From sequence record OZ035773.1: 64,000 bases of DNA. One strand, given 5' to 3'. This DNA is from Justusliebigvirus VEcB. Each line of letters starts with the position of its first letter. The stretch's first letter is position 1. The notes under the pieces are model-generated. The model saw only the letters and a list, made by a program, of their open reading frames with translations. It was not told the origin of the DNA and did no database searches. A program made the position numbers and the translations under genes. Positions 1-64,000 of this stretch are shown piece by piece.

Positions 1-59
1 CAAGTTCAGTAAAACTGCAATCCGTGCCGCTATGGTTGGAATGTAAAGGAGACATAAAA

Positions 60-140
60 ATGAAACATCGTTCGACCTATCTGACAAAACGTTTTAGCTT
101 AGATCATAAATTAGGCTATTACGGAAGAAATAGAAAATAA
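60..140 (+). CDS. small hypothetical protein (26 aa)
   Basis: ATG at 60 preceded by AAGGAG (46-51); below track size cutoff. Confidence 0.25.
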   Translation: MKHRSTYLTKRFSLDHKLGYYGRNRK

Positions 141-141
141 T

Positions 142-169
142 TTGACAACGTTTAAAATTAGTGTAAGAT
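142..169 (+). promoter_or_regulatory. sigma70-like promoter (TTGACA 142-147, TAAGAT 164-169)
   Basis: near-consensus -35, 16 nt spacer, -10-like hexamer; directly upstream of stem-loop and gene. Confidence 0.45.
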
Positions 170-180
170 GTATCACGTAG

Positions 181-201
181 GGCGGGAAATGGTTTCCCGC
201 C
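181..201 (+). promoter_or_regulatory. conserved 5' stem-loop ggcgggaaatggtttcccgcc
   Basis: perfect 9 bp stem; identical copy at 1061 and 4895, near-identical at 3369. Confidence 0.6.
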
Positions 202-223
202 AAATCAAAGAAAGGTTATCATT

Positions 224-451
224 ATGGCTATCGTTATTGTTCGCGTATCCGGTACGGTTGGGATCTCCCAGGTAGTAGCAGTTATCACCGAGAAGAAAGG
301 GGATGATCTTCACTCCTCCTTGAATAGCTGGGCGGTCGCTAACTTTGGGCAATGGTCGAGCGTTGAGTACATCGAAGCCTACCAGGTGCCAACGATTAGC
401 CTAACCGATCTAAATGTTGATCGCTTGTTGTGCCTGGATGGATTAAACTAA
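224..451 (+). CDS. hypothetical protein (75 aa)
   Basis: six-frame ORF downstream of promoter and stem-loop. Confidence 0.5.
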   Translation: MAIVIVRVSGTVGISQVVAVITEKKGDDLHSSLNSWAVANFGQWSSVEYIEAYQVPTISLTDLNVDRLLCLDGLN

Positions 452-459
452 AAATAATC

Positions 460-487
460 TTGACAAGATAACTAAAATCAGTAAAAT
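460..487 (+). promoter_or_regulatory. sigma70-like promoter (TTGACA 460-465, TAAAAT 482-487)
   Basis: consensus -35, 16 nt spacer, -10-like. Confidence 0.45.
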
Positions 488-497
488 GTAATGCATA

Positions 498-517
498 GGG
501 CGGCAATAGTGCCGCCC
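498..517 (+). promoter_or_regulatory. 5' stem-loop variant gggcggcaatagtgccgccc
   Basis: GC-rich hairpin between promoter and start codon. Confidence 0.55.
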
Positions 518-538
518 CTAGTGAGAGAGATTATCAAA

Positions 539-754
539 ATGGCTAATATCCGCACCTTGTTAAAAAATGCAAAGCAAGTTTTATTTTCAGATGACGAATA
601 TTTTAATAAAGATATTACAGGCGTGAAAAATCTTAAAGATGTGAAAGATGTGATAGGTATTCGCGGATCTTTACGTAAAGGTGACACATACGGTAACAAG
701 GTGCAATATAAATTAGATCAGTTTTATGATTTTACTTTGACAATTATTTCATAA
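539..754 (+). CDS. hypothetical protein (72 aa)
   Basis: track ORF 491..754 trimmed to in-frame ATG after the hairpin. Confidence 0.45.
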   Translation: MANIRTLLKNAKQVLFSDDEYFNKDITGVKNLKDVKDVIGIRGSLRKGDTYGNKVQYKLDQFYDFTLTIIS

Positions 755-799
755 AACTACTTGCAAACCTGGTAAAATAAAGTAAACTATATTCATTAA

Positions 800-821
800 G
801 GCGGTGGAATAGCCCACCGCC
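800..821 (+). promoter_or_regulatory. 5' stem-loop variant ggcggtggaatagcccaccgcc
   Basis: hairpin upstream of RBS and ATG at 845. Confidence 0.5.
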
Positions 822-844
822 TAACAAAGAGAAGAGGAAACATC

Positions 845-1015
845 ATGATCACTTTCGCTACCCGTGAAGCCGCTCGCAACGTTGCACGTAAAGTTAACGC
901 CGCCAACCTGGGCGCTACGCTTAAAGCCCCGGTGAAAGATGAATCAGGAAAATGGATCTTTCCTGGTCTGCGTCACGCTGATAAGCTGGGAACATTAACG
1001 TTAAAAAATAAATAA
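845..1015 (+). CDS. small hypothetical protein (56 aa), GC-rich codon usage
   Basis: ATG with GAGGAA RBS; absent from track (<60 aa); codons CTG/CGT/GCC atypical for this genome. Confidence 0.4.
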   Translation: MITFATREAARNVARKVNAANLGATLKAPVKDESGKWIFPGLRHADKLGTLTLKNK

Positions 1016-1060
1016 TATTCGCTTGACAGTAGCATCATTTATAAGTAAAGTAACAACAAC

Positions 1061-1081
1061 GGCGGGAAATGGTTTCCCGCC
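1061..1081 (+). promoter_or_regulatory. conserved 5' stem-loop ggcgggaaatggtttcccgcc
   Basis: identical to 181-201; TTGACA at 1023-1028 upstream. Confidence 0.6.
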
Positions 1082-1101
1082 ATCAATAAAGAGATAAGAT
1101 T

Positions 1102-1461
1102 ATGAAATCAGTAAAAGCAATTAAAACTTACATTGTGTCGGCTATTTCTTTTGATGGTACTACAACCGAAAAAGAAAAAATCACCGAACTGATGCGCCGT
1201 TTTAACTCTGAATACTGGTATCAATCTAATCGTGATCGTTATAATAACAATATGGTACAAGCTGTTAAAAGCTGGTTACAAGGTTTACCGTCAGACATCA
1301 ATATCGCTTTTAATTATAACGAGATCGATCAATTATTAATTGAATGGAAGTACATAAAAGAAACAAGCAAAGAAACAACCGTTACCCGTGAGCGGGAAAA
1401 TTATTGGTTATATATTGCAAGCATGATCGTAACTTTGGCAAAATATCATAACGTAGCGTAA
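1102..1461 (+). CDS. hypothetical protein (119 aa)
   Basis: six-frame ORF after promoter and stem-loop. Confidence 0.5.
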   Translation: MKSVKAIKTYIVSAISFDGTTTEKEKITELMRRFNSEYWYQSNRDRYNNNMVQAVKSWLQGLPSDINIAFNYNEIDQLLIEWKYIKETSKETTVTRERENYWLYIASMIVTLAKYHNVA

Positions 1462-1475
1462 TCGAGAGGAAAAAC

Positions 1476-1613
1476 ATGAACGCATCACAGCAGATCGAAA
1501 AATTCAACCGCAACAAAGCGCGTAAAGATTGGAACGAAGAGATCACCAAAAAAGGCGACAAGCGGAACAAAACAAAAAGAGATCGCAGCACAAAAAGATA
1601 CTGGAACGAATAA
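1476..1613 (+). CDS. small basic hypothetical protein (45 aa)
   Basis: ATG with GAGAGGA RBS; followed by terminator hairpin. Confidence 0.35.
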   Translation: MNASQQIEKFNRNKARKDWNEEITKKGDKRNKTKRDRSTKRYWNE

Positions 1614-1614
1614 C

Positions 1615-1642
1615 AAAAAAGGGCGCAATAAGCGCCCTTTTA
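1615..1642 (+). terminator. rho-independent terminator
   Basis: gggcgc-aataa-gcgccc hairpin followed by T run. Confidence 0.55.
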
Positions 1643-1731
1643 GCTTATATAGAGGCTTGTTACCCATAGGCAATGGTAACGCCAGGATAAGCCTATAAAC
1701 CACGTTAGACAGCTTTACAGGAGCTTTAAAA

Positions 1732-1914
1732 ATGAAATTAGAAGAAATAAGCAAGGCACTAGCCCAGGGGCAAAGGTTAAACGCCCGTTATCGTGATCAA
1801 TATGGCTTCATAACCAGCGGCGTGATCCTGGGGATTGAAGGCAATAAGATTTTTATTGACACGTTGAAAAACGTTGTATATAGTGACAATATAATCTCAA
1901 TAAAACATATATGA
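1732..1914 (+). CDS. hypothetical protein (60 aa)
   Basis: six-frame ORF, AGGAG upstream. Confidence 0.45.
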   Translation: MKLEEISKALAQGQRLNARYRDQYGFITSGVILGIEGNKIFIDTLKNVVYSDNIISIKHI

Positions 1915-2324
1915 GGCAAGAAATGAAAAAATTATTGATCGCTGGTTTAATCTCTTTTGGCATGGTTGGAACATCTAGCGCGGCGATATCCTCCACAGTA
2001 GCAGAATTAAGCGCCGTTGATGCAATGGAAAACGTCATGATCATTAATAATGCGATCCCCGATGAAATCATGGAGGATTCACACATGATCGCTTATGGTG
2101 CTGTTACACAACTAACGGCAAAAATAGATAAATCTATTGTTAATGGCTTAAATGAAGATGTACCATGTGAAATTATTACCAGTGTGCTGACTACTCAAAA
2201 TTTTACGCCGTGGCTAAAAAGTATTCAAAAGGTGCATAGTGCAGCCGCAGATCGTAGCAATGAAAAACTAGTGTCAGCACTTGCAACGTATACCCTGGCA
2301 AAATGCACTGAAATAAAAGATTGA
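1911..2324 (+). CDS. hypothetical secreted protein (signal-peptide-like N-terminus; alternative start 1923)
   Basis: KKLLIAGLISFGMVGTSSAA hydrophobic leader. Confidence 0.5.
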   Translation: MRQEMKKLLIAGLISFGMVGTSSAAISSTVAELSAVDAMENVMIINNAIPDEIMEDSHMIAYGAVTQLTAKIDKSIVNGLNEDVPCEIITSVLTTQNFTPWLKSIQKVHSAAADRSNEKLVSALATYTLAKCTEIKD

Positions 2325-2371
2325 CAACATAGAAAGCACGTTATAAGATACACACAACAAAGGAGAACTAC

Positions 2372-2674
2372 ATGAACGGCATAGCTAAAACGTTTTTTCT
2401 TTTTTCTGGTGTAAATGATCCATCAATAAAAGTCGATAGTGTAAAAGAAAACAATACTATCACCGCTAAATTGTTTCAAGATGAAACAAATAACGTGCTA
2501 ATCATTAATCTTAAAGAAATAACTAAAGGTTATTATACTATTGCTTACCATGCGATCTATCATGCTGGTACTAGCGAGGAAGTGCAAACAAGCAACAACG
2601 AAAGCGCGGCGCTACCTGGTGATCTGGTGCTGGGCGTTATCAGTTTAATTGTCAATGATTTTTTTAAGGAGTAA
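2372..2674 (+). CDS. hypothetical protein (100 aa)
   Basis: six-frame ORF with AAGGAG upstream; TTGACA at 2326. Confidence 0.5.
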   Translation: MNGIAKTFFLFSGVNDPSIKVDSVKENNTITAKLFQDETNNVLIINLKEITKGYYTIAYHAIYHAGTSEEVQTSNNESAALPGDLVLGVISLIVNDFFKE

Positions 2675-2678
2675 AACC

Positions 2679-2774
2679 ATGCCCTATTTACATTTATTTT
2701 TCGGGATCTTATTGTCAGGATCTTTTTTCTTCTGTATACTTGTTTCTATTGTAAACCACGTTTTAAGACATTAA
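2679..2774 (+). CDS. small hydrophobic peptide (31 aa)
   Basis: AAGGAG 7 nt upstream of ATG; single predicted TM helix; not in track. Confidence 0.3.
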   Translation: MPYLHLFFGILLSGSFFFCILVSIVNHVLRH

Positions 2775-2783
2775 GGAAACAGC

Positions 2784-2903
2784 ATGAAAATTATTCCCGT
2801 ACAATATAGCGTAATAAATCCAGCATACGAGGAAGGAAGGAAAACAAGCATGGCTTTATGTTATATTGCTACTATAGCCATGTTGTTATATATTGTGTTT
2901 TAA
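2784..2903 (+). CDS. small hydrophobic peptide (39 aa)
   Basis: AAGGAAAC RBS; hydrophobic C-terminus; not in track. Confidence 0.3.
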   Translation: MKIIPVQYSVINPAYEEGRKTSMALCYIATIAMLLYIVF

Positions 2904-3003
2904 TAGGTTTTATAGTTGTACGCTTTAAAGGCTTGACAATTTTTTGTTATGCTTTAAACTATATCTTGAAAACGGCAAAGGCCGCAAACAAAAGGGTAAA
3001 ATT

Positions 3004-3327
3004 ATGAAATCTGTGATCGGTGTTTATTTGGATAACTCTGATTTTTTCTATCATCGCGCTCGTTTCCTTGATGCGATTGAAATGATAGAATCAGGCTTTA
3101 AAGAGTATCGCCTTGCACATGATGACCTAGAAGCATTACAGGGCAATAGTGTTTTTACATTGCAAGCGAAAGCACTATGCAAAAGCCGGATCGACATTGC
3201 GAGCAAAAAGATAGAACGCGGCATGTCCTGGTTACGCACCGCAGAAATCAACATGGGGCAATGGTACGGCGAAAACTTAGAAAATAAACTCACTTTTGTA
3301 AATGTAGAAAATATTAAAGATTATTGA
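3004..3327 (+). CDS. hypothetical protein (107 aa)
   Basis: track ORF 2944..3327 trimmed to internal ATG because TTGACA 2933-2938 lies inside the longer ORF. Confidence 0.45.
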   Translation: MKSVIGVYLDNSDFFYHRARFLDAIEMIESGFKEYRLAHDDLEALQGNSVFTLQAKALCKSRIDIASKKIERGMSWLRTAEINMGQWYGENLENKLTFVNVENIKDY

Positions 3328-3356
3328 TTGACAGCACACCTGATAAGGAGTATATT
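3328..3356 (+). promoter_or_regulatory. sigma70-like promoter (TTGACA 3328-3333, TATATT 3351-3356)
   Basis: 17 nt spacer. Confidence 0.5.
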
Positions 3357-3368
3357 GTATCTCATAGA

Positions 3369-3389
3369 GCGGGGAAATGGTTTCCCCGC
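3369..3389 (+). promoter_or_regulatory. conserved 5' stem-loop gcggggaaatggtttccccgc
   Basis: one-base variant of the 181 element. Confidence 0.6.
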
Positions 3390-3409
3390 CTTAACAGAAG
3401 AGATAAGAT

Positions 3410-3694
3410 ATGAAGATCACAAAAGCACTTTCCAACTATGCAGCACGTCGCGGATTATGCTTATCCGTTGAAAACTTAGGGAAAGAAGATTTTTTGTGCT
3501 TTTGGGAGCTTGAGAATGATAATGAGTGGATCTTCTCTTATTCTATCTGCGAAGATCAAAACGGTTGTTTATTAACCTGGCGCGGTAATATCTATCTACC
3601 GGAAGAAATCAAAGAAGAATTGCCAGGCACGATCATGACTGAGAAACAGCTTAAGGAAGTGATTAATTTTGTAGGGCAAAACATTAAAAAATAA
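3410..3694 (+). CDS. hypothetical protein (94 aa)
   Basis: six-frame ORF after promoter and stem-loop. Confidence 0.5.
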   Translation: MKITKALSNYAARRGLCLSVENLGKEDFLCFWELENDNEWIFSYSICEDQNGCLLTWRGNIYLPEEIKEELPGTIMTEKQLKEVINFVGQNIKK

Positions 3695-3734
3695 TTTGAC
3701 ACTAGGCAAACAACGTAGTAAAGTTTATCACATA

Positions 3735-3753
3735 GGGCGGCAATAGTGCCGCT
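3735..3753 (+). promoter_or_regulatory. 5' stem-loop variant gggcggcaatagtgccgc
   Basis: same loop as 498 element; TTGACA at 3698. Confidence 0.5.
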
Positions 3754-3775
3754 CATAACAGAAGAGAAACAAATC

Positions 3776-3946
3776 ATGATCCCAACTATGTTTTATGTAT
3801 CGCGCAAAGGTCACAATATTTTTTGGTCTGAAGATTTAAATGAAGCCATGACGTTTGCCCGTGATCGTGTTGCTATTGGTGGCGTTAATATCACCGTAAC
3901 CGATGAAAACGGCATTGAATACTATAACGGCGACGATGAAGAGTAA
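3776..3946 (+). CDS. hypothetical protein (56 aa)
   Basis: track ORF 3746..3946 trimmed to ATG downstream of hairpin. Confidence 0.4.
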   Translation: MIPTMFYVSRKGHNIFWSEDLNEAMTFARDRVAIGGVNITVTDENGIEYYNGDDEE

Positions 3947-3953
3947 TTAATGA

Positions 3954-3974
3954 GGCGGGGGAGTATTCCCCGCC
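3954..3974 (+). promoter_or_regulatory. 5' stem-loop variant ggcggggg-agtatt-ccccgcc
   Basis: GC hairpin immediately upstream of next gene. Confidence 0.45.
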
Positions 3975-3993
3975 GTCAATAAAGAGGTAAATC

Positions 3994-4263
3994 ATGAAAA
4001 TATCTTTGGACGTTGCAATCAAGGCCATCGAATCCGGTTACACCCTGGTAAAAGATGATAAGGCTAAAATAGTGCATCATGTTAACAAGGAAACAGGCGA
4101 AAGCATGATCACATATAAAGCCGCCTACTTTCTCCAATCAGTAGCAGATCCGCGCGTACAGCGCCAGGTCACGGCGGCTATTGCTAAAAAATTATGTGCT
4201 TTACAGGGCACAAGTTTTAACGAGATCGCCCCGTGTTTTGACTGGTCGAGCTTGAAAAAATAG
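3994..4263 (+). CDS. hypothetical protein (89 aa)
   Basis: six-frame ORF. Confidence 0.5.
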   Translation: MKISLDVAIKAIESGYTLVKDDKAKIVHHVNKETGESMITYKAAYFLQSVADPRVQRQVTAAIAKKLCALQGTSFNEIAPCFDWSSLKK

Positions 4264-4302
4264 TTTGATAATACGCGGTTATCTGGTAAAGTGTACGACA
4301 TA

Positions 4303-4326
4303 GGGCGGGGCAATAAGGCAACGCCC
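4303..4326 (+). promoter_or_regulatory. 5' stem-loop variant
   Basis: gggcg...cgccc hairpin upstream of ATG 4346. Confidence 0.4.
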
Positions 4327-4345
4327 ATTAATGAGGGGTAGAATC

Positions 4346-4450
4346 ATGTTAGAGAAAATTTTCACGGTTGTAATAGTGGGCCTGGCGTTATCGGTTGGAT
4401 TGGTTGCAACTATGGCTAACATGATCCTATCTTCCCACGGTATCGGCTAA
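4346..4450 (+). CDS. small hydrophobic peptide (34 aa)
   Basis: ATG after hairpin; TM-like VVIVGLALSVGLVA; not in track. Confidence 0.3.
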   Translation: MLEKIFTVVIVGLALSVGLVATMANMILSSHGIG

Positions 4451-4464
4451 AAGAGAAACACAAC

Positions 4465-4851
4465 ATGAAAACAGAAATCATTATTGAAATCATCAACGGT
4501 TATAAAGAAGCCTTTATTTTTGCCGAACCAGCGACGGATCACAATGGGGAATATATTGAGAATCTAGACGATTATGATTTTTCTCCTAGCGCCCTGAAAC
4601 GTATTACCAGCGATGTGACCGCCTTTTGTGATGCCAATGATGCCGCTATCTCTGAGGCAATGAGCGACGGCGCTACAGCAAACCAGATCGGGAATGATTT
4701 ACATTTTACCAGTAACGGTCACGGCGTAGGTTTTTGGGATCGCCCTGAAATATACACTACTAACACCGCCAACCGTTTAACTGATGCAGCTAAATTAATG
4801 CCATTGGTGCATGCTTACATTGGTGAAGATAATTTGATTTATATTGACTAA
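4465..4851 (+). CDS. hypothetical protein (128 aa)
   Basis: six-frame ORF. Confidence 0.5.
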   Translation: MKTEIIIEIINGYKEAFIFAEPATDHNGEYIENLDDYDFSPSALKRITSDVTAFCDANDAAISEAMSDGATANQIGNDLHFTSNGHGVGFWDRPEIYTTNTANRLTDAAKLMPLVHAYIGEDNLIYID

Positions 4852-4856
4852 AAGTG

Positions 4857-4884
4857 TTGACACCGATCCCCAATATGTTATTAT
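4857..4884 (+). promoter_or_regulatory. sigma70-like promoter (TTGACA 4857-4862, TATTAT 4879-4884)
   Basis: 16 nt spacer. Confidence 0.5.
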
Positions 4885-4894
4885 TTACCACGTA

Positions 4895-4915
4895 GGCGGG
4901 AAATGGTTTCCCGCC
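4895..4915 (+). promoter_or_regulatory. conserved 5' stem-loop ggcgggaaatggtttcccgcc
   Basis: identical to 181 and 1061 copies. Confidence 0.6.
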
Positions 4916-4938
4916 AGGTAATCAAAAAGGTAAATACT

Positions 4939-5328
4939 ATGCGCAACCTGGTTTCTGTTTCTAACGTTGAAAAATTTCAATCCTTACAGGGTATCGTTAA
5001 CAACGTAGCGCCTTTTTTAGTAAACGGCTTGATCGCAAAGATGAAAAATAAACATCATGCGGCATGGTCTGCTTACTGCTTTGATAATGATGAAAAAGCG
5101 GCTGAAATGATGTTAGATATGCTGTTAGATAGTGTAGAAACATCTTTACCGGAAAACATCGCAGAAGAGATCACCTATCGTTATAATATGGCGATCACTT
5201 ACCAGGAGGTTGCGCAATTCAACATGATGGATGATGACGAACAACAGGATCAGGAAATGTTCTGGGAGTATGCGGATCGTCAATCAGCTTTTGATGAAAA
5301 ATTAGCGATGTATTATAACGAATATTAA
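4939..5328 (+). CDS. hypothetical protein (129 aa)
   Basis: track ORF 4903..5328 trimmed to ATG after hairpin. Confidence 0.5.
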   Translation: MRNLVSVSNVEKFQSLQGIVNNVAPFLVNGLIAKMKNKHHAAWSAYCFDNDEKAAEMMLDMLLDSVETSLPENIAEEITYRYNMAITYQEVAQFNMMDDDEQQDQEMFWEYADRQSAFDEKLAMYYNEY

Positions 5329-5345
5329 TACACGGTAAAAGAAAG

Positions 5346-5368
5346 GGGCGCACTAAGCGCCCTTTTTT
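5346..5368 (+). terminator. rho-independent terminator
   Basis: gggcgc-actaa-gcgccc followed by TTTTTT. Confidence 0.6.
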
Positions 5369-5515
5369 GTATTCTTTTTCACAATGGAAGCGACACGTAA
5401 AGAATAGGCGTAAAGGTGGCGTAAAACCATCTAAAACCGACTGTAACCGCTTAAACAAGGTAGGAATGATTAATCACCTTACCAGGATGAAAAAGCTGTT
5501 ATAAAGCTATCTAGG

Positions 5516-5812
5516 GTGTTTAAAGGTGACTTGGTTGAAGTTAGAACAACCGAAGGTTATAGCGACGATTATAAATGCGAGATTCATTTACACAACTGGT
5601 ACACGGGTAAAACTTATGCGCTGAATCATGCGTTTATCGGCAAGGTTGAATATAGAGAAATGATCGACGAAGAAACCGGGCAAGATTTTAGCGATCATGT
5701 TTATATTCGTTCAGAAACATTAGCCGAACGTTTGATCGAGAAAATGAAAGCAAAAAATAAAATTAATTTAGCTCATTGGATTGATATAACAAACGATCCA
5801 GCTTATAAGTAA
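5516..5812 (+). CDS. hypothetical protein (98 aa, GTG start per track)
   Basis: six-frame ORF; weak RBS. Confidence 0.4.
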   Translation: MFKGDLVEVRTTEGYSDDYKCEIHLHNWYTGKTYALNHAFIGKVEYREMIDEETGQDFSDHVYIRSETLAERLIEKMKAKNKINLAHWIDITNDPAYK

Positions 5813-5827
5813 ATAACATTTCATACC

Positions 5828-5852
5828 AGGGCGCTTATTGCGCCCTTTCTTT
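5828..5852 (+). terminator. rho-independent terminator
   Basis: agggcgc-ttattg-gcgccct followed by T-rich run. Confidence 0.55.
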
Positions 5853-6059
5853 TTACCTAAATAAAGATGATAGCTTTTACCTATCAAAAACGTTCACCGA
5901 AAAAAGTGAATAGATCGCGGTATCGAGCTAATCAAGGAGCAGATGAACAACCATACCATGAAGATCATAAGGCGTTTACAGCGTGTTTTAGACCGTTTAT
6001 TTTTAATTTCTTCATGCAACTATAGGACAAAAACAGTCTTTTTCTTGTCTTTCCTCTTA

Positions 6060-6076
6060 AATGATAATCATTCTTA
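6060..6076. repeat. palindromic repeat aatgataatcattctta (Fur-box-like)
   Basis: exact second copy at 6118-6134; related copies at 7042 and 7224. Confidence 0.6.
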
Positions 6077-6117
6077 TTTATAGCTGATTATTTATGCAAT
6101 AAACTGCATAATGCAAT

Positions 6118-6134
6118 AATGATAATCATTCTTA
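6118..6134. repeat. palindromic repeat aatgataatcattctta (Fur-box-like)
   Basis: exact copy of 6060-6076. Confidence 0.6.
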
Positions 6135-6524
6135 ACTTAAGACCATCTAACTTATAAAATAATAAGTTATCTAACTAAATTAAAGCTAATTATCTTACTT
6201 TTATTTATAACATACTGTTACTATCTTATTGATAACCTTATATTAAACAACAATAATCAATGTAAATCATTACTAAGCTAACTATAATCTATCTAACCAT
6301 TAAAACTATAACTATAATCTATCGAATTGTTGCACAAAGTAACTATTAAATTGTTAGTAACATTACTAAATAATTCACATCTTATCTATTTATGATCTAA
6401 TCTTTACCTCCCTATTTATTACCTAAATAACCATTTCATGTAGTAATCATTTCATACAATAACTATAACAAGAAATATAATTCGCAAGCGTATCATTAGC
6501 AGCCTATGCCGGACACATAGGCGG

Positions 6525-6670
6525 CTAATAATAACGCAACTACACCCCCCCACATAATAACTATCGCCGATAGTTATTATTTGTGTTTATGTAGCTTGCA
6601 ACAATTGCAAGCGCAACAATATACATGGTATATTGTATTCCCTTACATTGTTGCGGTGCGTTATTATTAG
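6525..6670. repeat. inverted-repeat-bounded palindrome cluster
   Basis: ctaataataacgcaac (6525-6540) matches reverse complement within gttgcggtgcgttattattag (6650-6670); internal palindromes at 6551-6581, 6596-6610, 6617-6635. Confidence 0.5.
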
Positions 6671-6733
6671 CTAATGTTTAGAACATTGGCTATAATATAA
6701 GCTGCATATAATAAGCTATACAATAATAAACAT

Positions 6734-6769
6734 AATGAATAATGACACTGAAATGAATAATGACACTGA
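6734..6769. repeat. perfect 18 bp tandem duplication aatgaataatgacactga x2
   Basis: read directly from sequence. Confidence 0.8.
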
Positions 6770-6909
6770 TGATCATAATGCGCCACCCTCCAGGGGCGCT
6801 ATGTGAACACAAAGAAATCTTTCTTGTCAAGAAAAATATCATCATTATTGCGCAAAATTATTTACATCTGAATAGATGATTTTTCATACTATTGCCCCCA
6901 TATAACTTA

Positions 6910-6968
6910 CTATTTGTTGCAATGTATTCCCCTATTTGTTGAGCATAGTTATAGCCTATTTGTTGAGC
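6910..6968. repeat. three direct copies of ctatttgttg(agc)
   Basis: copies at 6910, 6932, 6956. Confidence 0.65.
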
Positions 6969-7041
6969 CTACTTTCTTAAAAGCGCAATAAATCAGAATT
7001 ATCTTGATTTTTAGGTAGTTTTATAGTATAGAAAATATGCA

Positions 7042-7057
7042 AATGATAATCATTATC
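7042..7057. repeat. palindrome aatgataatcattatc (17/19 match to Fur-box consensus)
   Basis: compared by eye with GATAATGATAATCATTATC. Confidence 0.5.
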
Positions 7058-7261
7058 AGCTATCTTCCACGGGTGGCACTATTTCACACCAGATCATTTC
7101 ATTTGGCAAGGTGTAGATAGATGTTTAGACTTGCCAAGTTATTGATTTACTTAGAATTTATCTGTTTTGTTGTAAGTAGAGCCTTTTTTGCTCAGAAAAT
7201 AATCAAAAGTCTTATAAGTCATTGAATGATAATGCAAATGATAATTATTCTCATTGATATT

Positions 7262-7486
7262 TGAGGGGGACGGTCGGGAAAAATCGGGGGGCGCTGAAAA
7301 TCGCGTTAAGCACCTCTCGCAAGCGAGCAGTATTTTGCGGCAAGTTATTGATATTATTGACTTTACGCTTATGAAAAGGGGGTGTGTCGAAATAAATCGG
7401 GTATACCGGAAAATTTTTGTGGCATAGATATTTATTTGTCTATATTATGTACAAAGGGGTGTGTTAAAAATATTAGGTATATATAG
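7262..7486. repeat. three imperfect ~30 bp iteron-like direct repeats
   Basis: gggg-tgtgtcg-aaataaatcgggtata-like units at 7262-7296, 7375-7405, 7454-7484. Confidence 0.5.
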
Positions 7487-7627
7487 AATAATTGATAGGG
7501 AAATCCTATACTAATTCCTCCATTAATGATGTTTCTATGTTGCTGTTCTTGTAATAGATGAAAAGACGCTGTATGATGTGTGGCATGAAACGTAATCCTA
7601 CAACGTAATCTTATAAAGGAGTCTGAT

Positions 7628-7993
7628 ATGTGTGTTCCTCTTAGCAGTCCACTGCTGTTAGAATTTTACAAAGCATGGATGGAAGATCATTCCTCAATGC
7701 ATCGTGAGAATGTTGGTTTGTGTAATTGCCTTATGGATTACCTGGCAACCACTATGTCAAAGAAAAAACCTACGGAAGAAGATATAGAACATTTCAAGAT
7801 GGTTCGTAGCAAAACGCTGGAAGAGATGAAACTGCAATTCACGTGTGCTGGGCTATCCTCCTTCCTACCCTTTAATTATGATCTTCTGTGTTATGAAGAT
7901 GAAGGTAAGACACATTCTTGCCATACCAACCCAAAGAGATTGCAGTGGGTGAAAGACAGAATCGAAGATGCAAATAATGCTTGCATTGAATAA
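7628..7993 (+). CDS. hypothetical protein, paralog family A (copy 1)
   Basis: shares L-FY-W...GLC-CL-D-L...PFN...QWV-DRI motif with 9690 and 10968 ORFs. Confidence 0.55.
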   Translation: MCVPLSSPLLLEFYKAWMEDHSSMHRENVGLCNCLMDYLATTMSKKKPTEEDIEHFKMVRSKTLEEMKLQFTCAGLSSFLPFNYDLLCYEDEGKTHSCHTNPKRLQWVKDRIEDANNACIE

Positions 7994-8075
7994 AAATGTC
8001 TGTATAGTGGTTTGCATACCGCGCACGACGCGTTTCCATTTTCAATAAAATGTTAGCATTATGGGGAGGTAGAAA

Positions 8076-8537
8076 ATGAGACAACTATCTATACTGGAAG
8101 CACATGTGCAATGTGTTGCAGATTATGTCAAAGAACACTCAAGTTTGTTGGATGTAACCTGTGCAGTGCAAAATGATGTAGGTATTGTCTGTGTGCGACA
8201 TATCTTATCTGAAACTCGTTATGAAGTATTTCGTGCCAAGTTGTTTGGATGTGATCAAGTGCATGTAAACTTCTTGGATTCCAATTTTCGTTATGCTTTA
8301 AAAAATATTGAGGATTATCTTCCTTGCTCTCCGACCGGATATGTGATGATGGCAGCAAATGAAGTAACACCAAACAATAGTGAGCGGGAAACTTTGTTAC
8401 GGAAGAAAATACGCCAACTGCAAGTGTTGAATGAACTGAAAGAAGAGATTGAAAAAGAACTGAAAGAAGATTTTGGTATGCTTCCAAAAGACGCTTTGAA
8501 ATGGTTTGATGAACTAGGAGAGGAAAGTTATGAATAA
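8076..8537 (+). CDS. hypothetical protein, paralog family B (copy 1)
   Basis: H-SLL-V...V-H-LS-T-Y-VF motif shared with 14573 ORF. Confidence 0.55.
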   Translation: MRQLSILEAHVQCVADYVKEHSSLLDVTCAVQNDVGIVCVRHILSETRYEVFRAKLFGCDQVHVNFLDSNFRYALKNIEDYLPCSPTGYVMMAANEVTPNNSERETLLRKKIRQLQVLNELKEEIEKELKEDFGMLPKDALKWFDELGEESYE

Positions 8538-8706
8538 AGAAACTACTGTGTACTTAGTAACAAAGAATACCCCAGGCTGGAGCCAATGCAGCACTATACC
8601 TTACAAGATCTGTGCAACATTAGAACTAGCACAACGTGCAGAAGCAGAAGTGGATGCCATGCAATACAGCTATGGTGAAATCATTCCTTTTACTCTTGAA
8701 CAATAA
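8530..8706 (+). CDS. small hypothetical protein (58 aa)
   Basis: ATG overlapping upstream stop; not in track. Confidence 0.35.
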   Translation: MNKETTVYLVTKNTPGWSQCSTIPYKICATLELAQRAEAEVDAMQYSYGEIIPFTLEQ

Positions 8707-8717
8707 GGAGTTGTGTA

Positions 8718-9170
8718 ATGTTTGAAATTGGTAAAGTGTATCGTTTTAAGAACGAATCTTATATCCGTAAGTTTGCTAATGTGTCTGAGTTCAATAACAG
8801 GATTGCTTCTTTCTTAGGTGATTCCTATTTTCGTGTATTAGATATTGATGACTGGTATGGTGTCACTTCTTTGCAATCCTTAGCAGGAGAGCAAGAAATT
8901 ATCACTCAAAATGAAGGAGATTTTCTTCAGTGTTACACATTGCTTGTAGAGAGTGAGTTTGAATACTTTGTAGAAGTAGTAGAGGAAGCACCAAAAAGTA
9001 AGCATGAAGAGAAATACCTGCTTGTAGTGGATGGAGTTCCAATCGTGGAAACCATCTCCCGTGAGGAAGTTGAAAAAGAGGCAAAACGTTACAAGCTGGA
9101 TCGTACACAGAGTGTAGTTGAAGTCTATTCTCTTATTGGTGTTGCAGATGTTCATGTGAACATTGTATAA
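8718..9170 (+). CDS. hypothetical protein (150 aa)
   Basis: six-frame ORF with AAGGAG upstream. Confidence 0.5.
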   Translation: MFEIGKVYRFKNESYIRKFANVSEFNNRIASFLGDSYFRVLDIDDWYGVTSLQSLAGEQEIITQNEGDFLQCYTLLVESEFEYFVEVVEEAPKSKHEEKYLLVVDGVPIVETISREEVEKEAKRYKLDRTQSVVEVYSLIGVADVHVNIV

Positions 9171-9384
9171 TATGTGTAATGATAGATACATTCTTCGTGT
9201 ATCTGATAAGTCTCCTATGTTTGACTGGCGGGGCTGGTGGCTACTAGCTCCGATGCTAGGTCTGACTGACGTGGAAAAGGAGGCTTATGTGTATACAAAA
9301 GAAGAGATAGAAGATAGCCTTTATTTGACAGATAACATTAAGAATGGTATCTTTGAGTGTAAATTGAAAGGAGAGGAAGAATGA
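9163..9384 (+). CDS. hypothetical protein (73 aa)
   Basis: six-frame ORF; overlaps neighbours by a few nt. Confidence 0.45.
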   Translation: MYNMCNDRYILRVSDKSPMFDWRGWWLLAPMLGLTDVEKEAYVYTKEEIEDSLYLTDNIKNGIFECKLKGEEE

Positions 9385-9680
9385 CTGTTACAGAAAAACT
9401 GCGTTGTATTGCAAAGCAAAGCGGAGAAGGCTTATGGTTTCCTATTGATGAAGTTATTCAGGACTGTTATGATCAGGCTAAGACTGGCAAATACTCCAAA
9501 GCATTTAAACCATCTGTTTTCGGTTTGGATGATTATCCGACGAATGAACAAGCAAGGAAACGCCAAGTTGATTTGATTGATCTTGCTATGGAAGCACTAC
9601 GAGAGCGTGGACTTAGTAAGGTGTATGCTTTAAACACCAAAGAGGGTTTTGTAGATTCAGTGATCGTAGACTGGCATTAA
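9381..9680 (+). CDS. hypothetical protein (99 aa)
   Basis: six-frame ORF; start overlaps upstream stop. Confidence 0.5.
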   Translation: MTVTEKLRCIAKQSGEGLWFPIDEVIQDCYDQAKTGKYSKAFKPSVFGLDDYPTNEQARKRQVDLIDLAMEALRERGLSKVYALNTKEGFVDSVIVDWH

Positions 9681-9689
9681 GGAGCAGCC

Positions 9690-10058
9690 ATGCAAGAGAA
9701 TAATAAAGTGTGTAACATGAAAAGCAGCCCCTATTTGCTACAATTTTATGAGTGGTGGTTGGAACAAGAAGATACAAACTTTAGCAAAAAGCATTATGGT
9801 CTTTGCACGTGTCTTGTAGACTTCTTATACAACATTGCTTGGATAAAAGATGTTGAAAATGTATCAAAACTCCAATCCTCTGTACGAGAGGAAATGAAGG
9901 AACAATTTAAGAAAGCGGGTTTGAACCATTTACACCCATTTAATACAGATTTCTCACATTACTTTACGGAAACAGAGCTAGGCACTGCACACCTTAACAA
10001 AGAACGTGTACAATGGGTGATTGATCGTATTCGTGATATGGAGGAATATAATGGTTAA
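9690..10058 (+). CDS. hypothetical protein, paralog family A (copy 2)
   Basis: family A motif. Confidence 0.55.
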   Translation: MQENNKVCNMKSSPYLLQFYEWWLEQEDTNFSKKHYGLCTCLVDFLYNIAWIKDVENVSKLQSSVREEMKEQFKKAGLNHLHPFNTDFSHYFTETELGTAHLNKERVQWVIDRIRDMEEYNG

Positions 10059-10260
10059 GTTTAAAACCTTCTGTGCAATCACTGTTTGTCTTATTCTTGC
10101 ATACGTGTTATTCTCTGGTATCATTCGTTTAGGTGAGTATATGGCAAGAGAAGCTCGTGAAAGTGAAGCTAAAAAAGAACAGTGCATCGTGTTAAAGCAC
10201 CAAAGGGATGCTGAAAAATTTCTTGAACAGGATTGTGGGCGCTATGTGAATTATAATTAG
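10051..10260 (+). CDS. small membrane protein, paralog family C (copy 1)
   Basis: track ORF 10021..10260 trimmed to ATG after GGAGGA; TM helix plus KE-C-IVLKH motif shared with 15048 ORF. Confidence 0.5.
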   Translation: MVKFKTFCAITVCLILAYVLFSGIIRLGEYMAREARESEAKKEQCIVLKHQRDAEKFLEQDCGRYVNYN

Positions 10261-10269
10261 GAGGGAAGT

Positions 10270-10518
10270 ATGTTAGATATTTTTACCTTTGATCGTGTTG
10301 GTACACCGATTACCGAAGAAGAACGTACCAAAATTGAACAAGAATTGGATGCTTTACGTGCGTCTCTTACAGACACAGCCTCACTACAACGTGAAGCTGC
10401 ACATCTCACAGAGATCACTGGTATTCAGTGGAACACGGAGTGGGTTGTAATTACAATTGAAGCGGATATTTGGGGACATGAAGAGACGCTACGTACCGGA
10501 GTAGTAACGGTTTGGTGA
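10270..10518 (+). CDS. hypothetical protein (82 aa)
   Basis: six-frame ORF, GGAGGGA upstream. Confidence 0.5.
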   Translation: MLDIFTFDRVGTPITEEERTKIEQELDALRASLTDTASLQREAAHLTEITGIQWNTEWVVITIEADIWGHEETLRTGVVTVW

Positions 10519-10564
10519 TAGATGTTATTCTTTTGTGTTTCTTGATATATAAATAGGAGGGTTT

Positions 10565-10789
10565 ATGGTAAAACGTCTGGAATGGGATGCGTGTACTGCT
10601 CACGCTTGTCACTGTGATATTGTTGAAGATCCTAATGGAGAGATGGTGTATTATGAGGATTACGAAGCATTGCACAATGCTGTGATTGCTTTACTGGATG
10701 ATATTAGCTCACGCTATCCAGGACAACAATTCACGTGTCCACATATCCAACTATTAGCCGAACTTACGGAGTATCCAAGTGTTCCATAA
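10565..10789 (+). CDS. hypothetical protein, paralog family D (copy 1)
   Basis: CDIV-DP-G...DY motif shared with 15924 ORF. Confidence 0.5.
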   Translation: MVKRLEWDACTAHACHCDIVEDPNGEMVYYEDYEALHNAVIALLDDISSRYPGQQFTCPHIQLLAELTEYPSVP

Positions 10790-10967
10790 TATGGGTGTCC
10801 CTGAACAACTGCTCTTTATTGTAGGATTAGTAGGCTTATTGGCGGCTGGCGCTAAAGCCGCTTCTCACACGCATCACATAATGTTAAGATTTCTGTTCCT
10901 ACTCCCTTCTATCCTTGTATTATTAGTCATATTGATTGATAACATTTTTCACAATTAAGGAGAGGTT

Positions 10968-11552
10968 ATGAGTAAAATTATACCAAGCAGTTATGAATTA
11001 TTGCAGTTTTATGTATATTACTTAGACTGGGTTAATAGATCGAATGTTAAAGACAATGCGATGTTTAGTAAAAACATCTGTTTAACAGAAAGTATCTTCC
11101 GTTATTGGCACACAGGCAGAAAGTGTACACACAGTGAAGCTATGCGCATTGTAGGTGAATACCTGGAGCAATTGCAAAAAGCAGAACTTCCTGTCCTTCA
11201 CCCATTCAACGAATCTAAAGAAGAATTAGAACAAGAGTGTAGAGAAGGTAAGTGCCATTTAAATGAAAAACGTATCGAATGGGTGAGGCAACGTTTAGCC
11301 GATGCAGGGAATCCTCCTAGTGACTCTGACTATACGTGGTATGATGTAGAGGGTTTAGTTCAAGGTTTTGAGGCTTGTGCTATAGGTAATACCAACTTTG
11401 CCAAAGTTTTATGCGAGGTTTATGATCTGGCAGATAAAATCCGAAATCACGGATGGAAACAAGAGCATAAAGAATCATATGAACGCCTTGACAAGATTTT
11501 CAAACAGATCTATTCTAACCACAAAGAGATGTTCCAAATGGAGGATGTGTAA
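10968..11552 (+). CDS. hypothetical protein, paralog family A (copy 3, C-terminally extended)
   Basis: family A motif in N-terminal 120 aa. Confidence 0.55.
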   Translation: MSKIIPSSYELLQFYVYYLDWVNRSNVKDNAMFSKNICLTESIFRYWHTGRKCTHSEAMRIVGEYLEQLQKAELPVLHPFNESKEELEQECREGKCHLNEKRIEWVRQRLADAGNPPSDSDYTWYDVEGLVQGFEACAIGNTNFAKVLCEVYDLADKIRNHGWKQEHKESYERLDKIFKQIYSNHKEMFQMEDV

Positions 11553-12238
11553 TGAAAGAGATTATGTTTGAAGGGCATCGTTACGAAGTTCCAGACAATG
11601 CAAATTTCATGGCTCGTGATATCACTGGAGATGTGTTCTGGTTTGAAGATGAACCTGTGTTTTCTTCGAACAAACACTGGTTTTCACAACAATCTTCTTC
11701 GGAAAATATGACTTTTGGCTACGTAGAGCCTAAAGTGCGCTGCAAAGCAGCTTCTTCTTTGGTAGAAATTTCCCAAGATGATCAAGAAAATACTCCAGAT
11801 GTTGTTAGTGCACTACTGAAGTACATTGCAGAACTTGAGAAGAAAATTAAAGAAGCAGAAACTAAGGTGAAAGCACGATCAGCCATCATTGAAGCTATGT
11901 CTGAACGTATCTTAGAGCTAGAAGATTTGTGTGGAGAGGCTTATCAAGTGGTTGGTGCGCTGGCTTGTGAAGCACAAATGTTTGAAACTTCAGAACAAGT
12001 TTCACATATGTTAGATAATTTGAGTGAATGTAAAATGATTCATGATGATGTATTGCCATTTTGTTGCAATGTTAACAAAACAGAGCAAACACAAGATTCA
12101 GAAACAGTTTATGTTCCGCTAATGTGTGTTCCAGATCATCTAAAAGGTGTATTCTCTTGTAAATGGTCGCTGTTGAGCGTTACTAATTGTGGTGAAAACT
12201 ATTCTGCCAACATTGAATTGCTAAAACACGTTAAATAA
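11552..12238 (+). CDS. hypothetical protein (228 aa)
   Basis: six-frame ORF; start overlaps upstream stop. Confidence 0.5.
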   Translation: MKEIMFEGHRYEVPDNANFMARDITGDVFWFEDEPVFSSNKHWFSQQSSSENMTFGYVEPKVRCKAASSLVEISQDDQENTPDVVSALLKYIAELEKKIKEAETKVKARSAIIEAMSERILELEDLCGEAYQVVGALACEAQMFETSEQVSHMLDNLSECKMIHDDVLPFCCNVNKTEQTQDSETVYVPLMCVPDHLKGVFSCKWSLLSVTNCGENYSANIELLKHVK

Positions 12239-12248
12239 GGAGAGTAAT

Positions 12249-12653
12249 ATGTGGTCTGTTAAAATCAAATATAATGCGCAGTATTATGGTGGAAAGCCTT
12301 ACGAAGTTGTTATTTGTGACTGTATCTCTAAAGAAGTTGCACAGCTTTGTGGCGCTGGTGTTAGTGAAGCTATGAACAAAATGCATAACTCGACTGTGCG
12401 TTACCTGGATCAAGATATTCCAGAAGATGTAAATGACTATGCTTACGAAGTTATTTACAGTGAAGGTAAGAAGCTCTCTATTGAAGATGCACTTAAAGCA
12501 CTACCTGCTATGTGCAGCCCAACGCCAGAAGCAGTTAAAGAGGTTTTACCAGAATCCAACCCCGATGAATATGCTTCTATGGTTGCTTCAGATATGTGGA
12601 ATCTCTGTCGAGAAACTATGATTAAAAATCTTGTGGAAATGGCGCATGAGTAA
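12249..12653 (+). CDS. hypothetical protein (134 aa)
   Basis: six-frame ORF with AAGGAG upstream. Confidence 0.5.
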   Translation: MWSVKIKYNAQYYGGKPYEVVICDCISKEVAQLCGAGVSEAMNKMHNSTVRYLDQDIPEDVNDYAYEVIYSEGKKLSIEDALKALPAMCSPTPEAVKEVLPESNPDEYASMVASDMWNLCRETMIKNLVEMAHE

Positions 12654-12864
12654 AACACACTTTATACATCCGTTTGATCCAAAGAACAAGGCGGTTATAC
12701 ACCGCCGTTGGACTGAAACGCGCATTACAAAATGTCCTGTGCCAGCAGCACAGGAATATAACAAAACATATAAAGCAGAATTTGTGGAGTACACCTTTGT
12801 AAATAACAAAGGGAAGGAGGTTTATGTTCCAGAATACTGCCTTTGGATAAAATGGGAGGAATAA
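12646..12864 (+). CDS. hypothetical protein (72 aa)
   Basis: track ORF 12631..12864 trimmed to ATG overlapping upstream stop. Confidence 0.4.
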   Translation: MSKTHFIHPFDPKNKAVIHRRWTETRITKCPVPAAQEYNKTYKAEFVEYTFVNNKGKEVYVPEYCLWIKWEE

Positions 12865-13031
12865 TGCAAACATTTTTTATCGACAAGTTCAATAAAAGTA
12901 TGAACACGTGGATGGCAACATTCACTATGCAATTTGCGTCATTTAAAGAAGCTCAAGAATGGTGCGATCAACACAAGGATTTTGATTTTTACTATCAAGT
13001 TAATGCAAACCTTTCTCCAGAGGAGAAATAA
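12864..13031 (+). CDS. hypothetical protein (55 aa)
   Basis: track ORF 12843..13031 trimmed to ATG after GGGAGG. Confidence 0.4.
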   Translation: MQTFFIDKFNKSMNTWMATFTMQFASFKEAQEWCDQHKDFDFYYQVNANLSPEEK

Positions 13032-13032
13032 T

Positions 13033-13377
13033 ATGTTGGCTGATATTGAAATCCTTATGTACCGACAAGGTATGATCAAAATGTGGTTAGATTCTTTTAG
13101 CAACATATACTGCACAGTACGATCAGCAGACGAGCGTAAAACGCTTATTTTATCTGCTATTGTTGATAAACAACGTTTCTTCAAAGAAATTTTGCAAACA
13201 GGCTTCTCCGATGCAGGAGTAGAAATTGCAACTCTTAGTTTTGGGGTGCTGTCTTACTTGGAATCTGTTGTTTTATATGTCTTCTCTTTAGAGGAAGACT
13301 TGCAATTCGAAGCATTAAAACTTATCTTAGATGCTGCAATTGACATAGAACAAAATCGAATTGATTCTTTTGAATAA
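13033..13377 (+). CDS. hypothetical protein (114 aa)
   Basis: track ORF 12934..13377 trimmed to ATG after AGAGGAG. Confidence 0.45.
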   Translation: MLADIEILMYRQGMIKMWLDSFSNIYCTVRSADERKTLILSAIVDKQRFFKEILQTGFSDAGVEIATLSFGVLSYLESVVLYVFSLEEDLQFEALKLILDAAIDIEQNRIDSFE

Positions 13378-13392
13378 AATAAGGAGAAAACT

Positions 13393-13851
13393 ATGAAAGA
13401 GGTTAAACATTATCCACATGGTCGTAGTTTTGTAGCTGTATGGCATGTTCCTGCTCGTAATGAACTATTTTGTGCATCTTTTCATTACAAAGATGGACAA
13501 TATTTCACCTATGACGAGACGATGGATGATTTTATCCCAGAGTGCGATCATGGGTATACACCAATGTTCTTTAAACGTATGAAAGCTCGTTTCTTCGTTA
13601 CAGATGTTGATGGTGAACCTACTTGGCACATCGAAGAAGATTGGCAAGATTCTGTAGATATTAAAGAAGCCCCAGAATGGGCTACACTACTGGTACACGT
13701 CAAAACCCCTACTCTTGACGTTATGGCGTGGGTTAATCATGATGATACCCATTACCAATACATAAATGGTAGCACAGAGATTTCTGGTGAGATTATTGGT
13801 CGTTGGAAGCCTACGAATCAGGTTGCTATTGTCGGGTATAAGACAGTATAA
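13393..13851 (+). CDS. hypothetical protein (152 aa)
   Basis: six-frame ORF with AAGGAG upstream. Confidence 0.5.
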   Translation: MKEVKHYPHGRSFVAVWHVPARNELFCASFHYKDGQYFTYDETMDDFIPECDHGYTPMFFKRMKARFFVTDVDGEPTWHIEEDWQDSVDIKEAPEWATLLVHVKTPTLDVMAWVNHDDTHYQYINGSTEISGEIIGRWKPTNQVAIVGYKTV

Positions 13852-13852
13852 T

Positions 13853-14047
13853 ATGAAAAAGAGTGTAGATTGGGATGATTTATCCGATTTTGAAAAATGG
13901 TTTTTAGGTAGTGGTTGTTATGCAGATGGGGATCTCGAAAGAGATCCTTCTGGAAACTACACTATGCCATTAACCCAAGGTTTTTATGAGTGCTGGTGCG
14001 CAGCACAAAACAACGTACTGAATAAGGAGACAACACAATGCAATTAA
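13853..14047 (+). CDS. hypothetical protein (64 aa)
   Basis: track ORF 13766..14047 trimmed to ATG after upstream stop. Confidence 0.4.
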   Translation: MKKSVDWDDLSDFEKWFLGSGCYADGDLERDPSGNYTMPLTQGFYECWCAAQNNVLNKETTQCN

Positions 14048-14277
14048 ACATCGGACAACCAATTTTTGATGCAGATACTGGTCAATATGCAGTGATTGTT
14101 GCTCGTATGAGCGGTGATGACCTTATTGTTTCAGAACTACTCGGATCAGATCCGCAACTGCGCGTAGTATGTGACCTATATCTTCGAGACGAAAGTGATC
14201 GCATTGCACTGAAAGAAGATGGTATGCTCTACTATACCTGGACTAGAGATCCTGGGGTAACGGAGGTAGAGGTATAA
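14038..14277 (+). CDS. hypothetical protein (79 aa)
   Basis: six-frame ORF. Confidence 0.45.
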   Translation: MQLNIGQPIFDADTGQYAVIVARMSGDDLIVSELLGSDPQLRVVCDLYLRDESDRIALKEDGMLYYTWTRDPGVTEVEV

Positions 14278-14576
14278 TGGTAAGGAATAGGGGTTTACAT
14301 AAAAGAAGACACCTTACTTACTGGCATCGTAAAGTACATGAACCTGTATCAAAGAAAGAATGGCAATATCTGCCTTATGGGAAGGAGCGAAGAAAGTATC
14401 TGTTAGCTCATTTAAGGGTACATGGTTCTCTTCCTGTTAACAGTAAGTGGCAATTGCAAACAGCTTATGACGAAGATATGAAATATCTGTTAAAGAGAGG
14501 CATTATTTGCCTTGTTAAGATAGGGCGATGGAAATCTCGTCAATCTTATATCGTACTTAAACAGGAGAAACCATGA
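14277..14576 (+). CDS. hypothetical basic protein (99 aa), possibly nucleic-acid binding
   Basis: K/R/H-rich; no confident motif. Confidence 0.45.
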   Translation: MVRNRGLHKRRHLTYWHRKVHEPVSKKEWQYLPYGKERRKYLLAHLRVHGSLPVNSKWQLQTAYDEDMKYLLKRGIICLVKIGRWKSRQSYIVLKQEKP

Positions 14577-14824
14577 ATATCAAAGATGTTGTAGCATATG
14601 TAGAAGATGAAGTTAAAAACCATACAAGTTTACTGAAAGTAATGGTTGTGGTTAAAAATGGCATTGGACAAGTAAACGTACAACATGTCTTATCTGATAC
14701 TGTATATAATGTGTTTGAATGTAAAGACACACCTCATGGAGTACGTGTGGTGTATATTGATAACAATTTCAAAGAGTGTGTGAGACATACCTTAGAAAAT
14801 GAGCTAAGGATCACAATCTTATGA
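14573..14824 (+). CDS. hypothetical protein, paralog family B (copy 2)
   Basis: family B motif. Confidence 0.55.
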   Translation: MNIKDVVAYVEDEVKNHTSLLKVMVVVKNGIGQVNVQHVLSDTVYNVFECKDTPHGVRVVYIDNNFKECVRHTLENELRITIL

Positions 14825-14994
14825 GTTATTATGTTGTACCCTATGCCAATAAGTGGAGAGTAAGAGAAACTTGTTTTCTATTCTCCTGGTGGGCTACGTT
14901 CGGAGATGGTTGTGGAAATGATACAGGGAAGCCTGTAGAGTACGACACAAAAGAAGAATGTGAACAGTGGATAAAATTAACACAAAGATGTTGA
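14821..14994 (+). CDS. small Cys-rich hypothetical protein (57 aa)
   Basis: ATG overlapping upstream stop; not in track. Confidence 0.35.
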   Translation: MSYYVVPYANKWRVRETCFLFSWWATFGDGCGNDTGKPVEYDTKEECEQWIKLTQRC

Positions 14995-15047
14995 CACGAT
15001 CTTAACTTCTTGTTAGTATCAATGTGTACTAACGATAAGGAGGGTTT

Positions 15048-15272
15048 ATGAAGTCTGTAAACAAGTTGCAACAATTTTTGTTATCAACAGCAATCTTTTT
15101 GCTTTTGTTAATTGGTATTCTGTATGGTGCATCTAACTTATACAATCTACATAATGATGTAGAACAGAATAAAGAGAAGTGCATCATTCTAAAACACAAG
15201 AAACAAGCAGAAGATTTCTTAAAGAATAAGTGTTACAACTACATTGATTATGAGGAGACAAACAATGATTAA
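15048..15272 (+). CDS. small membrane protein, paralog family C (copy 2)
   Basis: TM helix plus KEKCIILKHKKQAEDFL motif. Confidence 0.5.
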   Translation: MKSVNKLQQFLLSTAIFLLLLIGILYGASNLYNLHNDVEQNKEKCIILKHKKQAEDFLKNKCYNYIDYEETNND

Positions 15273-15507
15273 AGAATTAGGTATGCGAGTATACAGTGAG
15301 TGGACTCCAAGCAATGGCCCAGGAGTTGTTGCAGCTAAATGTATCAATGGTCGTATTGAGTACCTGGAAGGGTATGAAGATAATGAAGAGTTAGTAGATT
15401 ATGCTAAATCTTTTATTGAAGATGATACAGACTTTATTGTATTATATGATACAGGAGAGTTAGAGTATGGATATGATGGAGATGGGGATATCTTTGAACT
15501 TCAATAA
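15265..15507 (+). CDS. hypothetical protein (80 aa)
   Basis: track ORF 15244..15507 trimmed to ATG after GAGGAG. Confidence 0.45.
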   Translation: MIKELGMRVYSEWTPSNGPGVVAAKCINGRIEYLEGYEDNEELVDYAKSFIEDDTDFIVLYDTGELEYGYDGDGDIFELQ

Positions 15508-15714
15508 GAGTAGTAAGTAAGGTATAAAGAGTATATAGTTAGTTATAGAGTTAGTAACATTACATATACTCTTTCTATGTATAACATGGAATATTCTCTA
15601 CCTCGCTATCGCTCGGTATATAAGATTAGGGTAGCATGTTTTTTACGAAAAGTAAAACTGTTTGTACCGATTGATAGCAGGTTTTTAATAGATTTTATCT
15701 ATGAGGAGTAGAAA

Positions 15715-15933
15715 GTGTACAAATTATATAAAGCAAAAGATAAGTTTACGGGTAATACATCTGGTTTCTATGTAACACCTCGGGGTGTTGCTGTGTTCGA
15801 TTGGATCTCCGGTACTCCAGATCGGGAAATGATCTCTCTTGTAAAACTGTCGGAACAAGAGTACACTTACGGTGACATTACAACATTCTATTCTCGTGCA
15901 GAAAATCCAAAACTGATTGCGGAGTGGGAATAA
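15715..15933 (+). CDS. hypothetical protein (72 aa)
   Basis: six-frame ORF, GTG start after GAGGAG. Confidence 0.45.
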   Translation: MYKLYKAKDKFTGNTSGFYVTPRGVAVFDWISGTPDREMISLVKLSEQEYTYGDITTFYSRAENPKLIAEWE

Positions 15934-16196
15934 TGGTTACACGATATGACTTAGAGGTGTACAGCCAAGGTGCTGCTGGTCAATGTGATATTGTACCAGA
16001 TCCAGAAGGGGATTATGTTCTTCTTGCTGATTACAATAAGCTAGAAGAAAGACTTCTGGCTGTGTATGCTAAAGAGAACAAAACAATCTGCCCTTATTGC
16101 AGTGGAATGGGTTGGGTAGTTGCAGATGTTGGACAAATGTATGAATGTGTGCCTTGTAAAACCACAGGATTTATTGAAAAGGATACTGACAAATGA
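15924..16196 (+). CDS. hypothetical protein, paralog family D (copy 2)
   Basis: CDIVPDPEG motif. Confidence 0.5.
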   Translation: MGIMVTRYDLEVYSQGAAGQCDIVPDPEGDYVLLADYNKLEERLLAVYAKENKTICPYCSGMGWVVADVGQMYECVPCKTTGFIEKDTDK

Positions 16197-16441
16197 CTGT
16201 AGCAGATAAAATGAGAGAACTGGCAGAAAACGCAGAACTTAACAAAGCAAAAGAGAGTTTACAAAACGTCTACGCGTATATTGAAAGAGCAGCTAAAGAT
16301 GGAGACAGAGAAGCTGCTATATACACGCTCTATCCAACTTTCGTAAAAGTTAGCTTGGATGCTGAAGGTTTTTCAACTTTTATTGATACAGAAACATCTC
16401 ATTACGATGAAAACTTTACTCGAATAGTTATTCGATGGTAA
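16193..16441 (+). CDS. hypothetical protein (82 aa)
   Basis: six-frame ORF. Confidence 0.45.
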   Translation: MTVADKMRELAENAELNKAKESLQNVYAYIERAAKDGDREAAIYTLYPTFVKVSLDAEGFSTFIDTETSHYDENFTRIVIRW

Positions 16442-16546
16442 ATTTCTGATATTTATGCGCCCTGGCTACCTGGGCGTAATAAATTCAGCTTATATTTGAT
16501 CCGCGCCTTCGGCGCTTAGGCAAAGCCACGCCACACAGGAGAGTTT

Positions 16547-16957
16547 ATGTTCAAATGGTTAAAAGAGTTTCTAACATCTTTGGCAGAACCTAAGCAAGAT
16601 GTTATTAAAAGCTCTATCACAGGAAAACCGCTTGTTATAGTTACAGGCGGCTTTGGTCATGGGTTTTCTCTTAAACAAACAGATATAGGTTTACAGGGAT
16701 CTTTGATTAGTTTTAGAATCACTCAATTAGGAGATAATAGACAAACAATCTTAGACCTTTTCAATGGGGAATTTGATGACTATTTATCCAAGAGTGGTAA
16801 AGAACGTCTGATCGAGCATATAAAACACCGCTATGAGCATGGTGGTTACTACTTAGATACAAAACGTAATGCACAAGGTGATCTTGACATAGTTCGTATA
16901 GCGTGGGATAATGAATTTAAAACTAAACTTGGTAAACTTCTGGAGGAGTTATGGTAA
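16547..16957 (+). CDS. hypothetical protein (136 aa)
   Basis: six-frame ORF with GGAGAG upstream. Confidence 0.5.
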   Translation: MFKWLKEFLTSLAEPKQDVIKSSITGKPLVIVTGGFGHGFSLKQTDIGLQGSLISFRITQLGDNRQTILDLFNGEFDDYLSKSGKERLIEHIKHRYEHGGYYLDTKRNAQGDLDIVRIAWDNEFKTKLGKLLEELW

Positions 16958-17133
16958 ATATTAAAACAGGTGATATTGTACGTCTTGCTAGTGAAGAAAT
17001 GTTAATGACTGTAATGGTATCTACCTACGATACTTGCGAAGTGGTGTGGTTTGATGTTAATGAACAACTACAGAAAGCTACATTTGATAAACGTATGCTT
17101 CGTAAAGTTGAAGAAGTGAAGGAGGAAGAATAA
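16951..17133 (+). CDS. hypothetical protein (60 aa)
   Basis: six-frame ORF. Confidence 0.4.
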   Translation: MVNIKTGDIVRLASEEMLMTVMVSTYDTCEVVWFDVNEQLQKATFDKRMLRKVEEVKEEE

Positions 17134-17134
17134 T

Positions 17135-17347
17135 ATGGGAATGTTGCTTCGTGTTTTTGTGTTTCTTATGTTCTGGATTATCGTTGGTAACGGTATTGTA
17201 TTTTTGATTTTTCCTGAAGTGATGACAGGTAATGAAAATAAGGCAGTGCCTTACATTATGCTTATCGGTTACGGTATTGGTACACTTGGACTACTGTTTG
17301 CTGATTGGTTGATCAATACTTTGTTCTCTAAGTACAGGAACAACTAA
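17135..17347 (+). CDS. small membrane protein (70 aa, two TM helices)
   Basis: hydrophobic composition. Confidence 0.45.
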   Translation: MGMLLRVFVFLMFWIIVGNGIVFLIFPEVMTGNENKAVPYIMLIGYGIGTLGLLFADWLINTLFSKYRNN

Positions 17348-17348
17348 T

Positions 17349-17621
17349 ATGTCGGAAAAATTACCTAACGTTTTCTTTTGTTTTGTAGATTGCGTTACAC
17401 AAGAAATTATAGTTGACGAAGAAGGTATGTTTACTTATTTTGCATCTGAAGAAGAGGCAAAACTATCAGCTATGAAGTGTATAAGCCAATTGTCAGTACC
17501 TGCTGTCAACAGGTTCGGTATTGCACAGGTGTATAAAACAGTAACAGAGTTTACACCAGATCGAAAACTAACTTTTCTTAACGTTCACTTTGTTTGTAAG
17601 TTTAGTGAACTACGACATTAA
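17349..17621 (+). CDS. hypothetical protein (90 aa)
   Basis: six-frame ORF. Confidence 0.45.
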   Translation: MSEKLPNVFFCFVDCVTQEIIVDEEGMFTYFASEEEAKLSAMKCISQLSVPAVNRFGIAQVYKTVTEFTPDRKLTFLNVHFVCKFSELRH

Positions 17622-17634
17622 ATCAGGAGTAAAA

Positions 17635-18234
17635 ATGAAAGAATATTGGAGTGGTGAGAAGGGCTTGCTAAAGTCAGGAATGCTTTTGCGAGTAAAGAAC
17701 ATGTTGATCACACAAGATTACATAATGCCTAATCCTGGAGCATTAGTAGAATTCCTTACTGCGCGAGATCAACCTGGGGTTGGTGAAATGTGGATTGTAA
17801 CGTGGATATCTCTCGATAGTAAATTACGCGTTGCTCCTATTGACCCAAAACACTTGGAATCTCCTTACGCCAGCATTGATTCTCGGATCATAGATTTGGC
17901 TAGAGTTTATAAGGCTAGGACTGGTGTAGAATTAGATGTAGAAATTTTAAATCAATGTATTGACTTCTTACCTGAAAAAGTGCATAATGCACAACAAGAA
18001 GATAGCGGTTTAGAAGTTATTCTTCTGAATGATGGGATGTTCTCTGGTCTGGCATCTGTAGATTTTCCAATAACATTAAGATTGTTACCTGGGGAATACG
18101 TACTGGATGACACTACTATTGCTATATCCTCTAAAATTTTAGAACTCATTCCAGGTGCAAGGTGTGTTGGTGATACATCTTCCTTGCTGTTTACTCTGAA
18201 TGAAGAAGCCATTATAGTTAAAAAGGAGAAGTAA
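17635..18234 (+). CDS. hypothetical protein (199 aa)
   Basis: track ORF 17590..18234 trimmed to ATG after AGGAG. Confidence 0.5.
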   Translation: MKEYWSGEKGLLKSGMLLRVKNMLITQDYIMPNPGALVEFLTARDQPGVGEMWIVTWISLDSKLRVAPIDPKHLESPYASIDSRIIDLARVYKARTGVELDVEILNQCIDFLPEKVHNAQQEDSGLEVILLNDGMFSGLASVDFPITLRLLPGEYVLDDTTIAISSKILELIPGARCVGDTSSLLFTLNEEAIIVKKEK

Positions 18235-18339
18235 ATGATGACGTTTATTGTTGGTGTTGTTGTTGGTTATTTTGGTCACAAGTATCAGGATGTTATCATC
18301 GCTAAAGTTGACGAAGTAATCGAAAAATTTAAACACTAA
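18235..18339 (+). CDS. small hydrophobic peptide (34 aa)
   Basis: AAAAGGAGAA RBS; not in track. Confidence 0.3.
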   Translation: MMTFIVGVVVGYFGHKYQDVIIAKVDEVIEKFKH

Positions 18340-18390
18340 TTTTCTAAAAGGCTGTACTATTGTGCAGCCTATCTTTCAAAGGAGAGTAAA

Positions 18391-18564
18391 ATGTTCAAAG
18401 ATACCAATTATAAATGTGTACATTGTGGTAAATCTTTTGGTGATCACAAAGCTAAAACATTCAATTGTCCACGAAAAGGGCGAGGTAGCTTTAAAGGTTT
18501 TAATCCATCTCACGTTTATTCTCCCAACTACGAGAAACCAGAAGAAGAAAAATTTGTAATCTGA
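18391..18564 (+). CDS. small zinc-ribbon-like protein (57 aa)
   Basis: CxxC...C-P cysteine pattern; GGAGAG RBS; not in track. Confidence 0.4.
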   Translation: MFKDTNYKCVHCGKSFGDHKAKTFNCPRKGRGSFKGFNPSHVYSPNYEKPEEEKFVI

Positions 18565-18573
18565 GGAGGCAAT

Positions 18574-18861
18574 ATGGAACTAGTGCAAGAAGTTTATGAA
18601 AAACTGAAAGAAGAGAATCTTGATTGGCCTGAACATGCTCTTATTGTCGTCAAAGATACTAATGGTGAAATAAAATTCTCAAGTGTAAGTGAAGATGATG
18701 TTGTTTTAAGTCCTACAGGATATTATATGAGAGGTGTTACGTGTCTATTCAACACCAAAGTGTATCCTGAAATTAAACTTAGTTACGGTGAACCTGATCA
18801 TCCAGAAATCGTTACACGTAATGAATATGAAAATTATTATTTTGCTCGTGAAAGCAAATAA
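18574..18861 (+). CDS. hypothetical protein (95 aa)
   Basis: six-frame ORF after GAGGAGG. Confidence 0.5.
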   Translation: MELVQEVYEKLKEENLDWPEHALIVVKDTNGEIKFSSVSEDDVVLSPTGYYMRGVTCLFNTKVYPEIKLSYGEPDHPEIVTRNEYENYYFARESK

Positions 18862-18869
18862 GGAAAACT

Positions 18870-19193
18870 ATGCAAAAAATAAACACTGGTTCTCGTCCTA
18901 AACAGAAGCAAACAAAAGCAAGGGTATCTTATGTTGACAACTCTTGTTATAATTTCAAAAATGTTAAAGAAGTTATCATTGATGAAAAAGAAGGTTTGAT
19001 TCACATTTCATCTGAACGTTTGAAAGGTAGTGTTACTCTTCGTGAGAATGTATCTATACCTATGAAAGTTGTGGCTACACTCTGTGTTGATAAACCAGAT
19101 GTTGTTAACTACTATGTGTTCCGTGATAGTTGTATTTCATTACATAATAAGATTTTTAAATCTTCGCACGTTAAAACAAAACACATTGTATAA
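18870..19193 (+). CDS. hypothetical protein (107 aa)
   Basis: six-frame ORF. Confidence 0.5.
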   Translation: MQKINTGSRPKQKQTKARVSYVDNSCYNFKNVKEVIIDEKEGLIHISSERLKGSVTLRENVSIPMKVVATLCVDKPDVVNYYVFRDSCISLHNKIFKSSHVKTKHIV

Positions 19194-19197
19194 CACA

Positions 19198-19220
19198 TAA
19201 ACCCGCTTCGGCGGGTTTTC
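19198..19220 (+). terminator. rho-independent terminator
   Basis: aaacccgc-ttcg-gcgggtttt. Confidence 0.6.
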
Positions 19221-19278
19221 TTGTATGTGTGTTCTTTATTTGTTATAAGTATTCTTAGCATAAACAATAGGAGGTATT

Positions 19279-19500
19279 ATGTCTGTAGTTGTAGAAGGTA
19301 GTATTGGTTTCTTAGTAGATAACCCTCACCCTTTCGTGGTTAAGGTTCATATTCAAGAAAAGGTAAGCAACAATACGTGGTTGTGCTTGTTAGATAGTAA
19401 GATACACTCTTATACAGAGGTTTATCTTCATACTTGGCAAATTGGTACGATAACAGCAGAGGATGAATTGATAATTGAATTATATGAACGAGATCTATAG
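19279..19500 (+). CDS. hypothetical protein (73 aa)
   Basis: six-frame ORF after AGGAGG. Confidence 0.5.
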   Translation: MSVVVEGSIGFLVDNPHPFVVKVHIQEKVSNNTWLCLLDSKIHSYTEVYLHTWQIGTITAEDELIIELYERDL

Positions 19501-19575
19501 ATGACTTTACTAGAGAGTATCGTAGTGTTAATCATCCTTATCATTGTTGTCATAGGATATTTTACAGAAGACTAA
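19501..19575 (+). CDS. small hydrophobic peptide (24 aa)
   Basis: ATG abutting upstream stop; very short, speculative. Confidence 0.2.
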   Translation: MTLLESIVVLIILIIVVIGYFTED

Positions 19576-19581
19576 AAATAA

Positions 19582-19611
19582 AGCCCCTAGAATCGCTTCT
19601 AGGGGCTTTTG
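19582..19611. terminator. bidirectional rho-independent terminator at strand switch
   Basis: agcccctag-loop-ctaggggct flanked by A and T runs. Confidence 0.6.
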
Positions 19612-19676
19612 TTTGCATTAGATAGGGAAACGTATTACTAAAATAAAAAATGCGTTAGAATGCGTTACAGGAGGTT

Positions 19677-19934
19677 TTAGGAATGCATAAAATCTTCTTC
19701 AGGGCAGGTTGAGAGATAAGAGATGCACGTTGGGACAACAACAACATTATCTTTAAGGTTTGCAACCAAGCCTTTTGTAATTCCAGCCACTGCCCCGTTA
19801 ATATCTGCTTGACGGATACCAAAACCTTGTTGTGCGGATAGATAACAAAATCCCTCACCTTTCTGTTGATTATTATTGAAGTAATAAACGTAGTGCATCA
19901 TAAAATGGTCTTTAACGATTTGTTCTGTGGTCAT
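19677..19934 (-). CDS. hypothetical protein (85 aa)
   Basis: six-frame ORF between two terminators. Confidence 0.45.
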   Translation of the reverse strand: MTTEQIVKDHFMMHYVYYFNNNQQKGEGFCYLSAQQGFGIRQADINGAVAGITKGLVANLKDNVVVVPTCISYLSTCPEEDFMHS

Positions 19935-19950
19935 AATATTCTCCTATAAG

Positions 19951-19974
19951 AAAAGGGGCTTTCGCCCCCTTGGT
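19951..19974 (-). terminator. rho-independent terminator ending the Sir2 operon
   Basis: ggggc-tttc-gcccc hairpin with flanking A/T runs. Confidence 0.55.
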
Positions 19975-19978
19975 TAAG

Positions 19979-20791
19979 TTATTTAGTCAAATGATCTTCT
20001 ATCATTTTTATGAAAGCAGGATTGCTAAAAGCATCTGCGGCCTTTTCTCGATAAACAAAAACTCCTCTATCTTCGTAAAGAAGAGTTTCTTCGTAATTAA
20101 TTCCTGGGTTAACAACAATCATTTTTGTACCCATACTAAGTGCAGGGAATAATTCCCAATTAAAATTGATAACTTGGTTTGAACATCCTACTACAACAAC
20201 CAAATCTTGCATGGTCAAAGTATCAAACAAGTGATCCATATCTGCATACAAAGGTGCAGCCTCACCAAAAAATACAACATTAGGCTTCACCCAGTTATAA
20301 TCATCTATGTTTATACTATTGTAACCAATGTCTACCAGTGTTTTGTAATCTCCAGGATGCATACGGTAAACTACTTCAGGAAGATATCCGTGCACGTGGA
20401 TAACAGAATCCCTGTCTACACCTGCTCGCTCTAGTAGATCATCAACGTTTGTTGTCAAGTTTACTACTTGGTTAGGATATTCCTTAAACCACTTTGCTAT
20501 TTGAATATGTGCAGCATTAGGTTGTACATCTTTAAGCTCAACACGTCTTTTGTTATAAAATTCGTGTGTTTTGGCATACAAATCCATACCGTTTTCGTCT
20601 ACACCACCAACCACTGGAAGATCTGGTGATGTTCTCACACGATAACCTGCTTGGAAAGCTCCAATATCGCAGATCTCTTCTAAATCCCATTCTTCCCATA
20701 GGGCACGACCACTATCTGTGTCTGTTCGGAATGTTCGAATCCCACTGTCTGCACTTAAACCAGCTCCACTAACAAAAATTACTCTTCGCAT
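19979..20791 (-). CDS. Sir2 (sirtuin) family protein
   Basis: GAGLSADSGIRTFR Rossmann motif, TTNVD, HVHG, FFGE, VVVGCS; no zinc-ribbon cysteines. Confidence 0.75.
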   Translation of the reverse strand: MRRVIFVSGAGLSADSGIRTFRTDTDSGRALWEEWDLEEICDIGAFQAGYRVRTSPDLPVVGGVDENGMDLYAKTHEFYNKRRVELKDVQPNAAHIQIAKWFKEYPNQVVNLTTNVDDLLERAGVDRDSVIHVHGYLPEVVYRMHPGDYKTLVDIGYNSINIDDYNWVKPNVVFFGEAAPLYADMDHLFDTLTMQDLVVVVGCSNQVINFNWELFPALSMGTKMIVVNPGINYEETLLYEDRGVFVYREKAADAFSNPAFIKMIEDHLTK

Positions 20792-21348
20792 TCAATATCC
20801 TCTTCGTAATCATCATCCCAAGAAGATGCGTCGTAACGCTCTTCCTCTTCGAAATCCCAATTAATTTCTACTCCAAAATCTAAAAACAATTTAACAATGT
20901 TTTCTGTAGAGTAGTATTTATCATAAGCATCAGCTAGTTCCCAATACTTGTCACTCAATTTTTTATATTTAGGATCATTATAGTCATAATCTACTTTATA
21001 ACCATAATCATACATCTCTTGTTCAGCTTTAAGCATAGCTTCTGGCGTAAGAAGATTAGGGAACGGACGATTTCTTTCTTTTAACTTAGAAACAATCCAG
21101 TTTGCAACATTTGCCACTTCACCATCTTGATTATCACCTAAACAACTTGCATAATCTCCATCTTCGTAAGTGCCTAAATCCCCACAGACTTCATGTACAA
21201 TAGATGAATACGATCCACACGTTTCACAATCTGAAAAAGTGTCTACTGTTGTAATATCAATAGATAAAACTGGTAAAGCCATAGCTTCTTTCACACAAGC
21301 CTCCTCATATAATAACATATCATCAAAACCCATATATCCTCCACACAA
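20779..21348 (-). CDS. highly acidic hypothetical protein (189 aa)
   Basis: D/E/Y-rich; stop overlaps Sir2 start by 13 nt. Confidence 0.5.
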   Translation of the reverse strand: MCGGYMGFDDMLLYEEACVKEAMALPVLSIDITTVDTFSDCETCGSYSSIVHEVCGDLGTYEDGDYASCLGDNQDGEVANVANWIVSKLKERNRPFPNLLTPEAMLKAEQEMYDYGYKVDYDYNDPKYKKLSDKYWELADAYDKYYSTENIVKLFLDFGVEINWDFEEEERYDASSWDDDYEEDIECEE

Positions 21349-21387
21349 ATAAAGCCCCTGATTGGGGCTTTGGTTAAGTTTTACGGA

Positions 21388-21996
21388 TTATACCAGACTT
21401 TTAAGGTACTTGTCAAGGGCTTCTTGATCACCTTGACAAACATAGCAACGGAAGTCTTGAGCAGAAGGTTCTTTGTCCTCGTCCCAATCCCAATAAACAG
21501 TACCTTTATAACGTGAACCTGGGAACTCGAAATATGCTGTATGAGTAATATGATGTGGGCCACCCCAAAACTGTGTAAAAGTAAATTGAGGATACGCTGC
21601 TTTAACTGTATTTTCAAACCAAGTTTTACGATCTAACGCTTCGTTTATAAAATAAGCATGGCGTTCCATTTCATCCCAGTTTTTCCAAACGCATTTTTCA
21701 TCCAGAGAAAAAACAAAATCTTCACTGTTGAATTCATCTGTATCTTCCAAAATATCATAATCATGTGCACTAGGTATCCACCATCCAGCTTCTAATAGTG
21801 CTTTCACGGGTACAAAACCTTTTTCAGCATATTGATCAAATTCTTTTACTCTACGTACAGTGCAGTATTCATCTTCACCACCAATGTCCAGTAGACAAGC
21901 ACCTTTGCGTCTTGCTGCAAGACCATGTGTATCAAAAACTACAACACTACCTTCACCATCTTCACGATCTACTTGATATGCAACTTTTTGAGTCAT
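21388..21996 (-). CDS. hypothetical protein (202 aa)
   Basis: six-frame ORF in same operon. Confidence 0.5.
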   Translation of the reverse strand: MTQKVAYQVDREDGEGSVVVFDTHGLAARRKGACLLDIGGEDEYCTVRRVKEFDQYAEKGFVPVKALLEAGWWIPSAHDYDILEDTDEFNSEDFVFSLDEKCVWKNWDEMERHAYFINEALDRKTWFENTVKAAYPQFTFTQFWGGPHHITHTAYFEFPGSRYKGTVYWDWDEDKEPSAQDFRCYVCQGDQEALDKYLKSLV

Positions 21997-21997
21997 A

Positions 21998-22135
21998 TTA
22001 CCCCCAATGTATATGGGAAATTAACCAAAAGATAAATTCCCAAAAACACCAACCAAGAAAAGTTAATGGAATTATAAAAGCTATCAGAGCAGTCTTCCAG
22101 CCTTTCCACAATGTTTCCACTATTCCTCCATACAT
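21998..22135 (-). CDS. small membrane protein (45 aa)
   Basis: manual translation; fills gap between methyltransferase and 202-aa gene; not in track. Confidence 0.3.
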   Translation of the reverse strand: MYGGIVETLWKGWKTALIAFIIPLTFLGWCFWEFIFWLISHIHWG

Positions 22136-23109
22136 TTAAGAATATGTGCAATGACAGGTATAGTCCAACCGTTACCTAACATCTTATATGCTTGTGTGTT
22201 ACTACTCACTTTAAAGTAATCATCTGGCACACCTTGCAAACGGCAACACTCTTTAACGGTTAACTTTCTATAATGTACGCCTTCACTCAATTTTTCAAAA
22301 GCATCTAAATATCTTCCAGGTGGAATGTAAGCTAATAGTACGTCTTTCGGCACAGTCGTGAGGCAACGAGTTTTTTCACTATCCTGAACTTCCAAACAAT
22401 GTACCAAACGATCAGTTTTAGATGTACTACGTTTGCCATTCTCATTAATTCTACGCCCATATATTGCTGCTGGATAAAAAACCAGTTGTCTGCGACTCTT
22501 TTCAAAATACTGTTCTATATTACCACCTTTGGCATAATTTGCATCTATGCAATAAGCCTTATCTCTGTCTACAATACTATCATCTTCAATGATATCTTGC
22601 AACACTTCATTGGTAATATCCCAAGGTTTTATTTCCCAGTTGCACCAGTATAAACGTTGTCTATTCTGTGCTGTGAAATCTGCGGAGTTAATGAATACGG
22701 GATCAACACCTAAGTAACTTGTGATCACGTTTTCCCACTCCACTTTCATCTTAACGTTTTCAAGCATGAACTTAACATTAGGGTTAAACTTTTTAATATG
22801 TTCAAGAATCTCAACATATTCGAAGAATAGCTTAGATCGCGGATCTTGAAAGTTCAAACCTTTACCGGAAGAAGAGAAGCCTTGACACGGACTACCACCT
22901 AACAAAAGATCAATTTCTCCCCACGGGATATCCCATTCTCTCCATTTTGTAACATCACCTAACTGAATAATATCTGGAAAATTTGCTTGGCTTTCAGCTA
23001 TGGCAAATTTGTCTAATTCTGAAGCATAATATGTATCTACTTCAATACCTGCACTTTTTAGCGCAAGCATTCCTCCTGACATACCATCAAAAAGACTTAA
23101 AATTTTCAT
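22120..23109 (-). CDS. DNA (cytosine-5)-methyltransferase
   Basis: FDGMSGG (motif I) and GGSPCQGFSSSG (PCQ catalytic motif). Confidence 0.85.
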   Translation of the reverse strand: MKILSLFDGMSGGMLALKSAGIEVDTYYASELDKFAIAESQANFPDIIQLGDVTKWREWDIPWGEIDLLLGGSPCQGFSSSGKGLNFQDPRSKLFFEYVEILEHIKKFNPNVKFMLENVKMKVEWENVITSYLGVDPVFINSADFTAQNRQRLYWCNWEIKPWDITNEVLQDIIEDDSIVDRDKAYCIDANYAKGGNIEQYFEKSRRQLVFYPAAIYGRRINENGKRSTSKTDRLVHCLEVQDSEKTRCLTTVPKDVLLAYIPPGRYLDAFEKLSEGVHYRKLTVKECCRLQGVPDDYFKVSSNTQAYKMLGNGWTIPVIAHILKCMEE

Positions 23110-23111
23110 TA

Positions 23112-23522
23112 TTACTTCTTCTCCTTAACACTAGCTGGTAATTCTGCCTTGAGGCAGAAGTTTAAACGGTAAGCCTCATTCTCATTTAAAAGTACAGATT
23201 CACACGATAACCAGAACAAGAGATCCTCAATACCAGGGCTGTTAAGCCAACAGTGCAGAAGAGAATGTTGTTCTATATCAATGTAATTTAGTAACAAGGC
23301 TTGTAAGGCGTAACTAGTTCCTGTCGTTTTTGCTTTTTCAAGGATGATATTGTGTTTACTAACAACTTTCTTCCTAAGACCAAACCATTTATTAACAACA
23401 ACAGTCTCTTCTTGTAGTTGTTTTCTTATTTTCTCACATTCTTTAACTACAATCTGCATCTTATCCACCGCTGATTGAAGTTGTTCTTTTGTTGGGTTTA
23501 CAAAATAATCACTATAATACAT
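23112..23522 (-). CDS. hypothetical protein (136 aa), first gene of operon
   Basis: six-frame ORF abutting methyltransferase start. Confidence 0.5.
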   Translation of the reverse strand: MYYSDYFVNPTKEQLQSAVDKMQIVVKECEKIRKQLQEETVVVNKWFGLRKKVVSKHNIILEKAKTTGTSYALQALLLNYIDIEQHSLLHCWLNSPGIEDLLFWLSCESVLLNENEAYRLNFCLKAELPASVKEKK

Positions 23523-23579
23523 GCTAAACTCCTCTTCTGTTTTTCTGTAGTTTATTCTAAAAAACTGGTGTTGTCAACA

Positions 23580-23601
23580 AAAAACCCGCCGAAGCGGGTT
23601 T
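23580..23601 (-). terminator. rho-independent terminator
   Basis: aacccgc-cgaa-gcgggtt; minus-strand TTGACA lies just downstream. Confidence 0.55.
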
Positions 23602-23604
23602 ATA

Positions 23605-23862
23605 TTATTCTACAGGAACTTCTTCACCAAGAGAAACTTCTAAACGAAATGCTTTACTTTCAATACATTCACTACCTTTTAGAAAATCAAATTGCACTAT
23701 AGACTGACTTAATAGAATAGATAGAATCACATCGCAATCTTCACTAGGAGCTAGATGTTTGTATTCTTCCTTCAAGGTAACATCATAAAAACATAAATCC
23801 CCTACTCCTAGTTCATCCCATCCTTCCCACGCATCTACAAAGTTAAACTCTAAACCTTTCAT
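23605..23862 (-). CDS. hypothetical protein (85 aa)
   Basis: six-frame ORF. Confidence 0.45.
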   Translation of the reverse strand: MKGLEFNFVDAWEGWDELGVGDLCFYDVTLKEEYKHLAPSEDCDVILSILLSQSIVQFDFLKGSECIESKAFRLEVSLGEEVPVE

Positions 23863-24383
23863 ACAACCTCCTCGTAATTGTTATTGTGTTTTACTGTCTC
23901 AACATACAATAAAGATTCCATCTGTAATACATTACCAGAAATAATAAATCCATAAGACATTTCAGATGTGTCTATATCATATGCCCCGTCTTCCGGTTTA
24001 GCAAAGTGTAAAACTATTTCATCTGGGTTTTCTTCATCCCATAGTTTAGAAATTTTCCGAACCAGGATGTTAGCTAAAATAGTTGACATTCGGGATAAAG
24101 CTGTATCCTCATATCTTTTAAAACCTAGCCAATAGAGGTTAAGAATTTCTACTTCTTCTTGTGTTAAGTTTTTGTCTAAAGTAATCAGATCTGTAGAGCA
24201 CGGCGTTTTTGTTGAACCTACTGTTACAAAACCTGGGGTGTTATGAAAAACAATCTTAACTTTATCACGTATAAAGTTTAAACCTTGTGCCTCAACTATA
24301 TATTGTATTGTAGGTACAATATCGTTTGTTACATCAATAAAACTATCTTTAATGACGCTTATATTATTTCTGGACAAGACCAT
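23859..24383 (-). CDS. hypothetical protein (174 aa)
   Basis: six-frame ORF. Confidence 0.5.
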   Translation of the reverse strand: MVLSRNNISVIKDSFIDVTNDIVPTIQYIVEAQGLNFIRDKVKIVFHNTPGFVTVGSTKTPCSTDLITLDKNLTQEEVEILNLYWLGFKRYEDTALSRMSTILANILVRKISKLWDEENPDEIVLHFAKPEDGAYDIDTSEMSYGFIISGNVLQMESLLYVETVKHNNNYEEVV

Positions 24384-25026
24384 TCTCCTCTAAAATAGGC
24401 TTAATAAATTCGAAAATTTGTTTTTTACTTTTACCTCGAATATTAAAACAAGGAACATTAAACTTTTTAGCCAACATCCAAGCTGTTCTTGTACCACCTA
24501 AAGGATCTCCATTTTTATCTGTGTTTGCACAAGCTAAAAGAAAACAAGATGGTTTTGGATTCTCAAGATCTTTTCCAAGAACTTGGTGGATATTTCTTTG
24601 ATGTAATTTTTTAGCACCTTGAGATAATCTGTCCCAAGCTGGATGCAATTCTTTTGCATATTGTAAGGTTAAAGCATAGTTTACACTATCTGGTCTGTCA
24701 AGAACAATAACCTCTCCCTCTATTTCATTACCTTTAAATGAGAGCCAAGGGATGTATATTTCTTTCTTTGTATTGTTCCCACTATCATATACCCCGCATT
24801 CAAATGCGGAATCTGCACCTTCTGCTTTACCAGATCGCAAAATGAACCATGTAGATAACCATTTTGCAACAGATACCATAGTATCCCATTCTTCGTCTGT
24901 AATATCTCTGCTACCAACACCTGTGTAGAATAAATCGCTCATGGTTTTCTCCTTAACAAGTAATATTGGGAGTAACAATTGGATTAACAATTGGAGTAAT
25001 AGGGTACGTAAACCAAGGGCTTCCAA
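24364..25026 (-). CDS. putative Rossmann-fold nucleotide-binding protein (SLOG/DprA-like); true start probably internal
   Basis: GVGSRD and SGKAEGADSAFECG glycine-rich motifs; weak call. Confidence 0.35.
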   Translation of the reverse strand: MEALGLRTLLLQLLIQLLLPILLVKEKTMSDLFYTGVGSRDITDEEWDTMVSVAKWLSTWFILRSGKAEGADSAFECGVYDSGNNTKKEIYIPWLSFKGNEIEGEVIVLDRPDSVNYALTLQYAKELHPAWDRLSQGAKKLHQRNIHQVLGKDLENPKPSCFLLACANTDKNGDPLGGTRTAWMLAKKFNVPCFNIRGKSKKQIFEFIKPILEENGLVQK

Positions 25027-25273
25027 TTTCCCAAGGATAATAAGGTCTACGAGGATCGTATGGAGGAGTTACTTCAGGCTTTTTCCAAATCTCCGCTAGT
25101 TGTTTCTTCCATTTATCCCTTGCTGTCTCATTATCTTCATCCAACTGTTCATCATTATCTTTTATTTCTGGTTTTGGAAATAAAAGCTCTTTGACTAACT
25201 CAACATCTTCCGTCTCAATAGTAGTTTCTTTCGTAAGTTCTCCTACTGTTTCTTTAATTGTGATTTTATACAT
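24953..25273 (-). CDS. hypothetical proline-rich protein (106 aa)
   Basis: six-frame ORF; overlaps neighbour so one start is wrong. Confidence 0.35.
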   Translation of the reverse strand: MYKITIKETVGELTKETTIETEDVELVKELLFPKPEIKDNDEQLDEDNETARDKWKKQLAEIWKKPEVTPPYDPRRPYYPWEIGSPWFTYPITPIVNPIVTPNITC

Positions 25274-26019
25274 TAGTCCTCCTCTAAAGTAGAATAAAAT
25301 TGTAACGTATTTGAATCATCAAAATATGCAAAGGTTAAATTACCATTGAAGCAAGATCCTGTGTCCATATATACCCTATTACTGCTAATCACAGGTTTAG
25401 GAACATAAGAATGTCCGTGAAATACATAATCTACTCCTGAAACCCTAGGAAGAAGAATCCCTTCAAGTGCGCAATCTATCATATCACGATCCCACATTAA
25501 AGATTCTGTGAATCGAGAAACTTGCTCTTTATTCATATTCAAACAAAATGGCAAAACTTCTGTCACTGGTAAATGTTCCAAAACTGAAGGATACCCACCG
25601 TGAATAAAGCCTAGTTTCATATTACGATAATTGACAACAAGTACAACAGGTAAATCTTCTAGCATCAAAGCAAGAGCAGTTGCACCCTCTTCTCCACACT
25701 CGTCTAGAACTGTATGGCCTCCGTTCTGAAACCAACATTCGTAATATCGTCTATCACCTTCTAGCAACCCTTTAATCATCATATCTTCATGATTTCCACG
25801 AATACCATAACGATTTAGCTTTCTGGTGAATTCAACAACACAACGAAAATTCTGCTTGCCGCGATCTGTAAGATCTCCTAAAGATACAACAACATCTTGA
25901 TCTCGGATACCTAAAGTATTAACACCTTTCTGGTACAAATCAAAACAACCATGTAAATCACCAATAATAAACAGGTCTTGATCATCTTTTACACTAATTT
26001 CTTGATATACTAGCATCAA
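25273..26019 (-). CDS. Ser/Thr protein phosphatase (lambda-type metallophosphatase)
   Basis: GDLHG, GDLTDRG, GNHE motifs. Confidence 0.8.
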   Translation of the reverse strand: MMLVYQEISVKDDQDLFIIGDLHGCFDLYQKGVNTLGIRDQDVVVSLGDLTDRGKQNFRCVVEFTRKLNRYGIRGNHEDMMIKGLLEGDRRYYECWFQNGGHTVLDECGEEGATALALMLEDLPVVLVVNYRNMKLGFIHGGYPSVLEHLPVTEVLPFCLNMNKEQVSRFTESLMWDRDMIDCALEGILLPRVSGVDYVFHGHSYVPKPVISSNRVYMDTGSCFNGNLTFAYFDDSNTLQFYSTLEED

Positions 26020-26342
26020 CTCTCCTCAAAATCCATAAGTATAAAGATATTAACTTTACCTTCTATATTATGTTCTACAACAAGGTCTGCAAATTCTTTG
26101 TAGGCTTTTTCTTCTATTTGTTCAATATGAGACGCTACATCTTTGTATATAGCGTCACCATCTACTTTAACAAGGAGGAATAGAGATCTCACTTCAATCT
26201 CTTTATTTTTACGGGGTAGAAAATCGACGGCTTCTTGTATACGCCAGCCGAGATACCCTGGAGTCCTTTGAATATCCTCCAAATGACTTTCTAAGATTTC
26301 CCTTCCTTTGTCTATTAAAGCCTGTTCTGTCGTTATTTTCAT
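26016..26342 (-). CDS. hypothetical protein (108 aa)
   Basis: six-frame ORF. Confidence 0.45.
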   Translation of the reverse strand: MKITTEQALIDKGREILESHLEDIQRTPGYLGWRIQEAVDFLPRKNKEIEVRSLFLLVKVDGDAIYKDVASHIEQIEEKAYKEFADLVVEHNIEGKVNIFILMDFEES

Positions 26343-26352
26343 CCCCTTCTCC

Positions 26353-26925
26353 TTAATGTGTTAATGAAACTGCATAACTAAACACAGGTTCAGATATTAC
26401 ATCGGCTACAGTAATAAAAACGTCCTCGTCTTGCGTTGTTTCTACACGACATACAGTTACACCATTTACCACGAATTCAACGCAATGTGGAATATCTTCA
26501 CAAACGAAGGTAGTGTAAGTAACACCCAAAGCATCATACAAAGATTTAACAGTGTTTGCAAGTGCCGCAGTTTCTTCTTTTTCTGAGACAATGAATGCTG
26601 TAACAATAAGATTGTTTGCATAGTTTAGACTGTCCTCTATAGCCAATGATTTACAAGGTAGTAATGCAAAATATTTACCTGGTTTAATCAGACCTGCTTC
26701 CCATTGATTCAAAATTGCCTGGGATGGTTTAGTAATATAAAATAGATTTTCACTTGGGTTATCAATATTACTTCTGGCGATACAACGTGAAGGATTATTA
26801 ATATCAAATACATGATCAAAATCTACACAAACAGGTAAACTGAAAGGTGTAAATTTTTTACCTAATAATCCTATGGCTGATAATATGTTTGCTGTGCTTA
26901 TCTTCCCGTTAAAAGCTAAACGCAT
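26353..26925 (-). CDS. hypothetical protein (190 aa)
   Basis: six-frame ORF. Confidence 0.5.
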   Translation of the reverse strand: MRLAFNGKISTANILSAIGLLGKKFTPFSLPVCVDFDHVFDINNPSRCIARSNIDNPSENLFYITKPSQAILNQWEAGLIKPGKYFALLPCKSLAIEDSLNYANNLIVTAFIVSEKEETAALANTVKSLYDALGVTYTTFVCEDIPHCVEFVVNGVTVCRVETTQDEDVFITVADVISEPVFSYAVSLTH

Positions 26926-26936
26926 ATTTAACTCCT

Positions 26937-27140
26937 TTAACTAGCGACCGTAACTTCCGAACTTTCTTCTTTCGTACTGTCTACGATATGCCTGGTGGCA
27001 ATATACGAGACTTGCCAGTTACCATCTGGTGTAGTCTCAATAAGTACCCTATCTACTTCGAGAAAATGCAAAAATTCAACCATCGCTCGCTTCGATAGGA
27101 ATTGTTTTTTAACAGTCTCCTCAAAAGATTGAACTGCCAT
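26937..27140 (-). CDS. hypothetical protein (67 aa)
   Basis: six-frame ORF. Confidence 0.4.
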   Translation of the reverse strand: MAVQSFEETVKKQFLSKRAMVEFLHFLEVDRVLIETTPDGNWQVSYIATRHIVDSTKEESSEVTVAS

Positions 27141-27149
27141 GTTTCCTCC

Positions 27150-27812
27150 TTATTTAATATTCAATTTTGCACAAAGACGTTGTACCGCTTTGGCATCGAA
27201 CAAACTCCCACGAATAGTTCTCTTTCCTGATTCATTCAGATGCTTTGCAATCGTCATATATGGCGTTTTACAAGCTCTGTATGCAACTAAAGAATCTTTT
27301 AAAGAAAGCGCAAACTCTCTTGAGCGTTTTGCTTCTTCCGTTTTCGTATAGTCTGTTCTTTTGTATTTAGGGTTTGCTGCACCAAGAAGCGTTCCCTTCG
27401 CTTTTGCTACCTTAAGGCTCTTCTTAACACGATCAGATATTGCACGAGCCTCTTCTTCTGCCAGAACTGCTAAAATATTTATTATCATATTTTCAGCGGA
27501 GGGCATAGTTGCTATTCGTACATTAATCATCTCTAACAAGGTTGCAACAGAAGCTGTGTTACGTCCAAGACGGTCAACCTTAGCAACAACAAGTGTAGCA
27601 CCTGTTTCTTTGCAAAGATTAACAGCTTTTACAAGCTCTCTACGTTGCTTCCAATCGCCTTTACCCGAATAAAACTCTGCAAAGCTACCTATAATAGTAT
27701 AATTTTCTTGTGAATCCAGGAAGCGTTGAATATCTGCTTCCTGTGATTCTATACCATACTGGTTGCCTTGTTGTTTCTTCTTAGAAAGTCGATGATATAG
27801 TACAAACTTCAT
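27150..27812 (-). CDS. serine recombinase (resolvase/invertase family)
   Basis: YHRLSKKKQQ catalytic-Ser region and VAKVDRLGRN motif; AGGAGG RBS. Confidence 0.8.
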   Translation of the reverse strand: MKFVLYHRLSKKKQQGNQYGIESQEADIQRFLDSQENYTIIGSFAEFYSGKGDWKQRRELVKAVNLCKETGATLVVAKVDRLGRNTASVATLLEMINVRIATMPSAENMIINILAVLAEEEARAISDRVKKSLKVAKAKGTLLGAANPKYKRTDYTKTEEAKRSREFALSLKDSLVAYRACKTPYMTIAKHLNESGKRTIRGSLFDAKAVQRLCAKLNIK

Positions 27813-27869
27813 AATACCCTCCTGTTCTGTTACAGGAAGTATGCACTACCTTAATGTTAAAGTCAACAG

Positions 27870-28085
27870 TTAAGTAGTGGTAATATCATCCTCTTGAATA
27901 CCAGGGTCAACTTCTGCAAAGATAGCCTCTACAGGAATTTCTTCACCTGCTATTCTAGAAAGAAGCACTGAACCAATAGCTTTTGCGTGTTCTTCGGATT
28001 CCGCATAAACATTAGTTCCTGTGTCTTTTTTCTTAGTTTCGTTAAAATATACCAGATAGTAATTGTATGCCATTATTCTTCCCAA
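27870..28085 (-). CDS. hypothetical protein (71 aa)
   Basis: six-frame ORF. Confidence 0.4.
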   Translation of the reverse strand: MGRIMAYNYYLVYFNETKKKDTGTNVYAESEEHAKAIGSVLLSRIAGEEIPVEAIFAEVDPGIQEDDITTT

Positions 28086-28324
28086 TCGTTGTTACGAGCA
28101 CTTTCAAGAACCTTGACAACTTCTGCATACTCTACAGCTAAACCAGCGCACACTTCAGCTTGTTTTGCAATTGCTTGTTTAAAGAACATAGCGATTGCAA
28201 CACTCTGTGTTGTGTGAATGTTATCTGCTTTAGTTGATACATGAAGATCAAAATCTTCTTCATCAAAGGTGAGTTCCATAGTAACAATAAATTTCTCGGT
28301 CATAAAAATGCTCCTCTTAAACAA
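28073..28324 (-). CDS. hypothetical protein (83 aa)
   Basis: six-frame ORF. Confidence 0.4.
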   Translation of the reverse strand: MFKRSIFMTEKFIVTMELTFDEEDFDLHVSTKADNIHTTQSVAIAMFFKQAIAKQAEVCAGLAVEYAEVVKVLESARNNDWEE

Positions 28325-28826
28325 AATAGAAAGGTTGAGTTAAACCCAGCCTGTTTTTTGGGTCGTAGACGTACCAAGCATATGCTGTCTTATCAGTACC
28401 ACCTGCAACAAAAGATGGTCGTTCAGAAAGAACAATCAAATTTGTTGGTGGATTCTGTTTATGGAACTCCCTTCGTTTAATAGACTCTAGGAACCCAAGA
28501 CGCAACAAGTATATGCAAACGTCTGCTTCTTTTAAGCTCTTTTGCAAGAACTCAAGTGCAAGTTTGAATGGGGGATTTGTGATTATAATATCCGGCTTAG
28601 TATGCCATTCGTGGTTAAAATAATCTTTCCCTTCTTCTAACTCACAATATTCTGATCCTTCTGGAAAATGTTGATAAATTGCAGCAGCAGCGCCTTTACA
28701 CGGTTCTGCAAAAATAAAACCTTCTTCTTTAAGGTTATTAAAATCTATTACACTAAATAATGCATTTATACATTTTTGTGGAGTAGGATAGTAATCAGTT
28801 GGTGGACGATCATACTTATTTGCCAC
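28317..28826 (-). CDS. DNA N6-adenine methyltransferase (small)
   Basis: TNPPF catalytic motif with upstream DYYPTP. Confidence 0.65.
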   Translation of the reverse strand: MANKYDRPPTDYYPTPQKCINALFSVIDFNNLKEEGFIFAEPCKGAAAAIYQHFPEGSEYCELEEGKDYFNHEWHTKPDIIITNPPFKLALEFLQKSLKEADVCIYLLRLGFLESIKRREFHKQNPPTNLIVLSERPSFVAGGTDKTAYAWYVYDPKNRLGLTQPFYFV

Positions 28827-29244
28827 TACTTAAAATCTCCTCTTTTGTGATTTCAGGGTCTTCTTCAAAAACCATAATATCTCTTAAGAACGTTAATTCT
28901 TCCATAGATACTGGTATTGTATCTTCTTCTGTTTTTCGTTTACATAAATCGTCAAGAAAGTTTTTAAAGTTTTCTGACAAATCGTAAAATTTCAACAGTT
29001 GATAATCACAGGAGGAGATCCTATCTAGTTCTAACATTCTTTCTAAGATATTTTCTGTGTTGCCGTACAACACACGAACTTCTCCGAAAGGGTTGACTGA
29101 ATATTGTGAAGTTCTGAACCATCCCTTTTTAGATACAGTGTAACGCTGTTCTGCTAAACTTTCAATAAAATTTTTAGCTCTTTTACAGTTTTGTTCTAAA
29201 GAGTAGTAGGCTTTTTCTACAAAGATTACAGGTACTGGTAACAT
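28816..29244 (-). CDS. hypothetical protein (142 aa)
   Basis: six-frame ORF. Confidence 0.5.
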   Translation of the reverse strand: MLPVPVIFVEKAYYSLEQNCKRAKNFIESLAEQRYTVSKKGWFRTSQYSVNPFGEVRVLYGNTENILERMLELDRISSCDYQLLKFYDLSENFKNFLDDLCKRKTEEDTIPVSMEELTFLRDIMVFEEDPEITKEEILSSGK

Positions 29245-29258
29245 ATCTCCTCCTAATA

Positions 29259-29277
29259 ACCCCCGTGAGGGGGTTTA
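29259..29277 (-). terminator. rho-independent terminator after HslV-like gene
   Basis: ccccc-gtga-ggggg plus T run. Confidence 0.5.
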
Positions 29278-29284
29278 TGTTAGA

Positions 29285-29938
29285 TTAATTATCAGAGGAT
29301 ACTTTATCAAGTTTTTCAGAGACTGTCAATACTTTTTCTTGTGATTCTTTCATTTCTGCTAAAATACTTTCAGCTTCATCACTATCAGGATCACCAGTCA
29401 ACAGCATACTAATTAGTTGCTCCTTGCTGAAGTTCAGAATATCTTCCGCTGTTAGCTCCAGTTGTTCTTCAATCTCTTCGACAAAAGTTTCACCGCCTGA
29501 AAAAGCATCTCGTAGTTTTGCAACTTCCATCGCTTCTTCTGGGGTTGCCCCAGCATCTAAAGCTGCTAAAGCAAAATCTGCCCCACTACCAACAGCATAG
29601 TAATCTTCAGTTAAAGGATATGCTCGCGTTGGATTATTACCCTCGTGCATATAAATTTTACCGTCTGGGTGAACAACCAATGCCACAAACTCTTCATCTT
29701 CTTTATCAGGATCTGACTGGATCACCAAACCTGGGATTGTCTCTTGTGCTGCCTGGCACTGTAAGTTTTGTTCGAACCAAGAAAAGAAAGTCAGGATAGA
29801 AGACAGACGTCCTGCACCACCAACAAGGTAATCCCCAATTTTACGCACTTTCTTAAAATTTAAAGTGTCTACTCGATTACCTACTGTTACTTTACCGTCA
29901 GATAGAATTTTGTTATGTGTTGCAATAATTGTTGTCAT
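29285..29938 (-). CDS. HslV-like Ntn-hydrolase peptidase with acidic C-terminal extension
   Basis: N-terminal MTTII (Thr nucleophile after Met), GGAGRLSSILTFF, YAVGSGADFALAALDAG align with HslV. Confidence 0.7.
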   Translation of the reverse strand: MTTIIATHNKILSDGKVTVGNRVDTLNFKKVRKIGDYLVGGAGRLSSILTFFSWFEQNLQCQAAQETIPGLVIQSDPDKEDEEFVALVVHPDGKIYMHEGNNPTRAYPLTEDYYAVGSGADFALAALDAGATPEEAMEVAKLRDAFSGGETFVEEIEEQLELTAEDILNFSKEQLISMLLTGDPDSDEAESILAEMKESQEKVLTVSEKLDKVSSDN

Positions 29939-30429
29939 TGTACTTCCTCCTGTAGTGTTTTAAGGACTGCTTTACCACCGCTTACATACTTACGGAGGTA
30001 ATCAATAGCTCTTAGTGTTTCTTTATCCACAAGAATTTTATTAGTTCTTGTCAATGGATGATTCAGTAAGTCACTGCAATTTCTTACTAACATAGATTTC
30101 TTGTGAAAGATACTGCTAAGAAAAAGAAGTTTAGAATCTTCTTCATCAATCAGGAGTAATTCTGAATTAGACCCAGCTACATTTATTATACACTCAAACA
30201 AGCCTTCTTGACTATCAGATAATTCCTGGTAATATTTAGTTAGCCAATCCTCTCCTTTTAACCAACTAAAAAACATCTGAACTTTTTGCAAAGTTGTCAT
30301 GTTCTCTAAACGAAGAGATATTTCTTTTTCAATCTTGTCAATATAAATCTGTCTAAACTCATTCGGCTTAACTAAGCCAGCTTGATAGCATTCATCAATA
30401 CCATTGCGATCAATCTCAATTAGCGTCAT
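29935..30429 (-). CDS. hypothetical protein (164 aa), translationally coupled to HslV-like gene
   Basis: 4 nt overlap with downstream gene. Confidence 0.5.
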   Translation of the reverse strand: MTLIEIDRNGIDECYQAGLVKPNEFRQIYIDKIEKEISLRLENMTTLQKVQMFFSWLKGEDWLTKYYQELSDSQEGLFECIINVAGSNSELLLIDEEDSKLLFLSSIFHKKSMLVRNCSDLLNHPLTRTNKILVDKETLRAIDYLRKYVSGGKAVLKTLQEEVQ

Positions 30430-30465
30430 TTAACCTCCATAATAGGCATCCTTGCCTTGTAATTA

Positions 30466-31218
30466 TTAATATACTTCCGTGATGAACTGAGACAAACGGG
30501 AACGTTGGTTATCAGCAGTTGTCATTTCAACATAACCAATAAAATCTACAATAGCTTCCCTTTCTCCTTCTTCGTTAATAGGAACAACACGATCTAACAA
30601 ATCACCTAACCCGTTAGCTCTTCGTTTAATTGCATATGTTTGATTAACATCGCCCATAATGACAATACGTGTATTAAGACCTGCTCGCTCAAGGAGAAGT
30701 TTTACTGTGTTTGGTGACATAAGTTGAACTTCATCAATAAGAATAATGCTGTTATCCCACGTAGCACCTAGTGCATAGTTCGGAATATTAAGTTCAATTT
30801 TGCCACTTGCAATATCGTTTTCCAATTTATTTGCAGTCATAAACTGTTGGAAAATTCTTTTAGTTGACTCGTAGTGTGCTGCTAGTTTATCAGTCTTATC
30901 TCCAGATAAGAAACCGATTTGGTCATCACCTACTTCTGTCGGGTTTTTAAGGAAAATCAACTTTCTGAAGTCACCAGCTTTAAGCATTTGCAATGCTTTC
31001 CATAGTGCTGTTGTCGTTTTTCCTGTTCCTGCTGGGGCATTAACAATGGTTAAATCATTCCAAACCATGCTTCTTACAATAGCTTCTTGATTCCCAACAG
31101 GGGTAAATTCATCAAGACGGTAATCATCATTTCCTACTGCTTTAGCCGCATAACGACTGGCACGTTTGTCATCATTGGCTGCTGATTGACGACGAGCCTT
31201 TGCGGTTTTATTTCCCAT
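30466..31218 (-). CDS. phoH: PhoH-like ATPase
   Basis: Walker A NAPAGTGKTT, Walker B ILIDEVQ, IMGDVNQ. Confidence 0.85.
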   Translation of the reverse strand: MGNKTAKARRQSAANDDKRASRYAAKAVGNDDYRLDEFTPVGNQEAIVRSMVWNDLTIVNAPAGTGKTTTALWKALQMLKAGDFRKLIFLKNPTEVGDDQIGFLSGDKTDKLAAHYESTKRIFQQFMTANKLENDIASGKIELNIPNYALGATWDNSIILIDEVQLMSPNTVKLLLERAGLNTRIVIMGDVNQTYAIKRRANGLGDLLDRVVPINEEGEREAIVDFIGYVEMTTADNQRSRLSQFITEVY

Positions 31219-31233
31219 GTTTGCACTCCTTAT

Positions 31234-31255
31234 AAAAGGGGCTTTCGCCCCTTTG
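31234..31255 (-). terminator. rho-independent terminator
   Basis: ggggc-tttc-gcccc plus T run. Confidence 0.55.
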
Positions 31256-31256
31256 T

Positions 31257-31757
31257 TTAGTTATAAGCGTCTAATGTTCCAGTTTTAAGCACCTGAATTA
31301 CACGCTCTGCGCGATTAGGCGTTTGGCGATACCATTTACTTTTACGTAAATTTATAGAGGCTTGAGTATAATATGAATTACTCACTAAAGTCAAGCTATT
31401 TTTGAAAGATTCTGCACCTTTCAATCCCATTTGAAATACCATATTAATAATAGCCATTTTACGATTAGGACTTACTTTATCGTAAATAGGAGATAATATG
31501 GTGCTTGAATGGATTTGTTGTATCGCTTTCTTTACGTCACTCTCAAAGATTCTTCTAGCTTCCGCTTCAGTAATAACTCCATTGGTTTTTCTACCTACTA
31601 AGTTATCAAGAATGCGTATAGCTTCTGCTTTATCTTTGAGTTTTGTCAGAAGGTGTCCAATACCAACTGTCCAATACCCTTCGGTATCAGGATATACAGT
31701 TAGCTTTAGTCCTTCATCAAAACGTAACATATCAAACACATCAACTACTTTAGCCAT
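31257..31757 (-). CDS. T4-type lysozyme (endolysin, glycoside hydrolase)
   Basis: FDMLRFDEGLKLTVYPDTEGYWTVGIGHL matches T4 lysozyme N-terminus. Confidence 0.85.
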   Translation of the reverse strand: MAKVVDVFDMLRFDEGLKLTVYPDTEGYWTVGIGHLLTKLKDKAEAIRILDNLVGRKTNGVITEAEARRIFESDVKKAIQQIHSSTILSPIYDKVSPNRKMAIINMVFQMGLKGAESFKNSLTLVSNSYYTQASINLRKSKWYRQTPNRAERVIQVLKTGTLDAYN

Positions 31758-31769
31758 GTTTTCCTTATA

Positions 31770-31913
31770 TTAGTCGCCCTCCCCATGATCTAGCTCTTGA
31801 AACAGTAGGTGTTCAGGAGACATTTCACGTTTAGGCTTCGTCTTTTTAGTTTGGGACTTAAGCTCTGTTGCCAAAGCACGAGAAAAGATCTTACGTTTCT
31901 GTTTACCTTTCAT
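31770..31913 (-). CDS. small basic hypothetical protein (47 aa)
   Basis: manual translation; not in track. Confidence 0.25.
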   Translation of the reverse strand: MKGKQKRKIFSRALATELKSQTKKTKPKREMSPEHLLFQELDHGEGD

Positions 31914-31917
31914 ATTG

Positions 31918-32184
31918 TTACTCCGCAATCTGAGCCATGAATTCACGTAGTTCAGAAAAACCTCCTACGTGGGTTAGCTGTTCACCATCTTCCACAAAAA
32001 TCTGAGGAAATGTGCGTGGTAGAACACCTGTTTTCTCTAAAACCAGATTCTGAATCTGATCTAAAGAATAGTCTTCATCTAAGGTAAGGTATTTAAAATC
32101 CTGTTCACGCTGTTCTAGTAGAATCTTAGCGTTAGTGCAGAAAGGACAATTTGGTTTACCGTAGATAATAAAATTCATTTTCAC
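31918..32184 (-). CDS. glutaredoxin (NrdC-like redoxin)
   Basis: CPFC active-site motif; 88 aa. Confidence 0.75.
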   Translation of the reverse strand: MKMNFIIYGKPNCPFCTNAKILLEQREQDFKYLTLDEDYSLDQIQNLVLEKTGVLPRTFPQIFVEDGEQLTHVGGFSELREFMAQIAE

Positions 32185-33011
32185 TCCTTGTTTAAAAGTA
32201 TAGTTAAAGTTCTTACAATACCGCTATCAACACTTCGCGGATTTAAAGTAGGATCTGTTTTTAAATAAGATGTTGCTGGTCTGACTGCTTTGGAATTATA
32301 GGTTGAAGCAGACACAGGATTAACTGTAACAGATAAATCTATAACAAGAAATATCTTACGTGCAAAATCATACCAAGAAATATAATCTGCACCTGCATAG
32401 TGTACAATTTTACTATTTACACCATCTTTTACAAGTTTAAAAATTGTTTCTGCAAGATCAGGTGCATAAGTAGGACATGACAAATGATCACATACTACAT
32501 TAAATTCTTTTTGACCACCGTTGTAGCGTTCCAACATAGTTTTCAAAAAGTTATGTCCAAATTCACTATAAACAGAAGCTGTTCTGATAATAAGTGCTGT
32601 AGGACAAACTGTTTGTACTAAAGTTTCACCTAATTGTTTACTGTAACCGTAGGTGTTCAAGGGGTTTGTTTTACTATCTTCTGTGCCAGCAACATGCCCA
32701 TCAAAAACATAGTCTGTTGAAATATGTACAAACTGTATCAGTAAATCATTACATGCTTTGGCAATGTTTGTTGCACCGTATGCATTAACATTTATACAGG
32801 TGTTAACATCTTCTTCAGCTTTATCTACTGCCGTGTAAGCCGCACAATTCACAACAACATCAGGCACATGCTGTACAAGACTATTCATAACATCTTTAAA
32901 GTTGGTAATGTCTACATCACTTGCTTCAATCAAAATAACATCTTCGGGCGCAACTTTTGCCAAAGACTGTCCTAATTGACCTTTTGAACCAAAGATTAAA
33001 AATTTTGTCAA
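32181..33011 (-). CDS. rmlD: dTDP-4-dehydrorhamnose reductase
   Basis: N-terminal GxxGQLG Rossmann motif; YTAVD; operon position. Confidence 0.8.
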   Translation of the reverse strand: MTKFLIFGSKGQLGQSLAKVAPEDVILIEASDVDITNFKDVMNSLVQHVPDVVVNCAAYTAVDKAEEDVNTCINVNAYGATNIAKACNDLLIQFVHISTDYVFDGHVAGTEDSKTNPLNTYGYSKQLGETLVQTVCPTALIIRTASVYSEFGHNFLKTMLERYNGGQKEFNVVCDHLSCPTYAPDLAETIFKLVKDGVNSKIVHYAGADYISWYDFARKIFLVIDLSVTVNPVSASTYNSKAVRPATSYLKTDPTLNPRSVDSGIVRTLTILLNKE

Positions 33012-33562
33012 AATATGATCTCCTTTAGTGTTTTGGCTTGCTGATCTTTTTGTGACAAGATAGGTTTAAAATTAATATCATTAAAGATTAAATCAAAACC
33101 CCAATCAATATTGATATCTGGATCATTCCACGCAAGACTACACTCTGAAGTCGGATCGTAATATTCTGTACATTTATATTCAAAATCAGCAATGTCACTA
33201 ATCACAACAAAGCCATGAGCGAAACCAGGAGGAATCCAAAATTGTGTTTTATTCTTTTCAGATAAGAGAACACCTACCCATTCTCCAAATGTTGGACTAC
33301 CAACTCTAATATCCACAGCAACATCATAAACTTCACCACGAACACAACGTACTAACTTCCCTTGTGGGTTTTTCTTTTGAAAATGAAGCCCACGTAGAAC
33401 TCCTCGGATAGAACGTGAATGGTTATCTTGGACAAAGTTTTGTTTACCTATGTATTGATCATATAAAGCCTGATTAAAACTTTCTAAGAAAAAACCACGT
33501 TCATCTCCGTAAACGTCTGGTTGAATGATCAACAAATCTTCGATTTTTGTTGCTTGAATCAT
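33008..33562 (-). CDS. rmlC: dTDP-4-dehydrorhamnose 3,5-epimerase
   Basis: cupin-type RGLHFQ region; size and operon position. Confidence 0.8.
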   Translation of the reverse strand: MIQATKIEDLLIIQPDVYGDERGFFLESFNQALYDQYIGKQNFVQDNHSRSIRGVLRGLHFQKKNPQGKLVRCVRGEVYDVAVDIRVGSPTFGEWVGVLLSEKNKTQFWIPPGFAHGFVVISDIADFEYKCTEYYDPTSECSLAWNDPDINIDWGFDLIFNDINFKPILSQKDQQAKTLKEIIF

Positions 33563-33574
33563 TTAATCTCCCCT

Positions 33575-34444
33575 TTATTTTAATTTAAGTAAATACTTGC
33601 CGTAGTCTGTTTTACTTAAAACCTCTCCAGAACTTTTTACAGAATCTAAAGTAATCCATTCATTTTTAAAAGCAATCTCTTCTAGGCATGCAACCTTCAT
33701 ACCTTGTTGCTTTTCTATTGCATGAACAAATTGAGATGCTTCCATAAGACTTTCATGTGTTCCTGTATCCAGCCAAGTGAAACCTCTTCCTAGCTTACAG
33801 ACACGTAAAGCCTTTTCTTTCCAGTACATCTCATTTATATCTGTGATCTCTAACTCTCCTCTAGCAGAAGGCTTAACGCTTTTAGCTTTCTGTATAACAG
33901 AATTATCGTAAAAGTACAAGCCTGTAATTGCATAGTTGCTTTTTGGTGCTTTTGGTTTTTCTTCAATACTTACCACTGTACCTTCAGAATCAAACTCAAC
34001 AACACCAAATCTTTCAGGATCATTTACGTGATACCCAAAAATATTAGCTCCACCATTCTTTTCAATATGTTCTTTAGCAGAATCTAAAATGCTACCAAAA
34101 CTCTGACCAAAGAATAAATTATCACCTAGCACAAGTGCTACAGAATCTTCACCAATAAAGTTCTCACCAATAATAAACGCTTCTGCTAAACCTTTTGGGC
34201 TATCCTGTATTGCATACTGTAGGGAAATACCAAAAGAAGAACCGTCACCTAGAAGATTTACAAAATTAATTTGATCTTCTGGTGTTGTAATTATTAGTAT
34301 TTCCCTAATTCCAGAAAGCATTAGGACAGAGAGTGGATAATAAATCATAGGTTTATCGTAAATTGGTAATAGTTGTTTACTAACCCCTTTAGTAACTGGG
34401 TAAAGTCTTGTTCCACTACCACCTGCTAAGATAATACCTTTCAT
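33575..34444 (-). CDS. rmlA: glucose-1-phosphate thymidylyltransferase
   Basis: [16 protein letters not shown] signature. Confidence 0.85.
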
Positions 34445-34452
34445 ACTCCTCC

Positions 34453-35442
34453 TTAAACTTTATTTTCCCACCACTCTTTGTTATCTACATACCAATCAAT
34501 GGTTGAATAAAGTTTTTCTTCAAATGTGCCTTTAGCTTTCCACCCTAATTCCTTTTCAATCTTATAAGGATTCACTTCATATCTTAGATCATGCCCAGGC
34601 CTATCTGTAACCATCTCAATGAGGCTACAAGCATCTGTTTCAGATGGATATACCGCATCCATATAATCACAAATCATATAGATTACATCAATATTAGTTC
34701 TAGGGTTTCTGCTCCCAATATTATATGTTTCTCCAGATTTGCCTTTAGTTACTACTAGGTGTAATGCTTCTGCGTGATCGTCAACGTATAGCCAGTCTCT
34801 TACTTGAAGACCATTGCCATAAACAGGGATTGGTTTATTCATTAAGATATTTGTTATCGTCTTAGGTATTAGTTTTTCTGGATGATGATACGCTCCAAAA
34901 TTATTTGAACAATTTGTTATAACTGTCGGAATACCATAAGTACGATGCCACGCTCTTACCAAATGATCGCTTGCAGCTTTAGATGCGGCATATGGACTAC
35001 TTGGTTTATAAGGATTCTGTTCTGTAAACGGATAATCCCCTTCTTCCATATCACCATACACTTCATCTGTTGAAATATGATGAAACATTTTAAGATTTGA
35101 TTTATCTCCCATTAAACGAACAGCTTCTAGAAGATTAAATGTTCCAACGATATTTGAATTTATAAAAACACTCGGTGATGCTATTGAATTATCTACGTGA
35201 CTTTCTGCTGCAAGATGCATTATATAATCTGGGTTAACATCTGCCACAATCTTAGCAGTTAACTGAGCATTTGTCAAGTCAACACGACAAAACTTTACAT
35301 TAGGTGTTTCTGATAAATTTCTAGGGTCTGAAGCGTAACCCCATTTATCTATAACGTAAATATCATTCTTAGTATTTTTAGCCAGGAAACGAACTACTGC
35401 ACTTCCAATAAAACCTAAACCACCTGTTACTAAGTATTTCAT
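34453..35442 (-). CDS. rmlB: dTDP-glucose 4,6-dehydratase
   Basis: TGGLGFIGS Rossmann motif; YAASK catalytic motif. Confidence 0.85.
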
Positions 35443-35636
35443 TTAGTCTCCTTCCAATTATTCCCTTCAGTAAAAATAATACCTTCATAAAACAACCATC
35501 TGGAACCTTTTTCAACAGGAACAGGAATCTCTTCTTCAGTAAAGTTATAAACCTCTCTAGCATCTTCTAAAAGTGATGCAAATGTTTTTGGACTTACTGT
35601 TACGCGAGGAGCATTGATCAGTTGATCTAGCATCAT
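35439..35636 (-). CDS. hypothetical protein (66 aa)
   Basis: track ORF 35439..35729 trimmed to internal ATG with AGGAGG RBS. Confidence 0.4.
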   Translation of the reverse strand: MMLDQLINAPRVTVSPKTFASLLEDAREVYNFTEEEIPVPVEKGSRWLFYEGIIFTEGNNWKETK

Positions 35637-35649
35637 TCTACTATCCTCC

Positions 35650-35976
35650 TTACCAAACGTGTTGAGAAATAATAGTTTCCGTTTCAATGTTATATTTTTC
35701 AAGAAGTTGTGCATAGGCTTCTTTTGCATTCTTATTTAGTTGCTCAAGATCTACAGCTACACTTCCTTCGCCACCTTCTAAATAAATCCCATATATGCAA
35801 TAAGATGCATCAGCGTCATAGAAAGGTGAGATACGGCTTAAATCAAGACCTTCTTGTAAGAACCAATTAAAATCTCCATCAAATTCTTCTTCAATTCTAG
35901 GATCTTCTCCTACAGCCTCTTCCCATTTATTAAAAGGTGCGCCCTGTAACATACGCCATTCAATATTAGTTCCCAT
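35650..35976 (-). CDS. hypothetical acidic protein (108 aa)
   Basis: six-frame ORF. Confidence 0.45.
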   Translation of the reverse strand: MGTNIEWRMLQGAPFNKWEEAVGEDPRIEEEFDGDFNWFLQEGLDLSRISPFYDADASYCIYGIYLEGGEGSVAVDLEQLNKNAKEAYAQLLEKYNIETETIISQHVW

Positions 35977-36112
35977 TATCTTCCTCCTCTTCTTTTTCTT
36001 CCGTGTGAACGAAGCCTAAACCGTTACAATTCCAACACGGAATAAATTGTTCCATACTAACAATAAAATTCCCAGTACCACCGCAGATAGGACAAATACT
36101 TACATCGTCCAT
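35969..36112 (-). CDS. small zinc-ribbon protein (47 aa)
   Basis: CPICGG...CWNC by manual translation; not in track. Confidence 0.35.
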
Positions 36113-36114
36113 TA

Positions 36115-36321
36115 TTAAAGCTCCTCAATCTTTTCTAACATCTGTTTTAACTCATTCTCTGTTAATAGAATTTCTGTGATACCATCATAAGTTTCTACCA
36201 TCAGAGTAAAACATTTCTCTCCATCTGAACATACAAAAGCACCACCTTCCTCTTCTGTTAAGTCAGAATTAATATCTACATCAACAAAATCAATCATCTT
36301 TTTCTCCTTTGATAATTTCAA
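36115..36321 (-). CDS. hypothetical protein (68 aa)
   Basis: six-frame ORF. Confidence 0.4.
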   Translation of the reverse strand: MKLSKEKKMIDFVDVDINSDLTEEEGGAFVCSDGEKCFTLMVETYDGITEILLTENELKQMLEKIEEL

Positions 36322-36508
36322 ACTTGGCTACACCATTAACTATAATATGACCGCAAGACAGAACTCCTAGCCAATGATCACCATTCTTTTTTAAACGTTT
36401 ACCGTAAACATCACAGAAACCATTCTGTAATTCGGAAGCCTCGTAAGAGGCTCCCTTTTCGAAAACGTCTTTGAAGTCAGAAATTAATCCAACACAAAGT
36501 AGTTTCAT
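36290..36508 (-). CDS. hypothetical protein (72 aa)
   Basis: six-frame ORF. Confidence 0.4.
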   Translation of the reverse strand: MKLLCVGLISDFKDVFEKGASYEASELQNGFCDVYGKRLKKNGDHWLGVLSCGHIIVNGVAKFEIIKGEKDD

Positions 36509-37593
36509 TAGAAGTCTAACTCCTCGTCATCACTTACATCTTTATTTGCTGAATTCAGTTTGTAAGCTGTAATTTGGATCTCCTGTGCTGCTGCTTGAAT
36601 TTGATCTGGATTTAACCAAACATCCATCCAAGGCAGTGGACTTTTCTTCGGTGCACGGAATTTGTGTTTCATTTTCAGTCTGCGATAGATAGGCGCAGCA
36701 TTGAAGTAAACCCAAAGTTTGAACAACTCTGCGTTACCACCAACGATAATCCTTCCTTCACTAAACAGATAGTCACACCAATCTTCCTCTTGTCCAACTA
36801 CCGTGTCAAGAATTTCTGTCAGAACGTCGATATTATCTTCGTATACTTTTCTCCAGACAGGATCTTTCAGCAGTGCATCAATAATAGCATAATCCATTTT
36901 AACGTGCAATAGTTCATCCAACATAATTTTTTGAATGAGTTTAGCTGCACCTACAAACAGTTGCTGCTCTGCTAAGGCAAATGTTGCAGCAAAAGATGAT
37001 ATGAATTGAATGCCTTCCAGACCGATAAGTGCAATCATTCCTTTCAGAATCAGTAGACGAAGGTTATCATCCTTCTCAATCAGACCTAGAGCATATTTAT
37101 GTCCTGCCTCTGCCAGATCACTCATTATCTCTTCAACTATACCCATCCTCTGGAAGATTCTTTCGTTCTCCATAATCTGATCGATAACTTCATTTGGATT
37201 AGGGATACACTGACGAATAATTTCAGAATATGTCAAAGCGTGTAAAACTTCCATTTCTGATTGCTTCATCATCATTGCACATGCTTCGTTGTTGCTTAAA
37301 AATGGTGCAAACAAAGTGATGATTGATTTAGCAAGTGAATCATTTTCCCATTGGAAAGATAGGTTTTTGATCATAACATCATAGTTGCTTTTAGAACAAG
37401 CTACGAAATCTTTTCGTGTCTGATCTAAGTTTACTTCGTTTTCATCCCAATCTTGCTGTTTTTGTAGTTTGTACAGACGATGCATTTCTGGGTATGTTAC
37501 ATTAATAGAATCAAAAATACCTAACTGTTCTCCCAAAAACACAGGGTAGAAACCTTCTTTGTAAGTGTCGTTGTATAAGTTAATTGCTGCCAT
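36508..37593 (-). CDS. nrdB: ribonucleotide reductase small (beta) subunit
   Basis: ferritin-like helices with conserved E/H; position next to nrdA. Confidence 0.85.
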   Translation of the reverse strand: MAAINLYNDTYKEGFYPVFLGEQLGIFDSINVTYPEMHRLYKLQKQQDWDENEVNLDQTRKDFVACSKSNYDVMIKNLSFQWENDSLAKSIITLFAPFLSNNEACAMMMKQSEMEVLHALTYSEIIRQCIPNPNEVIDQIMENERIFQRMGIVEEIMSDLAEAGHKYALGLIEKDDNLRLLILKGMIALIGLEGIQFISSFAATFALAEQQLFVGAAKLIQKIMLDELLHVKMDYAIIDALLKDPVWRKVYEDNIDVLTEILDTVVGQEEDWCDYLFSEGRIIVGGNAELFKLWVYFNAAPIYRRLKMKHKFRAPKKSPLPWMDVWLNPDQIQAAAQEIQITAYKLNSANKDVSDDEELDF

Positions 37594-37990
37594 TTAAATC
37601 CTCCACAATATCGCACATTGCTTTTATTGTATCAATGTGTTCTCTCTCCATACCATGCTCTATGTAAGCCTTCTCTAATGCGTCCCATACACTCTTTGTG
37701 AGTAGTACAGTAACCTCTCCCTCATACCTTGCCCTGGTTAAAGCATACCAGGTAGCTACGGGATCATTGGAAGCCCATATTTCAACACTGGAAAATTGAA
37801 AACCTGCAATATAATGGCAACACCAATCGAATGTAAAATCTTTACTATCTACCAGTGTATAATTTCCCCAGCGTCTTTGTGGTGTTGCCCCAGGTAATAC
37901 AACTAATGTAGGCATATTCCTCCTTAAGAAAGGGGGACAAAGCCCCCTAGTTTCATTACATCTTACAAGCCTCACAACCGGATTCTTCAT
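37580..37990 (-). CDS. hypothetical protein between nrdA and nrdB (start uncertain)
   Basis: six-frame ORF overlapping nrdA 3' end. Confidence 0.35.
   Translation of the reverse strand: MKNPVVRLVRCNETRGLCPPFLRRNMPTLVVLPGATPQRRWGNYTLVDSKDFTFDWCCHYIAGFQFSSVEIWASNDPVATWYALTRARYEGEVTVLLTKSVWDALEKAYIEHGMEREHIDTIKAMCDIVEDLNGSN
37931..37948 (-). terminator. hairpin (possible attenuator)
   Basis: aggggg-acaaagc-ccccct. Confidence 0.3.
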
Positions 37991-40217
37991 CCTCTTGAGC
38001 GAGTGAGGTTGCCGATTTTGTTCTGCTATTTAGATAGTACAAAGATTTACCACCAAGTTTTGCAAACTGAAGAATATATTGCATTTCTGATTTAATGGAT
38101 AAACGACCACCTTCCATCTTAGAATAGTCAATCCACTTATCACATGATGCACCTTGATCTAAGAATTTAGTCAACAGTCCATATGCTTCAGCCATATCTT
38201 TATCTGGCGTATCCCAAGCCGATTGGTAAATATCTTTTAGTTTATCGTAGTCTGGCACAATAAACAGAACATTACCCTTTTGGCTTTGTTTATAAACTAT
38301 AGTATCACGTACAGGATACACAGAGTTAGTCGTATTACTTACAAGACTACTGGACTCATTTGGAGCAATAGCTGCTAATACGCTATTTCGGATACCACCT
38401 TGTGCAATGATATCTTGTCGTAAACCTTCCCAATCCATTTTAAGTTTAAAATTGCCAATATCGTCTACAGCTTTAGCGTAGGTGTCAATAGGCAACCATC
38501 CTTCAGGCCATTTGGTTTTATGCATCCATTCTGCATTACCTTTCTCTTTTGCCAAACGAAGAGAAGCTCTTGCTAACCAATAATAATGTCTTTCTGCTAA
38601 TTCGTGAATTAGTTTTTTGCCGTAAGGATCTGAATAAGTAACAAAATTACTTGCCAGATAATGTGCAAGGTTTGTAATACCTACACCGATAGATCTACGT
38701 GCTTTAGCAGTGATTTCGTTATGTTTAAACGGATACTGCATTGTTTCAATAACATTATCAATAGTTAGAACGGTATAATATGCAACATCTTCATATTCTT
38801 CTGGTGTAACACGACCAGCTACAATAGAAGACAGGAAGCATAATGCCAACTCTTGATCTTCTGTATTCTCACCTGTGAAAAGATCAGTCATATTGTGAAA
38901 TGCTTTCGTAGGTAAGAAAATTTCTTGGCACAAGTTTGACTGGTAAATAACATCCTTAAACGGAGTATGCTTATTAGCATTATCCGCAAAGAACATATAA
39001 ATACGTCCTGTCTCTGCTCTTTGTGTAATAATTTCTGCCAGAAGATCTCGTGCTTTTACAAACTTCTTCTTAATTCGTTTGCGACTAACTTTTTCATATA
39101 CTTCTTCAAACTCTTCCTCGCTTTTATAAAGCGCCTCATAGAGTTCTGGTGCTTCGTCATAACTGACTAGCATCCAATCTTTACCTTTTGCTGCACGGCG
39201 CAGGAAAGCATTGTTTACTACAATAGAGTAATCAAGTTTATCTACTCGTTTTTCACTAACAGTAGTTGGGTTTTTCAAACGTACCAGATCTTCAAAATCA
39301 GGTTCTAGTATTGTAAACGTTACCGTTGCACTTCCACCACGACTTGCTTGTTTTGATGCTCCAACACTTGTTTCCATCCATTTCAGATATGGTAAAAGAC
39401 CACCGTGAACGATACGGTTGTTCTTAACACCTTGTCCTGTAGCACGGGTTTGGAGGTTAACACCAATACCTGCATTATTCAATGTATATTCATGAGCAAG
39501 ATAGTTAGCAATTGCTAAAGATTCTGCTGTATCATCTGCTCTAAACAGACAACAAGAAGCACTACCTTTAATCTTAGTACGCAACGTTGTTAAATAAGGC
39601 GATGGTAAATTAATCTTAAGATCACTTACGTAGGTATATAGACGTTTAATGTCTTCTACTCTGCGATCTTTTGGTTGAATTTCCATTACCTTCATTGCTA
39701 CACCAATGAATAAAAACTGTGGTGATTCAAAAACAACATTATTGATCGCATCTTTCACAAGATACTTATCAACCATCTGGCGCAGTACGGAATAACCATA
39801 AGTTAGGTTTTTATCGTGATTGACAATTTTACCAATCTCAATAATTTCTTCTTCTGTATAATCCATCTTCCCCCAATAGCCTTTACTTACAGACATATTG
39901 TAGAAATCCAGGAGGGAGGGGATATTGTGATATCCCCCATGAGCCTGTTTATAGATCATACCAAGAAGTAACCGACCTGCCATATCACTATATGCCTGAT
40001 CTTTCTTATCAATACATGCTGCTATCATAGCTTTATGTAAATCACGAGTAGGCACACCGTCGTAACAACGTTTAACAGCTTCGAGTTCAATTTCAGACCA
40101 ATTTAATTTACCAGCAGCAAACTCTGACCATTTACGAAGTTTTTCTGGATTAAATTCTTCTTTCTTGCCGTTTGTTTTTGTTACATAACGGATAGATTTG
40201 CTTAGATACTGAGTCAC
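37956..40217 (-). CDS. nrdA: ribonucleotide reductase large (alpha) subunit
   Basis: 753 aa; N-terminal ATP-cone-like region, conserved cysteines, C-terminal CxxC. Confidence 0.9.
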   Translation of the reverse strand: MTQYLSKSIRYVTKTNGKKEEFNPEKLRKWSEFAAGKLNWSEIELEAVKRCYDGVPTRDLHKAMIAACIDKKDQAYSDMAGRLLLGMIYKQAHGGYHNIPSLLDFYNMSVSKGYWGKMDYTEEEIIEIGKIVNHDKNLTYGYSVLRQMVDKYLVKDAINNVVFESPQFLFIGVAMKVMEIQPKDRRVEDIKRLYTYVSDLKINLPSPYLTTLRTKIKGSASCCLFRADDTAESLAIANYLAHEYTLNNAGIGVNLQTRATGQGVKNNRIVHGGLLPYLKWMETSVGASKQASRGGSATVTFTILEPDFEDLVRLKNPTTVSEKRVDKLDYSIVVNNAFLRRAAKGKDWMLVSYDEAPELYEALYKSEEEFEEVYEKVSRKRIKKKFVKARDLLAEIITQRAETGRIYMFFADNANKHTPFKDVIYQSNLCQEIFLPTKAFHNMTDLFTGENTEDQELALCFLSSIVAGRVTPEEYEDVAYYTVLTIDNVIETMQYPFKHNEITAKARRSIGVGITNLAHYLASNFVTYSDPYGKKLIHELAERHYYWLARASLRLAKEKGNAEWMHKTKWPEGWLPIDTYAKAVDDIGNFKLKMDWEGLRQDIIAQGGIRNSVLAAIAPNESSSLVSNTTNSVYPVRDTIVYKQSQKGNVLFIVPDYDKLKDIYQSAWDTPDKDMAEAYGLLTKFLDQGASCDKWIDYSKMEGGRLSIKSEMQYILQFAKLGGKSLYYLNSRTKSATSLAQEDEESGCEACKM

Positions 40218-40228
40218 TTCCTCTCCTA

Positions 40229-40489
40229 TTAATTGTGCATGTTTAGAACATCTACATCATAACCGCCACGCATCTCATTATATAAGCCATTTGCGTATAG
40301 AAAACCTTCAAAATGATCTATACCTTCAAAACCTTTTGCCTTTGCTTTGCGGTCTGCTTCTTGTCTTTTTGGGGATAATCTTTTAGATGTATCAAGAATA
40401 ACTGTTACATTGCAACCTAATGTTTCATCAAAATAGACTTCAATTTCACAGCCTTCATATTTATTACTTTCTGTCATTTGGCCTCTCAA
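40229..40489 (-). CDS. hypothetical protein (86 aa)
   Basis: six-frame ORF. Confidence 0.45.
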   Translation of the reverse strand: MRGQMTESNKYEGCEIEVYFDETLGCNVTVILDTSKRLSPKRQEADRKAKAKGFEGIDHFEGFLYANGLYNEMRGGYDVDVLNMHN

Positions 40490-40900
40490 TTAGAATTCAG
40501 AATCATCATCTCGTGATGGATCATGTTCATTTCCGAAGTCTTCCATTTTGATATGAGAGCTACCCCAACCTGTAAAATCTTCTTCTCCAAAGTGCAAAAT
40601 ATCTACACCTTGATAGATTCGCTTATATTTATAGTCTTGTCGAACTGGGAAAGTATACAATGTAGTATTTGCAAACACCACACGTCGATTGTTGTTACTA
40701 CGAATATTAACACCACGTTCTACTGTATAATGTCCATCGGTAGACATACCAAGCATTACTAATGCTGCTCGCAATGTAGTGTTATGATACTCGTGAGGAA
40801 TTTTTCCTCCGTGTTTTTTAGCCATTTCTTTCCAGATCGGTGTAGCCTTAATGGTAGACATACTTACGGTCGCCCAAATGGTTGTATTAATTAGTGACAT
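40490..40900 (-). CDS. hypothetical protein (136 aa)
   Basis: six-frame ORF. Confidence 0.45.
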   Translation of the reverse strand: MSLINTTIWATVSMSTIKATPIWKEMAKKHGGKIPHEYHNTTLRAALVMLGMSTDGHYTVERGVNIRSNNNRRVVFANTTLYTFPVRQDYKYKRIYQGVDILHFGEEDFTGWGSSHIKMEDFGNEHDPSRDDDSEF

Positions 40901-40998
40901 AAATTCTCCTTCTCTCTTTTTAAGGAGAGCTACGCTCTCCTAACGTTAGCCTATACTACACGAATCTCAATTAAAAGTCAACTATAATTTTAAGTTGA

Positions 40999-41970
40999 TC
41001 ACCATTTTGTATGGTTAGTCAAAAGTTGACGATGTTGAATCCAACCACAGAAGTTTCCACTCCACAAACGATGTTTACGATCCATATGTGTAATACCTTC
41101 TTCCCAAGAGGTAGGGAACGGAGGAATATTAATACCACCTTTCTGTTGTTTTAATCCTGACAAATCCATTTCTTTCATTGGCGTTGCCTGGTGTTCAAAC
41201 GGAGATGCATGTACCTTTTGTCCAGACAGCAAACGAGAATAGATATCCAATGCTTTATCTTTGGTATCATTCAATTTACGATAACTTACCTGAGCGCAAC
41301 AAGAAGCTGAAATAGCTTTTGCTTCCTCTTCTGTCAACATTTTCTCGTTGGAGAAGGTTTCACCCAAGAAATAACGGATCATACCAGTTTCTGGATCTCG
41401 ATCACGATTAACGTAAGGTGTATGCCATTCCCCTGGGAAAAGAAGATATGGTTCAGAAGATTCATACAGTTTTTTAATTTCTTTAGCAAGAGCCTCAATA
41501 GTAGGATCTGCATCAGCATCTACGCGCAACCACAAGAAGTTTTCTAGCTCTGTAGTGGTTACTACAGTCTTCATACGCTGGAATGGTTCTAGTAGGCGGT
41601 TTGCAACCTGTTTATGATAACCAGCAAGGGCAAACTCTTCTGCAAAACGTGCAGCACTTAGCGCAGCCAAGTCCCACCATTCTTTTGCAGTGTAACCTGC
41701 ATCAATCAGGGCATCGTGATCTGTGCCTTTATCTTGCATACCTGGTTGGTTAGCACCAAAACGATAAGGACGTGCTGGAGATTGCCGTACCATTTCAATT
41801 AGAGTTTTAACAGGGATAGCTCGACTTGATGCGGCATTACGAGAAAACAAACGATGCGTCATCAATTCAGAGTGAATGATTCGAGGATATTCAAGTTCAA
41901 AGGTAACAATATCCTTACCTTCAGATGTTTGAGAGTGTGCAATAATTTTTGCTGAAATAGAGTTTGTCAT
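40999..41970 (-). CDS. thyX: flavin-dependent thymidylate synthase
   Basis: ThyX signature region HRLFSRNAASSRAIP. Confidence 0.8.
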   Translation of the reverse strand: MTNSISAKIIAHSQTSEGKDIVTFELEYPRIIHSELMTHRLFSRNAASSRAIPVKTLIEMVRQSPARPYRFGANQPGMQDKGTDHDALIDAGYTAKEWWDLAALSAARFAEEFALAGYHKQVANRLLEPFQRMKTVVTTTELENFLWLRVDADADPTIEALAKEIKKLYESSEPYLLFPGEWHTPYVNRDRDPETGMIRYFLGETFSNEKMLTEEEAKAISASCCAQVSYRKLNDTKDKALDIYSRLLSGQKVHASPFEHQATPMKEMDLSGLKQQKGGINIPPFPTSWEEGITHMDRKHRLWSGNFCGWIQHRQLLTNHTKW

Positions 41971-41979
41971 TATTTCTCC

Positions 41980-42684
41980 TTAAGGTAGTAAAATACTTTC
42001 AATTTCTTCCCACTGATTATCTAAACCAGTGATAATTACATTAGGAAGTTTCTTTAACTCTTCCAAGTATGGATCTTCGTAAATAGTGTTGAAATATATT
42101 TTCAACGTTTCATCTGGAAATAGGACAAGATTTTCAGCCCTATCGTCAATAGTTACGTCGCAAGGTAATAAGTATTTTTCTTTTGTTGCGAAAAAGCCAT
42201 TACCAGATGTTCTACTAAAGTCCACTCTATCTAAAGATCGTGTTACGTGTCTATATTTAGAACTAAGGTGTCCACCCTTAGTGTGGCTTGCTATAGATAT
42301 ATTAGCTCCATTTGCAATTATACGATGAACAACATCTGTACTATTAGGTACTACTCCCATAGTATCATATAGATGTTGGTTATCCCAAAAAGAGTAAGGA
42401 TCTACACCAAATTGCTTTTTAAAATCAGGAAAATATTTCGTAATATCATAATGCACAGTCTTATGTGCCTTATCAAATTTGATATTAGATCTACTTACCG
42501 CATTTAACCAACTCAACCATTCTACATCGGCAGGAGCTATTACTAAATCCCAATCACATACTAGACGCATTATTTCTCCTGTTATAACATTTTCTACACA
42601 TTGTTTCGTAAATATCTTCTCCTCCAATAACAATCTGTTCTTTAGAGTCGATAAGTCTAGCATTGAAAATAGCTTTTCTTCCAC
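41980..42684 (-). CDS. putative HAD-family 5'(3')-deoxyribonucleotidase (start probably internal)
   Basis: DVTIDDRAEN motif; overlaps tk 5' region. Confidence 0.4.
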   Translation of the reverse strand: MEEKLFSMLDLSTLKNRLLLEEKIFTKQCVENVITGEIMRLVCDWDLVIAPADVEWLSWLNAVSRSNIKFDKAHKTVHYDITKYFPDFKKQFGVDPYSFWDNQHLYDTMGVVPNSTDVVHRIIANGANISIASHTKGGHLSSKYRHVTRSLDRVDFSRTSGNGFFATKEKYLLPCDVTIDDRAENLVLFPDETLKIYFNTIYEDPYLEELKKLPNVIITGLDNQWEEIESILLP

Positions 42685-43117
42685 ATTTACAAATGCTTTT
42701 CAATTCTGTAATTGAATCTGCTATGGCTAATAACCGTTCAGAACCTTCAAACAATTCTGTAGCAAAATCTGTTTTAAGCCCATAACAGAATACAGGAATA
42801 TCGTAATTATCTACCACATCTCCAAGAATGTCAACCATATCTTTAGTTAGGAATTGTGATTCGTCCACAAACACTGCATCTACTGGATTTTCTTTAAGTT
42901 GTGTATAAATTTCCAGCATATCTTCTTTTGTTTTAACTGGTTTTGCTTCCTCTTTAATACCTATCCTAGAAGCAATAGCACAACCAGACCTGGTATCTAA
43001 AGCTGAAGTTAAAAGAAGAACTTTCATATTTCTTTCTTTATAGTTCCAAGCTGTTTGTAGCAGATGTGTGCTTTTACCACTGTTCATCGGACTATATCGG
43101 AAATAAAGTTTAGCCAT
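42554..43117 (-). CDS. tdk: thymidine kinase
   Basis: P-loop YSPMNSGKST; C-terminal Cys cluster. Confidence 0.85.
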   Translation of the reverse strand: MAKLYFRYSPMNSGKSTHLLQTAWNYKERNMKVLLLTSALDTRSGCAIASRIGIKEEAKPVKTKEDMLEIYTQLKENPVDAVFVDESQFLTKDMVDILGDVVDNYDIPVFCYGLKTDFATELFEGSERLLAIADSITELKSICKCGRKAIFNARLIDSKEQIVIGGEDIYETMCRKCYNRRNNASSM

Positions 43118-43162
43118 ATTTTCTCCTCTAACGCTCCCATTTGTGGGAGCGATAATACTTTA

Positions 43163-43738
43163 TTATTTCTCTTCGTCAAGAAGAATTTTTACTATTTGTT
43201 TTCTTCGCTTACTTACTGTACTTTCTGGTGAAATTCCGCGCTTCGTTAGCCAATTTTTATCCTTTTTAGACTGGCATAAAGCTATCGCTTCCTTCTCCGC
43301 TTTTGCTTCCCTGAATGTCATATCGTGCTTGTCAGCGTAAGCTAGGGTAGCGTTACACTGCTTACAAACTACACGCAGGTCGTCTTCTGTTACGTACAAT
43401 AAGCGTAAAACAAAACTTGGAATATCTTCATAACAGGTTAATGTACCTGCTGCATTAATATGGTCTACTTGAAAGTCTTTCATACCTCCTGTATGTCCAC
43501 ACAATTCACATTTACAATTCCAAACCTGTTTCGGTTTGCCTGTTTTCTTATCTAAGACTATATTTCCATCTTTATCCAATCTATCAGCTTTAAATCGTAC
43601 AGATTGGATCTTTTTTATCTTATTCGGGTGTCTCACCCATGCTTTCCTTAAGCAACCCCTTAAATACGTATAAAAGGCTGCTTGAGTTTTCCAAGGTGTT
43701 CCATCTCCCCAAATAACTTTAGGTTCTTTATTTTCCAA
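43163..43738 (-). CDS. HNH endonuclease (putative homing endonuclease)
   Basis: CELCGH...DHINAAG...CKQCN. Confidence 0.7.
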   Translation of the reverse strand: MENKEPKVIWGDGTPWKTQAAFYTYLRGCLRKAWVRHPNKIKKIQSVRFKADRLDKDGNIVLDKKTGKPKQVWNCKCELCGHTGGMKDFQVDHINAAGTLTCYEDIPSFVLRLLYVTEDDLRVVCKQCNATLAYADKHDMTFREAKAEKEAIALCQSKKDKNWLTKRGISPESTVSKRRKQIVKILLDEEK

Positions 43739-43922
43739 TAGTGCTCACCTTTTTAGCTACATAATCTCCTGGTGGAATGTTATATTTAAAGAAAAGCATA
43801 CGGTCTAAACCAGCCTTACACATGTTTTCTGGGATTGTGATTGTATATAAGAGTTTATCTCCACGTTTATTGTATATTTTATATACTTCACCCTCTCCGT
43901 ATTGTTTACCGTGAGAAGCCAT
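43728..43922 (-). CDS. hypothetical protein (64 aa)
   Basis: six-frame ORF. Confidence 0.4.
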   Translation of the reverse strand: MASHGKQYGEGEVYKIYNKRGDKLLYTITIPENMCKAGLDRMLFFKYNIPPGDYVAKKVSTIGK

Positions 43923-44307
43923 CTACGCTCTCCTTCAATGTTTCAATAGCATCTGCTGCTTCAATATACTTACCTTTGTACATTGCTTTTAAAGCCTTAC
44001 GAACAAGATCATCATCTGTGTATAAATCAATTAGCTGATTAGCTAACTCAATTTTTACAGGATTTTTTAAGTTAGGGTAGGCTTCATACAACATATTGTA
44101 ATACTTATCACTTAATTCTTTTTCAATATGAATAACGTGAATCGCTTTGTTTAGGTTGATCACACGATCACCTTTGTTTCGACAAGCATACTTAGCTAAC
44201 TTAGTGAAACAAGGAGTTGCACCAATTAGATATGCAAGTTCCAAAGGTTGCATACGCATACGTTTGTAGTGATCACCATCAATTTGAATATCCAGTGCTG
44301 TAGTCAT
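43906..44307 (-). CDS. hypothetical protein (133 aa)
   Basis: six-frame ORF. Confidence 0.45.
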   Translation of the reverse strand: MTTALDIQIDGDHYKRMRMQPLELAYLIGATPCFTKLAKYACRNKGDRVINLNKAIHVIHIEKELSDKYYNMLYEAYPNLKNPVKIELANQLIDLYTDDDLVRKALKAMYKGKYIEAADAIETLKESVDGFSR

Positions 44308-44322
44308 AAATCCTCCAAAAAT

Positions 44323-44347
44323 AAAGGGGCTTTCGCCCCTTTTTATT
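44323..44347 (-). terminator. rho-independent terminator
   Basis: ggggc-tttc-gcccc plus TTTTT. Confidence 0.55.
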
Positions 44348-45308
44348 AAATTCCAATAACAGTATTTACACGCTTCTCTTTGCTACGCAAATTAACACGT
44401 CCACGAGACAGGCTATTACATGATGTGCATCTTAGCACTTGGAATGTACTAACCGCTGTTGTGTAAACCTTACCAGGAACAACTTCAAGGTGCTCTTTAC
44501 CGCAACGAGGACAACGAAGTTTTTCATCGTCATAGAATGCAGATACGTTAGGATGTTGTGGAATCCATGCACGAAGTTTGATGTAAAGATCTCTAAGAGA
44601 AACAACATCACCATCATTGTATGTTTGCATACGGAAGAAGGCATGTCTATCTCCTTCACAACATGCTTTCCACAAAGGAAAACCTTCATTATCAAGTTTA
44701 AAGTTTTCTGTATCAAAATACAAACACATTTCTTTAAGCGCATTAGAAGGTAGTGCAAACTGCTTCTTAGCTGCCTTGAGTGTATCAATTACAACATAAT
44801 GTGATGGTGGCTCCATACCGTGAAAAGCAAAACGTTGGTTAATATAAGCCTTATCAAACTTAATACCGTTGTGCGCGATCACAATATCTGCATCGTCAAG
44901 CAAGTGCCAGAGATCTTGACATAATTCCCAATCATCTGTATGATCTATGTCAAACAAAGGGTAATTGCTAAGGTTCTTACCTTCTACTTCCCCTGTTTCT
45001 AAATCAGCAGATGAATAGGAAAGCAAGTAACCTCGACGAATAACTTGTTCAGGTGCAATAAAGGCTTTGAAACGTGAGAAGCTATACACAATCTCCGGTG
45101 CTGTCTCTACGTCAATAATTTTAATTACTGGCCCACCTTTATCTTGCGGAGCACCACGATGTGGTGAATTTACACGAGCTAAGTAATCATTTACTGTGCT
45201 CTTCTTAGTAGAACTTCCCAACACCTCTTGTGCAATCTTACGCGAAGAATAACCTTGTGCTTTCATAGATACAATCAAGGCTTTCTGTTCGTCTGTTAAT
45301 TTACTCAA
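44346..45308 (-). CDS. DEDD-type 3'-5' exonuclease with N-terminal HTH and C-terminal zinc ribbon
   Basis: IIDVETAP, HNGIKFDKAY, YNDGDVV motifs. Confidence 0.65.
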   Translation of the reverse strand: MSKLTDEQKALIVSMKAQGYSSRKIAQEVLGSSTKKSTVNDYLARVNSPHRGAPQDKGGPVIKIIDVETAPEIVYSFSRFKAFIAPEQVIRRGYLLSYSSADLETGEVEGKNLSNYPLFDIDHTDDWELCQDLWHLLDDADIVIAHNGIKFDKAYINQRFAFHGMEPPSHYVVIDTLKAAKKQFALPSNALKEMCLYFDTENFKLDNEGFPLWKACCEGDRHAFFRMQTYNDGDVVSLRDLYIKLRAWIPQHPNVSAFYDDEKLRCPRCGKEHLEVVPGKVYTTAVSTFQVLRCTSCNSLSRGRVNLRSKEKRVNTVIGI

Positions 45309-46339
45309 TGTTCCTCCTGCTCTGAAATATATGCTTGTAGCATACTTTCAAAAGTTGTTTCATCATTCGCCCAACGTTTCATATATACCAACTGAAAAAT
45401 TGTCTCTATCCATTCATCAGTTGTCATTTCTACTTCTTCACCATCCCAAGAAGTAAATTTAACGCCATCTGGGAACCATTCATAATACTGATCTTTAACT
45501 GTCTGAAAAAGTTCAGCCTGTGTTTTACATTTGGAAATAAGATTAAAGCAAGTAATATCTCCAAATTTAACATCGAAATCTTGGTAAGGTCGAATACTGT
45601 CTGTCTTATCGCCCATTAGCATTTGATAAGCTAACCAGTAACTACCCCAACCCTTAACTTCTTTTTTCTTACCTTTTTCTACGATCCAGATATCACCGAT
45701 AGATTCATCAATCAGAATAACACAAGGATTTTTATAAACACCATCCTCTTTATAAAAATTAAAGAGTAAACTTGGTGTGTGTAAGCTATCTTTGTCGATA
45801 GATGCTACAATATGAGAAAACTTACCAGTTTCCTTGTAGGCTTTATACCCTGCATATCCATAGATTTCTAAAGCATCATCTGCCTCAATACCAGTAACAA
45901 CGTCACCGTTATGTTTTTCAACTAGATAATCTTTAGTATCTGATAATTGGATTGGTCTTAAATCTGATCGTTCTGATTTATATTCTTTTGGCATTTTGAA
46001 AGAATGCCGGAAGGTTTTTCCTACCCCGATGACACCGCAATACTTTTGAAGTTTTAGGTGATCCACCATCTGGGTTATTTTTGTCTTTGCAGCTTGAAAC
46101 GTAAAAGAAATATTCTCTGGGACTATTTGAACATCTTTTATTTCAAAATCTTCCTTGGAGAACAACTTCTTACCAGCAGCTTCGCGTTGCGCGTTAAGTG
46201 CTCCTAACCATCCTCCAATATTTTTTGAAGATTTACCCCAAAAATCTGTTCTTGTTTCAAACTCTTTTACATTACCGGAAGCCTTGTGTACAGCGTGGAT
46301 TTTTCTTTGTTCTAAAGCTGAAGACGCTTGGAACGCCAC
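45305..46339 (-). CDS. 5'-3' exonuclease / RNase H (FEN family)
   Basis: GIEADDALEIYG resembles G-x-EADD FEN motif. Confidence 0.55.
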   Translation of the reverse strand: MAFQASSALEQRKIHAVHKASGNVKEFETRTDFWGKSSKNIGGWLGALNAQREAAGKKLFSKEDFEIKDVQIVPENISFTFQAAKTKITQMVDHLKLQKYCGVIGVGKTFRHSFKMPKEYKSERSDLRPIQLSDTKDYLVEKHNGDVVTGIEADDALEIYGYAGYKAYKETGKFSHIVASIDKDSLHTPSLLFNFYKEDGVYKNPCVILIDESIGDIWIVEKGKKKEVKGWGSYWLAYQMLMGDKTDSIRPYQDFDVKFGDITCFNLISKCKTQAELFQTVKDQYYEWFPDGVKFTSWDGEEVEMTTDEWIETIFQLVYMKRWANDETTFESMLQAYISEQEEH

Positions 46340-46431
46340 TTGATCGTAGTCTATTGCAAGAATTGTGTTCTCGTCAACATATTTGTGCAGGTCTTCCGGT
46401 TGGATTAAAATGTAACCGCTAATATTACCTC

Positions 46432-46644
46432 CTATTCATCATCTGAACTCTCTGTTGAGAATGTTCGTGTGTAGGGACACTGACGACTTGCAGAAACCTC
46501 TATAACCTTGTCGTACATACCGTTAGAGTAAAAACAGTATTTTGTACTTCCAGAAACTTGTTCTCCAGAATTAATTAAAGTTATTTGACCAGCATAAGAA
46601 TAAGAACTGATTACTAAAAGTAAACCGACAAGAAGTTTTTTCAT
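46432..46644 (-). CDS. small secreted/periplasmic protein (70 aa)
   Basis: signal-peptide-like MKKLLVGLLLVISSYSYA, two Cys. Confidence 0.5.
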   Translation of the reverse strand: MKKLLVGLLLVISSYSYAGQITLINSGEQVSGSTKYCFYSNGMYDKVIEVSASRQCPYTRTFSTESSDDE

Positions 46645-46719
46645 TGGTGTGTCTCCTTAAAAGCCCACCTAACTAAGTAGGTAGGCATATTAACACATAT
46701 TAAATTAGTAAGTCAAGTA

Positions 46720-47604
46720 TTATTTTTGAATAGTTGACTTAATAAGGTCTTGCATAATACCACGGATTTCATTAAAGCACAGAAGGACAGATGCTTCAAA
46801 AGATCCTTCTTCGTCGTTAAAGTATTTAGGGAATTTAATGCCACTTAACTTAAATTCTTTATCAACAATAAAGTTAACGAAACCGTCATATTCCAGACCA
46901 ATGGCAACAACGTGCTTACCATCTTCCATAAGTTCTACTGCACGAGATTCGTAAAGGGATTCTTTACTCCATACAACCACACCTTCAGAATCTTCAAGTT
47001 TAATATAATTACCAAGGGTCAGTCGTTCAGCCTCATGTTCTTCTAAGATGGTATCGAAACCTTTAATAATGGCTTCTTCGTGTACACTAAACGGCAGGAC
47101 TGGGAAAGTACCCAACACCTCACGAAGAAACACAGCAATATCTTCACTAATTTTCTTAGTACCATTAAGAACGTAGGTAATACTGTTTTCAGTGTCTACA
47201 ACAACATAGTTATAGAAATCATCTGCCTCTGTTTCTGGGAGCAGAGAAAACACGATATCAGCCTCAATTGCTTTTTTACTTTCTTTGTCCAGGAAGAATT
47301 CTTTAGTAGGATTTGCAGCAATAAACTCTTGTTCCATCTCTTTGAGTTTTTCATTAAGAATGCGTTTAACTTTTTTCTTGTTAACTTTCTTAACAGATTG
47401 CCCTACTTTAATAACCTCTAAACCAGAGAACACTTTTACATAGGAACCATCATCTTCAAAACGAACAAGACCAATGGTATGTGCTTGTTGACCCTGTGCC
47501 ACAACAAAATCCAGCGGTTTGTCTGTTACTGTGTTCAGTGCGGAAATAGACAGACCATCACCAGAAATCAGGGTTACGCAAGATTTGAAATTTTTAGCAA
47601 ACAT
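46720..47604 (-). CDS. hypothetical protein (294 aa)
   Basis: six-frame ORF. Confidence 0.5.
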   Translation of the reverse strand: MFAKNFKSCVTLISGDGLSISALNTVTDKPLDFVVAQGQQAHTIGLVRFEDDGSYVKVFSGLEVIKVGQSVKKVNKKKVKRILNEKLKEMEQEFIAANPTKEFFLDKESKKAIEADIVFSLLPETEADDFYNYVVVDTENSITYVLNGTKKISEDIAVFLREVLGTFPVLPFSVHEEAIIKGFDTILEEHEAERLTLGNYIKLEDSEGVVVWSKESLYESRAVELMEDGKHVVAIGLEYDGFVNFIVDKEFKLSGIKFPKYFNDEEGSFEASVLLCFNEIRGIMQDLIKSTIQK

Positions 47605-47614
47605 AGTTTTCTCC

Positions 47615-47893
47615 TCAAATAATAACTACAAAATATTTTACACCATCATATTCGACAATATGATCAGGATATTTAAATCCTTTATAAGATTTACCAAACA
47701 GACTAACAGCCTCATTAGCTTTGTTTTGCGGATTACTCAGCCACTGTTCTTCTGTGTAAAACTTAAACTCTGTTCTCTTACCTTCTTTTTCTAAACCAAC
47801 AATTTCCTGTGTGATATCTTCAATACCTGCATTCTTCAAGGATTTGATTACCTGACGCAAACCGTGTTTAAAGATATCTTCTGCTGTTAACAT
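47615..47893 (-). CDS. hypothetical protein (92 aa)
   Basis: six-frame ORF. Confidence 0.45.
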   Translation of the reverse strand: MLTAEDIFKHGLRQVIKSLKNAGIEDITQEIVGLEKEGKRTEFKFYTEEQWLSNPQNKANEAVSLFGKSYKGFKYPDHIVEYDGVKYFVVII

Positions 47894-47906
47894 AATACCT
47901 CCAATA

Positions 47907-47925
47907 AGCCCCCGAAGGGGCTTTA
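47907..47925 (-). terminator. rho-independent terminator
   Basis: agcccc-cgaa-ggggct plus T run. Confidence 0.5.
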
Positions 47926-47929
47926 TTTC

Positions 47930-48652
47930 TTAAGCAATGATTGCTGCGATATTAGGTTTAACAAAGGTAGATGGTTTCATAATTTTACCTTTGTCATCAA
48001 AGAATACGTACACCTTTTGAACTTCGTTATATACAGCATGTACCCCAGTATAAGAACCTTCTGCACGATCTTTGCTTCGCATCTCGATAGCATCGCACTC
48101 TTTTTCAAGAGCTTCAATAATATCCTTAGTTTCCCAAATAGCCAGGAGTTGCTTCTTGGTAGGATACTTGGACTCATTGCTATTCAACACTTCACGCATA
48201 ACCTTCTTCTCGTTATAAACAGAACGCACCAAAGTATCTCGTGCCATACGGGTAAGTGTAAGAGACATTAAGGCAAATTGCAAGTCATTTTCTACCATTT
48301 TATCAAATTCAATGATAACATCGTAAATGTTTTCTGCCAGAACATCTCCTGTCGGCATTTCCAGAGCTTTATCAACACCTTCTTTACCAAAGAACATAAA
48401 TGCCAGATAGGATGCTACCACAAAAATATCTGCTGCTGCATCAAGTAATTCAACGTGATCATTTTCCTGTGCTGCTGCTTGAAACTCTTTAAGTTCTTCT
48501 CGTACAAAAGAAAGTTGAGCTTCAAACATCTCTTGAGTAAATTCTGGGGTTACTCCACCGCGTGCCTTAGCATTCCAAGCAGCAATTTGATCGGCAGCTT
48601 TGATAAAGAAGCTATTGTCCACTTTTACTTGTTTGAAAAAATTCTCGATCAT
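47930..48652 (-). CDS. MazG-like nucleoside triphosphate pyrophosphohydrolase (possible dCTPase/dUTPase-like)
   Basis: E-E...LLDAAADIFVV all-alpha NTP-PPase motif. Confidence 0.55.
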   Translation of the reverse strand: MIENFFKQVKVDNSFFIKAADQIAAWNAKARGGVTPEFTQEMFEAQLSFVREELKEFQAAAQENDHVELLDAAADIFVVASYLAFMFFGKEGVDKALEMPTGDVLAENIYDVIIEFDKMVENDLQFALMSLTLTRMARDTLVRSVYNEKKVMREVLNSNESKYPTKKQLLAIWETKDIIEALEKECDAIEMRSKDRAEGSYTGVHAVYNEVQKVYVFFDDKGKIMKPSTFVKPNIAAIIA

Positions 48653-48661
48653 TGTTTCTCC

Positions 48662-48868
48662 TTATTTAAAATATTGTTCTAACAAAACACTAATGCGAAC
48701 TACCGATTCGCCCATATACGCCCCAGCACAGAGGAAAACAACAAATCTACAAAAATTGCAGTACCATTTGTCCACTGGAAACGAGGCTAACATTATAATT
48801 GCAATAGCAATTAACATCATAAGAACTGTTACTAATACCATATTACCTCTTACTCTGCTGGTTCCCAA
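48662..48868 (-). CDS. small membrane protein (68 aa)
   Basis: hydrophobic VLVTVLMMLIAIAIIML. Confidence 0.4.
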   Translation of the reverse strand: MGTSRVRGNMVLVTVLMMLIAIAIIMLASFPVDKWYCNFCRFVVFLCAGAYMGESVVRISVLLEQYFK

Positions 48869-50013
48869 GTACCTGGAATCATCTTACGTAAACGGACACC
48901 TGTTGGTTTCGTAGGTATTCCACCATCGGAAAACTCTTCATACTCAATCTCAACAAATTTACCAATTAACATTTCGGCATTTTCTGCTTTACGATAGTTA
49001 ATGGTTTCATCTGAATCCTTACGCATCAGGAATTCGACTACTTTACCATTTTCCATCTCGCCTGTCAATACCCCGTCACCATTTTTATCACGCTTTGCGC
49101 TTACCACTTTAACTTCAAGCGTCTGACGTGGTTTACGTTTAATAACATCATAAGAACGTTTATCAAACTCGTAAACACCTTGTGCGTTACGATACACCAC
49201 ACCTTCCGCTTTCTCACGTAGAGCTTTTGCATAGAAAGCATCAAACTGTTCTTGGTTTTCAATGTACTCTGTATGTACTACACAAATAAGTTCATCTAAA
49301 CCTTTATCTTCAACAACGTCTTTTAGAGCAGCCAAAACTTCAACCCTCTTCTCAAATGGTACAGATGGCACAGGAACATCATATACATAGTATTTAAGAA
49401 GCGGAGTGTTAGCATTATGCTTTTTCCACGCACTATTAATTTGTTGAAGGCTAAGGACACCCAAACCAGCAAAAACTTCACCGTCAAGAGGATGACCAAC
49501 TACTTCTTTAATGAAGGTTGGAATTTCTTTCCAGTGAGGTGGAAGTTTATATACTTCCCCAGCTTTAGATAAACATTCACCTTGCATGTTAATCATTGAA
49601 CGTAGACCATTCAATTTATATTGTGCATAACCTGGGAACAAAACACGATCAGCATAATCTTTATAATCCTGACATTTCATGGGTGTGGAAGGAACATGGT
49701 TTTCAGCTTCCTCTTTTGTTTTATAATACCCATTCTTAAGTTGTTTTGTCCATTTGGCAAGAGCTTCTATTTCAGCTTGTTCTTCTGCTGTTGTTTCATT
49801 TGAGCGACCAATATTTTTAGGTTCTGCTGTATAAGATTTGCTAGTAATCTTTCCACCTAATTGACCATGAGCAACAGTTACAACACTACCTTCGGTATAG
49901 ACTGACCACTGTTTAATTTTACCTGTAGAAGTTTTACCATACAATGTAGGATTAGTTTGTTTCATCTTTAACCTCCAGTTGAGAAAGAACCCATTTAGCC
50001 ATTTCAATTTCAC
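48850..50013 (-). CDS. ATP-dependent DNA ligase (start may be internal)
   Basis: YKLNGLR adenylation motif K-x-N-G-x-R; nucleotidyltransferase plus OB-domain size. Confidence 0.75.
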   Translation of the reverse strand: MKLKWLNGFFLNWRLKMKQTNPTLYGKTSTGKIKQWSVYTEGSVVTVAHGQLGGKITSKSYTAEPKNIGRSNETTAEEQAEIEALAKWTKQLKNGYYKTKEEAENHVPSTPMKCQDYKDYADRVLFPGYAQYKLNGLRSMINMQGECLSKAGEVYKLPPHWKEIPTFIKEVVGHPLDGEVFAGLGVLSLQQINSAWKKHNANTPLLKYYVYDVPVPSVPFEKRVEVLAALKDVVEDKGLDELICVVHTEYIENQEQFDAFYAKALREKAEGVVYRNAQGVYEFDKRSYDVIKRKPRQTLEVKVVSAKRDKNGDGVLTGEMENGKVVEFLMRKDSDETINYRKAENAEMLIGKFVEIEYEEFSDGGIPTKPTGVRLRKMIPGTWEPAE

Positions 50014-50155
50014 CGTGTAGTCTGCCTAGTTCATAGGCATCATCAATATTACCACCAGTGTAATCATCCACCATAAAGTAAGGATCTTCACTACTGTTAG
50101 GCGCGTTTGCAATTCTCGTTAGTTCTTCAATAAATGTCATAGTTAACCTTACCAA
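49952..50155 (-). CDS. hypothetical protein (67 aa)
   Basis: six-frame ORF. Confidence 0.4.
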   Translation of the reverse strand: MVRLTMTFIEELTRIANAPNSSEDPYFMVDDYTGGNIDDAYELGRLHGEIEMAKWVLSQLEVKDETN

Positions 50156-50373
50156 TTATACACAAGAGTTTGAATTTCTTCCATCAAGTCTTCAAGATCT
50201 GTATCAACATATTCAGAAGATGTTGCCATAAAGTATGTAATCATTGTGAACCCTTCAGAAGAAAGGGCATCAAGAATATCATTAAACATATCTTCCATTT
50301 CAGTATTCTCACCAAACGAGAATAACATTTGTTGATCTTCGCTTACACCTTTAACATAGATAGCTGTACTCAT
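50149..50373 (-). CDS. hypothetical acidic protein (74 aa)
   Basis: six-frame ORF. Confidence 0.4.
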   Translation of the reverse strand: MSTAIYVKGVSEDQQMLFSFGENTEMEDMFNDILDALSSEGFTMITYFMATSSEYVDTDLEDLMEEIQTLVYNW

Positions 50374-50376
50374 ATA

Positions 50377-50697
50377 TTAATCCTTAAGACGTTCATTTAA
50401 ATCTGCAATAACATCACCTAAATCTTCACATTCCAGTGTTAATTCTGAAACTTGTCCACTCAAATAACAAACTTCTTCATTTAGATCTGAAATAATGTTT
50501 TCTAATGAATCTACTTGGTCATCATATGAACGTTTTGTTTCTTCAAGGTCTTCCATAAGACTATCAATCAAATGCAGCAAAGATAAGATATAGCCGTCTC
50601 CTGTCTCGTTCCTCCACTCACTTCCGTAGCGATAAATAATAATTTCACCATTATCGACTACTGTAAAATACTTACCTTCACCAGAATAAATTTCCAT
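50377..50697 (-). CDS. hypothetical protein (106 aa)
   Basis: six-frame ORF. Confidence 0.45.
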   Translation of the reverse strand: MEIYSGEGKYFTVVDNGEIIIYRYGSEWRNETGDGYILSLLHLIDSLMEDLEETKRSYDDQVDSLENIISDLNEEVCYLSGQVSELTLECEDLGDVIADLNERLKD

Positions 50698-50706
50698 ACA
50701 CTCTCC

Positions 50707-51111
50707 TTATTGTAGCTTAAGTGAACTGCGAAGACGTTTTTCTTGCTGATCACGAATATGTTGTGGAACCTCATGAATTGAATCGTTACCGTGCCTATTC
50801 TCCACAACTAAAGAAATAACTTGATAACCAAACTCTTCAGCAAGAGTTAAATAAGGTTTAAGTTCTTTTTCTGTAGTAGAGGTATTAGAAACAATAATCT
50901 TTTCAACACCATACTGCATATATTTTTGTACTTTGACACGACACCATTGGTGTGCTTTATGGATATTCTCTTGTTTCCACTCATACACACCATCTTCAGT
51001 GTAGTGGTATTGATCTGCCTCACAAATAGGCCAATGATTTTCAGAGATAATTTCTGCTACTGTAGATTTACCTGCACCTGAAACACCACGTAAAATGATA
51101 AGTTGTTTCAT
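50707..51111 (-). CDS. P-loop kinase (polynucleotide 5'-kinase-like)
   Basis: Walker A GVSGAGKST; size and position next to ligase and phosphoesterase. Confidence 0.55.
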   Translation of the reverse strand: MKQLIILRGVSGAGKSTVAEIISENHWPICEADQYHYTEDGVYEWKQENIHKAHQWCRVKVQKYMQYGVEKIIVSNTSTTEKELKPYLTLAEEFGYQVISLVVENRHGNDSIHEVPQHIRDQQEKRLRSSLKLQ

Positions 51112-52044
51112 TTAGCCTCCAAAGAAGTTTTCTATTTCTTTACGTCGCTCTTGTGGATCGAGAGTAGCCCATTGAGCCTTCGTAAATTTATTTCGAAGCC
51201 ATTCTAGCAAAGTATAATATTCTTCGTCAACAATTTGTTTAGCATTGTTTGGGTTGTCCCAAATCATATCCCACTTCTTATTGCCACCACGCATAAGGAA
51301 TTTCTTAGCAAGATAGTATGGTGACTTAATCTTTAAGAGTAAGTTAAACGGATAGTTTGTTTCACGAACAACAAAGCCTTCGTGTCTACAATGTTTAGAC
51401 ATTTCAACAACATCTGAAAATTTAATCATCGGATAAACTTCAGGACGTTTAAATTTTGTAATAGATGCAATCCCATCAAGAACACCTTCAGGTAACATGA
51501 AACTTGTCCCATCAAGATTTTGAATTCTTGCTCCAATTAAGTATGCGCCTGGTTCTTCTTCGACAATATGTGGATCAGAAGGATCACAGATTTCAAAAAG
51601 AAAAGTTGCTTTTGCACTTTCTGTCCACTTAATGAAATACTCTATATCGTCACACTCGGAAACAATACGGTTCTTTGCCATAATTGCGAAATCTGATTCT
51701 AGGCTCCCTGTTGTTGATACAACAAGTTTCCCTTTGTACACACCTACAGATGCCATAAAACCGTTTACTTTACGGGCAGCATCTACAATTTCGTCTGCTG
51801 GAAGATCTGTACCATTTTCAAAACGATTAAAGATTTTAGTAAAAGGCCAAATAACAACATTGTCTTCTGAGTCAACAACCAACCCACGACAATCTAAAAG
51901 TCGTTTGTCAACGTTCCACAAGTTATCCCAGAATACATTGTTTTTGTATTTAAGTACAGCAAGACCAGCATACTCTCCAGATTTAACTTCTTTTTTATGC
52001 ACTAAACCTTTTGCAATCAGGTCATCACAATTGAACTTAGCCAC
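51112..52044 (-). CDS. RNA ligase (T4 Rnl1-like)
   Basis: LLDCRGLVV resembles T4 Rnl1 ALECRGIMF; KVNG nucleotidyltransferase motif I; EGFVVRE. Confidence 0.55.
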   Translation of the reverse strand: MAKFNCDDLIAKGLVHKKEVKSGEYAGLAVLKYKNNVFWDNLWNVDKRLLDCRGLVVDSEDNVVIWPFTKIFNRFENGTDLPADEIVDAARKVNGFMASVGVYKGKLVVSTTGSLESDFAIMAKNRIVSECDDIEYFIKWTESAKATFLFEICDPSDPHIVEEEPGAYLIGARIQNLDGTSFMLPEGVLDGIASITKFKRPEVYPMIKFSDVVEMSKHCRHEGFVVRETNYPFNLLLKIKSPYYLAKKFLMRGGNKKWDMIWDNPNNAKQIVDEEYYTLLEWLRNKFTKAQWATLDPQERRKEIENFFGG

Positions 52045-52045
52045 C

Positions 52046-52597
52046 TTAATCTCCTTTGATTATCTTATGATGATCTACAACAATAATATCACGCTTATCC
52101 ATAATAGAGATGATTTCGTCAAAATGCAAGATTTTCCCGTGTGCATCCCAACCAACATCCAACATTTTCCCATACAAATGATCAGGGAATGATCCGTGAG
52201 AGTGTCCGTGTAGCATGATTGATCCATGCCCTTGTTTATTCCAGGCAGCCATAGGGTAATGACTTAAGACGAAGAACAGCTTCTTATATTTCACTTCGTC
52301 ATAATACACAACTTCTCCATACTCTGCAAGCATTTTTCGGTGTTTGCTATAATCGTGATTACCAACAATAAACGTAATATCACCTTGCAAACGACAAGCA
52401 ATTTTACGTGTATCTTCTTCGGTTCCGAAACAGAAGTCCCCAAGATGGTACATCTTTACTCCTGGTGTTGTGGCACATTTATTCCATGCTTCGATCAGTG
52501 CTTCTGTCATATGCTCCATATCTTCCCACGGGCGATATTCAGGAGCAAACTCTCGGATACGTTTGTGCATAAAATGCAAATCACTTGTAATAAACAT
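52046..52597 (-). CDS. calcineurin-like metallophosphoesterase
   Basis: DLHF, GDFCFG, GNHD motifs. Confidence 0.7.
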   Translation of the reverse strand: MFITSDLHFMHKRIREFAPEYRPWEDMEHMTEALIEAWNKCATTPGVKMYHLGDFCFGTEEDTRKIACRLQGDITFIVGNHDYSKHRKMLAEYGEVVYYDEVKYKKLFFVLSHYPMAAWNKQGHGSIMLHGHSHGSFPDHLYGKMLDVGWDAHGKILHFDEIISIMDKRDIIVVDHHKIIKGD

Positions 52598-52959
52598 TAG
52601 TATAATCCCTCGCTGAATAGTTCACTGTTGTGACCATTTCTTTCGTAGTTAATTTGTTTGGCGTTATCTGCAATGATATAAGCATCTTTGCGACTCCACC
52701 AGTTATAATACTGATCAATAAACCCTTGATTATCAGGTAAGCAAAACAGTTTATCAATCAATCCTGCATCTTTTAAAACATTAAGTTGTGCAGATAGTAC
52801 AGGATTTGCATGCCTAACACAAGGAATAATTAACTCTTCGCCATTATTGAGAATATACTTGTTCGCAGCGCAGACTATAACACGTTGAGCATAGTGATCC
52901 TCACCAATCCAAGTAAGAGGTTGGTAACAAATATCATGTTGATTAGTAGCGCACATCAA
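52597..52959 (-). CDS. hypothetical protein (120 aa)
   Basis: six-frame ORF. Confidence 0.45.
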   Translation of the reverse strand: MMCATNQHDICYQPLTWIGEDHYAQRVIVCAANKYILNNGEELIIPCVRHANPVLSAQLNVLKDAGLIDKLFCLPDNQGFIDQYYNWWSRKDAYIIADNAKQINYERNGHNSELFSEGLY

Positions 52960-53113
52960 TTTTCTCCATACTCTTTTAATCTATCAGCGAAAAACTGTAA
53001 TCAGGAAGTAAAAGATCATTACTCGTATCGCTACAGTTTTCTTCCTCTTTATAGATAAAATGCCCTTCATCCTCTTCTTGCTCTGACCAAACTGAGTAAT
53101 GCATAATACCTAC

Positions 53114-53488
53114 TTAATAGTTAACACGTTTAATTTCAACACCATAGGATGCAATAAAATTTTCCTTAGCTAACATATATTTACTAGCAGCAGAAGGATT
53201 TGATGTATGAACATAGATAGTTTTAAGAGCATCCCATTCACCTGCGTACAACATACATTCTACATCTAAGAACGCATGATAGCCTTCTTGATCTTCTCCA
53301 AGATCATTATCGAAGTGTATTTCTGAGATATTATTGAAATTATCTTCATCTGAAACAAAAGATGACCAATCCCCAAAAGATTTTAACCAAATGGCATCCT
53401 CATAACCATAATCTTTAGGATCTCTTAAATCGTCTAACCAAAGAATTTTAGCCACTATCAACCCCCTTCCTGTTTCTCTTCTTTCCAA
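53114..53488 (-). CDS. hypothetical protein (124 aa)
   Basis: six-frame ORF. Confidence 0.45.
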   Translation of the reverse strand: MERRETGRGLIVAKILWLDDLRDPKDYGYEDAIWLKSFGDWSSFVSDEDNFNNISEIHFDNDLGEDQEGYHAFLDVECMLYAGEWDALKTIYVHTSNPSAASKYMLAKENFIASYGVEIKRVNY

Positions 53489-53649
53489 GTTTTACCTTTA
53501 TCTACCAATTGCTTAGAAACAGCAAATCTTTCTCCATTGACATAAAACAGATAAAGAATAAAGGATTTTCCTATAGTTACAGTATCTACCACTTCTACAC
53601 GCTTTACACCTTGCATGTATTTGGCTTTACCTGAATAAATAAGGAACAT
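53458..53649 (-). CDS. hypothetical protein (63 aa)
   Basis: six-frame ORF. Confidence 0.35.
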   Translation of the reverse strand: MFLIYSGKAKYMQGVKRVEVVDTVTIGKSFILYLFYVNGERFAVSKQLVDKGKTWKEEKQEGG

Positions 53650-53927
53650 TATTTATTCCTTTTGTTGTTGATCACATCTAAAGCTGTATAAGGTTTGTTT
53701 GTACCGCTGTATTCAAGAATAATTGGTGCATGTTCATAGACAAACTCAAAAGTACCATACACAGAATCTGCAACTGAAATAAGCATTTCAGTGCCTTCAT
53801 CGTTCTTAATTAATGAAAACCTTGCCCCTGGTTTATTGAGCACTTCATATTTCTTACCTACTGTCAGCAAACCTGAATACCATTCATTTTGCACAACAGA
53901 CAAACACTTCAGGTAGGTTTTTCTCAT
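53649..53927 (-). CDS. hypothetical protein (92 aa)
   Basis: six-frame ORF. Confidence 0.45.
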   Translation of the reverse strand: MRKTYLKCLSVVQNEWYSGLLTVGKKYEVLNKPGARFSLIKNDEGTEMLISVADSVYGTFEFVYEHAPIILEYSGTNKPYTALDVINNKRNK

Positions 53928-54265
53928 TTCTTTTTGCTCCTTCTTTTAGGCTTCTCGTATAAACCTAACACAGCCGATTCTTTTGCGCAAATAGGAACTG
54001 ACTTCATCCCTCGTTTTTTAGCTTCTGGTAGATTCAAAACCCACCAACCAAACCAATACAATTCATCTTCTGTGAAAGGATCTGCCATAGGATCTGCATC
54101 ACGTTCTTCAAATTTAGCAAGAGCTTCTTCTATCTTTTCTATTGGAGTATCAAAGACAAAAGCCTCTGTGTCAAATTTTTGTTTCTTAGGAGCGGCCTTT
54201 GCCGCCCCATCTTTAGATGCGTGCTTTGTTACGGATCGCTTCTTCGGTGTTTTCGCCATCAACAA
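53924..54265 (-). CDS. hypothetical protein with basic termini (113 aa)
   Basis: K-rich N and C termini. Confidence 0.45.
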   Translation of the reverse strand: MLMAKTPKKRSVTKHASKDGAAKAAPKKQKFDTEAFVFDTPIEKIEEALAKFEERDADPMADPFTEDELYWFGWWVLNLPEAKKRGMKSVPICAKESAVLGLYEKPKRRSKKK

Positions 54266-54452
54266 CCTCCATACGGTGTAAGAAATCTTGCTGGAATCGC
54301 CAATACTGTTGACCAGTCCTTACATCTTCGTAGATCACAACAGGATCAAACACTTTAGATACACCCGCTGGTTTAGGAAAACCAACTACACGATATAAAC
54401 CACCTTTGCTAATACAAGAATATGTTACATCAGTTAAAATTTCTTTTTTCAT
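54213..54452 (-). CDS. hypothetical protein (79 aa)
   Basis: six-frame ORF. Confidence 0.4.
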   Translation of the reverse strand: MKKEILTDVTYSCISKGGLYRVVGFPKPAGVSKVFDPVVIYEDVRTGQQYWRFQQDFLHRMEVVDGENTEEAIRNKARI

Positions 54453-54646
54453 TTTTTAATAAACTCCAAAACAGGTACGTGATCAGCAGTCAAAGTTACA
54501 CAATTGTAACTTACCTTTTCAACTTCAGAGAATGCTTCAACCCAAAGCAAGAAATTCTCTTTAGCTTCTTCATAATTCAATGTTGACTTAACAACATGAA
54601 ACTCACCAAGAATTACTCTATAGATTGTTTGCATAGTTTGATTCAT
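54449..54646 (-). CDS. hypothetical protein (65 aa)
   Basis: six-frame ORF. Confidence 0.4.
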   Translation of the reverse strand: MNQTMQTIYRVILGEFHVVKSTLNYEEAKENFLLWVEAFSEVEKVSYNCVTLTADHVPVLEFIKK

Positions 54647-54712
54647 TTATTTTTCCTTTGTTTAGAATGTGTTAAACAATCGCAAATGCTTGTGACGCAC
54701 TTTGTGATCCCA

Positions 54713-55081
54713 CTAATTAACGTCAGCACTATGATTGTTGAGAGTATAGGATACTCCATCGCCCAAGTCAACATGAATCTCAACTCCTAACTGTCTTTCT
54801 AATGGTAAACGTTTTGAGAATTGATAATTACAAAGTTTGCAATCTAAGTCAAGCAACTCATGTTTGCTTAAACCTGGAATGATAACTTTGCTTCCCACTG
54901 TCCACTCAATACCTTCAAAGTTATCTCTTCTTTTCAAAATGTCAAGTAAGAAGATGATTTGTTGCCATTCCGTAGACAAGTCTTCTTCATAGAACGCAGA
55001 ACAAAAAGTTTTATCATCGTAGAAAGCATACATTATGCCTCCATCTACTGTTTCACTTCTAACGTACCGTGTGACCCTCAT
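54713..55081 (-). CDS. hypothetical protein (122 aa)
   Basis: six-frame ORF with GGAGGG RBS. Confidence 0.45.
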   Translation of the reverse strand: MRVTRYVRSETVDGGIMYAFYDDKTFCSAFYEEDLSTEWQQIIFLLDILKRRDNFEGIEWTVGSKVIIPGLSKHELLDLDCKLCNYQFSKRLPLERQLGVEIHVDLGDGVSYTLNNHSADVN

Positions 55082-55492
55082 TATTCCCTCCTGTATGGCT
55101 CTGTAACGAGCTAATAGCCTCTAAGATATGCAATCACCTTACCTCACAGTAAAACTCGTTACAATCGTTTTTAGGAGGTTTAGGTTGTACTTAAAAATAA
55201 TCCAAAAAGGTGTTGACAAACGCAAAAAAGTATGCTACCCTAACCCCCGAAAAACGCCGAGCGCAGCGAGGGGGGGTGTTATCTAATCTTGTGATACATG
55301 ATCTAACAGACAACTGAGTAGTCTACATATAGCACTATGTTATGTCTATAATACTAACATACATGCTCTATACTAACAATAGATTCTTTATTAATTTTAT
55401 TATTAATTAAATAATAAATATCTATTGACTTTAGATCTATCTGTATGTAGAGTAGAGAACATAAAGTCCTAACTCAACTAAGGAGATAAACA

Positions 55493-56386
55493 ATGAAAGT
55501 TAGTATTCTACATGGTGTTGACTGTTATGTTACTGATGTAGACGTTAAAGTCTTTACATTCTCTGGTGGAGAACAACATGTTCAACTAGATACGAATCTA
55601 TCAGGTTTCAATCATGCTACAGACAGAATCTTACTTACTTTAGAAGTAAGATCTGCTAAAGACTTGATGACTTTGGTTATGATTAAGAATGCATTGGACA
55701 ATATGCTATATCATAAACCATATTGTGTCGATTTGCTCATGTTGTATGTGCCATATGCACGACAAGACAGAGTGTGTGAGCCTGGGGAAGCATTCGGAGT
55801 TAAAGCCTTTGCTTCTATAATTAATTCATTAAATTTCTCACGTGTTATCGTTGCTGATCCACATAGTGATGTTACTCCAGCAGTGTTTGACAGACTCTGT
55901 GTAATACCTCAAGAAGAGATTGCTTACGAAACTTTAAAGTGGAAGTTACGTATGGAGAATTTTGCTCTTGTTAGTCCTGATGGTGGTGCTCTTAAGAAAA
56001 TATTTAAATTATCTAAGAAAATGTCTTTAGATGTGTTCTGTGCAGAGAAGGTTAGAGATACTGCAACAGGTGCTATTGTTCGTACAGACATTTCTGTACA
56101 GGATTTCAATAAGCGTAACCTGATGATCGTAGATGATATCTGTGACGGCGGTAGAACTTTTATTGAATTGGCTAAAGTGCTACGTGCTCGTAACGCAGGT
56201 AAGATTGAGTTATATGTTACACACGGTATCTTTTCTAAAGGTCTTAAAGAGTTAAGTGAGCACTTTGACTGCATTCATTCTCTTAATGTGTGGGAAGATA
56301 ACATCCAAGAAGATTCCGGTGTTCTTGTTAAGAATCAGTCAGATTTGCAACAACAAATTGTATCTCCATACGTGTGGAATTTTTAA
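55493..56386 (+). CDS. ribose-phosphate pyrophosphokinase-like protein (Prs/Adps-type)
   Basis: PRPP-binding loop LMIVDDICDGGRTF; Prs-like fold. Confidence 0.8.
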   Translation: MKVSILHGVDCYVTDVDVKVFTFSGGEQHVQLDTNLSGFNHATDRILLTLEVRSAKDLMTLVMIKNALDNMLYHKPYCVDLLMLYVPYARQDRVCEPGEAFGVKAFASIINSLNFSRVIVADPHSDVTPAVFDRLCVIPQEEIAYETLKWKLRMENFALVSPDGGALKKIFKLSKKMSLDVFCAEKVRDTATGAIVRTDISVQDFNKRNLMIVDDICDGGRTFIELAKVLRARNAGKIELYVTHGIFSKGLKELSEHFDCIHSLNVWEDNIQEDSGVLVKNQSDLQQQIVSPYVWNF

Positions 56387-56396
56387 ATAATAAGTG

Positions 56397-56431
56397 TTGA
56401 CAACAGGGAGTATGCTTAGTAAGATACTCCC
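56397..56431 (+). promoter_or_regulatory. sigma70-like promoter overlapping stem-loop
   Basis: TTGACA 56397-56402, TAAGAT 56420-56425; hairpin gggagtat...atactccc 56406-56431. Confidence 0.45.
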
Positions 56432-56457
56432 ACACTAACAAACAAGGAGACATAACT

Positions 56458-63696: not shown

Positions 63697-63931
63697 GCAG
63701 TGTAAAGCTGTAGCAACACAACAAATAAAAGCCCCTGATTCTGTCAGTATGGAAAAACCATCTACCCCTGTTTTATATACCCCTAATCAAATAAAGAAAG
63801 GAGTTACAAGATCAGAGGTAGTTGATAATCAAACTTTAAACAACGCTTTGTGGGAAAAAGATAGGATAAAACTTATCAGTTTACAAAACTATATTAAAAC
63901 ATTACAAAGTGAAGGAATAATTTCTAATTAG
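63602..63931 (+). CDS. o-spanin-like lipoprotein, overlapping i-spanin in another frame
   Basis: lipobox-like LALMMTGC after hydrophobic leader. Confidence 0.5.
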   Translation: MRKHLLALCLVLALMMTGCASSTTASQPLLIEQCKAVATQQIKAPDSVSMEKPSTPVLYTPNQIKKGVTRSEVVDNQTLNNALWEKDRIKLISLQNYIKTLQSEGIISN

Positions 63932-63939
63932 GAGGAGAT

Positions 63940-64000
63940 GTGGCAAGGAAACCTGTCAAACAATCTTTTGAAAATGTAGATATTGAAGTTAAAGCCCAAC
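63940..64000 (+). CDS. partial hypothetical ORF (5' end only; GTG start?)
   Basis: AGGAGG at 63930; runs to window edge. Confidence 0.2.
   Translation, partial: MARKPVKQSFENVDIEVKAQ

Follow-up and report, generated by a model that had tools for sequence, protein, structure and literature searches.

A kinase, Rnl1-like ligase and metallophosphoesterase cassette resembling an RNA repair system in Justusliebigvirus VEcB

To our knowledge, bacteriophage T4 is the only phage in which RNA repair has been proven experimentally as a counter-defence, and the repair of nuclease-cut tRNA is the sole experimentally established role of a phage kinase/phosphatase and Rnl1 pair. This role of the two T4 proteins is also stated in the paper that predicts sirtuin-linked RNA repair neighbourhoods in phages (PMC9503650). 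[quoted passage not shown] It is itself a computational prediction in the literature. Other comparable systems are the fungal and plant tRNA ligase Trl1 (LIG-KIN-CPD), and in bacteria the Pnkp/Hen1 system of Clostridium thermocellum and the Pnkp1-Pnkp2-Rnl-Hen1 system of Capnocytophaga.

The window analysed here is a 64,000 nucleotide stretch of DNA from Justusliebigvirus VEcB (sequence record OZ035773.1). A preliminary description placed three adjacent genes resembling an RNA repair system at 50707-52597, and this interval consists of exactly three complete, abutting open reading frames on the minus strand, encoding in order of transcription a metallophosphoesterase (MPE), an RNA ligase and a kinase (Table 1). 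Published phi92-like phages (Justusliebigvirus) share 96-98.5% identity with the window, and in them the genes are already annotated as polynucleotide kinase, RNA ligase and phosphoesterase. The cassette is real, but it is already annotated and known from comparative genomics. Full-text literature searches aimed at it found no biochemical or genetic data.

Table 1. Predicted products of the cassette and of neighbouring genes in the window
Feature	Coordinates	Strand	Size or position	Basis
SIR2-family protein (sirtuin)	19979..20791	-		Pfam SIR2, E 1.7e-22
MazG-like nucleotide pyrophosphohydrolase	47930..48652	-		Pfam PRA-PH, E 3.2e-7; PHROG 671, E 3.3e-28
ATP-dependent DNA ligase	48850-50013		700 bp downstream of cassette	Pfam and PHROG
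P-loop polynucleotide 5'-kinase-like protein	50707..51111	-	134 aa	AAA_33; Pnk profile and fold matches
ATP-dependent RNA ligase, Rnl1 fold	51112..52044	-	310 aa, GTG start	PF09511; T4 Rnl1 profile; AF2 model
Metallophosphoesterase (MPE), binuclear	52046..52597	-	183 aa	PHROG 547; 1xm7 profile match; invariant motifs
PHROG 839 protein (function unknown), possible accessory	52597..52959	-	120 aa	PHROG 839, E 3.9e-47
cREC (cyclic-phosphate processing Receiver domain)	53114..53488	-		PF20274, E 1.9e-13, 51.3 bits against a cut-off of 27
Ribose-phosphate pyrophosphokinase (Prs)	55493-56386	+		Pfam
Nicotinamide phosphoribosyltransferase (NAMPT)	56458-58191	+		Pfam

The genes are tightly packed. The PHROG 839 gene upstream overlaps the MPE gene in a TAATG, the TAA stop of the MPE gene is separated by one base from the GTG of the ligase gene, and the TAA of the ligase gene directly abuts the ATG of the kinase gene. 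At these junctions every start is preceded by a GGAG-type ribosome-binding site, and there are no minus-strand terminator-like sites between 55255 and 48711. The scan for promoters gave 35 candidate sites where shuffled sequence would give 29.4, which is no better than the control, and that for terminators was likewise uninformative (5 against 3.9), so the argument for co-transcription is one of gene spacing. Co-expression of the three genes is in keeping with this packing.

The ligase passes the gathering score of the Pfam family RNA_lig_T4_1 (PF09511; E 6.2e-14, 52.8 bits against 28.3) and matches PHROG 562 (E 6e-68). A single-sequence search of the PDB returned nothing relevant; with a profile of the family, T4 Rnl1 is found (2c5u, E 2.4e-10). 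The motif I lysine, the absence of which was to have spoken against an Rnl1-like ligase, is present in K92-x-N-G95 (KxNG), and this motif, together with motifs III (E151), IV (E222-G223) and V (K238-x-K240), is invariant in 25, and later 72, distinct family members. Upstream of motif I, Arg54, Lys75 and Phe77 of T4 Rnl1 are essential. Their counterparts are R53 and K70, found in all 72 members, and position 72, with Phe in 66 members and Tyr in the other 6; R53, K70, F72, K92, E151, E222-G223, K238 and K240 all align with the same residues of the T4 enzyme. The AF2 model is of high confidence (pLDDT 90.9). Its best Foldseek matches are Trl1 LIG and T4 Rnl1, which have equal scores (E about 1e-13). 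DNA ligases score far worse (E >= 7e-6) and Pnkp ligase is absent from the best 50 matches. An Rnl1-like ligase, as originally proposed, is therefore what the profiles and the model point to, and it is predicted to be the ATP-dependent sealing enzyme, adenylylated on Lys92. The label 'tail fibre attachment' that PHROG 562 carries is inherited from T4 gp63; it has no support here, where the ligase is linked to end-healing enzymes, and was set aside.

The kinase is over the curated cut-off for Pfam AAA_33 (E 1.8e-10) and matches PHROG 2071 (E 5.9e-58), in agreement with the P-loop kinase of the preliminary description. The best solved relatives of its profile are Pnkp1 (4xrp), CthPnk (4gp7) and T4 Pnk (1ly1), and the best 22 Foldseek matches of its AF2 model (pLDDT 86.6) are all CthPnk or T4 Pnk, with TMq of 0.73-0.79. 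Across the family the Walker A motif (G9-x4-G14-K15-S/T), D33 and R106 are invariant; these align with the P-loop, the Asp of 'NRDDY' and the Arg of 'KRGTKAVP' in T4 Pnk. In T4 Pnk, Arg38 lies three residues past the catalytic Asp and contacts a polynucleotide phosphate. Its counterpart is His36 here and His or Phe across the family, so the phosphate acceptor of this kinase could differ. The 134 residues make up the kinase domain alone, with no HAD (DxDxT) 3'-phosphatase domain fused to it. A match to the nicotinamide riboside kinase Nrk1 (E 1.6e-4), in the company of NAD-salvage neighbours, was considered and rejected because it spans only residues 2-40, the P-loop region, whereas the T4 and Cth Pnk matches are full-length and dominate the fold search. 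On this evidence the protein is proposed to be the 5'-end healing enzyme. PADLOC gave a weak P-loop match for the kinase and none for the other proteins, and NCBIfam gave no usable assignment for the six proteins searched.

The calcineurin-type phosphoesterase is sub-threshold for Pfam Metallophos_2 (E 2.3e-4, 21.6 against 27 bits). Its assignment holds despite this, given its match to PHROG 547 (E 3.7e-55), the match of its family profile to the Aquifex MPE aq_1665 (1xm7, E 1.1e-24) and five conserved motifs. In 29 diverse homologues D6, G53-D54, G79-N80-H81-D82, H113 and G131-H132-x-H134 are invariant, and H8 of the DxH motif is nearly so (at least 90% of sequences). The nearest solved relatives, the uncharacterised Aquifex protein and the glycerophosphodiesterase GpdQ, are not RNA end-healing enzymes, and the family profile finds no Pnkp or lambda-phosphatase chains at E <= 0.01. 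The superfamily does include proven 2',3'-cyclic phosphodiesterases, namely CthPnkp and lambda phosphatase (PMC2190708). One homologue of the MPE (P0241) is fused to an RNA_ligase domain (PF09414) and two others (P0267 and P0276) to HAD_SAK_2, the 'Swiss Army Knife' RNA-repair HAD domain. The MPE is proposed to be the 3'-end healing enzyme, a putative 2',3'-cyclic phosphodiesterase and/or phosphomonoesterase.

The grouping of the three genes exceeds chance. Of 80 environmental IMG/VR loci collected with only the ligase as query, 71 also encode the kinase (same strand in 70, distance within 150 nt in 45) and 64 the MPE (same strand in 63), and two permuted gene orders are seen. PHROG 8238, an 'RNA ligase' profile of 737 positions, matches the kinase over its N-terminal positions and the ligase over its C-terminal positions. 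The same trio is found in Pakpunavirus K5 and in Ralstonia phage RSP15, where it adjoins tRNA genes; in Pseudomonas phage K5 the ligase, kinase, Prs and NAMPT genes are contiguous. This conserved linkage, coupled with the fusions of the MPE to RNA-repair domains, supports the joint role in end-healing and sealing that had been suggested for the three genes. The three separate enzymes probably constitute a phage module for the healing and sealing of RNA.

The module would act on RNA cut by a metal-independent ribonuclease, which leaves one end with a 2',3'-cyclic phosphate and the other with a 5'-OH. The MPE, perhaps aided by the cREC encoded upstream, would open and remove the cyclic phosphate, and the Pnk-like kinase would phosphorylate the 5'-OH with an NTP as donor. 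The ligase, adenylylated on Lys92, would then pass AMP to the 5'-phosphate and join the two pieces. The end that it seals may carry a 2'-OH, like that of T4, or a 2'-phosphate, like that of Trl1. The likeliest substrate would be a tRNA broken in its anticodon loop by the nucleases of host defences or toxins, in which case the module would serve as a counter-defence beside the 16 tRNA genes that the phage carries. Repair of a tRNA cut by an anticodon nuclease is an inference. The ligase is without the C-terminal domain on which the tRNA specificity of T4 Rnl1 depends (PMC11404444). The protein ends about 70 residues past motif V, as against about 130 in T4 Rnl1, and hhalign to T4-type sequences (E 7.7e-10) ends at residue 246; by both comparisons a T4-type C-terminal domain is missing. 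In the model there is instead a short, helical domain of about 70 aa.

The preliminary description did not take in the wider context of the cassette, namely the cREC, the 120-aa gene, the MazG-like gene, the sirtuin, NAD salvage, the tRNA array and the Trl1-like features of the ligase. The cREC is a predicted metal-independent cyclic phosphodiesterase (PMC7824862, PMC9503650). Of 82 loci, 12 have it no further than 6 kb from the ligase, and in an rV5-like locus (L005) it lies between ligase and kinase; it is probably an accessory of the repair module, as a putative cyclic phosphodiesterase. The PHROG 839 protein has no Pfam, NCBIfam, PADLOC or significant PDB match, and its gene is near the ligase in only 5 of the 82 loci. 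The MazG-like gene is found in 14 and recurs close to the module among enterobacterial relatives. The Prs/NAMPT NAD+ salvage pair is divergently transcribed from the cassette block, and 32 of the 80 IMG/VR loci have a Prs homologue at 6 kb or less from the ligase. The sirtuin is on the same strand as the cassette, 30 kb away, and is 54% identical to the sirtuin of L005, which is encoded directly after the kinase.

It is possible that RNA is repaired here by yeast-type chemistry instead, in which a 2'-phosphate end is required and the phosphate is left at the junction. The cREC or the MPE would then open the cyclic phosphate so as to leave a 3'-OH and a 2'-phosphate, the 5' end would receive its phosphate from the Pnk-like kinase, the ligase would seal, and finally the sirtuin or host KptA would strip the 2'-phosphate with NAD+ supplied through the phage Prs and NAMPT. 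Part of the support comes from the ligase. All 72 members have KxNG in motif I and an invariant His159, eight residues past E151 of motif III, where T4-type Rnl1 sequences show KEDG and Ile. An hhalign comparison with fungal Trl1 LIG (Prob 92.6, E 4.7e-7, 224 columns) sets H159 on the His of 'CDDSFEEHIL', which is nine residues past the motif III Glu in Trl1 and is a ligand of the 2'-phosphate (PMC11404444). The alignment with Trl1 also reaches about 40 residues into the C-terminal domain, unlike that with T4. Two residues past motif V, K248 and R252 (+8 and +12 from K240), are invariant in the 72 members; however, the fungal RxxR pair (RQWR) falls in a six-residue gap of the alignment and not on them. 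By E-value the subfamily is nearer to T4 Rnl1, which is the sole HMMER match of its profile in the PDB, and raising the E limit to 10 added no Trl1 chain. Judged from these alignments, the ligase subfamily of the phi92/rV5/Pakpunavirus type is a clade bridging T4 Rnl1 and fungal Trl1, which is newly recognised here.

The neighbourhood speaks both for and against this chemistry. The cREC and NAD-salvage genes recur near the ligase, MPEs are able to give a 2'-phosphate product (PMC2190708), and a KptA-like action of sirtuins has been proposed (PMC9503650). The position of the sirtuin in L005, and the presence of its homologue in the window, are also in favour. However, only 11 of the 82 loci have the sirtuin at 6 kb or less from the ligase, and among phages the distribution of the sirtuin clade coincides only in part with that of the ligase subfamily: the ligase occurs in 175 Pseudomonas records, whereas Pseudomonas is outside the ten commonest of the 34 genera with the sirtuin, and Salmonella accounts for 289 records of the sirtuin and 15 of the ligase. 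In the 98.5%-identical phage the annotation of the cassette region includes no Tpt1/KptA, and we know of no sirtuin that has been demonstrated to remove an RNA 2'-phosphate. The yeast-like 2'-phosphate pathway is rather unlikely overall, though the invariant His, the nearby cREC and NAD-salvage genes and the distant sirtuin speak for it.

A heal-and-seal module could also serve the phage's own RNA metabolism, in the maturation or maintenance of its 16 tRNAs or its transcripts or in general repair of damage, rather than counter a nuclease. The cassette does lie within a long block of genes for nucleotide and nucleic-acid metabolism, with the tRNA array 7 kb away, and the lack of a T4-type tRNA-specificity domain would fit such a role. 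However, ARAGORN reports no intron in the tRNA genes, and the T4 precedent is one of repairing nuclease-cut tRNA. The ligase subfamily is present in 691 phage records, including Escherichia, Pseudomonas, Vibrio, Streptomyces and Acinetobacter phages, and such a broad yet uneven spread over unrelated groups of phages is what conflict genes typically show. A function restricted to the phage's own RNA is considered improbable. That the three enzymes process DNA ends together with the downstream DNA ligase, as in bacterial ligase-associated PdeM/Lhr systems, is highly improbable: the MPE has a weak match to PdeM (TIGR04123, E 4.8e-4, far under the cut-off), a DNA ligase gene is near the RNA ligase in 27 of the 82 loci, and T4 Pnk acts on DNA too, with solved structures containing ssDNA, but the DNA ligase is a separate gene missing from most trio-bearing loci, the cassette ligase belongs to an RNA ligase family with RNA ligases as its best fold matches, and the MPE homologues are fused to RNA-repair domains.

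Repair of cut RNA by the three enzymes thus stands as the preferred reading, and the number of ligase records makes the three-gene version far more widespread than that of T4. This bears on whether many phages evade tRNA-cleaving defences through repair in addition to the spare tRNAs that they carry. The cassette is present in model-collection phages, such as EmilieFrey, the locus tags of which are prefixed bas61. Should the Trl1-like reading be true, these phages would ligate tRNA along a yeast-like route, the recurrence of NAD-salvage genes next to the module would be accounted for, and the Trl1-like signature of the ligase could give a purpose to bacterial KptA and phage sirtuins.

Of the known systems, the bacterial Pnkp/Hen1 arrangement was the one that the cassette had been said to resemble more closely than T4. 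This is true only at the superfamily level. The predicted 3'-end healing enzyme is from the MPE superfamily, as in the Clostridium and Capnocytophaga systems, and the nearest relative of the kinase is CthPnk by structure and Pnkp1 by sequence profile. Membership of the system does not follow. No methyltransferase domain, and hence no Hen1, was found in the flanking genes scanned, and in the 98.5%-identical phage none is annotated near the cassette, the only ones there being DNA methyltransferases 20-28 kb away. The cassette enzymes are unfused, whereas Pnkp is a single polypeptide; the ligase is Rnl1/Trl1-like and not of the Pnkp type; and the MPE family has no detectable kinship to the Pnkp/lambda phosphatase clade past the superfamily motifs.

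With T4 Pnkp (PseT) and RNA ligase 1 (RnlA/gp63) the cassette would share all three chemical functions. The nucleotidyl-transferase domain is that of Rnl1, with all motif residues common to both, and the kinase is folded like T4 Pnk (TMq about 0.75). The differences are in the phosphatase, a separate binuclear MPE here and a HAD domain fused to the kinase in T4; in the layout, one tight trio here, whereas the T4 ligase gene lies between denA and alc without an adjoining kinase or phosphatase gene; in the KxNG motif and invariant His, in place of the KEDG of T4; in the C-terminal domain, about 70 aa as against the roughly 120-aa tRNA-specificity domain of T4; and in the unconserved counterpart of T4 Pnk Arg38.

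Fungal and plant Trl1 likewise combines a kinase, an Rnl1-related ligase and an activity that opens cyclic phosphates, as is predicted for the cassette. The KxNG motif, the aligned His, the short all-helical C-terminal domain and Foldseek scores equal to those of T4 Rnl1 are points of likeness. However, Trl1 is one protein and not three, its 2H cyclic phosphodiesterase was not detected here, where the MPE and cREC are the phosphoesterases present, the kinase is T4/Cth Pnk-like, and the Arg-Arg pair of Trl1 is unaligned with residues of the cassette ligase.

The type 2 neighbourhood (PMC9503650) differs in the placing of two genes, the sirtuin of the window being outside the cassette and its cREC being upstream of the MPE gene rather than between ligase and kinase. 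It is otherwise closely matched. A T4-like tRNA ligase, cREC, nucleotide kinase, MazG and the calcineurin-like phosphoesterase, an optional member of the type, are all encoded within 47930-53488, and the related locus L005 has the full arrangement, complete with its sirtuin.

The kinase, Rnl1-like ligase and phosphoesterase genes that the preliminary description placed side by side at 50707-52597 are indeed three complete ORFs on the minus strand. Across a 4-kb stretch around them, nucleotide identity to published Escherichia phages is 96-98.5%, the close relatives being Eryne, inny, EmilieFrey, phi92 and others of the genus Justusliebigvirus (Stephanstirmvirinae). In EmilieFrey the trio is labelled 'polynucleotide kinase', 'RNA ligase' and 'putative phosphoesterase', and the Paula record carries the label 'putative RNA ligase /RNA repair'. 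The identification of the cassette is correct, yet it was known already as annotation and prediction; no experimental study was found in full-text literature searches aimed at the module.

The cassette is read here as a heal-and-seal RNA repair system, on the basis of the folds and motifs of its proteins, the packing and linkage of its genes, and domain fusions. The metallophosphoesterase (MPE), possibly with the cyclic-phosphate processing Receiver domain protein (cREC), would resolve the 2',3'-cyclic phosphate, the kinase would phosphorylate the 5'-OH, and the ligase, adenylylated on K92, would seal the break. The substrate is probably tRNA cleaved in the anticodon loop; the enzymatic activities are predicted, and a role in counter-defence is inferred.

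Features of the RNA repair cassette and its surroundings in the window
Feature	Position	Strand	Remarks
SIR2-family gene	19979-20791	-	Pfam E 1.7e-22; 54% identical to the sirtuin of rV5-like locus L005
Second metallophosphoesterase, 248 aa	25273-26019	-	PF00149, E 2.9e-13
Kinase, 134 aa	50707-51111	-	Complete ORF
Ligase, 310 aa, GTG start	51112-52044	-	Complete ORF
MPE, 183 aa	52046-52597	-	Complete ORF
120-aa gene	52597-52959	-	PHROG 839, function unknown; upstream of MPE
cREC gene	53114-53488	-	PF20274, E 1.9e-13; upstream of trio
113-aa protein, lysine-rich ends	53924-54265	-	No family match
Prs (ribose-phosphate pyrophosphokinase) and NAMPT (nicotinamide phosphoribosyltransferase) pair, NAD+ salvage	55493-58191	+	Divergent from cassette block
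Array of 16 tRNA genes	58938-62135	+	After Prs/NAMPT

The main argument for joint action of the three proteins is their conserved linkage in permuted order, coupled with domain fusions. The ligase alone was used to gather 80 IMG/VR loci, mostly at 40-50% identity. Of these, 71 contain the kinase (same strand in 70, distance within 150 nt in 45) and 64 contain the MPE (same strand in 63). In 36 loci the genes run MPE-ligase-kinase, in 20 kinase-ligase-MPE. The trio is also found in Pseudomonas phage K5 and, beside tRNA genes, in Ralstonia phage RSP15. One MPE homologue (P0241, 55% identical) is fused to the RNA ligase domain PF09414, and two others (P0267 and P0276) to a HAD 'Swiss Army Knife' RNA-repair domain.

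The stop codon of the 120-aa upstream gene overlaps the MPE start codon as TAATG. The MPE stop, TAA, is separated by one base from the ligase GTG, which has AAAGGAG just 5' of it, and the ligase TAA directly abuts the kinase ATG, preceded by GGAGG. There are no terminator-like sites on the minus strand from 55255 to 48711. A promoter scan performed no better than on shuffled sequence, so it is the gene packing only that points to co-transcription. The kinase is only 85-86% identical to its counterparts in two environmental relatives (L003 and L004) that are otherwise 95-100% identical, with flanking genes at 92-99%, a pattern suggestive of local mosaicism in the kinase gene.

The ligase matches Pfam RNA_lig_T4_1 with 52.8 bits (cut-off 28.3) and PHROG 562 (E 6e-68), and a profile of 25 homologues finds T4 Rnl1 (2c5u, 9do4) at E 2.4e-10. 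Ligase residues R53, K70, F72, K92 (motif I, KxNG), E151 (motif III), E222-G223 (motif IV) and K238/K240 (motif V) align to identical residues of T4 Rnl1. The motif residues are invariant in 72 of 72 distinct viral-contig members, except position 72, where 66 have Phe and 6 have Tyr; the motif I lysine, on whose presence the original assignment had been made to depend, is thus there as K92. In RSP15 the ligase homologue (L083 3932-4867, LC121084.1) is labelled 'metallophosphoesterase', which is probably an annotation error, and it is preceded by a gene labelled 'NEDD4-binding protein' that is probably the kinase.

The AlphaFold model of the ligase (pLDDT 90.9) fits fungal Trl1 ligase domains as well as it fits T4 Rnl1 (E ~1e-13, TM ~0.63), with Rnl3, Rnl2, Rnl5 and DNA ligases far behind. 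Seven positions invariant in the subfamily differ from T4-type Rnl1 (N94, D157, H159, K248, R252, E274 and E275); through N94, motif I reads KxNG rather than the KEDG of T4-type enzymes. The C-terminal domain is about 70 aa, whereas T4 has some 130 residues after motif V. Alignment by hhalign to T4-type ligases is the stronger (Prob 96.5, E 7.7e-10) but ends at residue 246, whereas that to real fungal Trl1 sequences (Prob 92.6, E 4.7e-7) covers 224 columns and runs into the C-terminal domain. T4 and Trl1 align with each other over only 71 columns (Prob 38.9), and the subfamily therefore bridges the two types.

It is possible, though unlikely, that the ligase is Trl1-like to the extent of requiring a 2'-phosphate. 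In Trl1 the 2'-phosphate site consists of a His nine residues past the motif III Glu and two Arg after motif V (PMC11404444). H159 is paired with that His, in the Trl1 sequence CDDSFEEHIL, but the alignment places the fungal RxxR in a gap. Nor does occurrence favour such a requirement: the sirtuin clade, which occurs in 982 phage records (many of them from Salmonella, and T5-like phages included), overlaps only partially with the ligase subfamily (691 phage records), and Pseudomonas, with 175 ligase-subfamily records, is not among the ten commonest sirtuin genera. The putative Trl1-type signature, read from alignments, is nevertheless the sole new point of the analysis, and it defines a cheap, decisive experiment.

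The kinase, the 5' healing enzyme of the proposed repair system, matches Pfam AAA_33 (E 1.8e-10). The best solved relatives of a 23-sequence profile are polynucleotide kinases, namely Capnocytophaga Pnkp1 (2.9e-5), C. thermocellum Pnk (7.8e-5) and T4 Pnk (9.5e-5), the last two aligned over the full length. The top 22 fold matches of its model (pLDDT 86.6) are all CthPnk or T4 Pnk (TMq 0.73-0.79). The Walker A motif is invariant in the family, as are D33 and R106, which align respectively with the catalytic Asp of T4 Pnk and with the Arg in its 'KRGTKAVP' stretch. Three residues past the Asp, where T4 has Arg38, there is His or Phe; this is the sole catalytic-site feature that does not fit.

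For the MPE, the Pfam match is sub-threshold and that to PHROG 547 has E 3.7e-55; an exhaustive search gave 11,734 cluster representatives at E <= 1e-3. D6, GD, GNHD, H113 and GHxH are invariant in 29 diverse members, at least 90% of which also have the DxH-motif residue H8. The family profile matches first Aquifex aq_1665, an uncharacterised MPE (E 1.1e-24), and then GpdQ, with no Pnkp or lambda phosphatase chains among its matches. CthPnkp and lambda phosphatase are established examples of MPEs that open 2',3'-cyclic phosphates (PMC2190708). The second metallophosphoesterase of the window has a counterpart in phage Eryne annotated as a NinI/lambda-phosphatase-like enzyme, and since lambda phosphatase is a proven 2',3'-cyclic phosphodiesterase, this gene, too, could be relevant to the healing of RNA ends.

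Further genes surround the trio. For the cREC gene, the Pharokka-style annotation in a near-identical phage reads 'nudix hydrolase', apparently a mislabel. The 120-aa gene, with no match in Pfam, NCBIfam, PADLOC or PDB, is confined to close relatives (5 of 82 loci). The 113-aa protein has conserved counterparts at 16 of 82 ligase loci, its homologue in L005 overlapping the MPE gene start, and may be a further module component. An ATP-dependent DNA ligase gene and a MazG-like gene lie downstream. L005 has the order MPE, two unknown genes, ligase, cREC, kinase, SIR2, DNA ligase; the sirtuin directly follows the kinase in rV5-like phages, whereas the SIR2 gene of the window is 30 kb from the cassette, among the last genes of a long minus-strand block. 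In 32 of the 80 environmental loci a homologue of Prs is located no more than 6 kb from the ligase, and in Pseudomonas phage K5 one comes immediately after ligase-kinase. The tRNA array includes Lys(UUU), Tyr, Asn, Gln, Thr and four tRNAs with a CAT anticodon.

By analogy, the module would work like T4 Pnkp and Rnl1. [quoted passage not shown] Nor is the cassette a bacterial-type Pnkp/Hen1 system, to which it was likened earlier, since no Hen1 was found in the flanking genes scanned, the proteins are unfused, and the ligase and MPE belong to other clades. For phages V5 and Mydo, Iyer et al. (PMC9503650) predicted a 'type 2' sirtuin-linked RNA-repair neighbourhood, and the gene set here agrees with it, as it does with what Iyer et al. 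2021 (PMC7824862) predicted for cREC. Except that no sirtuin is adjacent, the cassette belongs to a type of neighbourhood for which a prediction is already in print.
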